The notes under the pieces were generated by a model. That model was not told the origin of the DNA. It saw nothing but the letters and a program-made list of their open reading frames with translations, and made no database searches. A stretch of 64,000 nt of DNA from Takakia lepidozioides. Lineage: Eukaryota > Plantae > Bryophyta. A program made the position numbers and the translations under genes. This document shows positions 1 through 64,000 of this stretch, one piece after another; positions within the stretch are counted from its first letter, which is position 1; the number at the start of each line of letters is the position of its first letter. The stretch is from assembly GCA_030704615.1 (NCBI GenBank), contig CM060732.1:11284001-11348000 (forward strand), written 5' to 3'.

Positions 1-580
1 TAATGGATCACCCTAACGCGTTCCTACTTCGGACTGGATTACAGTAAGATCTCCGATACGGGCGTGATGACTGTAAAACAAAAGGGTGGAGGAAGCATAA
101 AACAATCTCACAAAGGAAATGAGTTGATGGTATGCGTTGCCGGCTAATCGCAATTCCTGAAATATTGCTGTTCTGGACACCGTGTTGAAGGCGTTGGTCA
201 CATCCACCTGAAGGACGGCCCAGTCTGGATGAAGGTCAAGGGAAGCCCGAATCCCATGCACCACCGCTTCACAACCTCCCGGGGTAGCGAGCCAAACTGA
301 TGTGGAGAGAAGTGAGAAGTAAAGATCTCCCGAAACCAAGCGATAGAGAACCTCCCCCACTGCAATAGAACGAATCCCTCCCGTGTTCTTGGACATGGCT
401 AAGAGCCGTGCTGCTTCAAACAAATGTGCTATTGGGGTAGATATATATCCAATCGCAATGAAAGAACAAACTTGGAACAGCTCGGAAAAGCCACTAGCAG
501 AATCATGTGGATTGAGACACTCACGGAGGTGTTCATACACCAATCCAGACAGACCGACTGGACATATTTTGGAGCAACTC
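1..580 (-). mobile_element. Non-LTR retrotransposon RT fragment, CRE-like, 5'-truncated/degenerate, runs off window start
   Basis: ORF 13..543 has YEHLRECL, GGIRSIAVGEVLYRLV, PGGCEAVVHGIR and VLQVDVTNAFNTVSR. These are RT domain 0-3 motifs that I recognise from CRE-clade LINEs. An apparent internal deletion and a stop occur before the QGDP motif. Confidence 0.8.
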
Positions 581-2021
581 CTTGCAGTTGTTCTGTAACA
601 TCAGTAGAACTCCACCATGCACATTGCATTTTGAAAGCATGCTCAAGAGATTTCTGAGGGAAAAACATATGGTGATTGTAGCTTGCTGGTTAGTACAAAA
701 GGTTGCAGGCACAAAAACACTGCAAGGTGTCTCCTTGGATTTATGGACAGACACCAGTAAGCAAGAAGCCATAAGTTATCATCTTCTGATTGGAGCAAAG
801 GCCCAAAATGCCTGTTTTTTTTCTGTTTTTTTTTTCACAGCAATAAGCTGAGACCAATAAATAATACACAAATTCTTGCCGGTCAAGTGAAAAAATGCAG
901 CAACAGCCTTTCCTCATTGGCTGGAAGGGCATATTTCGAAGATGAGTTGTAATTGGAGCAAATTGCCGCTAAACAAGCTCAACTTCGCTGCTATCAACCT
1001 CATTTCAAGCTGGTGTGACGGAATGTGAATTTACTAGCTAAGGCTCAACATACTTAGAAGGTCACCAACCTGCAATAATTTAAGTAGAGTTGGGGACTTC
1101 CAACTGTTACATTATGAGTCATTCAACAACTCTACCCAATTAATACATATTTGACTTGGACCACATGGCTAAACAAAATGAAAAGAGCAGCAGATCAGCT
1201 TGTGAGGAAGAGGGGCAGCAGCACAAACCAGAATTAAAAAAAATTCAAAATTCAATCAGGTTGTAGGTACCTGCCACAAAGCATTTCCCATTGGACATTA
1301 GCTCGCACAAATGGCCTCATCTCCACATGGCAGGAGATGGAACTGTTGGTTACTGCGGGCAATTGCCCTGGGCAGCAACCGGGAACCACTGGTACAGGTT
1401 ATTGCCATGGGGAAGAGATTAAATGAGAATGATGTAAGAGAAAATATCAGCTGGTTTCTGTGGTGGTGTCAAAAGCATCTGCCCTCGAGGAGACTCCAAA
1501 ATTTACAGACCTGGGCCCTCAAATTGTGGAATCTCCTTGTGATAATATACCAGTGTCCAGTGAGCATCAGTTTGAAGCTGCATCCACACTTAGGCTTGTT
1601 AGCGGCTACTGGTAGGACCTGAAACTATCATGGAAGAAGTCCTGGTGCAAAGGGTGAGAGGGCACAAGATCACTGACAAATACGGAACCAAATCAGCCTA
1701 GAGGTGGCTTGCAGATTGTCACATCTAAGAAAACAGGGGCTAGTGCATATTGGGGACTACATATCTCATCACCTGCTTCTTCTCTCCCATCTAAGTCATT
1801 CTACCCTTGTCTCGTTGAAGATGTGCCTACATAGCTACCTTTACAGACTGAGGAAGTCAGTGACATTAGAAAGAATCCTGATGCCAACGGCGAAAAAGTA
1901 AGAAGCCCAAGCTGCCACTGCCTCCTGTGCTGAGCAGACTTTGTTCAGAGGCATGGTCATCATCAAGAAGCAGACTGCTAATCCCCAGTCCAGTAAGCCA
2001 TTGCAGGACAATGACTGCTGC

Positions 2022-3175
2022 CTAAACCCTGTGGTCCGGCGATCGAGACCGTCGTCGAATGTGATGCCGGACAGGTGAACCCACTCGGAGAGGTGGCGAA
2101 TGTGATTGAGACCACTGATGGTCACGTTCCCTATCTCTTCCCTTTTCCCAGTCCCTCTCACGATCTCTCTCCCAGTCTCTGTCCTTGTCCCTGTCTCGTC
2201 CAATGCGGCCCCGCTCACGGTTGCGATAGATGTCGCCCCTCTCTCTCTCCCGGTATCTTTCGCGCTGGGAATCTCTCTCCTCCCTATCCTTCTCACGGTC
2301 CTCCCTCTCTCGCACTCCCTTCTCTTTCTCCTTTTCTCTCTCCTTGTCTCGTCCATTCTCTTTTGTGGACTTCTCGAGTTCTAGTTCCTTCTCCCTCTGC
2401 TTGCGCTTTTCTTCCGACTCTTGCTCTCTTGCTGTTTTTTCTTCCTCCCTTTGTTTGTCCTTCCGTTCCTGACCAAGGGTCATTCATTTTTACTATTATT
2501 AGTCATACCCAAATACATAAGATTTCCTTAGAATCATCTGCCCAATTCCAGATTGCCACGAAGCTTAAACAAAATCTTCCAAAGGTCCAGACGTTACTAT
2601 GGAAGAATTTTTGGAACATTAACTCATGCCCCAAGACTATTCCACACCGTTTCTCCCATTCTCTTTACAGTATCATCACTTTACAGGATTAATGGATAGG
2701 CATGACAACAGTAGCACATCCAACTCAAGAATCTTTGCAAAAAGTTTCCATTGGAGGGTTATTAAGGCCAGCACTGTTTGGACAGTAGCGGTTTTGATCC
2801 AGACCTGCTGTAGAAAGCTCTTAACTTCACACAGTTTGCTGTAAACTTTCACCTCAAAACTAGGCCCAAGGAAGGCCACAGCTTCTTGATTTCTCTTGAT
2901 CTTCCCTCACTGTGCAAAAGTAGGTCGCATTGATCCAGAAGTTTATGGCCTCTACTGCTGAAGTGTATATGAGACCAAATGAGAGTCCCAAAATTTATCT
3001 ACTCAAAATACACTGACAGACTCGATAAGTTCCAGTGGGGTAAGAGAATGAAAGAAAAAGAAAGAAAGAAATCAGTTTTATAAAAGAGAGACGAAAAGAG
3101 AGGGGAGGACTGACCAAAAGAACGTACTTGTATGACTTTGCGTGTAGTATCCTTGCTGCCATGGGGGAGACAGAA

Positions 3176-3219
<44 letters not shown>

Positions 3220-6200
3220 ACCCTACCTTGACTTCAACCAAATAATCACGAACCAAGCCAAAACCAACATGCTGCTTCCCAGTCATATGTGATTGTGTTC
3301 GTTCTGTTGCGTCATTGGCTACTAAAAAAGATCCACAGATTTCACACAGGGCCATCTTCTTCTCTTGGGAGAGAATCAACCCTCGCTCACTGGATACTTG
3401 TTGCATCACCACCATCTTTTCAGCATTGAGAAGATCTACCTGAACTCAAAGGCAGATACATTAAAAAAAGGCCCCTTCCTTGTCACAGTATCTTTCAACG
3501 TTAAGATCTGTCTGAACAAAACATTCAAGAAGGCATCTTCCTTATCAGACATGTCCCCCCCTGGTTGGAAATCTGAGTCCTGCAGGGGAGCCAAAGCTCA
3601 TTTCCAGCAGACAGGTCAAATTCGTGGGAAATAGCTACAGTGCAGGGTCAACCAGGCGAGCATCTAACATCAAACCTGTGACAAGCCAACTTCAACCCAT
3701 GCCACATGCTGAAATAACGCGCTAGCAGAAAGAATATTGCAATTCAGTTGTCCACTTGCTGCTTGGGACATGGAAACCCTCACGGCTGATCCAAAAAAAT
3801 CAACGAGGGAGGAAGATGTCCCCTGATTTAAGCCTGTACACATTCAAGTACCTTTTTCATGAGAGCCTGAGCTTCATCAACCTTGCCCTCCTCACCAAGA
3901 TTCTCACTCTGCTCCAAAAGCTTTTTAATCTTCTCCTCAATTGCTGACAATTGATCAGTCTTCTCAGTGGACAACGGAACCAAGGATGAAAGATCAACAT
4001 CCTGTGCAAGCCGTTCGCGCCCTCGTCTTACCTTCCGATCTAAGTCTTGAACCTGCCAGCCAAGCAACTCCATTTGTGCTTCTAAAGCAAAGAATACAAG
4101 TGGTTGACCTACATAACTTGAGGCTAGGAATACCCAGAAAATATAAATGATACAATGTTACTTGCAAAATGGGTATATAGTGAAGTGAGGCTACTGAGAC
4201 AAAACATGTGTCACAAATTCAGTTGAATCAATAAACAATGGTTTGTGAACTCACCAGCTTCTCACAAAATTGTACAAGCTCAACTTCAAACCGAGGAACA
4301 TATAAATCATGCCGTGTTGATTGCTCATAACTGCATCAGCAAGCAAAACAGATAAGATGGAGATTCTGACTCATCAGTTCACTCCAAATAAACATGAACA
4401 TGAAGGGCTGAGAAACCCATTTGCATATTCAAAATAGAGAATTACCCAGCATGAAACTGTTCTGTCAGAGAGTTGCCAAAGACAAAGGCCACCACAGCAC
4501 CTTTCTTTCATACAAAACAGAAACAAGCAAAAAGATCTTATCAGTCCATCCTCTTCATACTTATGAATGAAAAGAAGTTAGACGGCTTGCAATATAAGCG
4601 GATAAACTATTTTATGCAACACACAGAAGTTCCAACACATCCCTTAAAAAATAATCTGGATATGTGATAAGGAGCATGTGATGTGTTGAATGCAAAGCAA
4701 CATTGCAAGCTTCAAGCTAAGTGAGCAATATGAAGCACCAGAGTTCACAAAACACCCTCACCCATTGCCAAACAAACATGAGTTATCGCTTTTTAAAATC
4801 TATCAAATAATGATAAGGAGCAAGTCCTACTACATGCAGCATCTTAAGCCATTAGAGGTTTGCCTTTACTTCCAAGAGCACATGTCATTTGTTTCGCAGA
4901 GATAGCTGAGCAAAGCATCCTATGTGTATCCCAGTGACACTGGATTTCAATACCAGTCAACACACTTGATGGGTCAGTAACAAAACTCTGACAGGATAAA
5001 GGGAGCACTGCGTATTTAGAAAGTGCTACTTGTTCAAATGGGACTTGGAACCAGAAGAGGGTTGTCTTGCTGGGAGGGTTGCTGGTCGGCATCTCCAAAA
5101 GGCTACAACAAAGCTGAGCTCAATGCAACAATTTGTCCTATTGAGATTCCTCCCTTCGAAAGGATGGATCATCTGATGGGACAGTGCAGGCCATATAAAG
5201 AGGTTGCCATAGGGTTCCAACTGGGAAGTTCCATATCTACAGATATATACTGGTAGATGGATCACTCTCGCCCGGTTTGAATGTCAGCAGGCAAGAAATG
5301 TGGCCTTCATTATCACAGGTAGTCACCTTTCCTTGAGTTTTGGATCATGAATCTTGGAACACGGCCCTGCCATAAGAACAAATTCCCGAACTCGTCACTT
5401 GCCTCATTTGACAAAAGACATCCTCAAACCACAGGATATTACCTTGCATCTAGCCCTAGAGAGGCCCAGCAACAACTATGGGACTCAAAGGTCAAAATCT
5501 CTTGTTTCCTATCTCTTCCACCATGCACACAAATATGGGGTCTTCTGTCCATAGATATTGATATCTGAAATGACCTTGATACTAAATGCATTTCAAAACA
5601 AAGAGATTTAAGTGAGAGAGAGGAAGCATACCAAGGTCACTCTTGGTATTGACAAACAACTCATGGGGGCAAAAGCGGACCAAATAGCAGCCACACACCT
5701 CCTTATCATCCCATCGTACTTCCCTGTGCGCTTTCTTTTCCTCAGCAGTCAGATTACGGGCTGTTACATTCTCCCAAACAACAACTACCTTATCAGAAGA
5801 TGAGGAATAAATGTCTTGATGTTTACAAGGTCAAAATGTCTCTCAGTGACTGTAATTTCCAGCGACTACAACTGATGTCCCTTGGCAAACACCTTCCCCG
5901 TTTTCTAAATATAGTTATGAAAAAATCCTAACAAATTGTACACAATTGTAGTTAGAATTGGAAGGAAAAAACAAACGGCGACCAGTTGAGTACAAACAGG
6001 GACCAGTCAGCCTTAATGACTTATATTCTGCTAGGAGAAATTAAAGTGGAGGAAGAATGCATGTTGCAGATTAAGTATTCAGAGGCCCTACACGCAAAGA
6101 AGACCACCGTCCCTACTTGAAGCATCAAACCCTGACCAGAACACCTTTGACAACATTGATATATGATAATTTCTCAGGCCTACCCTCTATAGCAGACTTA

Positions 6201-6604
6201 GCTTGCAGATTAATTTAGAGCATGGGCCTCATGAACACAAATAAGTGTCATGTGGTACCCATACATGTTTCCCTTAGCATCTCCACTCATCTGTCCTCTC
6301 TTATTGATCACACGTTTCTGTCATCCTGCATTCCCTTCTACGTTTATCAGAAGTTCGAATGCTTCAACTTTTTGAGCAGGATTTTCAAATTAACAGAGTC
6401 CAGCAAGTGTCATGGTTTTAGGCCATGCAGAGAAGAAAGAGAAGGTCTAATTAAGGAGCTGGTGTAGCAGCTGAACTGCAACTCCACCATCCACGTAGTT
6501 CATCATTACTGCTTGAAGACTAGATAATAGAAACAGAAAAGAAGATTGCGATGAGCACCAGTTCCCATGAGTTCATCCAGCAATGCTCGCTGAGCTTCCA
6601 CCAT
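2022..6604 (-). CDS. LUC7: LUC7-family U1 snRNP-associated splicing factor (7 coding exons: 6604-6559, 5760-5632, 5366-5327, 4330-4255, 4052-3852, 3439-3227, 2468-2022)
   Basis: Spliced at GT-AG sites the frame reads MVEAQRALLDELMG...VCGCYLVRFCPHELFVNTKSDLGPCSKIH (ZnF1), then a coiled coil, then LCEICGSFL...HMTGKQH (ZnF2) and an RE/RD/RS-rich tail. Confidence 0.93.
3179..3218 (+). repeat. (GA)n microsatellite in LUC7 intron
   Basis: About 20 perfect AG dinucleotides beginning just inside the intron after the donor at 3226. Confidence 0.95.
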
Positions 6605-7596
6605 CGTAACTCTTGTACTTCACCGCGGTGGAAACACAAACTCGTAGGAGTCTACTCTTGCAATATTACAAAACAAATTATCCGTAGTAGACGTGTATAA
6701 ATCTCTGCTGCTCCTCGCAAAGTCGCACCGCCCCTCAACTCTTCACACGACACAGCGGCCAAAGTAAGTCCACCTCGTCGATCAACAATGCGCACCAAAC
6801 GAAAAGTTATCTCGAAAATCTTGGTGCTACGTGAAGGCCAACAACCTTGCATCTAGTATGTACGAGCAGAGTACCACGACAGACGATGATTCCATCCCGT
6901 GCTTGGAGCCTTCCAGCCCTCCAAAATGCCAAGCAAACCAGATTCAGAATCCTCCAAAACTCATCCCTAACTACCACCCCCACGAACTACGACAGAAGCG
7001 TCGAGTCTTCCGCATAAAAAACCCTAGTTCCATCCACGCACATTGTGGCTCTCAACCGTCTCAGCCTAGAAGCCCTCCCATCCCAGATGATCCATCACAG
7101 AGCCTCGTCCATACGGTGACCAACACTCCACCTTGATTGCAAATGCTTTCAGTTTATTCTCTCGACTACACCATTCCAGCAATGAGTTTCGCTCTCCATT
7201 TCCTCCACTAATGCAGCAATTTCTCCAATGCAAGATGCACACTCAAAGGTTGGAATGAACAGCATGCGCGCAATCTGTCCCTCACTCGCGCACTCCAACC
7301 ATCATCTCCACATTCTCAAACACAGAAACACAGAAACACTCAACGCAGCGCGGCAACAGACAAGAATGGTTGCCATCGGAGTGGCCCTCTACCCCCCATC
7401 TCGACCGCTTATCGTTAATTTATGGACGGTGGAGAGATATATATATAATGAGGGAAACAACTGGGAGCGACAGCTCACAAATCAGGCCTCTTAATAGTGA
7501 GAGGAGAAAATAACCTCTTTCAGAGTAACCCCGCCATGGAGGCTGAGAAATGGGACACCTGCGCAGGAAAGGGGAGGAGAATATAATACCACACCC

Positions 7597-7668
7597 TCAA
7601 GTAGCAGGTTTTGACCCCAAAATCATCTGGGTGGCACTCAGTGCGCTAACCAACTGAGCTACTCTTAT
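7597..7668 (-). mobile_element. tRNA-derived SINE head or degenerate tRNA pseudogene
   Basis: Minus strand reads AGAGTAGCTCAGTTGGTTAGCGC (A box/D arm) ... GGGGTCAAAACC (degenerate B box). The anticodon and acceptor stems pair poorly, so it is not a functional tRNA. Confidence 0.6.
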
Positions 7669-8090
7669 ATACGTTGACGGTTTATAATTACCTGAAGAGT
7701 AGTAAATCGATTTATGAAATATCCTTGTCTATCCGAACCGTCCATGTAATTTTAATGGACGGTAGATTTCGTATAGATGTTCAGATCGCAACCGCATATC
7801 TTGAAATAGTTGACGGCGTATGAAAATTTTCGTGTAGTCAATCGCAAGTAATTTATGGGATGGATTCTGACCAAGGTTTCAGAGTCGAGGTAACCGTGGT
7901 GACACGTGAGGGGCTGTGTGTGTAGTGAGGAGAGGAAGAAGAAGCAGAGTTCGAGCAAGCATGGAGGGAAATCTGCAATAGGCACGGCAGGAAAGAAGAA
8001 AGGATTAGGGTTTCTTCTGGATCCTGTTGGTTGGGAGAATAGAGGGAGGGAAGAAGGAGGGCGGGACGGTTTGCGTAAGGAGTGGTAGCC

Positions 8091-11000
8091 ATGGATGGCT
8101 TTTTGGGGGATGATAGCAGGGCAGAAGCTAGCCCGGTTATGAAATGGAGAGACAACGTGGGTCGGCGGTTCCAGTACTATCTGGACAAATCAACACCCCA
8201 TCCGGTGGCTCGTTGGGCAGGTTCTCTAGTGGTAGCCGCGATCTTTTGCTTACGGGTTTACTATATCAAGGGTTTCTACATTGTCACATATGGGCTCGGC
8301 ATATACATTCTCAACCTTCTAATTGGATTTTTGTCGCCGCAAGTGGATCCTGATAGTGAGGGTCCCGCTCTCCCCAGCAAGGGCAGCGATGAATTCAAGC
8401 CGTTTATACGACGGCTTCCGGAGTTCAAATTCTGGTGCATTTCTTCGAGGCCCCCTTTAATCTCAAGGACTTTTCACGCATGTGCTCTTTCTTGCAAATC
8501 CTGAGGTCCTGGGCGACTAACAATCTCTCTCTCTATCTCTCTCTGTTGTGTCTCTCTCTCTGTCACACACACAAACGCACACTTAGATGCCTGGTTCTGC
8601 AGGGGAAAATCCCAAAGCATACTCATCTCATGTGGAAGTGGAAGTGGGATATTAATCTGTGAGTTGCGATCGGGGAATATAACATCGGCGTGGGAACCAC
8701 CCGAGTGTAAGACCATCTCTTACTGATGGACTATCTCTGCCAGTTTATGGATCAAGTAGGGAAACATGAATACACAGTGCCCTCTATCACCAATGTGAAC
8801 TCCAGAGTAACTGGCTGCTCGTTCAACAGGAAGGGACTGCTATATAGTGTCAGTTGGATGTGGAAGGAATGAGGCAAAAAAACTTATTTCACCACAAAAT
8901 GGGACATTATTGGAGCCAGGTCTGAAGTACAAGGGTATTGATACTCGGTTTTCTGGCTGTGTATAGAAAAGGCCAAAATTTCAATATAGCTGCAGCCTCT
9001 TGCAACCACCTCTGGGACAACCTCTCTTATGATTAACTTGTTTTGGGTCATGCATTTGCAACGGAGTTGGACTCTAAACAGGCTGACAGTTGCCTCATGG
9101 AAGGCCAAGCACCTGAATGTATCCATTTTGAAGAGTATGGTTTACTGACCATTTGCATGGTCGCAGATCTAGTATTAAGTTTCACATGTCAGGAACTCTT
9201 GTAGGTAGTGGACACTGAAACTTTCTTAATGGAGTGTTTCTGGTGGTGGTCGACTAATGAAATGCTTTCCATGTTTGTTCTAAAAAGAATGAACCTTGAA
9301 ATGTTGTGGGTAATGGAGATGAACCTGATTGTAGTTCTTCATTTGCTCCATCAAATGTGATGATCTGATGAGGCCCGAGGGTGACTTCTGTTTCTTGGGA
9401 ACACACCATTTATTTGTTTGTTTTGAAGCCTGTCAGACCTTTTGAGAAGTTGAGTGATCCAGACCACGTTCTTACGCAATATGCATCTTATCAATCAGAC
9501 TAAGACATGTCTTTGTATATATGAGTCTGAGCTCCAGTCAACTTTCTTGTTGGTTCCCCAAGGTGCTGAGGAGTGTGGTCCATGGGGTAGTTTGGTAGCC
9601 TGCCTGGGTCCAGGATACCTATTTTGGACCATTGTCATTCTGTGATGTAATTGTACCCCATACATGTCTTCCACACATTTGCTCCCCAAGATTCAACATA
9701 TTGTGCACTGGTTTCCTAACTGGTCATGGACACGGGCTGTGGATATGGTGGGGAAACAGGTATGCACTAACAAAGGCATTTATTGTTGCCTTCAGCCTGA
9801 CTTTCTTCAGCATCTTTGATGTGCCAGTGTTTTGGCCCATTCTCCTACTGTACTGGATTGTGCTATTTGTGCTCACAATGAAGCGCCAAATCAGACACAT
9901 GATTAAATATCGATATGTTCCTTTCTCTGTCGGCAAACAGGTACCTCCTTACCCCTCTCACCCTAGTTGTGTAAATGGTGAGCAGCTCTGGGTGGGTCCT
10001 GTCTGTTCAGAATGCAAGGGGATGGGTTCAGCGTTAGCTGCTTGGGAGTAATGGGAAAGGGGCAAGAGAGGAAAAATACTCATTGACAGCTCGCTCTGTA
10101 ACACTGGCTTAGGCATACCCTTGTTTCCCTTGGACTACATGTCCCCTTGGAGATGGCCATGGATTCCCAACAAACCAGGGTAATTGAGGTAAGCCCAAAA
10201 TTGCTATAATGGCTGCACACAGCCGATGAGACTTGAGTTACAGAATTCTAGTGTTAATTTCAGGGCTCACATGGAGAAAACACACTACGTATTGCAGCAT
10301 TAGCTGTGATGTAGGGTATATATCGTACACAGATGTGACATGTGGCTGAGAGTGGCACTGCCAGGGACACTGCACTATCTGTGTGTGTGTGCTAGAGAGG
10401 GACAGTGGAAGACATGTGATCATTCATGTTCACCCAATGGGCAGCTTTGGAGGCCCTTCCTTCGTTTCTTTACCCTGGTTGAATAGGATGACTCCTGGTT
10501 TAGTTCTCCGGTCACTTGCCTGGGAAGTTCACAGAACTCATTAGGTTGCACCCAGTGTTGGGAACTTCTGAAGTTGGAAGTCATAGCGGCTGGCCACTAA
10601 TCAAGAAGGGGTTGAAATGTCTTAAAAACTCTGCAATTGACTCTCTAAGAACAAGGCTGCAGCCAAGATTTTTCAGTTTCTTTGTTTGCTTATGTGCTGT
10701 TCTCTGAAAAGTCCTCTGGATCTGTTGTCAGAGTTCTCTTGCGTTGGAGATGGTCTCATCCCTCTGTTCTATTTTGTTACAGTCTGAATGTAAGCTCTGC
10801 ACTTAGATGGATACTAAGCCTTTAAATTCTTCTACCAAGTACACAAAAGAATGCTGCTATAGCTTAATACTGGTGACAAGATCCTTGATTTGAATAACGT
10901 CAAAAATGATCTGGAAAACATGTGTACTCGACTGTTATGAACCTGTAAGGTATCCTAGAAGACAGGACACTGCCAAGATAGCGGTCGCAGGTAGTGAAAC

Positions 11001-11406
11001 TTGGCAGCTTCCCTGACCTGGCAGACTGCCATCCCACAATCTCCAGTAGAAGGTGTATGTAATAGTTGCCTTTTAGGTACAACCAACTTAAGACCCATGA
11101 TTCTCGTCTTCAGCCTTAGGCTTTACTCTTGTTCCCCCTCCACTTAGTGAGTTTCTGAACTTGCCTGTGTTTGGATTCTGTACTTGTTGCATCAGAAAAG
11201 CTAGTGGTGCTGGCTGTAATTTTGGATCTCATCCTGTAGATAAAATCACATGCAGTCTACCAATTCTGTGGGGAAATTTATGCATCTCAAAGAGATGCAA
11301 ATTTGTTATGGATAGGTTATACTCAGGAGAGTGGGTTGTGGGGATGCAGCGTTACCAGGGGAAGAGACCAGCTTCATCTGACAAGGCAAGCACTTCCAAA
11401 GACTAG
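8091..11406 (+). CDS. RER1: RER1 Golgi-to-ER retrieval receptor (exons 8091-8434, 9760-9940, 11350-11406)
   Basis: [11 protein letters not shown]...[23 protein letters not shown]...[15 protein letters not shown]|YALTKA...[14 protein letters not shown]...[22 protein letters not shown]|RYQGK. GT-AG joins keep the frame. Confidence 0.95.
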
Positions 11407-12266
11407 CTGGGCACTATGGCTGCCAGGTTGATGGACGTCCCTCCTTTGACTCTCAGACCCTCTAGTGGCCTGCTGGTTGGGACTCTCAGAGAGAGAACGC
11501 GGCGTTTCTCTGGAGGTCAAAAGGGGCAACGTTGGTCGTTCTGGGCTTCTTTCTTGTTGCCTTTCTTGCCTTCCCGTTCTGTTCAGTTTCACTTCTTTTG
11601 GGCCATGTATGTTTGTGTCCTGTCACAATCTGCCCTGGCTGTTTCTTTGGCAGCAGCTCATTGGATATGGCACTTTTATAGAGCATATTTCATTCTTTGC
11701 GCTTTCCAAAGCGATTATCCAAGCTTGTCTTGGTTTGTTGCCAATGGCAATTGTGGCTATTGGATCCAGGCCATTGAGATAGATGAGTGACGGTGCTCCA
11801 TCCTAGCTGGTTGGGAGGCTGGGAACAGTCTCTACTAAGTGGGGATAATTCTGTCTTGAGGTTGTATTTACGTTTTTTTCATACAAACTGGACCTGGGAG
11901 AGGGTTTGGCGAGATCTACCTTCAATATGGTGCCATTATGGAAAAGGCATGCGGCGAACTTGTGGCCTTCGGGTTTTTTGTTTGGTATTGTCTTTCCATA
12001 GCAGTGTATTTTCAAATTTCAGTCAGCAGTAAGCAGACCTTACAAGTGGAAGATTAGGCACAATTGTGGGTACCCCAAGGAACCCCTTGGTTTGGGTTGG
12101 TGCCACTTTACCTTTCTTAGAAGCAGCAGACCTGCCCCAGAAGTGTTAATTGCAACCACAAGCCAGGCTGCAATCTATCTATTGTGCCACTCATTAGGCT
12201 TACTTTTCACAGATCTTTGGTGAGTTAAGCGATCTTCACACCGCCACTACTACTAGTTTTATGTCT

Positions 12267-13290
12267 GTCATGCTCTGGCCAGCTTGTTAGAGCTCCTGCC
12301 ACTGCTGATGGGTTTTTCAGTATCCATGGAATGGCTCTGGGCAAAGTAAGCTAAGGTTGGAACAGTGAACTGTTCCAGTGCCCATCTTTTTGTGTACAGA
12401 ATTCTTAATTGACAATTTTTTTGTAGTTTCTCATTCCGCCCGCAATGGTGCTCAAATCATATTACCTTTGATTGAGCTGTGTGCAATGAAATCAAGTCTT
12501 AACCTTAGTTCCCAGGGTCTTGTGGGGGATTTTGACATGTGAGGAATTTTGTTTCTGGAGCAGGTCATACCTGATGTGCCCGGTGAGCCGTCGGATGCCG
12601 CTGTGACCCTGCAGGCCTCCTCTGCAAGTGAGGAGGGAGAGGAGGTGTAACTGACTCCCAGTCTACCAATTGCTCCTATTACAACATTGAAGTATTGGAT
12701 GGTCCAAGCTTTTTCAGAGGGCATTTATGGGTGCTTGTCTACACACTCAGACATCTTGTCATTAGCTGCAATGCCCCAGAGATATCTCTGCCCTTGTGGG
12801 CTCAGATGTAGTGAGAACTTGTTCCACTAGTATCCTGTGGAGGGGTCAATTCAGCAGTATACCTGTAATTAGGCTCATCTAGGTGCATCCAGATGTTGTG
12901 ATGTGGAACTTCATCCTCAAAAGTTGAAAACTACAGTTGCAACTCTTCGCAGGCTGCACGGAGGATAGAATTTCTATGCCTGCTGGTCCAAGGTCCTTGC
13001 ACTGTGCTTGTTTGCTAGCAGTAGCCTTTGGAAACACAGCTTGCTTTGTCACTCAGGTGCTGCATTTGTCATTCTGTGTGTGCCTTTCTGGACCAAATGT
13101 AGCGTCGTGTTCTGAGTCCTGTCAATATCTGTGGAAGATGATAAGGGTAGGAGTTTAGTTTAGCTGAAGACCTGTGACATAAATGGTTACAAAGTGCAAT
13201 TGGATTCAAGCAACTTGGATTGTGGATTATCAGAGGATACCGAGGTAGCATTGTGATTTTTAGTTTGCACTATAATTGACATTTGGAACT
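12267..13290 (+). repeat. Left arm of long inverted duplication (partner 15940-16543)
   Basis: Colinear blocks match the reverse complement of 15940-16543, for example CAGTCTACCAATTGCTCCT(A/G)TTACAACATTGAAGT and GCCTTTCTGGAC...GGAGTTTAGT...AAGACCTGTG, with indels. Confidence 0.85.
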
Positions 13291-14052
13291 TGAACCAACC
13301 CATGGTGTCATATGCTCAGGCATTGAGGCAAGTTGATAAGTTGAATTCCCTAGAAAACCGGACACATCACAGAATTTTCTAGGGTGCCTCACATCCTTAT
13401 GGTGGAGAGGCCATGACCTCTAAACATGTCTGCATGAGCCTCTAACAGTCAGTGTGGTAGCAATGAAATGTGACACTTCCAGGCCTTGTTGGACGTCCTT
13501 GTGATTTCTCAAGCTCATAAAGCAGGTCGTGGCTCACAAATGGGCGCATCAACATATCACTTCGCAGATCTTTCTCTAGTCTGCCGCTTACCTTACAGAA
13601 TGGCGCCCTTATTTCCTAACGACACTCATACAGACTCCATGGCAATCTCTTACAATCACATCACAAACTGTCTGGACACACAGAGCACAAGAAATTTCAG
13701 AAGGACCTTTGTTACCAGAACATAGTGAACCAGCAATTGCACTGTCGAGGATTTTGCACAGACAAGAAGAGAGAGCCCTTGACAGGAGACAGCCCGGGCC
13801 ATGTTAGCTATCTGGCCCTCAAAGTGATAGCACCTTAAACGTAGCTGTGACAGTGAGCTCAAACAGCTTCAAAACACAGCTTCCAAAAGTCAGATGGTCC
13901 CCTTGACACTGACCCTGGAATTACAATGCAATTCCAGACACTCATCCTGCTGCAAGCAACGGACGATGCTTCCAAAAACCAGTCAAGGGCCAGCGGCCTG
14001 CAAAACTGACTGCCATGAGTAACTTGCCCACATGCACTGCACTCACTGAATC

Positions 14053-15234
14053 CTAGACTTTTGTGCCTAAACTGAGATTGCCAACATGCCACTCAATGTC
14101 GTCTATGAGCCAAGGAATCCATTCCCAGAGACCAGTCTCTATGTGGTAAACCAATTGTTCCGACGAGTCTAACTGCGTTATGAATATGCGATCACCATGT
14201 CCGAAAGCCGTCCAACCAAACTCATCCACCTCGTTGTCCTCGGGCTCCGGTATTCGTCCAACCTCTTGCCACCCGAGTCCCGAGACCGTCTGTTTCCACA
14301 CACAAAAACTCAGTGCCTCACCAGTATTGTCATCTTCAATAAGCCCAACCAAAAACAGGTGCCCCTTATTCTGTACAAGATTTAAGCCATAACTGGCACT
14401 ATAATTGGGCTTCTGCAAACGAACGCCTCCACCCCACACTCCACGGGACACGACCAATGCCAGCATTGTCCAGGGTGCCTGGCGATCGATCGTGTCGCGG
14501 CCATTCAGTAGGACATACAGATCATCGCCACACATCACATGTGTTAGCTCTGAGGGAGGCACCTCATCTCCCGTATACTCAATCTGCTGCCATGTTGGGA
14601 TCTCAATCCAACAACTCGAGATAGAATCATACAACTGAGTGATATAAACACCTCGAGCACCAATATATTGGCCCACTACAATGAACTTGTAGCTCTTAGT
14701 GGATTTGTCCACCACTAATTTCTGTACCTCTGGAAAAGAGATTGTATGAGAGAGGTCAGGCAGTATTTTGAAGCTGCTTGACAGAGGATTACACACTATG
14801 TACATAGTGTGCAGTCTGTTCTTGTGATGGGCAGAAATTTGGATGACTAGCAGACCTCCATCTGCATCACACAGCATGGTATTGATCCTCCCCTCCTGAA
14901 TGTTCCACTCCTTCGTAGCATGCAGTATCACGTCATTCACAAAATACAAGTCCATCGCCCTAAACGTGTGGCTTGCGGGCTCATAAAGCTCGAGCTCATT
15001 GGTGTCCTGACAAATGTTCATCAGGAAGTATGGCTCTTTCGCCAGAGGGACTTGCTGGAAAAGTTCCAAAAAATGGGGTGTAGACGGCAGCGAGTTCCAG
15101 CGCTTGCACACTACCCTCAAGCGGAAAAGGGTTGCACATGGCAAGCGAGCCAACACCATATCCAGTAAGTCGGAAGGAAGCCTCCTCCACACCATCTGGT
15201 CGAGCTCCACCCTCTCTCCATCTGCAATATCCAT
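14053..15234 (-). CDS. Intronless F-box protein (F-box plus kelch/FBA-like beta-propeller)
   Basis: VWRRLPSDLLDMVLARLP...LFRLRVVCKRWNSL F-box motif, followed by GGLLV, IVCNPL and YDS..W repeats. The first in-frame ATG is at 15234. Confidence 0.88.
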   Translation of the reverse strand: MDIADGERVELDQMVWRRLPSDLLDMVLARLPCATLFRLRVVCKRWNSLPSTPHFLELFQQVPLAKEPYFLMNICQDTNELELYEPASHTFRAMDLYFVNDVILHATKEWNIQEGRINTMLCDADGGLLVIQISAHHKNRLHTMYIVCNPLSSSFKILPDLSHTISFPEVQKLVVDKSTKSYKFIVVGQYIGARGVYITQLYDSISSCWIEIPTWQQIEYTGDEVPPSELTHVMCGDDLYVLLNGRDTIDRQAPWTMLALVVSRGVWGGGVRLQKPNYSASYGLNLVQNKGHLFLVGLIEDDNTGEALSFCVWKQTVSGLGWQEVGRIPEPEDNEVDEFGWTAFGHGDRIFITQLDSSEQLVYHIETGLWEWIPWLIDDIEWHVGNLSLGTKV

Positions 15235-15526
15235 GGCTGCTGCACCTAGACCACCACTACACTCATCAAAGGAATCCAACACGCCCCATGGATATTGTGC
15301 TGGGGGCCTCGAGGCTAGGTTACTTTGAAAGAGGGAGACGACCCAAGTTCGGGTAAGTTAGCGGGCCTTGCCCCGTTGCAAAAAAATTAAAAAAAAAAGA
15401 GTTAGCGTGTTTTGGCGGGAGAATAGGTACTAGGAACTTATACTGTAAGTACTTAATGACAGTACGCTGGTTTCCGGCATGTCAAATCTTTCCCACCCTC
15501 TCTTGAGAGTGACATGGAACTGAATG

Positions 15527-15790
15527 GAGTGTAACTCCAGATGGGGTGACAGTATGTTACATAGGAATGAGTGTAAACTTCACGGGTTACACCAGATTAC
15601 ACGGCGGGGAGTGTAACTCCACTTGGGGTTACACCAGATTACACATTGGCTGGGAGTGTAATTCCACTCGGGGTTACACTTGGTTACATGGAAAGGAGTA
15701 TAACTCTCTGTAACTCACATTTGGTCTTGAAATTTGACTAAGAGGAGTTACACAAGACACAATGTGACACTACACAGGGTTACTCCAACA
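15527..15790. repeat. Palindromic minisatellite, ~40-45 bp unit
   Basis: Units start GAGT(G/A)TAA at 15527, 15569, 15609, 15654 and 15696. Consensus is GAGTGTAACTCCAyTyGGGGTTACACCAGATTACAC. Confidence 0.85.
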
Positions 15791-15939
15791 TTGGATGCAC
15801 ATCGGACCTGACACCTTGTTCTATATGTCTGTAGTCTGTACCAGTTGGACTCGAAATTTCCTCTATGTCATGCTCCTCGACTTCTTCAACTGGACCAACC
15901 ATGTCCCAAATCCACAAATTAACAAACTACACCACAAAC

Positions 15940-16543
15940 ACAAACGCTAATTATCAACCCAAACAAAAGTCAGCCCGTGCTACCACTTTGCCAGGTCTTA
16001 TAATCAACAATCCCGTTTCTTTCTACCCATAGCACTTGGCAACCATTCATACCACAGGTCTTTGGCTTCACTAAACTCCTTTCATATTCTACAGAGATTG
16101 ACAGGAACCAGAAGTTGACTGTGCATTTTGTCCAGAAAGGCTAGAGTGCAACCTGCAAAGAGTTGTAACCAAAGTTTTCAACTCTTCCGCATGAAGTCGC
16201 ACATCAGCCTAGTTACAGGTATATGACAAGATATCTGGGTGTGTAGACAAGTGCCCTCTGAAGAAGCTTGGGAAATGCAAAACTTCAATGTTGTAACAGG
16301 AGCAATTGGTAGACTGGAGTCACTTACACCTAGCTCCCTCCTCACTGCAGATCAGAGGGCCTGCAAGGTCACAGCCGCAAATTTAAGGTCAATTTACATG
16401 TGAAGAAATCTGTACACAAAAGGATGGGCGCTGGAACAGTCCAATGCTTCAACCTTGGCTTATTTCACCCATAGACAGTATATTGTGAATACTGAAAAAC
16501 CCAGTAGCAGTGCAGGAGCTCTAATAACCTGCCACAGCATGAC
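15940..16543 (-). repeat. Right arm of long inverted duplication (partner 12267-13290)
   Basis: Reverse complement aligns by eye to the left arm, with deletions relative to it. Confidence 0.85.
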
Positions 16544-16720
16544 CTCTAGAGGTGGGAGAAAGAGAGAAATGAGAATATGTAGACAATTTGGGAAACGACA
16601 CTCCACAATCATTTATTTCAGTCTGAAAGTTCAATGGAGACCTGGAGGACACATCTAACGTTTCTGAGTCTCTAGCTTTGGGTCCAAAAGACAAGGTCAA
16701 ACTTGTTCAAATTCGACAGC

Positions 16721-17908
16721 TTAGACTAAGCTCAAGGGACCATGCAAGTCACAATTTGTAGGTTTTCGGACAAATGTCCAACTGCTCCAAGAATCTTCGC
16801 AGAGGTTGTAGACCACCACGTTGCCTCCCAGTGCCACAAAAATGCGATGACCCCGTGCTCCACACTTGAAGTTAGAGGTTGAAGTTAGAGGTCTTTATCA
16901 GCTGCTTGGTGCTAGATCCCTGCAAAGTCCTTTGCTCCAGTACGTGTACAAACTACAACTTTGTAGTCTGTAGACCTGGGGATCGCACGGTACCTATGCA
17001 AACACAGCAAAGAGTCTACCCATGCCAACCACAAGCTCAGGAGTAGTTACACAGCTTGGAAGAGGGTAGAAGACATCCTCCATCAATTGTCGTTTCTCAA
17101 CGTCGTACGCCCTCACAACCTTGGTGACATTCGGGTTGAAACCTGAGTAAAAACGAGCATCCTGTGTCAAGCAGTAGATGATGTCCTTGAGTTGGACACG
17201 GGTGGGGTAAACTCTACGCACCGTGGCAGGTAAGGGTGCAGTCATAGTCCATGCTTTAGTAGCCGAATCGTATTCCCATAGTTTCCATCCTATCGTGTGT
17301 TGGTCGAATGTGCCCAATACTTCAAATATTTTGTAAGCTTAACGTCCCGGTACATTAGTATTCCTCACAAGATGTAGATGCGACATCACGGATATTTCCT
17401 CGATGGTGCAGTGGTTGGTGATAATAGGAGGAGAGAGCCGGACCCAATCCTTGGTCAAAGGGTTACAAACCAGCAGGCTGTGATGATGCACGTCAGAGTG
17501 ATCAAGGTGCATCACGTCATGATGAGGCTCCCTCATGAAGAAAACTCCACCAGCTGCAGAGAGAAGAGTTACTCGCTCCACGGTTACGTCTGTAGGAATA
17601 AACGTTAGAGGCGGCATCCTGTGAAATTTCCCTGACCCATTTACCTCACTGTATGCAAAGTAGGGCTTGGTCAGGACGTTCTTTGCAGATTCAAAATAGG
17701 TGGAAAAGAACCAATCTCCCAATGAGAGCTCTTGTTCTCTTGACCGGAGGTTTAGGAGAAACGGAGAAAATACATTCTCATGGTTCCACTCTTTACACAC
17801 TGCCTGACTCCTGAAAAGAGCTGCAACGGGAAGCTTGCTCTGCACAATATCCCTCACATCATGTGGAAGTGAAATCCAGACGGGTGTCTCACTTGTCGGG
17901 TCTCCCAT
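16721..17908 (-). pseudogene. F-box/kelch-like pseudogene
   Basis: F-box motif VWISLPHDVRDIVQSKLP...VCKEW and LLVCNPLTKDW. ORFs 17339..17908 and 16994..17317 are in the same frame, separated by TAA. A further TAG, TGA-TAA and a 13-bp duplication (ACCTCTAACTTCA x2) precede GHRIFV...VVYNL..W. Confidence 0.85.
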
Positions 17909-18042
17909 GGATGTGCCTTCAGATGGCCCTCCCTTCCCAGCCTCGATAGATGTAATTCCACTGTCTTTGTTCGAGTTAGGGTCGTTCTTCCTCGTTTATG
18001 ACCTCCTACAAGAATAGATTTAACAATTTTAGGTCCTTGCAA

Positions 18043-20720
18043 TGTTACGAACCTAGATGTGCTGTAGAAAGATGATCACAATAGGGCTATAACCTTCTCA
18101 GAGGACTGAGATCATGGATAGTGCAATTGTCTACTTTTCCAAGAACCATCACATGTCATTAGTCAAGAGATAGTTTATTGAGCCTCAAGGAACATGACAA
18201 CAATGTCACTTGAGGTGGAAATAAGTAGGTACTGATCACGACAATCTACTAAAGGTGAATATTTAAATTGATCATGTGCATGCATGTGAGAGAGGAGTAC
18301 TCTGAGAGGCCAAACCTGGAGTAGACGTTGATTAAAATCACTCTCTAGAGGAGAATGTCCAAGATGACTTCAGAGAACGTTATTGCCTGCAGCCAAGAGT
18401 ACTTGAATCTAGAAGTCCAGGATGAACTCTAGAAACCTATAGATCAGGACTAGAAGCTGCTGGTCGTCTACTTGAGCATTATATACAATTCTGAGAACTT
18501 GTAGGAAGCTGCAATATATATTTCTCTCAGTAAGATCAAAAGAGACCTGAAATTTCTCTAACAAATGTGGTTAGGATTTAAGATCTAGTAAGCGCACAAC
18601 CCCCTCCCCCCTCAAAACTAAAACAGACTGTGGCACTAGGAGGGAGAGCATGGCAGAACCCCTAGCTTTTATACAAATCTACCCTCGAGGAAATCTGTCT
18701 CCCCGAGGCCTCGTATCTATATCTGCTCCCCAGATCTATCTCCCCGAGCTTCCTACTACATAAATCTGTCTCGGGAGGAGGCTCCACTTGAGTACTTACG
18801 CTAACTTCGGTTTGCGTCTTCTCACTCTAGATCTGTCTACCCGAGCTTCATAGATAGATCTGTCTGCCCGAGATCGACGCCGCGATGAACACGCCTTGAA
18901 TATCGCCATATTGTCCTTATTTTCATTATCACTATCAATTTTATTAAAAGTATTTGTTTCATTAGAGTATTTTAGCTTTTGTGTGTACAATACAATATAC
19001 GTAGCGAAGACATTTGAGATTTGAGCATCATCCAGACCATCTAGACGTCATCTAGATGTCATCCATCCATAATCCAGGAAAGGAAGGCTGGTTTACCCCT
19101 CCTTATTCCCCCGGCCTTTGTTCGTAAAGACAACCAGGTGGGGCGGAAGGGAAGAAGAGGCGCGAAGCGAAAAAAAATATCTATTGGCTGCTGTATCCCC
19201 AAATTTTTTTTTTTCTGGCGCGTACTGGGTCCAGCCTCCCCCCACAACGTCTCTCCTTGTGTGTCGAAGATCTAAAGCGAGTGCACCGAGAAGTAACCCT
19301 GGATGAAATCAGATGGATGATCTGCTCTGGAGAGTTGCGTGCTTTGAGACAAGACGGTGTCAAGACTGCGCTGGCCAGCCATGTTGCGCTCGAGGCAGAG
19401 TGGTTTGTCATCTACTTAGACTCAGATCATTGATCATAGTTCAAAACATTTCTCGGATACCTTGAGTTGTTATCCACATTTTTTTCAGTTCAACGTTTTT
19501 CGCAAATGGAGATCGACAAGCAGAGGTGAGATAGATATAGTGTCACTTCCCTTGAGCAGCTTCAAAGCGTAGCTTCCAAAAGGCAGATGATCACCATGAC
19601 ATTAACCGCAGCTTGATCGACTTCAATACCCGTTGAAAAGGTAAAGGCCAGCCCCGACTATGTGAACATGTGAGTGGGCCATGTTGGCGCTACATTTGGC
19701 AAGTGACCAAGGTTCAGCTCATATCATCCTTCCCTTCCTTGCCTCTGTGCATTTTGTGCAGGTCATACTATTGGAGAGCATTTGCAACGACCAATCGGTG
19801 ATCAGCACCAACATTCAACTGAAGATTCAGCAACTATGGTGATGTGTGAGTTGCTGCAGAGAGTGTTGCTCCTCCCACTGTGGTTAAGATGTAAAGTAGC
19901 CAGAAGAACAGGAAGTGGGTAACACACCACTTTTTGCACTCGATTCCACCCACTGCAAAGATTGTGGACCCGGCCTCCATACAAGCTTCTGGTGTCGGGA
20001 TGCCTGCTTCAATCTGCAGGGCCTCTGCCTTTTGATAGCCACTTGCTTGGAAGTGGCAGACATGGGCACATGCTTGGGACTTCATTGACTGTCACAATTT
20101 TTTCGGTCATACGCAGATGGGAGTGTGCGTTTAAAGATCCAAAGCTGCATATAGTGCATATCAAAGTGCAAGGGTTGTCCATGAACAGACTTGTACTTAT
20201 TATGACAATAACCCCAACCACATGTAGAGCTCTGTTACCACACACACTCAGCTGCTGTTCTTTGGAATGTCCCTCTCTGCATGCGCAGCCGCTCATCCTT
20301 TTGCAGGGGATACCCTTTGCTTGTAGGTTTTTGAGAAGAATTGTATTGCAGGCCTAGTCACATCTTGTTTCCTTTGGTGCTTCCTTTGGTATCTTTACTT
20401 TCCAATGTTGTCAAGATCTTTCAACTCAGTTAAGGGTGGTGTTTACAGTAGGTGAGTCTTGTGAGTATTAGTTCCGGACAACCCATAATGTGTCGTCAAC
20501 TTGTTTGTGTAATCACTTGGGTAAAGAGAAATGAAATGAAATGGTGCTTTATAACGTGAGAGTGGTTCATGAGAGTGATTCGCAAGAGGATGGATGCTTG
20601 GATGGCGGGCAGATGGTGGGGTGGTTGCATGGGAAGCAGGTGATATTTTTGGAGACCATCTGTAATGACCAAGCTGTATTGTCCATGACTAGAAACCTCC
20701 ATATGCAGCACACATATACA
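18043..20720 (-). mobile_element. Degenerate Ty3/gypsy LTR retrotransposon 3' part (integrase remnant, PPT, candidate 3' LTR)
   Basis: Minus-strand broken frames LVITDGLQKYHLLP, HIMGCPELILT, GYPLQKDERLR, FAVG and a GP..VHIVG..Y.L-like segment lie in integrase order. PPT GAGGGGGGAGGGGG (18613-18600) is followed by TG at 18598, and the LTR-like segment ends ...GTAACA at 18043. No 5' LTR or clean TSD was seen. Confidence 0.55.
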
Positions 20721-21490
20721 TGGGCTCCTTCATTCATCTTCATTTCCACGCCTAGATTGACCTGCTGGTCGCATGGTTGACATACAAACCCTTTATAAAT
20801 ATAGTCTCGTTTGTAAGATGAGAGTATCATGAGAACTGTCTGGAAAGAGCCTGTACATATGTATATATATCTTCATATGGACTCTTATATATGCAGAAGA
20901 ATAGAGAGAGCGTTTTGAATCGCTGTAGAACTGCTTCAAAGAACCAATCCCCTACCTCACATGTGGCTTTCCTCATAGCTACAGTTTTGACTTCTGTATA
21001 GACTCAATGGAGGTTTCTATTCTACTCTACTTGTGGAAAGCAGGAAAGACCTCATGGTGGAAGTTTGCTTGCAAATGATGACAATTTCCTGAAGCAACCG
21101 ATGCAACAACCCCACCTTCTCCACACAAGCCAGATTTGTGTCTTGTAAGACAATCACTCCAAATTAATCACATCTTTCATGGAATAATCAGATAGTGGAA
21201 ATAAAAGTTTCTATCATGCTATGGATCAATGCAATTAGAGCGTGCTCTTGATTGTTTGGTGATTAATGAATGGAACAGAAACTTGTGATTGAGCATTGTT
21301 TAAGTACATAGATCATCAAGCATGTTCCTTGATGTTTGTACGGAGGATCTCCTGTCAAACGGCTGGATAGTGAACCCTACATGAGAGGCGAAAAGAACAG
21401 ACATTAAAGCCCACATCTTCAAGTGAGCTCAGGACGAATGCATCTCCTTCCTCCCACACTAAATGATAGTCATCATGTACACTTTAAAAC

Positions 21491-24400
21491 CTATGGAGAT
21501 GAACTCCTCTTCAAATCTTTCAACCTTTGGGAAACACAAGCTGCACAACTCTGTATAAGGACACGCTCGCTTACTCTTAAACCAAGTGCATGAAAGAACT
21601 TTGGTTGTCCCTCACAGCTGATTCTTTGCAGCATCGCTTTGTCATCCTCCGGAGAAGAGCTTGTTGCTAAACCCCCAGTAACTTTCAACCCCAGAGGCTC
21701 TACAGTGGAGCCTATGGCCAAATAAAGACTATCTCGTTCGCGCAATATTGCAATCAGGCTTTCACAAACTGGTTTAGTAAGAAGCCACCTATCAAGGTCA
21801 CTGATCCAGGTGCCACTGTCCTCCCTGAAGGCATCAGGAAACTCTGCTCGTGACAGATTATCTGCTGCTACTTCAACAGGCTCAGGAATACTTTGCCTCC
21901 GTCTCTTGCGACTAATGCCAGAAGTATACTCTGTTTTGTAATCTGTACGCCTGGGGACCTGGCTGTCTCTGCTCCAGCCCAAAGCTCTTGCTATTTTCTC
22001 AACTTCACCCCTATCCTCTGTCTTATACCCACCGTCCTCCATATCAAGACACAAGCAAGCTTCGTCGGAGAGATGTATCATATAGAGGAGCATCAAAAGC
22101 TCTGTCTGTGGCTTACCACCCACTGCAATCTCAAAGTACTCACTGCCCTGGGAGTTACAGGGTGTACAGCCTGCTTTTCTCCAAATACTAATTCGTCTTC
22201 GGATATGGCGGTGAGTAAAACCAGTCTTAAAGCAAACACTTCTCACTCTGTCCAACTCCACATTCACTATGTCAAAGGGGTTGTTGGATTCCGTAAACCC
22301 ATATCGGTGTAGCAAGGCAGCATTGCTAAGGGCCCCATAGGTATTGAAAATCTGCAGGAGCAGCAGTATTCACAATGGAGGGAGAAAGATCTCAAAAGCT
22401 GTCATTATGCTTGTTCAAACCAGGAACATCTCGTTAGACCAAAAAATTATGACAAGTTCAAACACCATCGGAAATATCCTTGTAGGTATCAAGATATCTC
22501 CATAATTCGAATTAAAGGTAGCCATAAAAGATCTGACCTGCGGTTCATACACCATTGGAAATGTACAATGACTGATAATCAACAGCTTACCTCTGAGCCC
22601 TTGGCAACTTCCCTCACAAGAATCATCTCAAGTACACTGCTGTTCCCCTCCCAGTCCGATGGCGATCCTGCTGTCATCTCGCCTCCATCATGTAATGGAC
22701 CCTTGACATCCTCGGTCTCTGGACGACCAACATTAAGAATTCCAATTACAGTGAATAACAAGCGCAACCTTTACCGAGTCTACATGAATGGTCGCAGAAA
22801 TTTCCTTAAAAGCGTTCAGGGGTGAGAAAGACCCCAATAGGCACACCTGCACCCTAACTTGCACTGTGGCTGCCTCAAAGAGAAATCTACTTGACAGTAC
22901 ATGCTTATTTGAGCTCACACCCCTTTTATGCTGGAGCCAAGAACTGAACTAGATGGAGCATTGCAATAGACATACCTCTTATAGATTCGTGCATACTCTC
23001 ACCATTCATGCTTACTTTTTCATCCAGCACTTCCTCACAAACATTCCCTTGTCTTTCCTGGCGGTGTCCCACAAATGCATTGCTGGTGGTGCACGGTGAA
23101 TGCAAGTCGTCAGTCTGATCTGAGTCTGAGTCTCCATATACTGAAGTAAAATGTACATCTTCGGCAGCAGTCTTGTGATTAAACCTGAATGTTCCCCAAA
23201 ACAGCCAGGTCATCAAGCATGCCCCAAAACATGTCGAATGGTCAATTAAACACACCAACCTTCTAACCAACCCAGAAAAAGTAAATTTTAGGTTTCCGAG
23301 TTTAACCCGATGGTGTTGCAGAATGCAGTTCAATAAAACAATAGGCAGGATCCCTTGCAGGTTCAGGGCGTACAGGTCAGCCAATGGAACCATGCCAAAG
23401 CCATGATGCTCATCGACCTCAAATGCCCGCGAATCTACCAATGTCTTGGCTGCCAGATAATGGTCCAGCGTGAACCATTCTGCTGGAAATTTGTTACCAT
23501 GGAGCTCACTAAGAATAGCATAGCACTCATGCCAGTCCTGCTGAATGAGCCGCCTATCTTCTTTTATCACCTGCCTAGAAATATCCAAACCCAAAGACAT
23601 AGGAGCACTCATCATCAGAATAACATGCATAGTAAGATCATATTTGCAGATGTGTCGACTGCTAATGACTGGATAAACTGTAAACTGTCAGTTGCAATTC
23701 TATTCAAAACACCACTACTTCACAAACTAACTGTCGTCAAAACCTTCATGTCCAAAAATATGTTGCAAGTGAAAAAGAATAACCTCAGGAGTCAGTGCAG
23801 CCATCCTGCAGTTAACCAGGATCCAAAAGCAGTTCAATTGTCACTTGACATCCTAGATAAATTCGAGAATTCGGACAGAAGGAGTTTGGTAGCTGGGAGG
23901 TCAATCAATCAAGCCACCAACAAGCTTTGAACACGCTGACCACAAATCCCACCTCGTGAAGCTCTGTTCCACCAAGCAGGTCGTCAACCTCGGCCGGACT
24001 CCACACAATGGGAAGCATTTGTTGGAAGGGAAGAAGCTGCAGATATGCATACCACCTAGAAAGTCCCCCCTGACTGCGTTCGTACATCAGTGCCACTGCT
24101 AACCCTAGCCCTCCCCCTAACTCAGCTTTCTCAATCACATCTGTTGCCATCGTTGTCTTCACAGTGAGGCAGGACTGCTTGGGAATGGTGGCGATGACGT
24201 CCCCTTCTTGGAGGTCACACAGGGCTTTGACACCAATGTCTGCTACAGTACTGCCCACGTTGAAGGCAAGGGCGTCAGTGTACTCAATGTCATTCTCTCG
24301 CATCCATCGAACGAACGCCCGCAGCTTCCTGCACCATCCTCCCCATATCACTCTCTAACATGCAAAAGAACAGTCCGCGTCTCTCCCCCCTCCCTCCCTC

Positions 24401-24729
24401 CCTCCTTGTCCTGCACATGGGTTACGTCTCTAAAACACAACCACCTCACCCAAAGCTGCCGTCATTTTCCTACGACATAATCGCCACAAAAAAAGGAGAC
24501 AACGATCGTACCAACCCGATAAGATATTGGAAGAAACAACTGCAGGCACACCCCACACACATGACAGAGGACACGATAGACCAAGAGCTTGACGCCCGGA
24601 CTCCAACAAAGCGATTTCAGAGGGCTGTAGACGAAGAGTGAGAAAGAACATAGAGTTCAAATCGAGACGCAAACTAGAGTACCTTGAGGAAGCCGAGGCC
24701 GACGAAGGAAGAGAACCCCCGCGGATCAT
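21491..24729 (-). CDS. SET-domain N-lysine methyltransferase, SETD6/Rubisco-LSMT-like (exons 24729-24683, 24328-23953, 23570-23374, 23184-22976, 22718-22591, 22351-21491)
   Basis: RKLRAFVRWM...EGDVIATIPKQSCL...SRWYAYLQLLP...VDSRAFEVDEHHGFGMVPLADL|FNHK...GSE|IFNTYGALSNAALLHRYGF. GT-AG phases are consistent. Confidence 0.9.
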
Positions 24730-24789
24730 AGTGCCGCCTCCAACAGCAGCTGCCGTCGCTGCTTTGCTCCTCAGTGCAAGATTATGACG

Positions 24790-24790
<1 letters not shown>

Positions 24791-24835
<45 letters not shown>

Positions 24836-24853
24836 AGGGAGGGAGGGAGGGAG
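24791..24853 (+). repeat. (GA)n/(GGGA)n microsatellite in the 5' region of the SET gene
   Basis: Seen directly in the sequence. Confidence 0.95.
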
Positions 24854-25900
24854 GAAAGGCAGGGATGCATGAGCCCCACCATTCGTAACATTGCATGGCA
24901 CTCTGTGCTTTACTCTGAAAACCCAATTGCATGGAACCTTCAAATCTCCCTCACACACACAATTGCGAAAACTGAAACTGGGAACATAGCTGCACTATTT
25001 TCCTTACTGTGATATGTGGTAATGTTTCTAGTTTCTACATAAGGAAATCTCACTCTGTGCCTTGCTCACATGAGTGATGATCTTTGGAATGGAGGTCCTA
25101 AGATATATATGAATGATGTAGAATTCTCTACATTTGATACTTGGTGATATCTTGCAGGCACTGTCCACATGATTATCAATAGAGCCCGCCTGCCATTCTG
25201 TCAAGAGGAAGAGACTCCTAGGTATTTATTTACACTCCAATGGGCTTCATCTGTCTCTTTAGATGGTTATTCAGAGCCTACATTGTTTGTAAACTTTGTG
25301 CTTTGCTCAAGTTAGGTGTTTGCAAGAGTTTCTAGCTTTGCACTTGCTTTGCACTTAGTTGGACTGTGCAGAGGTGGCGAGTTCTCATGGTCATATTGCA
25401 CGACCGCTGACCATTGCTGATCAGGATGGTATTCAATGGCTAGCAATTAATATAGGTCAACACTCACAAGGTCTGACCTCAAACCCTCAAAAGATATAAC
25501 AGGCCTGCCTCTTCTGTAATTTCATACAGTGCTAACTTAGTGATTACCAACAACAAAACTGATAGATTTGGTAGTCACTGCACTTTGCTCTGGTCTCCCA
25601 CATCACACTTATACAGTTTCCCTTTCAGTCCTTTATTGCTATAGAACTGGAGGTAACAAGAGGTCAAACAAAAGAGGTGATCATGGGCTTTTTACTGTTA
25701 ACTAGGTTGAATGTGTTTTTTAGATGGTGGAAGAAGTCATGTCTTTTGTCATATATTGCACAATACCCCCATTTTATCTTCAACCCTTGCATGTATAGTA
25801 GCTGGAGAGAGAGGGAGAGAGAGAGATGGTAGTATGGAAGGGGCATGGCTTCACCCCAACCAATGACCATTAACACCGTAGTGAAAGTGAAGAGTATGAT

Positions 25901-28812
25901 TTAATAGAAGGAAATGGTATAAATGAGTCCTCTCCTGTGTTGTTTCTCAAAGCGGTGAATGACGTCATCAATCTCATCCTCCCACGTGTCTGCAAGCTCA
26001 AGCTGCACCCCACCCGCTCCATCAGCTTTGACACAAATGTCTCCTCTCACTCAGTGCAGTTATGCTTACATTGACGGATCGCTTGCTAATTTGTGCAACC
26101 TCAAGCTTCAAGTCTTTCTTTTTCAAGAGGATGACCAAATCTCTCTCTCTAGGCCACAAGGCTGCGGCAACAGTACATTCTCTGTCTCTCCCTCTCTTGT
26201 TCCACCCAAACTGAGCTCCTTATCTATGGCCACAAGGCTATGGCAAACAATGTCCTATGAGTAGAGTCTCTCTTTTCAAAAAAAGCTGTGACATGCCAAC
26301 ATCCACAAAACATCCACAAAATGTTCATGTGAGTAATTGCAATGAGGTCTTAGGCCAGCTATTGCTGACTTCCGGGACACATTAACTAATTGCTGACACC
26401 AGTTTTCAGGAGCTAGTGTAAGGGCCTTTCCATTTGTATGTTTGAACAGAGAATGACCACGTCAGCAGGTTGACAATCTCAGAACAGGGAAACATTAACT
26501 AATTGCTGCCACACAGTTTTCAAGAGCTAGTGTAAGGGCCTTTTCAATTGTATGTTTGAACACAGAATGACCACTTCAGCAGGTTGATAATCTCAGTACA
26601 GGTATTCTGCAGCTCCTCCATTAGTGAGAATGGCCTGCGCTCTGAGCCCAGCCAATTTGAACTAACTGCCCTGCTAAGTGAAGGTCACAGCTACAGTTGC
26701 AATGTGCTTCACCAATGGAATGGCAGAATACCCTAGCATTCTTGGCATAGACCCTGGGACATCACCTTTCCTGGTAGAATCACAACTCAATATGGAACTA
26801 CAGTAACTTCGTACGGCCACGGTGTCCTCTTAGTCTAACTGATGAAGACACAAAATGAGAAGTCAAACCCACACTGTCGTGCTCTAATTGGCATGTGTCA
26901 GTACTCATACTGCTGTCCTTCAAAAGAGTCTGCCGCACTCCAAACACAAAAGCTTCACCGTGATAGAGCAAGTGACTTCATTTTAATAAGTGTTGCCTAG
27001 AGTGCTATAGTGTTCCTCCAAGCGTATTGAACAAAATTGGTATCTGATAAACGTTTCTAAGAAGATACTGAAATACAATTCAGATTAACAGTTCATGTTC
27101 ACTTTCTCAAGAATAGAGGACTTGTACTATCGTGCCGTCAGCTGCAAGGTTGAATGTACGTTCTACTGTTGTACCGACAAAGATGACTCACCCTCTGGCA
27201 AACATCAAGAACCAGCTTCGCGCAAACTGCAGCCTCCTCGTGGTTGTCTTTTACATCCATATTAATCACCAATACACTCTTCAATAATTTTGTATCGCGA
27301 TTCTCAAGATCTGCATTTTACAAAAAGATTAGACATGGAAGTCCCCAGGAAGACAGATGCAACTTATATTATTCAAGTTAGTATGAAATTCACCCAGATG
27401 AAGTGAAGTATAGATCAGGGCTTCTTCAAAAATCATGTTGATAAATTTACTTTACAAACAGAGTCATAAAGGGCAGCAAGAGATATCCAAAGGAGAATAC
27501 AACAAGAAACTTCAAGGCTACTGAACACCATCACATGAGTGTGAATGTTTGCTAAACTCAGACCACTTGAAATAGAAGAAGGCCACATTTCCAGTTGTCT
27601 CAAGGTCATTCTACACTGGCATGGAGCAAGAATGCAGAACGCTACATCCACAATAATTTTAAAATTCTTCACCCTCAGCATTTCAGACTCGTTTAATGTG
27701 CTTCATCAAAGCAGAAGCAATTCTAAAAAAACAAGGATCAGGCAAACAGGGCAGACCTTCAATGACCATGTCAAAAACTCTCTCTTCAAATGTGAAAACC
27801 ACATCAAAAGCACCATCCGCAACATTGTCTTGCCAGCGCTGTGGGGCCTCCTTGACACTCAAATTACGCTTCAGCATCTGCAACAGTCCGTTCCGCTTAT
27901 ATCTGCATGTCTTGTTAAGTACACAAAATCAAGCTTGACCCACCCCACAACCAGAATAAGTGAGCAGAAAACAGCTCCTTGTAAAAGCACAAAGGCATCC
28001 CCCTGGAAAAACATGTAATTTCCATAGAACTAGATCAGACCACAACGCCCTCTGTCACAAGTTCTAGTACTTATGTCTAGCAGAGGACAGCTCTGTCGGT
28101 GATTATCCTTTAGCACCCTTAAACACAGCCAGTATGTAAACAACGGAGCCAATAAGCCGGTTTTCCTGTTTATTGACCTAGAAGAGAAACATGTGGGCAG
28201 ATACTCATAATGCACGAGACAAGGTTTCCTAGTAAGAACAGAAGTCTAGATCCTGTTTCTATTCATAAGACATTGCTGCGAGGTTTTGCGACTCCCGCGA
28301 GTCAGCTCTTGGGAACTTTCGTGACATGGCAACTAGGAAGAGCATTCGTAACAACTAGAATTGGCTTAGGAATTCATGGAGACTGAGCTATCAAAAGGAT
28401 AGGGATGTCACATTCTTCGAGAGATTCCCGGCGAACACATTACTCAAGATCTTCTGTCATCGAAAATCTAAAACTTGCGCAATGTACGACAACATTCTAA
28501 CCTAATCCCCAACTTTGCATCTCCAACTGACAATTCCTTTCCCCGGCCCTCTCTCACAAGAAACTCCATTGGTAGACAGACCCTAAAAAAAGGATACAGA
28601 TCGGGGTCTTTGCGCTTGAGATCATCAAACATGACACGATAGGGAGTGCCAAAAGCATACACGTTGGGTTCCCGAATCGAAGGACCAGGCAATTTTACAT
28701 GCGCCCCAGTGCCATACGAGCTCACATCCAGGCCCTGCTTCTGCAGCAGCGCGTGCGCCTCCATGCTGCGGTTCTGGTTGCTTGCACACACCATGGCATG
28801 GCGCAGCCTCAT
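25901..28812 (-). CDS. SSU72: RNA Pol II CTD phosphatase Ssu72 (exons 28812-28598, 27902-27757, 27310-27192, 26002-25901)
   Basis: Catalytic VCASNQNRSMEAH, then SYGTGAHVKLPG, DPDL|YKRNGLLQMLKRN, FDVVFTFEERVFD, DVKDNHEEA, and the C-terminus IYTISFY*. Confidence 0.95.
26375..26602. repeat. ~112-bp tandem duplication in SSU72 last intron
   Basis: Two copies of ACATTAACTAATTGCTG...AGCTAGTGTAAGGGCCTTT...CAGCAGGTTGA(C/T)AATCTCAG(A/T)ACAGG with few mismatches. Confidence 0.9.
27903..28597 (-). other. U12-type (minor spliceosome) GT-AG intron in SSU72
   Basis: 5' splice site GTATCCTTTT. Branch site TACTTAAC (27921-27914) lies ~11 nt before the AG, with no polypyrimidine tract. Confidence 0.88.
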
Positions 28813-29916
28813 TCATCCGCTTCCTATCCTAAACAACCCCCCCACCCAACCCCTCTCCTCCCCTCCACCTTTCTACTGTACACCACCTCTCTACCCTCCT
28901 CTTTCTTCAACTCTGGCACTAAAACATCCCTCAATTCCCAAGTACCTCCCTCTATGTCTAATTCTTCACGCATTCCAGCTTCCTTCCCTTCTGCCACTCT
29001 CCCTACCCCGATCTCTGTCTCTATACCTAACTGTCCGTGCCCCTACTGCTACATCTCAACGTCATTACTGCATCACCACACTCCATTCCCCAAACACTCT
29101 GCATAGAGTTCTACCTTGTCTCTCCTCACATTCTTGCACTCACAGATTCCTAGGGTTTTGACCGGTATTTACCGGTCGATGATACTTGTGAATGCAAATT
29201 TTCATTGGTTTACAATGTGTTTCAGTTTTTTAATGTTTCTGTTCCTACTAGTTTTTGCAAAAGGGGGGTCCAAAAGACCTCCAGATGGAGGTAACAATAT
29301 CCCAAAGCAATTGGCACCAACCGGTTCCCAGAGTCCTAGGGCTGAGTCAGGCTTGCAATTAGGGTTGGTTTCAGCATGAACCCCAGTCACTTGTCACTTC
29401 CATCACAGAATCTACAGACAAACTGGGGACATCTTTGCACTCACTGGAGCAATAAATGATCCCTTTCAGACACCATTCTTGTTTTCCCGCAGTAGGCATG
29501 AAGTGGATAACAACTCCCACTGCAGCAGCGGCGTTGTCGCGGACCCATTCAAGTGCAGGAGGCAGTCGCATCTATGCAATGAGAATACAATGCAATGCAA
29601 TGACATTGGTATGGATCAGATACTCCTCCCCAACTGGTGTTGGATAAATGCACTTTGACTGTCCTGCCTTTGGCAGAGCAATAGACTGGTCAAGAAAAAT
29701 AAGGAATTTACACAGAAGTTTCCTAGAAGGCCTAGACAACAAACACAGCAATCTGGGCACTTCACAATGAAAATAGTAAGTAGATAACAGGAAGCAACCG
29801 TGACTCTAATAATAATCAATGTCTGTGCCTGAATGTGAGGGGAGTACATTATCCACAGACTAAATTACAGAAACTACGGGTATCATTCTCCCCAGCAATT
29901 GACAAGTAATACATAA

Positions 29917-32900
29917 TCAGACAGGGCTGAACAAAGGACAGGCAGCCAGACTAAGGGTGTTCTTCATCCGTGAGATGAGTTTGAATGTCTCCTCTGCCTC
30001 CACCTGGCGCCAAGGATCACCTTGTGCAAAGGCTGATGCACGGTCGGGATGAAACCGCAGCAACGCCTGCTTGTATGCTGAATTCACCTGCCATTGCATC
30101 AGCATGAATATCAGAGATTTCATAAAAGCTGCACGTCAATTTTATAGCATCTTATTACTGCACGCCTGTATTGATTCATTAGTAAAACCAGCAACATGAT
30201 ATGATCAAGTGAACTTCTGCCACTTGCTGGAAAAGTGATCTGATGGTTTGCACAGCTGGTGCACTACAGAACAAGGACAGTAGCAAAGGGATTGCTAAAA
30301 TCACCTGTTGTACAGTGGCAAACGCGGCCCCCTCAACAAAAATTCCAAGCCGACGAAGAAGCGAAGCCATGTCATTGCACCCCAAAGCCAAGCGCTCAAG
30401 ATCACTTCGAACTTGACCACGTAGCTCCTCCCTCAATTCCAAGTTCCATTCCTCCTAAATCAAAAGATACAAAGGAAAGGTTCTACTTAGATCTCCGGTA
30501 GCTAATTGATGTCGTCCGATTAGAGGTAATCGACGAACCCTCGACTGTGACAACGTCATCAGATACTGTGCTGAATCCAACACAATCCAAAGACCCACCC
30601 TGAGTTTGGCTTCTGCAGCGAATTCTTGCATCAAGGTGATGAGGATTTTGGACAAAATCCGGGAGGCCAGAGCCAACTTCATTCATCAAGGTAGGTCAAC
30701 AACGCCGAAGCCACCCTTCAGAGATGGTAAGGTTGCTCCATCCCCCTACGGAGTCTTATATGAATATATCATCTTTTTGTTCATCGCTTTTAATATGACC
30801 ATTCAAACAACGTCATATGAGTACATTCTTTTAATACGACTATTGCAGCCCTCATTAAAAAGGCACTGCAACCATGATCCCTCAGTGTTTCTGTGAAAGA
30901 GCTGTGCATACTGTGACTGAAGCCAGATACTGCAAGTACACCAACAGCTTCCATACAGCACCCATTCAAGGGATAACATCCCACTACCTTTTGTTGGCTC
31001 TGACGCATCTCTTGAAGCCGCTTTTTTTGCCTGCTTTGCATTTCCATCCTGCGGTCTGCTTGAGCCTTCCTTCTCTTCCGCAGCTTTTGCACCTCCTGAG
31101 CCTGTTTAAGGTATTCAGCGTGACACCTTTTAGTCTTGAGTCGCTTCTAGCGGCAAAATCTTGGGAGAAACAGAAACCCATTCCATTATTGCTTCAATTC
31201 TTGCAACCATTTGGTGTTCAAATGGGTAGGGACAACCTAAGTCCAGGATGACAATGAGAGCAAGGATCAACCTAGTGCAGACAACTTTCCTAATGTACGT
31301 CAATGTGGGCTAGAATGGTTGGAAACATGTAGCACTAAAATCTACATACAGACAAAGACAGCTGTACAGGCAAGAAAGGGAATAAGGTCCTCCCTGTCTA
31401 TTAGATGTATGTTTGAGCATTCCAGGGAGAACAAAAGCAAGAAAGATGATGGAAAAACAGCTTGGTCTCTTCTGTAACCCTGTTCCCTGCATGACCACAT
31501 TAGGCGTATGATGTCCCTGTGAACATAGCCTGTATGTATCCTTATGACTCACGAGTATTATAATCGATGAGATGACCTGCTCAAGCATACAACCACAGCC
31601 TACATTGCTGCCCATGACAATAATACCCAGGCTAGCCAAAAGGTTAGCTGAGGGCAACAACCAATGTGATAACCAAAGACAGTCTATTACCTGTCTCTCC
31701 AGCTCAAGCTGGCGGGATGCCCACTCTTCCTCATTTGCATGTTGAAACTCAGCAGTTTGTTTCATCTTCTCTCTCTGCCCAAGTAAGCTCTGTCCTGCAA
31801 TCCTTTCTATTCCCGCCTTCTTGCCTCCTCCCTCTTTCACGTCTACATCACCAATATCAGCCGAGCCAGACACACCACTATACTCATATTGTCTGCTTGT
31901 ACTCGCTTCATCAACTCTGTGAAAATAACCTCTCTCTTCCACCTTCTTCGACATCCATCCAGAAAGTTTGTCTGACTTAAAGCTTTCGTCCTTTCCCTTA
32001 TTTGCCTCTTGCACCCCCATCACATTTGATGCTATGGGGACCTCAACAGATATTTCATCAAATCCTTCAGAGGTAGTGAACAATACACTAGAGGATTCAT
32101 AAACTCGAGCAACTGTGGAGCCAACATGCGCTACCCTCTCATCTTTTGGCCTTCCACAAGCAGCAGCCTCTCCCCCAGTTTTGACCCAACCATTCTCTTC
32201 AGCTGCTGTAGTAGGACTGTCAGAATCTGTCGACGTAGCAACACTCTCCAGCAAAATTGTCTGTCCTCTTGGGCCCATTTCACGGCGGGGGACCCGTTGC
32301 TCCCTACGCCTGGATCCCTGGACAGCATTACGCTTGACAAGGTTTGAGGCCTGGCCTCTGCCACCATCCCCGCTGGCTTTAGAACCCTCACTCTCCACCC
32401 GGCCCATTCGACGCATGAGAGCAGCTTCCTCCCACAACTGGCGAATATCCCCTTGTGAATCACGCATGACTTCGATGTCCGAAGAGTCACTCTTTCTATG
32501 TGTCCCTTGGCTATTTTCATGTCTGTGGGCACTGGCACTTTGATTCCTCCCTATCCAAGAGGGGGCTCTTACATCCGCCTCCGTGGTGTCTTGATTCCTC
32601 TGTGCCGGACGCCAACCGAGTATTTGGCAATCATCATCATCACTGTCTTCCCCAGAACTGGAAGACTCCGACTTCCCATTGCTTGACTCCCGCACAGCTG
32701 GCATGGCTGTAGAGTAAAAACATACCAATATATGTCAGATCATTTTCCATACCATATATCTATGTGAGAGCCTAGTAAACTACCCACACTTGAAATGTAA
32801 GAAAAATCTAATGAGAAAGCCTCATCCAAGGTAATGGAGAACTTCCACACGTGAAAACAAAGGCATAAGGAAACCACCAAAAAGAAGAGGATAAGACAGG

Positions 32901-34487
32901 AAACTATCAAGTGAAGTCACACGGAATTAGAAACGACATAAAGAGGAAGGAACCCAAAAAGAATGCTGTCTCATGATATTACAGGCAAGGGGGAAACATG
33001 ACACCTGGAATCTTTTGTCAAACAGAAACAGAATTACATGATATGATAGAAGCAGCCGAGACCCTACAGTCTCTTGGTCCACCCACAAAAGACATCTTCG
33101 AAGATGTCAGGCCAGAATGGCACTGGTTTCATGGGTGGGAGTGGCCTGAGACTTGGTTGCCTGGTTCAGCACCAGTGATATGGTCTGTAGGCTTGGGTTG
33201 AGAGTAAAACTCAATATAGCATATCTAGCACATCCTATTTCCTTGCAACAAATTGCCTCCGTCAAGTGGAGGCAACAGTGGGTCCCACGGCTCTCTCTTT
33301 CTCTATTATATGACCTTGTCAGGCTCTGTCTCTCTTTTTCAAACGAACAAGCCAAAACCAGCATTCAACTGCAAAGCATCATGAGTACCAGGTCCAGCAG
33401 TTTGACCCCGGGCAGGGCGTCTAAAAGGCCTCAGTGAACCAGCATCACTGTCCATATCAGCATCTGTACAATGTTCGTCATCCTCCTCTTCCTCCTCCTC
33501 ATCATCGTCAAGGATAACTACCCCCACACCTGGACTCTGTCTGTGACCAATGTCCCCTCTGGGCCTCTCCAGAAGAGGACCCCTGGCACTTGAAAGATTC
33601 TCTTTCAGTTCTTCTGTCTTCATTTGACTTGCATCAGCACTTAGAACCCACTGGCTGCTCATGCCTTCAGGTAACTCCGTGGAGATGCTCCGGGACTCTG
33701 CAAAAGACAAGGACTTTCCTGGCCTCTCACCCTGCCTTTTCTGATCCCCCTCTGCTGGGAACTTATCGGAGCTCTCCGAGGAAACCCCCAGGTTGCTTGC
33801 ATGAGCAGTTGCTTCAAGTATTTCTCTTAAAGCCTCTCCTCTCTTCATATCTTGCTCAAGCGATTCCTCTGCACCCCCATCCGGAGCTCTCACTGTATTG
33901 CTTGCTCTAGCAGGTGGCACGTCTGCAACCGAATTACCCACAAGGGATCCTGCGAACATATGTCCTTCTGATCTGAGCAAATCCTCTGTGCCGATTGGCA
34001 CCTCCCAGTTGCATGGTTCTTCCAAGGACGAAGTCGGAAACCTCTGCACATCACCAATGCTATCTTTCATCAATACCTCCTGGGCAGATATCTTGAAGTC
34101 CCCTACCCATTTCTTAAGTCCATCCTCCAAGATCTCCTCACACATCTGTGTCTTGTCACTATGCTCTCTTGTTTGATCTACCTGAGGTCTTGGAAACCTC
34201 CCTCTCTCTTGTTGCTCTGACCATACAGACATGCTTTGCCAAGTTCTTCCTTCTGACACACCTTGCTGCCCTGGTACTCCAGATTGCAAACACTTGTCTT
34301 GCTCATCTGACAACCTTGCTTCTGGCCGAGGTGTTACGGCCGACCAACTATTGCTCAATCCATTCTTAAGGGTTCCCCCAACCCCTTCCTTTCGGCCCCA
34401 CAGATTATCGACTTCTCTCTCTTTCACTGCACATTCTAATGTTTCTTTAACAAGTAGAGCTCCCACACGTTTTGCCTTCAGGGTCAT
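29917..34487 (-). CDS. Large disordered protein with C-terminal coiled coil and J-domain (exons 34487-33389, 32706-31691, 31101-30988, 30454-30305, 30087-29917; 5' end uncertain)
   Basis: EEEWASRQLELERQ|AQEVQKLRKRRK...QKKRLQEMRQSQQK|...MASLLRRLGI...|VNSAYKQALLRFHPDR...EAEETFKLISRMK (HPD motif). Splice phases are consistent. Confidence 0.8.
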
Positions 34488-35899
34488 ACTCTGTTCATCT
34501 TAGTAATCTCCCTGCAGAAAAACCTTCTTTCCAATCTCTGTTATAAACTGCTCAGACAGAGTTCCAGCGGCTCTGACACTCCAGAACTGTTGATTTCAGT
34601 AGGAGACCTCATATCAACAGACCCAACATCTAGGTGACCCCATGGGAGCATTCCCTCACTCCTGGTCTGTTCCTCTTGTTCACTACTGGATGTGTCACTC
34701 TGACAGCTTACCCAGCTTCTTTCTTCGCAAAATATCTTACCCTTGTTCCCAACACTCTGCCCGTTGATAGCATTTCCAACAACCACTTGTTCTTCTGCAT
34801 ATACGTCCTCCTTCAAAGGCGCCACTGACCACTTGAGGTCCTCTTGCGAGGCTGTCCAAGCAACAGATGGCCGATATGTTTCGACTGCAACTGCACACAC
34901 TTTTCCTGGCTCTGCAAGCCCATTAAGACACTCCTCAACTGTGCTTTTGTGAAACTGGGATCTGGACCCCTTCCCCACAGGAGGACTTCCCTCTGGAAAC
35001 TGTACACCTGAATCAGACACCTTGGCCTCCGCAAAAGTATTGGAAGATGGTGAAGGAGATAGACCCAGATCTGTTGCAGCCAATGGAATCTCTCCAACTG
35101 ATGCTATTATGCAGGAAGCACAGGGGTAATCAGAATGATGAAACAAAATCTCCCCACAATCTAACAAGCAGCAGCTACACTTATAAAGTCGCCGTGCTCT
35201 TGTCATCTGATGAAACAAGTCCAGGCTTGCCTAAGGGGCCATCCAACAGCTCTTCCAATCATCTCTATCCTACTTAGGTTCACCTCATCTGAACTCCCCC
35301 ATCAGGACGGGAACCCACAGTTCATCTTGTCAATTCAGTAAACACCTGCAACGAACAACAACACCAAGCATATGAAAGTTGCTCGTAAAAGCAAAGAGAT
35401 GTACTTCCAAATACACCCCTTCAAAGTTCGCACATTACAGCCACCCGAAGTCGAATTTCATCCAGCAGAATGGAAAGATAGAGGAAAGAGGAGAGGGTGA
35501 AAGGGACAGGAGGACGACTAGTTTCAAAGGTCACTTGAACAGACTACTTTTGTGAGAGAGGAAAGAGGAAAGCATCTGATCTCCACTGTAACTCTTTGTG
35601 TCGTCATGTAAATGCCAAGACAGCCGTCATACACCACCACTATCTCTTTGGGCTGAGAGTTCACGTTGACTAAGAGATGAAACCCTACCCTCAGTTGGGC
35701 TTTCGGAGCATTTAGAGACTTGGCCATGAAACTGTGTAATCCAGGCGATGGGACTTCCCACCGACATTCGCTGTGATGTTTCACTCGAATCCACTTAATC
35801 CTGGATATCCCTGACCCAGATCCAGTTTAGTCAGTCCACTAACTTCGATCCATCTGTCTTGATTAGTGTGCCATTGTTAAGAACTAAGAACATCCCCGA

Positions 35900-37100
35900 T
35901 AGATCCGCCATCTAGGGATGGATTCAAAGTCACGAGCAGACACACCGTCAACATTAAACTGCATATCGAGCAGATTTACTGTATGCTACGCTCAAAGTTC
36001 CGTGACGGTTGGGACAAATACTAGTGGGAGAAATGAACAATCCGTTCGGAACGCTATACTCACACCCTCGTAACTCCCAGCAATAGGTCCATGCTTGCAT
36101 CCTTTGTCACGTTCTCTTCAAGTTCTGGTCCCACTCCCTCACGTGAAGTCTTACGTACAAATTCGGGATAGAAGAGGCCATAAAAGGCAGATTTCCACCT
36201 CCAAACTGAAGCAAAAGGGAAACCGAAACTAGAGAGATACAAATACTAGCGGAGATGAGAGAGACCCCCAAAAATCACAGCATTCACCAGAGTATGGTAC
36301 CTGTATGTGGGCCATTGCACACCAGATTGCCACCAAAGTGCCGAGGAGCACCAGAGACAAAGGAAAGAGAGATTTATGTGGCTCCCTGTCCCCAAACGAA
36401 CACTCCTTCGCCTTTCCAAGATCGTGATCCCGTAAACGATGGAGAGAGAAAGAGGGAGGGATGATGACGAAGGCAGCGGACCATCCACGGAGAAGAGTAG
36501 AAAAGAATAGAGATGCAAAGGAAACTTCTCCCAAATCAGAATGTACTGCAACAGATCTCCGGAGAGATCAGTGAGGCAGAGTTAGGAGCATAAAGACACT
36601 CAGAAACGTAACAGAGAAAAAAACATGGTTGAATCCCCATTGAACATGAATTTGCGGATCAAGAATGTGACAATCCTCACCAATCAGAGACTGGCACCAT
36701 ATGTCATACGGAATATCCTTCAAGATACTTCTCGACAGATGCCTTTGATTTGCAAACTTAGCCGAATCATGCTCACTTCCGTTTCCAATAAACTTCGCCT
36801 TTTCAACATGCAAGAGGCAAGTGCGCAAGTGCTCATACTTGATCTGCCGCAAGGAATTAGCTCTGATGTCCATATTCTTGCAGGTACTAGTGAGGATGAG
36901 TGATTTGGAGGAAGTTGTCCTGAAGGCGGGAGACGAGATGTCCCACTCATCCGGATCCGTAGGAAGTGGCAAAGGAACCTGGCTCTGCGTGATGTCTATC
37001 ATGGTTCAAACAATCACACACTATCAGCAAGCTGCAGCCATTTACACGCTCATGCCTTCCGAGTGCAGGTTAGCCATCTCAATAAATGGCCGGGTCCTGC
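35900..37100 (-). mobile_element. Highly decayed CRE-like LINE RT remnant
   Basis: ORF 36568..37002 contains a proline-rich segment followed by KYEHLRTCL, matching YEHLRECL of the RT at 13-543. Downstream frames are broken and the boundaries are approximate. Confidence 0.45.
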
Positions 37101-38416
37101 TTGAGAGCACTCTTTGAATTGCTACTGTGGTTTATATGATACTCAAAGAACTGAGCGTATGTGGCAACATCGGGTTGCATTTTGGGACACAAAAGCAACG
37201 AAGGTCTACTTCTGATGAGTGTGTGAATTCAGTTATGGACTGTCAGTTAAAGTACTTTGTATGGCCCTGTATGGTTCTTTTTCCCCTCCTAATCCTGTCT
37301 TTCCCTATGTTGTGGAATGTGAAACTGCTGGGCACCTGTAAAGTTGGGTGTAATGAAATGTGCATCTTGACATCCATATTACTGGGCTCAAAACTGCAGG
37401 CAGGAAATGGGGCAGGGCCAAGTTGTTTCACAGTTGGGCTGCAGCTCCATGTGCTCCAACAGCTTTAAATGTCGTCGTCTTTGACTCTTAGATGGGAGGT
37501 TTGTCGTGCTGCCACTCCTGCGACAGCTTATTTAGTACACCACTCAGTTCTAAATATGTCTGAAAACTTGCAGTTGGTTTGTGACATGTTCCGTCATTGC
37601 TGGAAGTCTGGATCCTCAGGCAGATTCCAGACACTGGCTCACCTGTGTTATAGAGATACACTCTTGAAATGGCGAAATTGGGGTCCAACAAGGAGACCTT
37701 GCCTTTGAACCTTGGAAAGGAACAACATCGCTATCAACAATGGAAAGAAGTCGAGCAACAGAAAGAATGTCAAGCAAGATGTTGCAGGAAGACTCTCACG
37801 CAGCCAGGCAACAGGTTGGGGCCAGATGTATGCCCTCGAGTATGTCACTTGACTGCGTTGATAAAAATGTGGCATTTCTGGATGTCACCCACTGGCTTCC
37901 GCCTCCGGATCGCCCCAATCTCCCATTTTTAACTCCATCACCCCCACCAGTGTTCGTTCTCGATGGTTGGCTCCAACATTTGACAATGCAATGTTCATGT
38001 TTTGCGGCCCCTCAATTTGTGTGCTCTGAATTCTTACCGTGAAGTTGGACTTGAGAAATTGTAGTTGCAGAAACTGGGTCGCATCCATATTTATGAATTT
38101 CATGAACTAGTAGTTAGTGGTTCACATTAAGACCTGTGTGCCAACAAAACTGCTGTTAAAGGGAGCCAGAGAAAAGTGTTCACAAATGTCCATGTCCCTG
38201 TACATACATAACTAAATCTTATACATGTGACAAGCAAAGCTATGTCTAACAGCCCTGCATGTTTAAGCTGCTGCACTGTCGACCAATGAGAAAAGAGAGC
38301 ACAGGCTGACGAGTGCAGTGTGCACCCTCACTTTCTAAGTACACTATAGTTGTTTGACTTGAGTCAGAATAGAATGGGACAGAGGCTCCCCTGAGTCCCC
38401 TCATATCCCCTGTTAA

Positions 38417-41400
38417 TCATAACAGACTCTGCAGACTCTCAAGAGGTTTGATTGTACCAAAAGCCCTAACTGGGTGGTTAGCCCTGCTACTGCACAGACT
38501 TGCCCTCCCCTTCCCTTTGGACATCTTGCGGGCGCCAGAATCTTCAACATCTTTGAGCTTGTAGTAGTGGGGCGCAATCTCCACCAACCACTCTGGCTTG
38601 ATCTCAATCACCTGTCGCATGAACTCCTTTTTGGTTAGAACAAGCTCATGATAAACCACCCACCTTGCAGGCATCACCTTACACAGACCTGAACTTGGGT
38701 GTATACTCACTCTTTGTGGATTCTTGATAGTGCAATATGATCCGTCCTTTTGCAGCTTTGCCTTGTGATGAAAGAAGCCAGAAGTAATGGCCTTCTTTAT
38801 GGCCTCAAGGTCATATTTCCAATCGTGCTCGCTTCATACTCCGCACTTGAAGGTAATTTTCATAACACCATTGTGTAGAGTAATTCGTTTCCATCCATGT
38901 GTTGTAGACATTGAGGAGGGCAAGATGGTCACCAACGTTCCCTGCATGGAAATTCATGTGTGCATTATCAGCGTGCACTTGCTTGTTCTTGGGGCGGTAG
39001 AAAATGGAGTTTCCCATAGAAAGCATGGCACATATGGTTACAATCTCCTCTGAGCATTGAAACTGATCTGAAGCGATCAACATCTTGGAGAGCATTGGGT
39101 CCAGTGGAAACTCCGCCATCCGCCTCCCTGTCTTTGTCAACTCCCCGCGGTCATTCAACGCACCGAGAGCATAGAGCTGCTCTAAAGCCCTGAGAAGTGT
39201 TTCAGCTGGAGGGGGATCCATGAAGTCAAAGTTGATCGGCTCAGTGATGCCCAAGCTCTTCAGTAATAAGACCACATTACCCAAATTCGTTCTTTGAACT
39301 TCAGGAATTGTGTTCTCGTCCATTTCATTTCTGAATGACCACGCAGTATACAGACGGTAACATCTTCCAGCAGAGGTGCGACCGACCCGACCAGCACGTT
39401 GTTGAGCGCAGACCGAGAGATAGAAGTAACGGTAAGCGACTCCATACCAGTGCGAGGATTGTAGCTTTTTTGTTTACATAAGCCGGGGTCTATGACATAG
39501 CGGATACCGTCGATTGTAAGAGAGGTTTCTGCAATGTTGGTAGCCAGAACAACCTTTCGAGTCCCCTCGGGAGTTTCTTCAAAGATCTTTGCCTGCATTT
39601 CGGGAGGAAGATTTGCATAGATAGGCAGTATTATCACTTCTGAAATTTTTGAACCAAGACTTCTAATCCTCTGTTTCAACATCTCTTCCATTGCTTCAAT
39701 CTCCTCTTGACCCGGAAGGAAAACCAGAACATCGCCTGCAGGTTCTTCGATGTGGATCTGTAGGCTTGTCATTATTGCCCCTCCTATATTGCCTTCCGCC
39801 TCTGGTTCTTTTGCATAGAAGACTTCTACTGGAAACCGTCTACCTGGTATACGAAAAATGGGTGCATCGTCAAAATAGGCACAGAACTTCTTTGCATCCA
39901 GAGTAGCACTTGAGATCAGCAACTTGATATCCAGCCGAAACCGTGTAATATCCTTTAGAATACCAAACAAGATATCTGTCGACAGGGTCCGCTCATGTGC
40001 CTCGTCAATTATCAGGACACTGTAGCTAGCTAGATCGGGTTCACTCAGAAGTTCCCGCAGAAGCATGCCATCTGTCATGTACTTGATAACTGTAGCTTCA
40101 GAAGTGCAGTCCTCAAAACGGATGGAGTACCCAACCTCACGGCCTAGTTTGACCGCCATCTCTTCAGCGACACGAGCCGAGACACTCATGGCAGCCACCC
40201 TTCGAGGTTGTGTGCAACCTATCTTTCCAAGCTTACTGTACCCTGCTTCGTGAAGGTATTGGGGAATTTGAGTAGTCTTTCCACGGCCTGTTTCTCCTTC
40301 GATCACAAGAACTTGGTGATGTTTAATTGCATCGAGGAGTTGATCCTTGTACATATATATGGGTGTTGTCTTTCGATTCTCTAGCAGCTTCTTGTGTGCG
40401 GTCTTTGCAGCTGTTGATCTGACTTCTTTATTTATTTCTACAGATTCTTCTTGAGCAACCTCATGTCCAGCTTCCATGGTAGAAGCCTGGATGAAATGAA
40501 CCTGGTTGTCAATCACAAACTCATAATCATGATCTCCGTTTGTCTTGCTATTACGAGCTCCAAACTTGAGTGTGGCCTTACCTCTTTGTTGTTCCTCCCA
40601 AGCTTCCTGTTCAGCAAATCTGTTGATATTTCCATCCCTGTCAACATTCCTCACAAAATCCAAAGCACAATCAAATTTTTTGCTCGCACTATCATATTCC
40701 ACAGGCATTCGATACTCCTCGATATCATTCACATCCTTTCCACGGTGTTTTGCAAGCTCATAAACTTTCTTCTTGTACGAATATTCTACCTGCTCTTTGG
40801 TTGTCAGTTTTTGATCTCCAAATAAAAACTCTTCATCAACCAACTCGTCCTTGAGCATTTGCAACTTCTTTGCCTCTCTCACTTTCAAGTACTCTTGTCT
40901 CGACTCTTCCCTTAGCATAGGCAGAAGTTCGTTTCGTCCGTGGGCTTCCCCTCTTCGTCTCGCTTCCTCTACTTGGCTTTTCGACAACCCAAAACACTCT
41001 ACCTTTCTTATAGTAGTAATAGCCTTCTCACACAAACGCTTTTCTAGCTCTTTTTTCTCACATTGATCCTCCTCTCGTGCCCTTTCCCTTTCCGCCTCTA
41101 CAGCATCCTTTGACTCCAATTTCACCTGCCTGCTCCGACCCCTTTTCATGGGCCGCGCAATTTCCCTTTCCTCGTCTACATCCTCCTCAAATTTTCTTTT
41201 CAAGTGCTTCCGGCGATCGTCCTTCTCACGTACATCTACCACAACTCGCCCAACCTCTGCATCATCTGCATCCACCAAATCAGACTGTTGTCGATACGCA
41301 CTCGGACCAACAACTTTGCGGAGCATGTGTGTGTGCAGATTGTGGGCAAACGTCTGAGTATCTTTTGAAACAGGGAACTCGTAGTTATGTAAGCGCTCGA

Positions 41401-41527
41401 TTAGATCTTTCACAGCTTGGGTCTTTTCAGCGAGTCTCATCACAAATCGAATCATGGTGGGTGCGTTGTAGCCCAACAGTGTGAGCAGCCAGTCTCCCAC
41501 CCAGGTGCGCGTCTCTTTGTCCTCCAT
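38417..41527 (-). pseudogene. Intronless DEAH-box splicing helicase DHX16/Prp2/ESP3-like retro-pseudogene
   Basis: Motifs GETGRGKTTQIPQ, TQPRRVAA, DEAHERT, SAT, ATNIAETSLTIDG, HA2 and OB-fold. A frameshift near 39410 puts QRAGRVGR out of frame. A deletion with frameshift occurs near 38825. No introns over 3.1 kb. Confidence 0.9.
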
Positions 41528-42424
41528 GCCTCTCTATTTCTTCTCTGTGTCTTGATGGGCACTGCCCACACTTGTGTGAATGTGACTAAGTTGGTGGCAT
41601 TTATACTTGACATGAAGAAGGCTAAAAGTGATCAAACTTTTACTTTTACTTTTTTTCTCTTACTTTTTTTTTGCCTTATTATCTATACTTCTGCCTGCTA
41701 TTCCTCAGAAAAGAAAAGTGTCAGTTTGGAGGATTTGAACCCTAAGCGCCTACAGTTTTTTTCAGAAAAAAATTGCAAAATGTGATCCACCTCTACAAAA
41801 GTTGACAATTTCATGTAGTTAACTACATCCCCTACCTTGACCTAAACTCTCATGACATTTGGCCTGAGGAATTGGAATCTTATATTTTGCAAGCATGAAA
41901 AGTTTCTGCAACCTCTCCAGAGTAGGAAAGAATTACACCAACCTTATCAAATCTCCTAGGTGGCTGAACCAATTGAGTTCAGATTCCACAGGGACATGCC
42001 TTGGCCACCTTCTCCTAATTTTTCAGAGTTTGTGGTGTGGACAAGATTTGGTTATACCTCCTTTGTACTGATGCAGAGGGGGTCCCACATACTGTATTTT
42101 CTATATTTTGCCACCATTTCGGTTTTGAGAATAACCTGGTTGTGGAAAACTGAACTGTCCCAATGTTGTGAATGAAGTTGGGAAGGTCCTCCTACATTGA
42201 ATCCATCATTCAACACCCCCCCTGGGATGTGGGTTTCCCTTGCCAGACCTCCAATTCTGCATTGTCCCCTTGTTGCTCAGGGCTATCCCATGGGCAGTTG
42301 GGGTCAGCCCCAACAGGCAGCCCAGCCCCTGAACGCCTCATTCGATAATTTTATAGGGTCTCTGCAACATGGCTGCTGTGTTGACAAGTTTGGGCAGTTT
42401 CATCACTCTGTCGTGTGGGCTTGG

Positions 42425-42476
42425 AATACCTGGTTATGTAATACCTGGTTATGTGCTTGGAATACCTGGTTATGTT
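42425..42476. repeat. Short tandem repeat AATACCTGGTTATGT x3
   Basis: Seen directly in the sequence. Confidence 0.85.
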
Positions 42477-43112
42477 TTGATCGTCCTCATTCCCAAGGAG
42501 CATGATGGCAGTGCTATCCGCTCTGCTGGGTTAAGGAAGCAATCCTTAGTGTGGTTACCTCTAGAAGTAAATATTTGAAGGGTATAAACCATCTATGACA
42601 ATCCACCCAACTCAACCCTGGGTAAATTTGCACCTACTGATGTTTGGACCATTCAGTAATCTCTCATGACGTCACTACCTATTTTCCTCCCACTTTTCCT
42701 CCCACGCACCTTTTCGATCCTCACTGTACATGTGGAGTCGAATTCATCCTAGTTGAATGTTTGCATTTTCACACCTGAAGGCCAGAAAGCTTTACAGCGC
42801 AGGCATAGGGATGATACAAGTCTTCCAAACAGGCAGTCCTTCACAATGGGAGACGCATGGGAAGAACCCGAGCTGTCCAAGAACTAACCATTGCTACTGT
42901 TTGGACCATTATAAAAGTTCTATAAAGATTAGAAGCACTGTGAAGTTGCTAAGCACTGAGATCAATTATCAGCCTTCCATAGAATCCACCTGGGCTACGT
43001 GTTGTCCCTTGCACCTGCCCAGCTATTTGGCACCATTTTCAGTATCTACTTGCTATTCTGATCTGAGTACATAGAGCACAGTTCAGACCACAGTCGACTT
43101 GTTATGAGACGA

Positions 43113-46100
43113 CTAACTAGAGGTACCAAATTGGGAGAGCATCACAGCTCCACCAACAACTACTACAGATGAACCTATCAGCAGTGTCTTTGCTTGCTGC
43201 CCACTCACTTCCTCATAATAGAAGACTGCCCACATGGCACTCACTAGAAGCTGGCATTGCACCAGTGGCCACCCGAGCGACATTCCCATGTACAATGTTG
43301 CATAGATGCTGCAAGAATCCACCATCCAAATTCACGACCCAAGCCCTTCTGGCAAATATGCCAACCAAGAGAGAGAGAGAGCTTGCTGTGGGCCCCTGGC
43401 CATAGGCCACTTGCCCAAGCGGAATGGGCAAGGGACCAGGGTGCAGGAAAAGAGCAGAATAAGGCCACCAAACATCAAAAGGTCCCTACAGTGATGGGAC
43501 TTACCATGAGATTTATTCTGGCCTCCAAATTTTCACTTGTGAGCAAGGAGAGAAAGAAAGGGACAAATCTATAACATCCATGGCCCTGGGCCTATAGGAC
43601 AAAGTAAGAGCAGGAGAGGTGTACTAATGACATTACGGCATAGTAGCTAACTGTCAAAACCACATTAGGATGATCAACATAAATACCCAACTGGGTGGAC
43701 AGCAGGGAGCTCAGCACTTCTCCTACTCAGAGAATGAGGCGTGTAAGAAAATGTAGAGGAGCCAGCAAGATGAATGAAGAGAATACCTGCAGTAATTGCC
43801 AATACTCCATAAGACACCAGTCAGCAATGCTGGCCCTGCTGCCACCCGAAACTGGAAGCATGGACAAGGCCAACCTGAGCAAACAAGAACCAGGGAGTAG
43901 GTTGCAAGCAGTAGAGTGGTAATAACCATGGCTCCCACACCAAAAGAGACCAAGTATTCGACCCCCACCACATCCTGCAATTTCACACCAGCTTTTCTTT
44001 TCATTGACCAGCTTTTGAAAGTGGTTATCACAGGCATTCGTCAAGTCTTGGCATAAGGGCATTGTCATTGGGGCCATTGCCCTTTGTCATGAAACTATTT
44101 GTTTGGTAATTCAGAGATATGAAAGTTATCACCCACATGATGATGAAAACAAGATGCCTGTTTGGGTTCAATAATTTTTTTACTACATTCACAACACTCT
44201 GCGAATTTCTGGTTGTCAGCCACACCAGAACTTAAATCCATCCCAGATATGTGCATGACATCTACATCATACAGCAAAATAGGGCTATCCACTGCTCCAT
44301 TCAAGCAGTATCAGTTTGATGTTGCAAACCTTACAGACAAACTCAGCATGTGTCTCAAGTACAACCCGAGCTTGAAGTTTGGTAACTGGTCTGTTATGGA
44401 CCTGTATTCCATCATCCATCCTGCTATTGCGGTCCAGGTTTTATAATAAGACATGTAGTCCATGTAATCTGTTAGCATCAATAGAGAAGATTGCTGGTGT
44501 GTCTTACCTGGTTTGCATACTTCAGAGGGATCATGACGCTGCCATTTGCTACACCGACAAACACAGCACACACTACACCTTGGATGAACCTGTCCTCTTT
44601 GTTGTACTTCAGCTTCCCACAATCATCCCTTATGCTCAGCACAGAACCCGCACTCTCATTGTCGTCATCACTGATCAAACTTGCTGTGAGATTTCCATCC
44701 AATGCCTCGTCTCCCTGCACTGTTTCTTACTTCATAACTCAATCTAAAAATATGACTTTGCCTGAAACTGGCCCCAGTTGTGGACATCTACATGTAGATA
44801 CAAACACGGCATGAATACAACTTGAGGCATTCAAAATATATATCAACTTGTTTGATGTCAACACCTAGTAACATCAATTGCAATTTATGACCCTGTGAAA
44901 ACTAGGCACCTCTGCAACTTAACTCTTTGTGATTCATTCAATAAGAAAGATAATACCTGTTTTGAGCAGTTCCCTGCCCTTGAGCTATTCAATAATGTTC
45001 TTGGCAGACAATATAGGAGTTTCCCTGTGGAACTCCCAACAAAGCAGTACAAATTGGGCCTTCAAGTCAAACCTCTTTTTTGTAGTCTCACTTGGATTGA
45101 AGCCATGCATTGCATGGTGGGGTTCTGACATGGGTGCATAAGGAACTCAGGCTATATAAGCTCCCCACCGCAGATTCAATAGACAATCTGATGCAAGCAC
45201 TCCTTTTTTGACTCATTAATCAGAAACAAACCCTGATATACCCTGTCTGAAGCACTTCTTGAGAAAAGACAGCTCAATATCCACCTGCTGTTCTTGCAGA
45301 TTGTGTCCAGCACTTCGAAAGGTGAGTTAGGAGATTATTTCCTGAAGCTGCCGACCCGACACCAATCATTCCAATTGCCATGATAGCAAGAGCCACGAGC
45401 GCAAGTGTGTGATTTCTTATGGGCTCGTCGAAGAAGTACGCTCCCCAGATATATGATACAAATACTGGCCCACAGAAAAGTCACAGGCCTCCGTTAGTTT
45501 GTTAAGAACTGCTGAAATGCAACGCTCAAAATTTGTAGCAGGTCTCATACTTGTGCGAAAAAAACATTTTGAAAGCAACCCCAGTATGCTGGATGTAAAT
45601 TATAGATAGTGCCACCTATACCATCACCTACTTCCCTAAGAATGTATTTTTGACACTTCCCTTGCTGTAGACCCTGTCGCCAGTTTGGACAACACAAACA
45701 GGTGGGGAGAGGGAAGAGTGGCCTAGAACAGACAGAGACACACACAAACATGGACACTAAGAGATAGAAAGAATCCAACCATACTGCTAAGGCCACTCCA
45801 TAAAGACTGGGCAGTGCCAATGCCAGCCAATCGTACGGCAGTAATGGCACCGATACCCGTCATCACCCACAGGCCAGCCCCTGCGAATCCCCACCATGTG
45901 AATCTCAGTGGCTGCTGCCCCAAAAAAACCCAACATGACCACCATACATTAGAAATCACTCAAACTTTCCTGTCTCATTTGCCTCTCACAACTAAGATCA
46001 GACAACTTCTGCGAATCACTTTCACCCTAAAACACCACACCTTCAAACCACATATCTACTTCTATATTATGACAGATGAAATTGAGGAACAGAGAGTCTG

Positions 46101-47280
46101 AATCCATACCACATAAAGCAAGACAAGCCAGGAAGTAGCAAAGCAAGCAAACGACTTGTATGTCTGGAATACCACAGGATCAACATGCGCTGCCATGACT
46201 GATGGCATTCTTATAGGCACCGCTGCAATGCACCAGGAGCTATGGAATAAGCGTATGACTAAGGCTACATCTTCTCAAGTACACTTCCTTTGAGGTAATA
46301 TCTACACCCCAGCAATCAGTTTGCTTTCTGCAATGGTTCAGCCAGATAAATAATTCCACACAATCAAGCAACTGCTGGATGAAGGAGTCGAAACTTTTAT
46401 TCAAAAGTTTAAGGTTAGCTGAGGAGCTCCTACATTCAACAACTCATCACATTGGTGAGACCATACATATGCAACCTCCAGGGCAGGGAAAAGAAACACC
46501 AGAACATGTTTTTCCTCCAAAAGATGGAGTCACATACTGTAACAGGACATTGGTCAGGTAGGCCTGTCCATTGTATCCGCAAAAGAATTTGTCCAGCAAG
46601 GATTTTATTGACTAGGTAGCTTAGTTCCGACACCACATTTGTTAATCACACTTTTTCCCCTCCGAATGCAAACTCGGTTGCTGGAAGTTAACCTTATTTT
46701 TATGCTCACAATATCTCATCTCCACTGGGACTGCATTGCTATGGCGATCACAAATCAAACCTTTGGGCCTTATCTGCAGGATGTAATTTGGAAGCCCCAT
46801 TCGGGCTATGCCCGAAGTTGTACCTCTCTCGATCAGTACAAGTGATTTCTTTGCTTTCCCTCAAATGTGGAGAGGAGGAAGGCCAACGAATGCATAGCCC
46901 ATGGCGGCAATAATCAATGTCTGGAAGTCATCCTAGCAGCTCTGATGTGGTTCTCGGAGGATCACCACCCGCCTGGGATCAGACCTTCTAAGTTCAAAAG
47001 GCACAAGCATGGCAAGCAGTTCTTGTACACCAAAACTCAGACCGACATGGGACTGACTTCCACACTCGTGGGGTACCGTCCTCAGAATCCCCGGTCTAGC
47101 GTCACACCACAGAAGCAAACAAGATGCAAGCTTCATCACATGCCCCAATGACGATTACAATTGAGCAGTTTCTACATTGAAGCGGAAAGTCTGCCGGTAA
47201 ACCACAGGAGACGTACCATAAGAGCCAAAAAACAGCATGGAGGCTACTGATGCGAGCGCGCCTGCCATTCCTTCATTCAT
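43113..47280 (-). CDS. TMEM144-like drug/metabolite transporter (7 coding exons)
   Basis: MNEGMAGALASVASMLFFGSY|AVPIR...VDPVVFQTYKS...FTWWGFAGAGLWV...AGIGTAQSLWSGLS|IFVSYIWG...VANGSVMIPLK...GPALLTGVLWSIGNYC|SIYAT...LGWPLVQCQLLVSAMWAVFYYEE. About 10 hydrophobic segments. Confidence 0.85.
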
Positions 47281-49108
47281 TGCGGCGAATGTCAGTAACA
47301 ACCTCCTTGTCCCTCACACCAAGGAATGCGCACTGGGGCAGCAGCAGAGAAAAATCAAGTCTCGCTAATAAGTTGAAGAAAACCCATAGCTCACAGGAAT
47401 CATGTCGCTGCAGAGAATTCACTTATGGGTGTCTGTCGGCAAGGAACACCTTGAAAAACCCATGTGTCACAAAAGCAACTGACACTAATGTGATCTCTCA
47501 CTTATCTCCGCGCAGCTTCACAGCAACGAAGACAACCCCTCAAGAAATCGCAGTTAACTATCAATTTTCTTAACGATTCTGGTACCTACCGGAAATGGAC
47601 GCATGCAATTGTGGGAGCCAGAGCTTCTTCCCCCCTAGCCATATGCACTGGGCATTTCTATCGTTATGGCATTGTGGAAAGGAGGGGATGAAGGCCTCCT
47701 CTCTCCCTTACATTCATAGTTTCTGTGTGTCAAAGCGTCCCATAGATTTACCTGCAAGAGGGTATTGTTTGGTATTGTCATTGATGCAATTCTGGAGTGA
47801 CCGTCTAGGAAGATCAAATCAAGGACGACATGAACCGGAGATCTTTGGCCGTATTAGGGATATTTTTTTATCGTTCATTTTAGAAAGATCGGCGGCTCAT
47901 GGTGGTTGAAGGCGCCATGGCTCATTCAAACTGCGCCGCAAGCGTGTTGATCTTGAGAGAGAGAGAGAGTGTGTGTGTGTGTGTGCTGGTGAGGTGGTGG
48001 GAGAGATCCTTAGGTACATTTGGAGATGGGGGAAGGGATCTACGGAGGTAGGCGGTATGGAGTCTGCGGTCGTGTTTCCTACTGTTTGTTGGGTTGTGAA
48101 GAGGGAGTGCATTACTACATTTAGAAGGAAGGGAGGGGGAGGGATCTGTGGAGTTATTGTATTTCTCTACATTGGGGGGGTGCAGTGCTTGAGGTAGCTA
48201 TGGGGCATTATGTTGGGTCCTGTCGCATTTCTCCTTGCGCTGTAGAGAGGGAGTGCAAAGCTACTTGTGGAGGGAACGAATGAAATTTACTGATATTTAC
48301 GGTACGGAGTCTGAGAGATGGGTCTTGTCCAGTCCTGTCGCATTTTTCCGTGAGGGAGTGCATTGCGTGTTGAAGGGAGCCTGGAGAGGAATAGTGTTGG
48401 GAGTCTGTTTTTGGTGAAGGATTTACGTGTCCGCGCGCTGTAGAGATTGGGAATGCATTTATGAAGCATTGTTTGCTGGAGGTATGGGACTTGGATAGAG
48501 ATACTGTAAAGGGTTCTTGCTTATTTGAAGTTCATGCTGTAGAGAGAGTGGATGTATTAAGAAGGTAGTCGGTACGCGCTGCGTGAAGAGGGTGTTCTTG
48601 TTGCCATAAACCCAGTTCCGAGCTCGGTTGGAGTAGAAAGTTTGGGGCGTGGTGGAGGAGTATGAGAAGCAAAGAGCCACAGGCAGTAGGCTTTGGACTG
48701 ATGACTTGAAATCGAATGAAGCTACGTTTTTGTCTCTTCCTCTCCTTTCATCTAGTCCCGCCTCCATTTGAGCCGTTTATGTAACACTTGCTCGCTACCT
48801 ACAGGTATGGCGGAAAGACAAGTAATCAAGTTGTTTTCTTTCGCGGGGGGGGGCACATCAAAGCTGCCTGCCACCATGAGGAGAAGGATCAGTTATCGCG
48901 TCGGGAGTAACTAGGAAATGGTGCATCGTACGTTGGGTTAACTTTGTGCGCTGATCCAAAGTGAAACTCGGTGATCCTGGGAGAGTCTACGTATTTAATA
49001 CCCAGCTGTTCAGCGGGAGACTCCGTTGCGCACAGAGAGAGAGGGAGAGATCACAGTGTCTGTAACCGGAGAGGCTGTCAACCGGCATTGAACTAGTGGA
49101 AGATTATA

Positions 49109-50156
49109 ATGGGCCCCTCTAAGTTAAGTTTCGATGACTCCAGAAGGGATATTGGACACCTCAATGGGAAGCTCATGATGGTTGCAGCTCAAAAATCACG
49201 CACCAAACATAAGAAATTATCCACTGCCCTTCGTGCTCTGTTCAGTCGGTTCCCCTTCCCCGTCTTCAGCTGCAAAGGCATAGCCCTGGCGCATGCTCCC
49301 TCGGAGCACCCAGTACTTGGCAGCTGTGTCATAGGTATGCATACGCGACGCTTCCTTTTCTGCATTTAACCTTCCATTTGCACTCGGGGGGCTTGTTCTT
49401 GTGTGGTGGGAGGAGCAGGGCGAGGCTGGAAAAGGTAGGGAAGTGAGGTAAAATTGAAGTCTTGTAATTCCAAACACGCAGGGGCCTCCACATCTGATTC
49501 TCTATTAGGAGCAGAAATCTGCCAGTGAGCTCATCGTATACTCCGTGATTGTTGCTAGGGGTTGGCCAGCAGATGTGTGTGAAATGTCTCAAATATTTCT
49601 GCGGAACGCTTAAAACCCAACATCTTATCACAGTGGCTCTGTCTTCGCTCTCTCAAGTCTGATTTCTCCCTTCTTTTGTTGCTCGACAGGCACGTTGTAT
49701 GGACACCGAAAAGGCCATGTGTACTTGGCAGTCCAAGATGACCCCAAATGTTTTCCTATCTTCATTCTTGAGCTTGCAACCCCAACAAGCGCACTGGTCA
49801 AGGAGATGGCATCAGGGCTTGTACGGATTGCGCTTGAATGCGAGAGATCATCAAGTCACGGAAAACCGCTACTTCAGGAACGCACGTGGACGATGTTCTG
49901 TAACGGAAGGAAGACGGGCTATGCAGTCCACCGGGATTGTTCTGAGATTGATCGGCGCATCCTTACTCTAGTGCAAGCGGTATCTATGGGGGCTGGGGTG
50001 TTACCGTTGGAGGAGGAAGCTTTTGACGGAGAAATGATGTACATGAGAGCGCGGTTTGAGAGAGTCATTGGATCACGAGATTCAGAGGCGTTCTATATGA
50101 TGAATCCTGATGGCAATGGAGGGCCAGAGCTCAGCATCTTCTTGTTGAGGGTTTAG
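49109..50156 (+). CDS. MIZ1: MIZU-KUSSEI 1 (DUF617) family protein (exons 49109-49334, 49690-50156)
   Basis: VI|GTLYGHRKGHV...LVKEMASGLVRIALECE...WTMFCNGRKTGYA...VSMGAGVLP...MYMRARFERVIGSRDSEAFYMMNPDGNGGPELSIFLLRV. Confidence 0.93.
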
Positions 50157-52612
50157 GCAGTGTAGGCAGCTTAAATGCCTTCATTTGTCGCCCTACTAGT
50201 GTAACATGATGTGTTAGAGCGTAGTTGGGGCTCGGGTGTAAAGTACGATATGGATCAGTGCTGATGAAGGGGGCTGGGTGCTGATATTAGTCTCAAGAGT
50301 CTTCTGCAGCCCTTTCACTGTATAGTTATACATCTGTTCTGCAAGTTGAAAGTTTGTGCACTTCCTCCTCTTTCAAACATTCAGAAGAATTGCAGCAACG
50401 GGATTATTTCATCTCTAGCAACTGAAGCTCAGAGCAGACAACTTGACTGCTGCTGGCCCAACCCCACAAGACTGGGGGAGTTGGGAAGGAAGACATGGTC
50501 AGTGATATGACTGGAGCAGACAACGGTGTGGGTCAGATCAGGCCTGGTTTCCCAAGGAAGTCCGGAATTGTGAAGCGAAGACGAGGAACGACTGTCGCGA
50601 GGAATGTCTGTGGAGTTGTTCCTGACAGACTCCTTCCCTTAGGGAAAAAAATCCTTGTCATCTCCAGGAAATGAGGAACAGACAGAAGCAGCCCAACTGC
50701 AATGATCCGATTCGGAAGCATGAAGATGCTACCGATGGGAGTAGTGTGAAGCATCCAAATGCCAAATTCTACCATAGGCCAGGCGCACAGGTAGTGAAGC
50801 TGCCTTTGATGGGTACACAGATGGGCAGAAAATAATGGTTTGTCAATTCAGTGCAGTCTTTAGAGGTTATTGGCAAAATGCCTTGACAGTGGACACTTGT
50901 GTCCAGCTTCCTTTCCCGCTGGGCCAGCCTGGACAACTCACCCTGCTTAGAGAGCTGCTGTCTAGCTTCCTGAATATGATGAAGATTATTAGGCCAAAAA
51001 CATCATCTTTGTCGGCAGTTGGATTTCTCTCATCAATTTGAAGCATTTGTTTTCTTTGGATGGCAACTATATATGAGGGAATTCTTGTCAATGCCTCGAT
51101 TTCTGCATAGCTTCTGGCAAACCCAACGTGGAGAAATCCATCCAGTTACATGCCAGCAGTATATTGGGCTGGAGTGCAGACAGTGACCGACATTCTCTGG
51201 CACGGGACTGAGGACCATAAACCTTGCCTTGTTTGCAGACTAAACTAACATATCCCGTCCCTAGTAAAATTCCGGTTGATGCAATGCTTGTCTGTGTAAC
51301 GAATCCTCCTCAGCCTTCTCAACCAAAAGCAAAGGTTTCAAAGAATGGAACTTGTGTTTGCAAGTTTCTTGCCCCAGGCATGCCATATGAATGATTTTTT
51401 CTCCAGTGTTCAATCCAGATCACCAATGCGAAGTGAGAGTTTGTGTCCGGTTGCCCATTCGCGCACAATGGAAACAACCTCACCTTTTTGTATGCCACTG
51501 TCCTGCAAAGAGATGAAATTCAAAGCGGAAGAAGATAGGTAATAGAGATACTGATCTTAAACTGATCTCCCTGCTCCTCAAATCTATGGCGTATCTACAA
51601 GTATGCCGGTGGGATGGACATGGAGCACGTGCCAATGACGAACACTGTTGTGAGCTTGTGCGGCAATAAACCCAGGTAGCAGCCACGATGCGCAGACGGC
51701 GGCACAAAGCTGCAGGATCCAAGGTACTACTGCCCTGCCTGCCTCAGATGCCGCCTCATATCCTCCCCACTATCCCTTCATTTACTTCCTGCGCTGCCCT
51801 GTCATACACTGACACCAAAAAGGTACACTTGTCTACTCCTGTCTGCTCTTAAATGGGAACTGTAGCCTGCACTTACTTGTGTAACTTGTACGTCCACGCC
51901 TCGCGTCCAGGTATCCGGGGGAGCAGCAGAGATACTTAGAATATGGTCCTCAATCACAGCTCACAACTCGATGAACGGTTGGGTTGGGGATAATCAAAGC
52001 AAAACCACCCTCTTATAAGAGGACACGGCCCATGTGCAACTCGAGCGGTCTTGGCCCTTCCTCCGAAGTTATGGTGGAGGTGGCAAGGTGAGTCCTTCTC
52101 CAGGAACTCTTCACAGCGAGGCAGGCTATCCCGGATCGTGGGTCACGCATTCTACAGGATGTTCACTTCCAGCATGATGGGATGGGGATTTGGGCCGATT
52201 CTGCCACAGGATGCGGGTGCGAAAAGTTCAAATCTTCCAAGCAAGGATGCAGAGAATGAATGGCCAAGCATTAGATGGGGCCCTGGCGTTGAATGCGAGG
52301 GAGCCGGTTCATCCAGAGTGGCCACCCCCTCCCACCCCCCGTGCACTGCGCGGGCAGCTGCCGCGCGGCACGCCCTCCGCGCCTCATGTGCCCGCTGTGG
52401 GGACATGACGCATGCCCTGGCCATGCCCTCTCCCGCATCCCCATCTCGCCTCCCATCCTGCCCTCATGCCTGCCATCGCCCTGCATCCAACATAGTACAT
52501 GCTATCCCAAGCATACATCATGCATTCATGAAATTATGCATGATTCAAAAATTATTCTGAGAGGTATTCAAATTTCAAATGGCAAATCTGAGCAAAGGAC
52601 TTGACGTTCAGA

Positions 52613-52688
52613 CGTATGCCACGCTGTCACATACATGGCCACCCCAATCACGTATGCCACGCCGTCACATACATGGCCACCCCAATCG
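52613..52688. repeat. 38-bp direct repeat x2 inside the left subterminal region of the MULE
   Basis: CGTATGCCACGC(T/C)GTCACATACATGGCCACCCCAATC twice. Confidence 0.9.
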
Positions 52689-52782
52689 AGGGTTTTGCTA
52701 CACTCATCATGCATTTCCTCGTACAGCAGTTCTCTCCATGCTTCCAAACGCATCCCTAGCTATGCAACGAGGGCATTCACAT

Positions 52783-54250
52783 TCCATGGAACGCGATTGA
52801 TCGCAGAATATGCACAGCACGGTCTGGGATGGAGGCTTTGGAGACCTATGAGCAAATGATGTGAGGGGGGGGGGGGGAGGCCCAATCATATCACATTTGT
52901 TTGCATTTGCAATGCGTATGCAAGCCTTGCATGTCGCGGCCCTTTGCCTTGAGGGCAGGGGGTCGGGACACATGAGGGGCTGCCCCTGTGGTGGGGGCAG
53001 CGGCAGCGATAGGTATGGGGGGGCTGAAGCACCCTTGAGTGCCCAAGGCACTCAAGGAGGCGGAGGCGCTCACTAGGTGGAGCCCCGCACACCGGGTTGC
53101 GGTGGGGGGTGGTGGTAGCTTAGCGGGACTTAGTGGGGGTGGCATAGGACTCACCATGGGGGCGGAGACCTCGTGGTGGGAGTCGTGGGGAGTCTTGGGA
53201 CTCATCACGGTCCATAGGGGCCGTGGTGAGCGGGCCAAGACTCACCGCGACTCATCACCGGGAGTCGAGGATTTTCGTGGTGGTTCGCCATAAAATGGCA
53301 TGGCTGGTTGTGGAACCCCCGCGGACAGCTACAGAAGTATATATAGGGAGTAGTAACCCCGAGAACGGTGCAAGCCCGTTGGTGACCAAAAACTAGTGAG
53401 TAAGCGAGCGAGCCGGAAAGCGACCAAAGAGTGGGGAGCTGTTCCGGACTGCCATCTACCAAAGGGAATTCTCCTAGTCCCAATTAGGTGGAGGGTTTAG
53501 AGGGAAGCGAAGGGGGGACCGTTATGTCCCGGTGAGCAGCCGAAGCTCCAAGTTGGCCCGGGCGGCCAGGTTGGGAGTCAGGCGCGCGCATCAAAGCGAG
53601 TAACTATGACTTGAAGGGGAGCTTACCGAAGTGAGGTGCGCGACATTGCAACCTTGGAAAATGGCAAAGAGGTCCATGGTAATATCGTCAAAGCTGGAAT
53701 AGTACCAGACGTCATTTTGAACCCTACCCTGGTGGACATGTATGCCAAATGTGGGAGCATTGAAGATGCAAAGGGAGTGTTCGACAACATGGCTGAACGA
53801 AATGTGGTGTCATGGAACGCGATGATCGTAGAATATGCACAGAATGGTTATGGAATGGAGGCTTTGGAGACCTATGAGCAAATGATGCTCGGGGGGTGAG
53901 TCCCAACCATATCACGTTTGTTTGCATTTGCAATGCGTGTGCGAGCCTTGCAGCCTTGGAAAAGGGCAAAGAGGTCCATGGGATATCGTCAAAGCTGAAA
54001 TAATAACAGACGTCATTCTGAACACTTGTCCTGGTGGACATGTATGCCAAATGTGGGAGCATTGAAGATGCTTTGAGTAGATGATGTGGAAAAGGGTGAA
54101 GCCCGACTGCATCACGTTTGTTTGTGTTTGCAAGGAATGTGCAAGCTTGGCAGCTCTCGAAAAGGGCAAAGATGTCCATGGTGACATCGTCAAAGCTAGA
54201 AGTATACCAGATGTTATTCTGCACAGTACCTTTTGTGGACATGTATGTCT
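52783..54250 (+). pseudogene. PLS-class PPR repeat fragment (interrupted, frameshifted)
   Basis: P motif NVVSWNAMIVEYAQNGYGMEALETYEQM, L motif ITFVCVCKECASLAALEKGKDVHGDIVK and S motif LVDMYAKCGSIEDAKGVFDNM, in about three triplets. It has stops and frameshifts and no E/DYW domain. Confidence 0.9.
52932..53645. mobile_element. Solo LTR (714 bp)
   Basis: Termini TGTCGCG...CGCGACA with exact 5-bp TSD TTGCA (52927-52931, 53646-53650). Removing it restores the PPR L motif ...ASLA|TLENGKEVHG. Confidence 0.92.
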
Positions 54251-57057
54251 TATATGCATCTGTATTGTCGTCTGTTAGACACACCAGGTTCATCGACCCT
54301 TGCCATCATGTAGGCCTCACATGTGAAGGACTCGTATTCATCAGTTTAATAAGTCTCGCGATATTCCCTCCGGTTCTCTATCATTTTGCTCTCCTTCATC
54401 TTCATCGTGAGTATTGCATCTGCTAACAATTGCAACAGCGTGCAAACCTACACAGACAATGCCAAGCATAAATCCACATGCCACTCACTTGCTTGAACCC
54501 TCAAATTGCCGGCATGGCCATTGACCCCCCCAATTCCTTTATGGTGTGCATGTCATTTACACTAATTCCTAAACCCCAAAACAAAATGGAAAGACTGCAG
54601 ATAATGACATATCTCAGAATGGAGAGTGTTCATGGCCGCATATGTGCACGTCCCTGGAGCTCGCAAGTGAACTATGGAAACAATAGTCAATCCAGGTCTG
54701 CTCCTTCACATACCAAGCAAATATAACATGCAACTTGCTCGGATGATTGGTTTCGGATGCTCGATGTAGAACTCACTCACGCGCTAAATCCTGGAAGAAG
54801 AGCACAATCACAATCCGGAGAACACGGAAGAGAAATATCAAGGGATAATAAGGACCTGCACGCAATTCACACTTAGAGATGAAGCGGTGCAACCATTGAA
54901 GACGGCCAAAACATCCTGCTTCGTAGCCCGATTGTCCATTCGTGTCCACAAACTGAACCTCCATGGCAGGACGCGGTACGCCAACGCCCTCAAAAACCGA
55001 TAGCGACATTTTGCGATGGCTGCCAACATCACACCGTCCCGTCTCATTCTACATGCAATGCAATAATATGGATGCAATGGAAGCATGTATGTACCATGTG
55101 CAAGATGAAGGCATGCATGGGGGATGGGGATGCGGGAGAGGGCATGACCTGCACGCTTGACAAGCCTTTGAAGTGTTGAGCGACAGCAACAAGGGCATGC
55201 GTCATGTTCCCGTAGCGGGCACATGAGGCGCGGGAGGACGTGCCGCGCGGTGCGCTGGCGATGGAGGGGGGGGTGGGCTTGGGGTGGCGGGGGGTCCACG
55301 CTGGCTGAACCGGCTTCCTCGCACTCAACTCCAGGGCCCCATCTAATGCTTGGCCAGAGAATGCGGGCAGCTGATGAGCAACACTAATGTCAGGAAGGAG
55401 TCTGACTGTCTGAGTCGATATTAGTTAGACCCGTTGCACATCCATCAACCACAGTCATTCGTCATCACGCCTACGTCTCTGCCGGTGGATCTACTATTTT
55501 CACCTTTAGGGTTAGGGGTAGGGTCACCAGTCACCACCCCATCTGTTTGTCTCGACTAGATTTGGCTGCTAGTTGTGCTCTCTTCACTCATAAGTTTCCA
55601 GGGCATCAAGCAGTGAAGAATTCAAAAGGGGTTTGAACGTGTGCGCTGCATGACTGCAATCTGCAAGAAAAGGTAAAAACATGTGGAGATTGATAAGTTG
55701 GTTGGGTCTCAATCTTGACAAGCTCCAAATGTCCAAGGACTTGATTGTTGGAGCTATCCTAAACTATTTGTTGGGTTCCTCACTAGTCTCTTCATATGCT
55801 GGGAAGGCTCCGGAATCTCCATCATGAGAGAGGTCTAACACTTTTGGATTTCCTCATGTTGCATTCAGAAGCCTCTTTTGGCTGTTAATCTGCTCAGCAT
55901 GAGAGAAAATATTATCCTGCTCAGAGATCAGCGATGGACATCCTATTGGTGATGATGGCTTCTCTTCCATATCTTGCTGGGAGTTGAATTTCCACAGTAG
56001 GCACAACTCTTAAGAGTATCACCCCCTCAATGTTGTCAGCTACATGTCCATGTCAGAGCCAAGCAATGAACTGTCAGTTTCACACCCTTCTTAGTGTAAT
56101 TGAGGAAATTGATGTGTTACAATAACAAAAGATGTCAAAGTTCCCAGTGGCAGCCAAGTTGCCAGTCATACGAGGTTGGTCTCAACAATGCTCACAATCA
56201 CCATGTATAGAAATGGATTCGTGCCTCAGAGAGTATGGAAGGACAAAAGAGTAGGTCAATTTCAGAGTTTATGCTGCTCAACACATAATGATCCATTAGC
56301 CTCAAGATGGAGGATGTCCTAGTTGCAAATCAATGTACGACTTTCTGTATCTTGCTACAGCTTTGTGGCATTTATGAAAGCACTTCCCTACATTAACAGG
56401 CACCATGGTGATTTTTTATAATATAATTGTAGGTCAAAGCTCCTGAAGGTTGGAAATCTTAAGAAAGTTTTGATCATGTAACATCCCATAACACTCCTTT
56501 TCTTGCAGACAGGAAGAGGGGAGATGTTCCCAGCACTTAATTCCAGCCAAAATTAGTCTATTCTTTACGCATCCATCTGTTTGAGGGGTAATCATCCTTG
56601 TACTGTATGGTGTCAAAATTACTCATCTCTTCACCATCATCTTCCTTGGAGAGTTAGTGTGCTGTGACTTAAACAAAGGTGAGAGTTAAGGAAGTTGAGC
56701 ATGCAAAGTTTTATTTCCCTCCTGCTTACCTCTCCTGCTTGCTCATGTTACTCTACAGGCCCTGTTGCTTTGCTTCATCCTCCAAGCATGCTCTCAGTTG
56801 TCCCAGCCATCATTGTATCCCTGATCTCTCTCTATGCATAGGATTGCTACTGATGTTGAAGCCTATATGGCTTTGGCTGTGCAAGTCCCATGCTAGCTTA
56901 AACCCAATCCGGTAGAATAAATGTTGTTGACTTGCTTGCCAACATGGGATGAATTAGAAATGGTAGTCTCAAAACCATGGAGTACAGAAGCGGGCTCAGC
57001 CAAGGCCCAATACAGATTGTCAACATCTGAAAAAATGGGCAGAGATACAGGAGAGGC

Positions 57058-58900
57058 TTATCTGGCGTTTGCTCTGGCAGCCCACATTTGCAGGAAACTC
57101 ACCATCTGCTCTCCTCCCCACTCTGTCAGCATCAAATGAATGAGAATTGAGAAAGTACTTACATTCCATGGAAACCCGAGTAATCAAGATCATTATAGAA
57201 GTGCCAAGAGTACATAGTGACCAAAAGGGAAAAGAGAGTGTACCATTGGCATAGTCAAGTGGTGTCCCTTTGTCATCACTTTGTGCTTGTATGTCTGCCC
57301 CTGACTCCAGAAGCATTCTGGCTATCTCTATGTTTCCTTTCAGACATGCCAGCTACACACATGTAAGGGAAAAACATTATTTAAAGATAAGTTTGACCCA
57401 GACAGGAGGCACTAGTGGTTGGAATCAAATTAATGGTACTATCTAACTCTTGAAAGCACATACCGTGAACACCAGATACTTCTCCTTGTGACTAAATCAT
57501 TTCTTTTCAAGGAAGTAAAGAAAAGGTTCCAGATCAAACATGTACTAGAAGACATAGAAACGCACAAAAGAAGCCATCGACCCCTAGAGAACTGTCAAAT
57601 CAGACCTGACATTCAGAGGCCATCTGGGTCCAAACAGTACTACCAAGCTTATTGTTAAGAAGATTAGGGCCCAAGGACCTACCTGAAGTGCAGTGTTGCC
57701 ACTCTCATTGCGCACCTCTGTTTCTGCACCTGCCTTCAATAATGTCCTAACCACCTGTATCAAGCATAATTAAGAAGAGCCCTGACAGGGGGTGTAAGAT
57801 CATTCCCAATAGTCAATACCTTATCTTGCATAGTGGTATGCTAAACTGGAGATCAGGTCTTCTATGGACTACGGAATTTGCTGCTCAGTGAACTCATTCA
57901 GAGGTCTGGCATGCTACTGCTATTCAGAAGCACCTGACAGAAGTCCCAGCAGAGAGAACTTGCCATACTTATCCGGTAATATAAGCAGTGCCACTTCAGC
58001 TTAGAATTGAAATTGCACAGATGCAGCCTTGAAATCCAATAGTCGCATATAAACAGAATTCCATTAGTTGAAGCACTATACATCTTCCCTGCCACTTGAC
58101 CGGATAAGCCCTTGGAGATGCCATTTACATCTCACATGGAAAGAGAGAAATTTTAGGTTCAATGTGGCACGTTCTCGTGCCCAGTGGCTTGTGTCACAGA
58201 AATTGACTCCTCATATTCTCAGACTGACAACTAAAACCTCTTGTGAACTGTAACGCCAATGACGTAACAGATGGTAACCTAGGAATTGCTAATCAGGAGG
58301 CAGGAGAGTCATCCTGTAAGATACGTTTTGGGCAAAGAAAACTCACATAGAAAGGCATCTTATGCCAGTTCAAAATGGGACCTTTCCAATCGCTCGACCA
58401 AAATACAGCTTGATTTTACTATCCAGGATTTAGCACTGTCCTAGACGAGGTACCTCTTTGTGACCATAGAAGGATGCCAATTGAAGGGCAGTCCACCCTG
58501 CCCTCTCTTGACTTGGCAAATCAATCTTCACCTCCCTCGATGCCACCAGCTCTTCCACAAGCTCAAGATCCCCTCCCTTGGCCGCATCCTTGAAGAGCTC
58601 ATTCTTATCTGTGGACCCGTTAGATGCCGATGCTGCAATGCTAGATCCACCCCAGGACTGTCGAGACAATCTAGTCTGTGGTTGGACCAGGTGAGAGGAA
58701 TCGTAAGCACCGGACCCACCAGTAAAAGCCACGCAAATGCAGGTCAGAGGAGGGTGAGATTGTAATTCGAGGGCGGGGAGTAGTGAGCAAGAAGGGGTCC
58801 TTGCTGAAGCCGTCCTTTTCGAGCAAGCAGATAGGGGGGAGCTCTGGCCATGCTGACACTGAATTGAAGCAATCTGCGGAGTGATCACAAACAATGCCAT
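57058..58900 (-). CDS. Ankyrin-repeat protein with putative N-terminal plastid transit peptide (exons 58900-58454, 57754-57683, 57352-57244, 57122-57058)
   Basis: Ser-rich N-terminus, then AAKGGDLELVEELV, GWTALQLASFYGHKE|VVRTLLKAGA, GNTALQ|LACLKGNIEIARMLLESGAD and GTPLDYAN|EWGGEQMVSFL. Confidence 0.85.
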
Positions 58901-60041
58901 TCCTCACTCCCTTTCTCAACAGTTTGTGTGCCAATTGTGGGCTCTCTCTCTCTGACACACTTCCTTTCTTTTCCTAACGGATCTTGTATCATTCTCGTGT
59001 TCTCCGTCCTCTGCCATTGTCTTGCTGACCCTTACTTTGTCTTCTACTGCATCACAAGACCTAAATGAATTTGGAACCCGAAGTTTTCAAGTGAATGTGT
59101 TTGTTTTTTTTTCCTTGTGAATGAGAACAGACGTCGGACTGTACAGGTGGGGTTTGAAGTTTGAAGAACATAACACGCACTCAGACTGTGTAGGAGAACT
59201 GTTGGTGTATGACGTGCAATGTGGAGTGGATTTCCAGTATGCAGATGCTCAATTCTCTCTCGCCGTCCAATTGCCAGTCCGCATGCGCACTGTTGATTTG
59301 GTTTGACTTGGTGACATGCACATATCTCCTCGTGCAGTGTGGTTCTGGAAGTAACGTCCGCTACTTCTAGCAAGAGAATTTGAAGGAACTGGATAGGAAA
59401 GATTGGGTAAGTGTATGACAAACCAGAATTGGATAAGTTTTCAACCTTATGTGAGGCTGTGCTTTGTACTCTTACCAATCAGCTTCCTTTGAGTCAATGT
59501 TAGTCTCTGTTTGAAGGCCAACCCTCTTGATAAATTCTCCCTCCCTGCAGGGATTGTAGAAAACATTTCTTCTGAACAAGCCTGTGGTTTTGGTCATTTG
59601 AAGATCCATGGTTACAATTGATAATTCGGAAGCTATTTGCCTAGAATTGGCAGCTGCTGAAGTAAGAGAAGACACAAAACACAAAAGCAGTCCTCCAAAA
59701 AACTCTAAAGTTTATCTATGTAAGTATTTTGTTCATAACAACGACAAATCTGACTCTCGTTTCAAGTTTAAATTGAAGGTAAAGCTTGTTTACATTGATA
59801 TATTGTCTCACTAGCCTCTGAATAAGCTGTCCAGAGCGTTTTCCTCACAAAACTCAGACAGACAGAACATTAAGATTCTGCTCTTGTAAGTTCTGCTAAC
59901 TCTACAAAGCCTTGAAGACTGTTCCCGCGGCTTACCAGATTTTTACAAAAAAGTATCGGGTCAGCTGGTACAAGAATTGATCTATTCTTCATCACAGAAA
60001 GCATTGGGTAGGACAAAATGAGTTCATGAAATGATGATAGT

Positions 60042-63000
60042 CTAAACCAATCCAGAGCATGCAGCAACTACATTCTTACCATCTAAAGTTAAGAGAACTT
60101 TATAAAGGTCTGGGCGTCGATCTCTGAAGATGCCCCAGCTATGGCGCTTGACCTTGATTTGGTTCAAGTCGAACTTAGCCACCAAGATCGTGTCACTCTT
60201 GTCATCTGCTGACTCCACTATCTCCCCTGTGGGACCTGCTTACAATCCAGGCCACCAGACAGACCCTGCTAGTTACAGATAGACATCCCCAGAATACCCC
60301 ACCCCCTCTCTGTTACTGCTGTCCCCTGCCTAGCTCCTCACCCAAAAATTCTCAACAGTGCAGGCCTGCAATCACCATTACTAAGTCTTACTTGTTCACC
60401 AAGGATCTTTACAGGATCTTAACCAGAAGCGCTCAAAAAGGTTACATGAAAACAGAAAGTCGGACGACATATCACAGGCACCATTCTATCCTTCCAAAGT
60501 TCAAGAACCACAGTGGCAGTCACCTGCAATGAAGGAGGTTCCATAGAAAGTGATTTTGCTGGGGCCATGCTCTGTCTCTACCACTTCCTGGCCCACCCGG
60601 TTAGATGTGACTAGCGGCATCTGCACCACAGATCCATGGAAAATTAGCACAAGTTTTTGGGGAAACCAAGCTGTACGCAGCCACAAAGGATCAGCTATAG
60701 GTATGGTAAACACACCACATTGGCACCAGCATGTCCCTGCATTACTCTCCTCCAGTGATCACTTGAATCCAGTCCCTCAGCTTGCGGTTCTGTGCCAATG
60801 GCAGTCGGATAAAATAGCACCTCGGCACCCATTAAGGCCATGGCCCTGGCTGTCTCTGGAAACCACTGATCCCAACATATCCCTGTGGTGCAATCACACC
60901 TCCCCCAGTTAACACATGCTTTTTTAATCCACAAATATACTACCTGTTTGAAATTTGCCAAGCACTCCAAGCACTCCTCTTAACGCACGCTTGCATTTGA
61001 ACCCCACCTTCCTTCATCAGTATCTTGTCCTATGAAAGATTTTGTAAGTTTGTTAAATAGAATTTTGCTGAACACCACAACTTATGTAGTCGTCAAATCC
61101 CCCAAATGCAAACCAGCTGAACTTCTTGGCCTTAGTTTGACAGAAGGCATTTGGAGGAAACTACCTATACCAATCGTAGCAAACTTGGTCTCGAATACCT
61201 GCACACAAGAGTACCAAATTTGCACCCATGTTACTAAGCAAGATGACTTTACCTTCAGTTTCCCATAGGTATGTTTTATTAACAGAGACTGTTTCATCCC
61301 GGCAGTCAGAGAATTCCACATGCTTTACCATGCAGGATGAAACTTAATGGCATGTCATGCCTGCAAGAACCTTCTCTAACCATTTATACCCATCCAGCCA
61401 AGTACATCCTACTCAACCCCAGATAGGCCGGCAATCGATAATCAAACAAACAACTCACAAAGCACGATATTCACCACTCCAATCGATCACCCAAATACTG
61501 TCAAGATTTGCCATCCAGAACCTCCAATATGATGCAAAATGCCCAAGGAGGTCACATGTAGGGCATACCTTGAACCCAGTGTCACCAGGATTGAAGTAGA
61601 ACTTCTCTTGATACCCTGTGACATATGCGTGTTCCCGGTATGTTCAGCACACACACATGAAAACAACTTGCTTCCAGCATATATGTGAGAAGTGGCGAAT
61701 AAAATGGTTGTAATCCATCAGTATACCAAAAGGACCAATTGCCTGTAAAATCTGACACTGAAACTGGATCTACAATTGAATGTGCAGGATAAATGTGAGC
61801 AACATGGGATTCTAACACTGATCATAACAATGTCAATAACCATTTCATCAAGTCCAACCACAGATATTACTGACCAGGTCCATCTGGGATATGGGATTTG
61901 CGGTAGAGACCAACATCAGTGCCATCCGCATCAATAACCACGATAGAGTTGTAGTGTGCATTGTTTGCTTCCTCGAAAAAGCTGACAGGGATCACCACCC
62001 CTAACTCCTTTGCCAGCCTTTGCATTCTGCTTAATTATCGATGAAAGTTAGGATTGGGTGCTTACTGTCATGAGAACGCCATCCCCTCCCACTGGAGGAT
62101 GGGCTGATGCTGCTGAGTTATGTACCTACTGCTGGCTGAAATTGCTGAAAGGATCTCCCTTACCTCTCTTCTCTTTGCTAGTATGACCTGTTGCAGGGAT
62201 GACATTGGTGAAGTGGTTTAAGCCTGGGGTTCCACAGGAATCGCTACCTAAGAGATCTACTCCTTTTGACTCCCTTGCATGTTTTGTACCCAAGTGGGGT
62301 ATATCCTCTTCTATGAGACAGGATGCCTATTGGTTCAATTTGGACTTTCTTGTGATGAGAAATAGTCACATAATCATGCCTTCCTACTCTCTGGCAAGTA
62401 CTCCGCAGCCCTCATGAGGGCCATGGGCACCTGCTGAGTCAGTTCTCACAGCCTACAGCTTGAGTCAGGGCACTGGAGTGACACACCCCACCACAGAAGA
62501 TAGTAATGTTACTCGTGTCTTCAGTTTTCAGGACTAGAAGCGTTGGCAGCTTTCCTGCTGGAGGCATTCTGTCTTCGGACAATAGTTGGAGTCTTTGCTG
62601 TGAATTTCTTGTTCTACTTCTTCCCATGATCCCTCAGCCATGCCACAGGACGCTATAAAGTCTGTTTCTCTCATTCCCTTTCTTCTGGGGTTTCTCAAAA
62701 AAACCACCCTTTTTCGTTCTTTTCTGTTTCCTTTGACTCCAGACACCAGACAGTGCTTCAAGGAGATACTTGCCGTTGGATAGTGGGGTGGTCTTCCCGA
62801 GGATGGGCGCGTGCAAAGAAATCTTCCCTCTGGGCCTGGCAGAAGTAATAACCCTCAAACAGTTCCTGTGGTACACCAAATAAACCCCACAATATATCAT
62901 GAGTGTTCTACATATCTGAGGCATGAAATTACAAAGCATAGACTCAAAATTGACAAGAAAGGAACAGAATGATAGAAAGAAGCAGGAGAAAGGGAAAGAA

Positions 63001-63746
63001 AAAAACATGATGCCATCCATGAAAAACCAAGAGATGCTGGGACAATATCCAATCACAGTAGTCGACAACAACTCCAAACCAGGGCTACATAGTTACAGAG
63101 GGTAAGGACGAGGAGAATCAGAAGCTGAAGAACAAGAAACAGAAGAGAGACAGTTTTAACCACAAGTTAGCTGGACATAGACAAGCTATGGCATGAGGTT
63201 TACCTGAATGAGCACAATGTCGGCACCTTTTGCATGGGCCTCTCTCACCATCCTGCCAAAAAATCCCTCCATCAATCAGCAGTCTTCTTCAACCCCATAC
63301 GTACACTATCTTCTTGATTATTAAGTAGCAATATTATATATTACTCAGTAGCCAATGAGCTTGAGACATGTTGCCCAGCCCACAGTGTCTCTCACGCACA
63401 AATGCCAACAACATCGATGTTGCATTAGTAACTGAGTTAAGAGGTTTTGGTGGTTCCGACATTTGCTTAAGCCCCGTGTCAACAAGATGCCAATTCAGAA
63501 TTGCTTAAGCAAAAGACACAGTGACTGTGACTGGCTTTGTTCTATGCTTCAATTTCCACCAAATCATTAGGACAATAGGAGTGAGCAAAACATCACGAGC
63601 ACCCACTTCGCTACATTGTGAGGGAAAGACTTAGAATGGAAAGGAGAGACCCACTTCTCTGCTTTCTCGACATTGAGTGCGACATCGTCTGTGCAGGAAA
63701 ACTGCAGGGCAGCCACCCCCACCACTCGCTCTCCCTTCTGTGCCAT
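60042..63746 (-). CDS. CPA: N-carbamoylputrescine amidase (nitrilase family, NLP1/CPA/AguB), 9 coding exons; last codons uncertain
   Basis: VAALQFSC...LIQ|ELFEGYYFCQ...YRKSHIPDGP|GYQEKFYFNPGDTGFK...G|ICWDQWFPETAR...YPTAIG...GHAGANV...WGIFRDRRPDLY, giving the E-K-C catalytic triad. A possible extra donor GATG|GTAAGA lies near the end. Confidence 0.95.
62027..62773 (-). other. GC-AG intron in CPA
   Basis: Exon ends ...HPTIQ-CG|GCAAGT and the next exon starts AG|A ATG CAA AGG (R-M-Q-R-L-A-K-E-L). Confidence 0.85.
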
Positions 63747-64000
63747 CAATCCTCAAGCCGAAACCCTCCCCTCAACTGTGAATCAAGCCAAAGCCCTTCA
63801 AAATGCTGAGACACGCCGACTCAGTACTTACATCAGTCACAGACTAAAAAGCTTCCGCAATTGCAGATGTCGGTCTTTGTACTTTCTCCACCAAGGATCT
63901 TCCAACTCATCAGGGATCTGCAAGTTCTGAAGATGCGGACAGGTATCTGAAAGAAGGTGATACTAGGTTCAAATCCCCGATCACTCGTCTTGCTTGGTCA

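What the first reader, a model, noticed from the sequence alone, without database searches (positions are those of the whole stretch)
52250..55363. Pack-MULE-like DNA transposon has captured PLS-class PPR (RNA-editing factor) repeats
Seen: ~260-bp TIRs, a 9-bp TSD (left copy followed by a 4-nt AATG stutter), and a cargo of about three P-L-S triplets with no transposase. Known: Mutator elements make 9-bp TSDs and can capture host gene fragments, and PLS-PPRs are the organellar editing specificity factors that are greatly expanded in hornworts, lycophytes and ferns. Inference: this TIR family may move and shuffle PPR modules, a DNA-transposon route for generating new editing specificities, or a source of siRNAs against the PPR family. 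I do not know of such a system being described in these lineages. This copy is disabled.
Basis: partly seen in the sequence, partly recalled or inferred. Interest (0 to 1): 0.8.

Follow-up and report, generated by a model that had tools for sequence, protein, structure and literature searches.

The report
Dead Mutator-like transposon carrying PPR fragment
This is a decayed 3.1-kb cut-and-paste transposon in a seed-free plant genome, with no transposase of its own, that carries a broken piece of an RNA-editing-type (PLS-class PPR) gene; this kind of gene-carrying element is known, and nothing here shows that it makes working editing factors.

Summary
At 52250-55363 there are two GC-rich terminal inverted repeats (about 260 and 295 bp, 78-85% identical with indels), a 9-bp target-site duplication, no transposase, and a sense-strand fragment of a PLS-class PPR gene.

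I add three points:
- The duplication can also be read as 7 of 9 matches directly abutting TG...CA termini, with no "stutter".
- The PPR cargo is split by a 714-bp solo-LTR-like insertion (52932-53645; TG...CA ends, 5-bp duplication TTGCA). Removing it restores one PPR reading frame.
- The cargo is a tandem array of one 302-303-nt P-L-S unit. Units a and b are 86% identical; unit c is 72-74% identical to them. It has frameshifts, stops and a roughly 100-bp deletion. There is no N-terminus and no E/DYW domain.

Best reading: a dead Pack-MULE-type element. The Mutator assignment rests only on TIR length and TSD length.

The family-level tests could not be run: copy number, an autonomous partner, an empty site and a parent gene.

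Earlier notes of this scan, which I did not check, list at least eight Pack-MULE/PPR calls elsewhere in the same genome. The module-shuffling idea is untested. The siRNA idea gets no structural support, because all PPR units point the same way.

The parts
52250..52262 (.). Left target-site duplication. Reading (i): CAGAGAATG at 52250-52258 plus a 4-nt AATG duplication at 52259-52262. Reading (ii): GAGAATGAA at 52252-52260, abutting a TIR that starts TGGCC at 52261.
52261..52520 (+). Left terminal inverted repeat, about 260 bp and 66% GC. The tip reads (TG)GCCAAGCATTAGATGGGGCC.
52521..52783 (.). Subterminal non-coding interior (45% GC). It includes a 38-bp unit repeated twice in tandem at 52612-52687.
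52784..52931 (+). PPR fragment, part 1: the P motif and the first half of the L motif of unit a. It has a frameshift and a stop. The last 5 nt (TTGCA, 52927-52931) form the left TSD of the nested insertion.
52932..53645 (.). Nested 714-bp solo-LTR-like insertion. It has TG...CA ends, a 7-bp terminal inverted repeat (TGTCGCG / CGCGACA), 61% GC and a 5-bp TSD (TTGCA at 52927-52931 and 53646-53650).
   Evidence: Sequence read. In one search, excision in a script restores a continuous PPR frame across the junction. No Pfam hit in its ORFs.
53651..54247 (+). PPR fragment, part 2: the rest of unit a, unit b (S motif cut at about 54071 by a roughly 100-bp deletion), and the truncated unit c. Only ORF 53636-53896 (87 aa; its first codons lie in the LTR end) is open.
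54248..55059 (.). Interior of unknown origin (46% GC). It has no PPR, E or DYW hallmark, no Pfam family, and no other copy in the window.
55060..55356 (-). Right terminal inverted repeat, about 295 bp and 61% GC. It carries a 42-nt insertion (about 55150-55191) relative to the left arm.
55355..55365 (.). Right target-site duplication. Reading (i): CAGAGAATG at 55355-55363. Reading (ii): GAGAATGCG at 55357-55365.

Best explanation
This is a dead, non-autonomous DNA transposon of the Mutator-like (Pack-MULE) type. It inserted once, as a unit, between a MIZU-KUSSEI/DUF617 gene and an ankyrin gene, and duplicated 9 bp of the target. It has no transposase. I infer that it was moved in trans by a MURA-type enzyme that recognises the TIR tips. 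Its interior holds a fragment of a PLS-class PPR gene that is truncated at both ends. I infer that the fragment was copied in during gap repair or template switching, as proposed for Pack-MULEs. The fragment is a tandem array of one P1-L1-S1 unit, so at least part of the 'three triplets' arose by local duplication of a 302-303-nt unit. It has since decayed through frameshifts, stops and a roughly 100-bp deletion. A solo-LTR-like retroelement remnant later landed inside the L motif of the first unit. What is shown: the TIRs, the TSD, the PPR identity and class, the absence of a transposase, the nested insertion and the decay. What is inferred: the superfamily, trans-mobilisation, the capture mechanism and the order of events.
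For: - The long TIRs are far beyond chance.
- The 9-bp TSD is either exact with a 4-nt offset or 7/9 directly abutting. A published Pack-MULE annotation pipeline recovers more than 99% of rice Pack-MULEs when 2 TSD mismatches are allowed (PMC8903248).
- PPR identity: Pfam E 2e-12. PLS class: match to synthetic PPR-DYW 9kfx (E 5e-94) and PLS9 5iww, aligned over L-S-P stretches.
- The tandem period of 302 nt equals 35+35+31 residues. Unit identities are 86% and 72-74%.
- One frame reads through the junction once 52932-53650 is excised in a script.
- No other Pfam family is found in element ORFs, and no E/DYW hallmarks.
- All PPR matches in the window lie inside the element and on the + strand.
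Against: - The Mutator assignment rests only on TSD length and long TIRs. No autonomous partner, no second copy and no empty site were seen.
- The TIR occurs only as this one pair in the 64-kb window.
- No parent PPR gene was found; the best protein hit is 62% identical. Capture, and its timing relative to transposition, are therefore unproven.
- The TSD needs either a 4-nt slippage or two substitutions.
- The TIR arms differ by 15-22%, so the element is old or its arms were never identical.
Confidence: 0.7

Rival explanations
1. It is a real TIR transposon, but the PPR fragment entered after the element had landed here, as filler DNA in double-strand-break repair or by gene conversion from a PPR gene. 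On this reading the element never carried PPR sequence from place to place.
For: Only one copy is visible. The interior is a patchwork with sharp breakpoints at about 52784 and 54247 and a later nested insertion, which shows that this interior accepts foreign DNA.
Against: Gene capture by long-TIR MULEs is the common and documented route (PMC2528002 and PMC8903248). Unchecked notes of this scan list several larger TIR elements with PPR cargo in this genome, one said to have tens of copies.
Confidence: 0.1
2. It is a non-autonomous TIR element of another or an undescribed superfamily, not Mutator.
For: No homology to any MULE TIR or MURA gene could be tested. The tip sequence does not resemble the maize Mu termini that I recall (memory only). 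The TSD is imperfect under either reading.
Against: By established knowledge, a 9-bp TSD with TIRs of 250 bp or more in a plant points to Mutator. The other plant superfamilies differ: hAT 8 bp, CACTA 3 bp, PIF 3 bp, Tc1/mariner 2 bp.
Confidence: 0.12
3. It is a working system. The TIR family shuffles PLS modules into new editing factors, or this locus yields small RNAs against PPR genes.
For: Recurrent Pack-MULE/PPR calls in the same genome in unchecked scan notes. The published account of PPR expansion in these plants considers only retroposition (PMC13386178), so a DNA route would be unexamined.
Against: This copy has frameshifts, stops and a deletion, and lacks a targeting N-terminus and an E/DYW domain. 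All PPR units are direct repeats on one strand, so the cargo forms no hairpin. No Rfam family matches, miRNA families included. No expression or small-RNA data were available.
Confidence: 0.05
4. It is not a transposon. It is a local inverted duplication flanking a PPR pseudogene.
For: A single pair of arms in the window, fairly diverged.
Against: The arms end sharply at identical 20-25-nt tips, and the same 9-mer flanks both ends.
Confidence: 0.03

Closest known systems
Pack-MULEs of rice, maize and Arabidopsis (Jiang et al. 2004, cited in PMC2528002, PMC8903248 and PMC5861414)
   Same: Long TIRs, a 9-bp TSD, no transposase, an internal fragment of a host gene, and usually a pseudogene.
   Different: The host is a seed-free plant. 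The cargo is a PLS-class (RNA-editing type) PPR fragment amplified as a tandem unit. Neither the link of these TIRs to an autonomous MULE nor the copy number was shown here.
Grapevine CACTA element Cactavine-5 with a captured PPR gene fragment (PMC2528002)
   Same: A DNA transposon carrying part of a PPR coding sequence. Its authors also raised a possible regulatory antisense role.
   Different: A different superfamily (CACTA). That element is autonomous, with a transposase ORF. It is from an angiosperm, and its cargo lies in antisense to the transposon promoter.
The 7-kb Pack-MULE-like elements with two PPR-DYW pseudogenes noted by this scan in the same genome (s1-481726, s1-488524, s1-459971)
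   Same: Same genome, same kind of element, and cargo from the same gene family. All are judged dead.
   Different: Those are about 7 kb with near-complete PPR-DYW genes. This one is 3.1 kb with 2.7 repeat triplets and no DYW. Whether the TIRs are related could not be tested; look-ups by sequence were blank and, per the operators, uninformative.
Retroposition model of PPR family expansion (O'Toole et al. 2008, cited in PMC3814199; PMC13386178 for Takakia, hornworts and lycophytes)
   Same: It explains the dispersal of PPR sequence by mobile-element activity.
   Different: That route is RNA-mediated and gives whole intron-less genes with poly(A) tails near LTR elements. Here a DNA fragment sits between TIRs with a 9-bp TSD.

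Membership tests
Mutator-like element, non-autonomous (Pack-MULE) | Long terminal inverted repeats (roughly 100 bp or more) | tested here: met
   About 260 and 295 bp, 78-85% identical, BLASTN E 8e-38.
Mutator-like element, non-autonomous (Pack-MULE) | Target-site duplication of 9 bp (range 8-11) | tested here: met
   An exact 9-mer offset by a 4-nt AATG duplication, or 7/9 directly abutting TG...CA tips. Two mismatches are within published practice (PMC8903248).
Mutator-like element, non-autonomous (Pack-MULE) | TIRs related to those of an autonomous MURA-encoding element of the same genome | not testable with these tools
An unchecked scan note places a MULE 3.5 kb beyond the window end.
Mutator-like element, non-autonomous (Pack-MULE) | No transposase gene inside | tested here: met
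   No Pfam family other than PPR in element ORFs. The unassigned interior is under about 1.1 kb.
Mutator-like element, non-autonomous (Pack-MULE) | Interior holds a fragment homologous to a non-transposon host gene | tested here: met
   PPR Pfam E 2e-12. Synthetic PPR-DYW 9kfx E 5e-94.
Mutator-like element, non-autonomous (Pack-MULE) | Evidence of mobility: several copies with different TSDs, or an empty site | not testable with these tools
   One pair only in the window. The TIR-ORF word search was blank. The metagenome hits are one bacterial locus, a chance 20-mer.
PLS-class PPR protein (organellar RNA-editing factor type) | Alternating P1 (35 aa), L1 (35-36 aa) and S1 (31 aa) motifs | tested here: met
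   Period of 302 nt. L-S-P stretches align end to end with synthetic PLS triplets.
PLS-class PPR protein (organellar RNA-editing factor type) | C-terminal E1/E2 with or without a DYW deaminase domain | tested here: not met
   No Pfam DYW hit, and no HxE, CxxCH or DYW hallmark in any of the six frames of 54248-55060. The cargo is a fragment only.
PLS-class PPR protein (organellar RNA-editing factor type) | Intact reading frame with an N-terminal targeting region | tested here: not met
   Frameshifts, stops, a roughly 100-bp deletion and a 714-bp insertion. The longest open piece is 87 aa.
Solo LTR of an LTR retrotransposon (nested insert 52932-53645) | TG...CA ends with a short terminal inverted repeat, and a 4-6-bp TSD | tested here: met
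   TGTCGCG ... CGCGACA, with TTGCA on both sides. Excision restores the PPR frame.
Solo LTR of an LTR retrotransposon (nested insert 52932-53645) | Homology to the LTRs of a full-length element | not testable with these tools

The most novel reading that the evidence does not exclude
In this genome, several long-TIR DNA transposon families, this one among them, have repeatedly picked up PLS-PPR sequence. By moving and tandemly amplifying single P-L-S units, they have contributed modules or whole genes to the roughly 2,000-member PPR family. That would be a DNA-mediated route alongside the published retroposition route.
Probability: 0.07. Interest if true: 0.7.

Novelty: new member of a known kind. 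Interest (0 to 1): 0.3.

Why it matters
On its own this copy is genomic debris. It is one more Pack-MULE-type element, and its cargo happens to come from the largest gene family of the host. The wider question is how seed-free plants built PPR families of 1,500-3,000 genes. The only published account I found for these lineages invokes dispersed duplication by retroposition (PMC13386178). If a census showed many TIR elements with PPR cargo, and any intact PPR gene sharing their breakpoints, a DNA-transposon route would have to be added. That census needs the whole genome and could not be done here.

Tried and rejected
1. Other TIR copies through proteins. A word search with the 94-aa ORF lying wholly in the right TIR gave nothing. 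Even the window's own ORF was absent, so this genome's raw ORFs are not in that collection.
2. Parent gene or sister copies through the 87-aa PPR ORF. The best hit was 62% identical, on short fragments. The length filter also excludes full-length PPR genes.
3. TIR tip 20-mer in metagenome contigs. The two hits, L001 and L002, are one bacterial locus (91% alike over 1 kb). They match only 21-24 nt, which is about the number expected by chance for a collection of that size.
4. Empty site and neighbouring MULE through the look-up of encoding contigs.
5. Look-ups in the scan's own findings by sequence, with the TIR and with the PPR ORF.
6. The big HMMER representative search was not used. The protein family is not in doubt. 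The window's DUF617 gene has no self hit (best 80%), so the parent gene of this genome is unlikely to be in that collection.
7. Lineage. The best named DUF617 relatives are a lycophyte (76%), ferns (75%) and a liverwort (72%), with no moss among the top hits. I therefore cannot confirm the earlier agents' 'probably Takakia'.
8. Codon-position test of neutral decay between units a and b. There were too few sites, and my script chose the frame wrongly in some blocks, so I did not use it.
9. Rfam scan of 51500-56000: no match.
10. The LTR-excised, joined PPR sequence was translated and run through TRF only inside a local script. No database search was made with a joined or read-through sequence; the pieces were searched apart, by reference.
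Full report
**Observation**

- The repeat search finds three collinear inverted arm pairs: 52261-52328/55289-55356 (68 nt, 90%), 52377-52418/55192-55233 (93%) and 52419-52445/55123-55149 (96%).
- BLASTN of either end against the window finds only its partner, at E about 8e-38.
- A gapped alignment carries the similarity to about 52520 on the left and 55060 on the right. Identity is 78% over 243 aligned columns and 85% over the outer 185.
- The right arm has a 42-nt insertion and the left arm a 16-nt one. Both arms are GC-rich (66% and 61%) against 45-46% for the interior.
- The first 20 nt of the tips are identical. They occur exactly twice in the window, with none expected by chance.

**Target-site duplication**

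The 9-mer CAGAGAATG lies at 52250-52258 and at 55355-55363. On the left it is separated from the repeat by AATG, which itself repeats the preceding four bases. An exact 9-mer within 0-5 nt of both ends has a chance probability of about 1.4e-4.

A second reading needs no stutter. If the repeat runs from TGGCC at 52261 to GGCCA at 55356, as the repeat finder places it, the abutting 9-mers are GAGAATGAA and GAGAATGCG, which match at 7 of 9 positions. A published Pack-MULE annotation pipeline needs two TSD mismatches to recover more than 99% of the rice elements (PMC8903248). Either way the duplication is 9 bp.

**Cargo**

- ORF 53636-53896 (87 aa) hits Pfam PPR, PPR_2 and PPR_1 (E 2e-12 to 2e-8).
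- Against solved structures, its best matches are the synthetic consensus PPR-DYW protein 9kfx (E 5e-94) and PLS9-PPR 5iww (E 2e-58). The alignments cover the end of an L motif, an S motif and a P motif.
- tblastn of this ORF on the window finds PPR similarity only inside the element, and only on the + strand: 52781-52870, 53947-54072 and 54147-54245.

PPR homology stops at 52931 and resumes at 53651.
- The 714 bp in between (52932-53645) begin TGTCGCG and end CGCGACA. That gives TG...CA ends with a 7-bp terminal inverted repeat.
- They are flanked on both sides by TTGCA (52927-52931 and 53646-53650).
- When this stretch and one TTGCA are removed in a local script, one frame reads straight through the junction. 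It runs from the start of an L motif into its conserved middle, then on through the S and P motifs.
- TG...CA ends with a 5-bp duplication are the signature of an LTR (established knowledge). I read the stretch as a solo LTR that landed in the cargo. It has no other copy in the window, so this remains an inference.

**Structure of the PPR array**

- With the insertion removed, Tandem Repeats Finder reports a period of 302 nt, 1.9 copies and 87% matches. That period is one P1-L1-S1 triplet (35+35+31 residues).
- Aligning the units gives 86% identity between units a and b. Unit c is 72-74% identical to either.
- Unit a has a frameshift and a stop in its P motif. Unit b has frameshifts in L and S. 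About 100 bp (the end of S and most of P) are deleted at about 54072. Unit c stops after about nine codons of its S motif, at 54247.
- The a-b distance (K2P 0.15) is of the same order as the distance between the TIR arms (0.17-0.26).
- From general knowledge, neighbouring triplets of natural PLS proteins are much less alike than 86% at the DNA level. I therefore think units a and b are a local tandem duplication, either in the parent gene or inside the element. I could not compare with intact PPR genes of this genome.

**The rest of the interior**

- 52521-52783 is non-coding, with a 38-bp unit repeated twice.
- 54248-55059 has no Pfam family in any ORF, no E or DYW hallmark in six frames, and no match elsewhere in the window.
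- There is no transposase, and not enough unassigned interior (under about 1.1 kb) to hold one.
- Rfam finds nothing.

**Context**

The window is a gene-rich stretch of a land-plant genome.
- It holds a MIZU-KUSSEI/DUF617 exon at 49695-50153 (Pfam E 5e-68), an F-box ORF, a helicase-like ORF and an ankyrin exon.
- The element lies between the DUF617 and ankyrin genes.
- The DUF617 exon has no self hit in the protein collection. Its best hits are 80% (unnamed), then a lycophyte at 76%, ferns at 75% and a liverwort at 72%.
- I can say only that this is a seed-free plant. Earlier agents of this scan wrote 'probably Takakia', and I could neither confirm nor refute that.

**What it is and how it worked**

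Long TIRs, a 9-bp TSD, no transposase and a host-gene fragment inside are the working definition of a Pack-MULE.

I infer the following history:
- The element was moved in trans by a MURA-type transposase that recognises the conserved tips.
- The PPR fragment was copied in during repair of the excision gap.
- The element inserted here as a unit.
- The cargo then decayed and took up an LTR element that later collapsed to a solo LTR.

The Mutator assignment rests only on TIR length and TSD length. No partner, second copy, empty site or parent gene was seen.

**What could not be done**

- The TIR-ORF word search was blank.
- The PPR ORF search gave at most 62% identity.
- The metagenome scan gave one bacterial locus with a chance 20-mer.
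- Sequence look-ups in the scan's notes were blank.
- I did not run the large HMMER search, for the reasons given under 'tried and rejected'.
- No database search was made with a joined or read-through sequence.

**Comparison with what is known**

- Pack-MULEs are long known in rice, maize, Arabidopsis and other angiosperms.
- A grapevine CACTA element with a captured PPR fragment is published, along with a suggested antisense regulatory role (PMC2528002).
- For seed-free plants, the one paper I found on how PPR families grew (Takakia, hornworts, lycophytes) ascribes growth to dispersed duplication by retroposition and does not consider DNA transposons (PMC13386178).
- Searches for DYW with MULE and capture terms, and for Takakia with Mutator, gave no paper on this combination. 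Most subscription journals are not in that library, so this absence is weak.
- Within this scan, the same kind of element was noted at least eight times elsewhere in this genome. Three were followed up as 7-kb elements carrying PPR-DYW pseudogenes. These are unchecked notes, and their TIRs could not be compared with this one.

**Verdict**

This is a real but ordinary and dead element: a new member of a known kind. The shuffling idea is neither supported nor excluded. The siRNA idea gets no structural support, because the cargo units are all in direct orientation. Interest is modest for this copy. The genome-wide census is the part worth doing.

Noticed in passing
window:52932-53645: A 714-bp solo-LTR-like insertion (TG...CA ends, 7-bp terminal inverted repeat, 5-bp TSD TTGCA, 61% GC) nested inside the PPR cargo. 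It contains a TATATATA stretch near 53340.
   Followed up: yes
window:31313-35218 (- strand): Three long ORFs (472, 382 and 225 aa) with no Pfam family at E<=0.01. They lie a few kb from a 755-aa helicase-like ORF at 39263-41527 (- strand) that has only weak DEAD/Helicase_C matches. This could be one large gene or an unclassified mobile element.
   Followed up: no
window:21494-23630 (- strand): Two ORFs of 274 and 234 aa with no Pfam family.
   Followed up: no
window:49109-50153 (+ strand): A MIZU-KUSSEI/DUF617 gene. The domain exon is at 49695-50153 and a probable first exon lies near 49109-49330. The best named relatives are lycophyte and fern proteins (73-76%). There is no self hit in the protein collection.
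   Followed up: partly
window:14056-15282 (- strand): A 409-aa single-ORF F-box protein (Pfam F-box E 8e-10).
   Followed up: no
L001:845-1264 and L002:186-605: Two metagenome contigs share a 20-24-nt match with the TIR tip. They are one bacterial locus (91% alike over about 1 kb), and the match does not extend, so it is a chance hit.
   Followed up: yes
window:52612-52687: A 38-bp unit repeated twice (97% identical) in the subterminal region next to the left TIR.
   Followed up: partly
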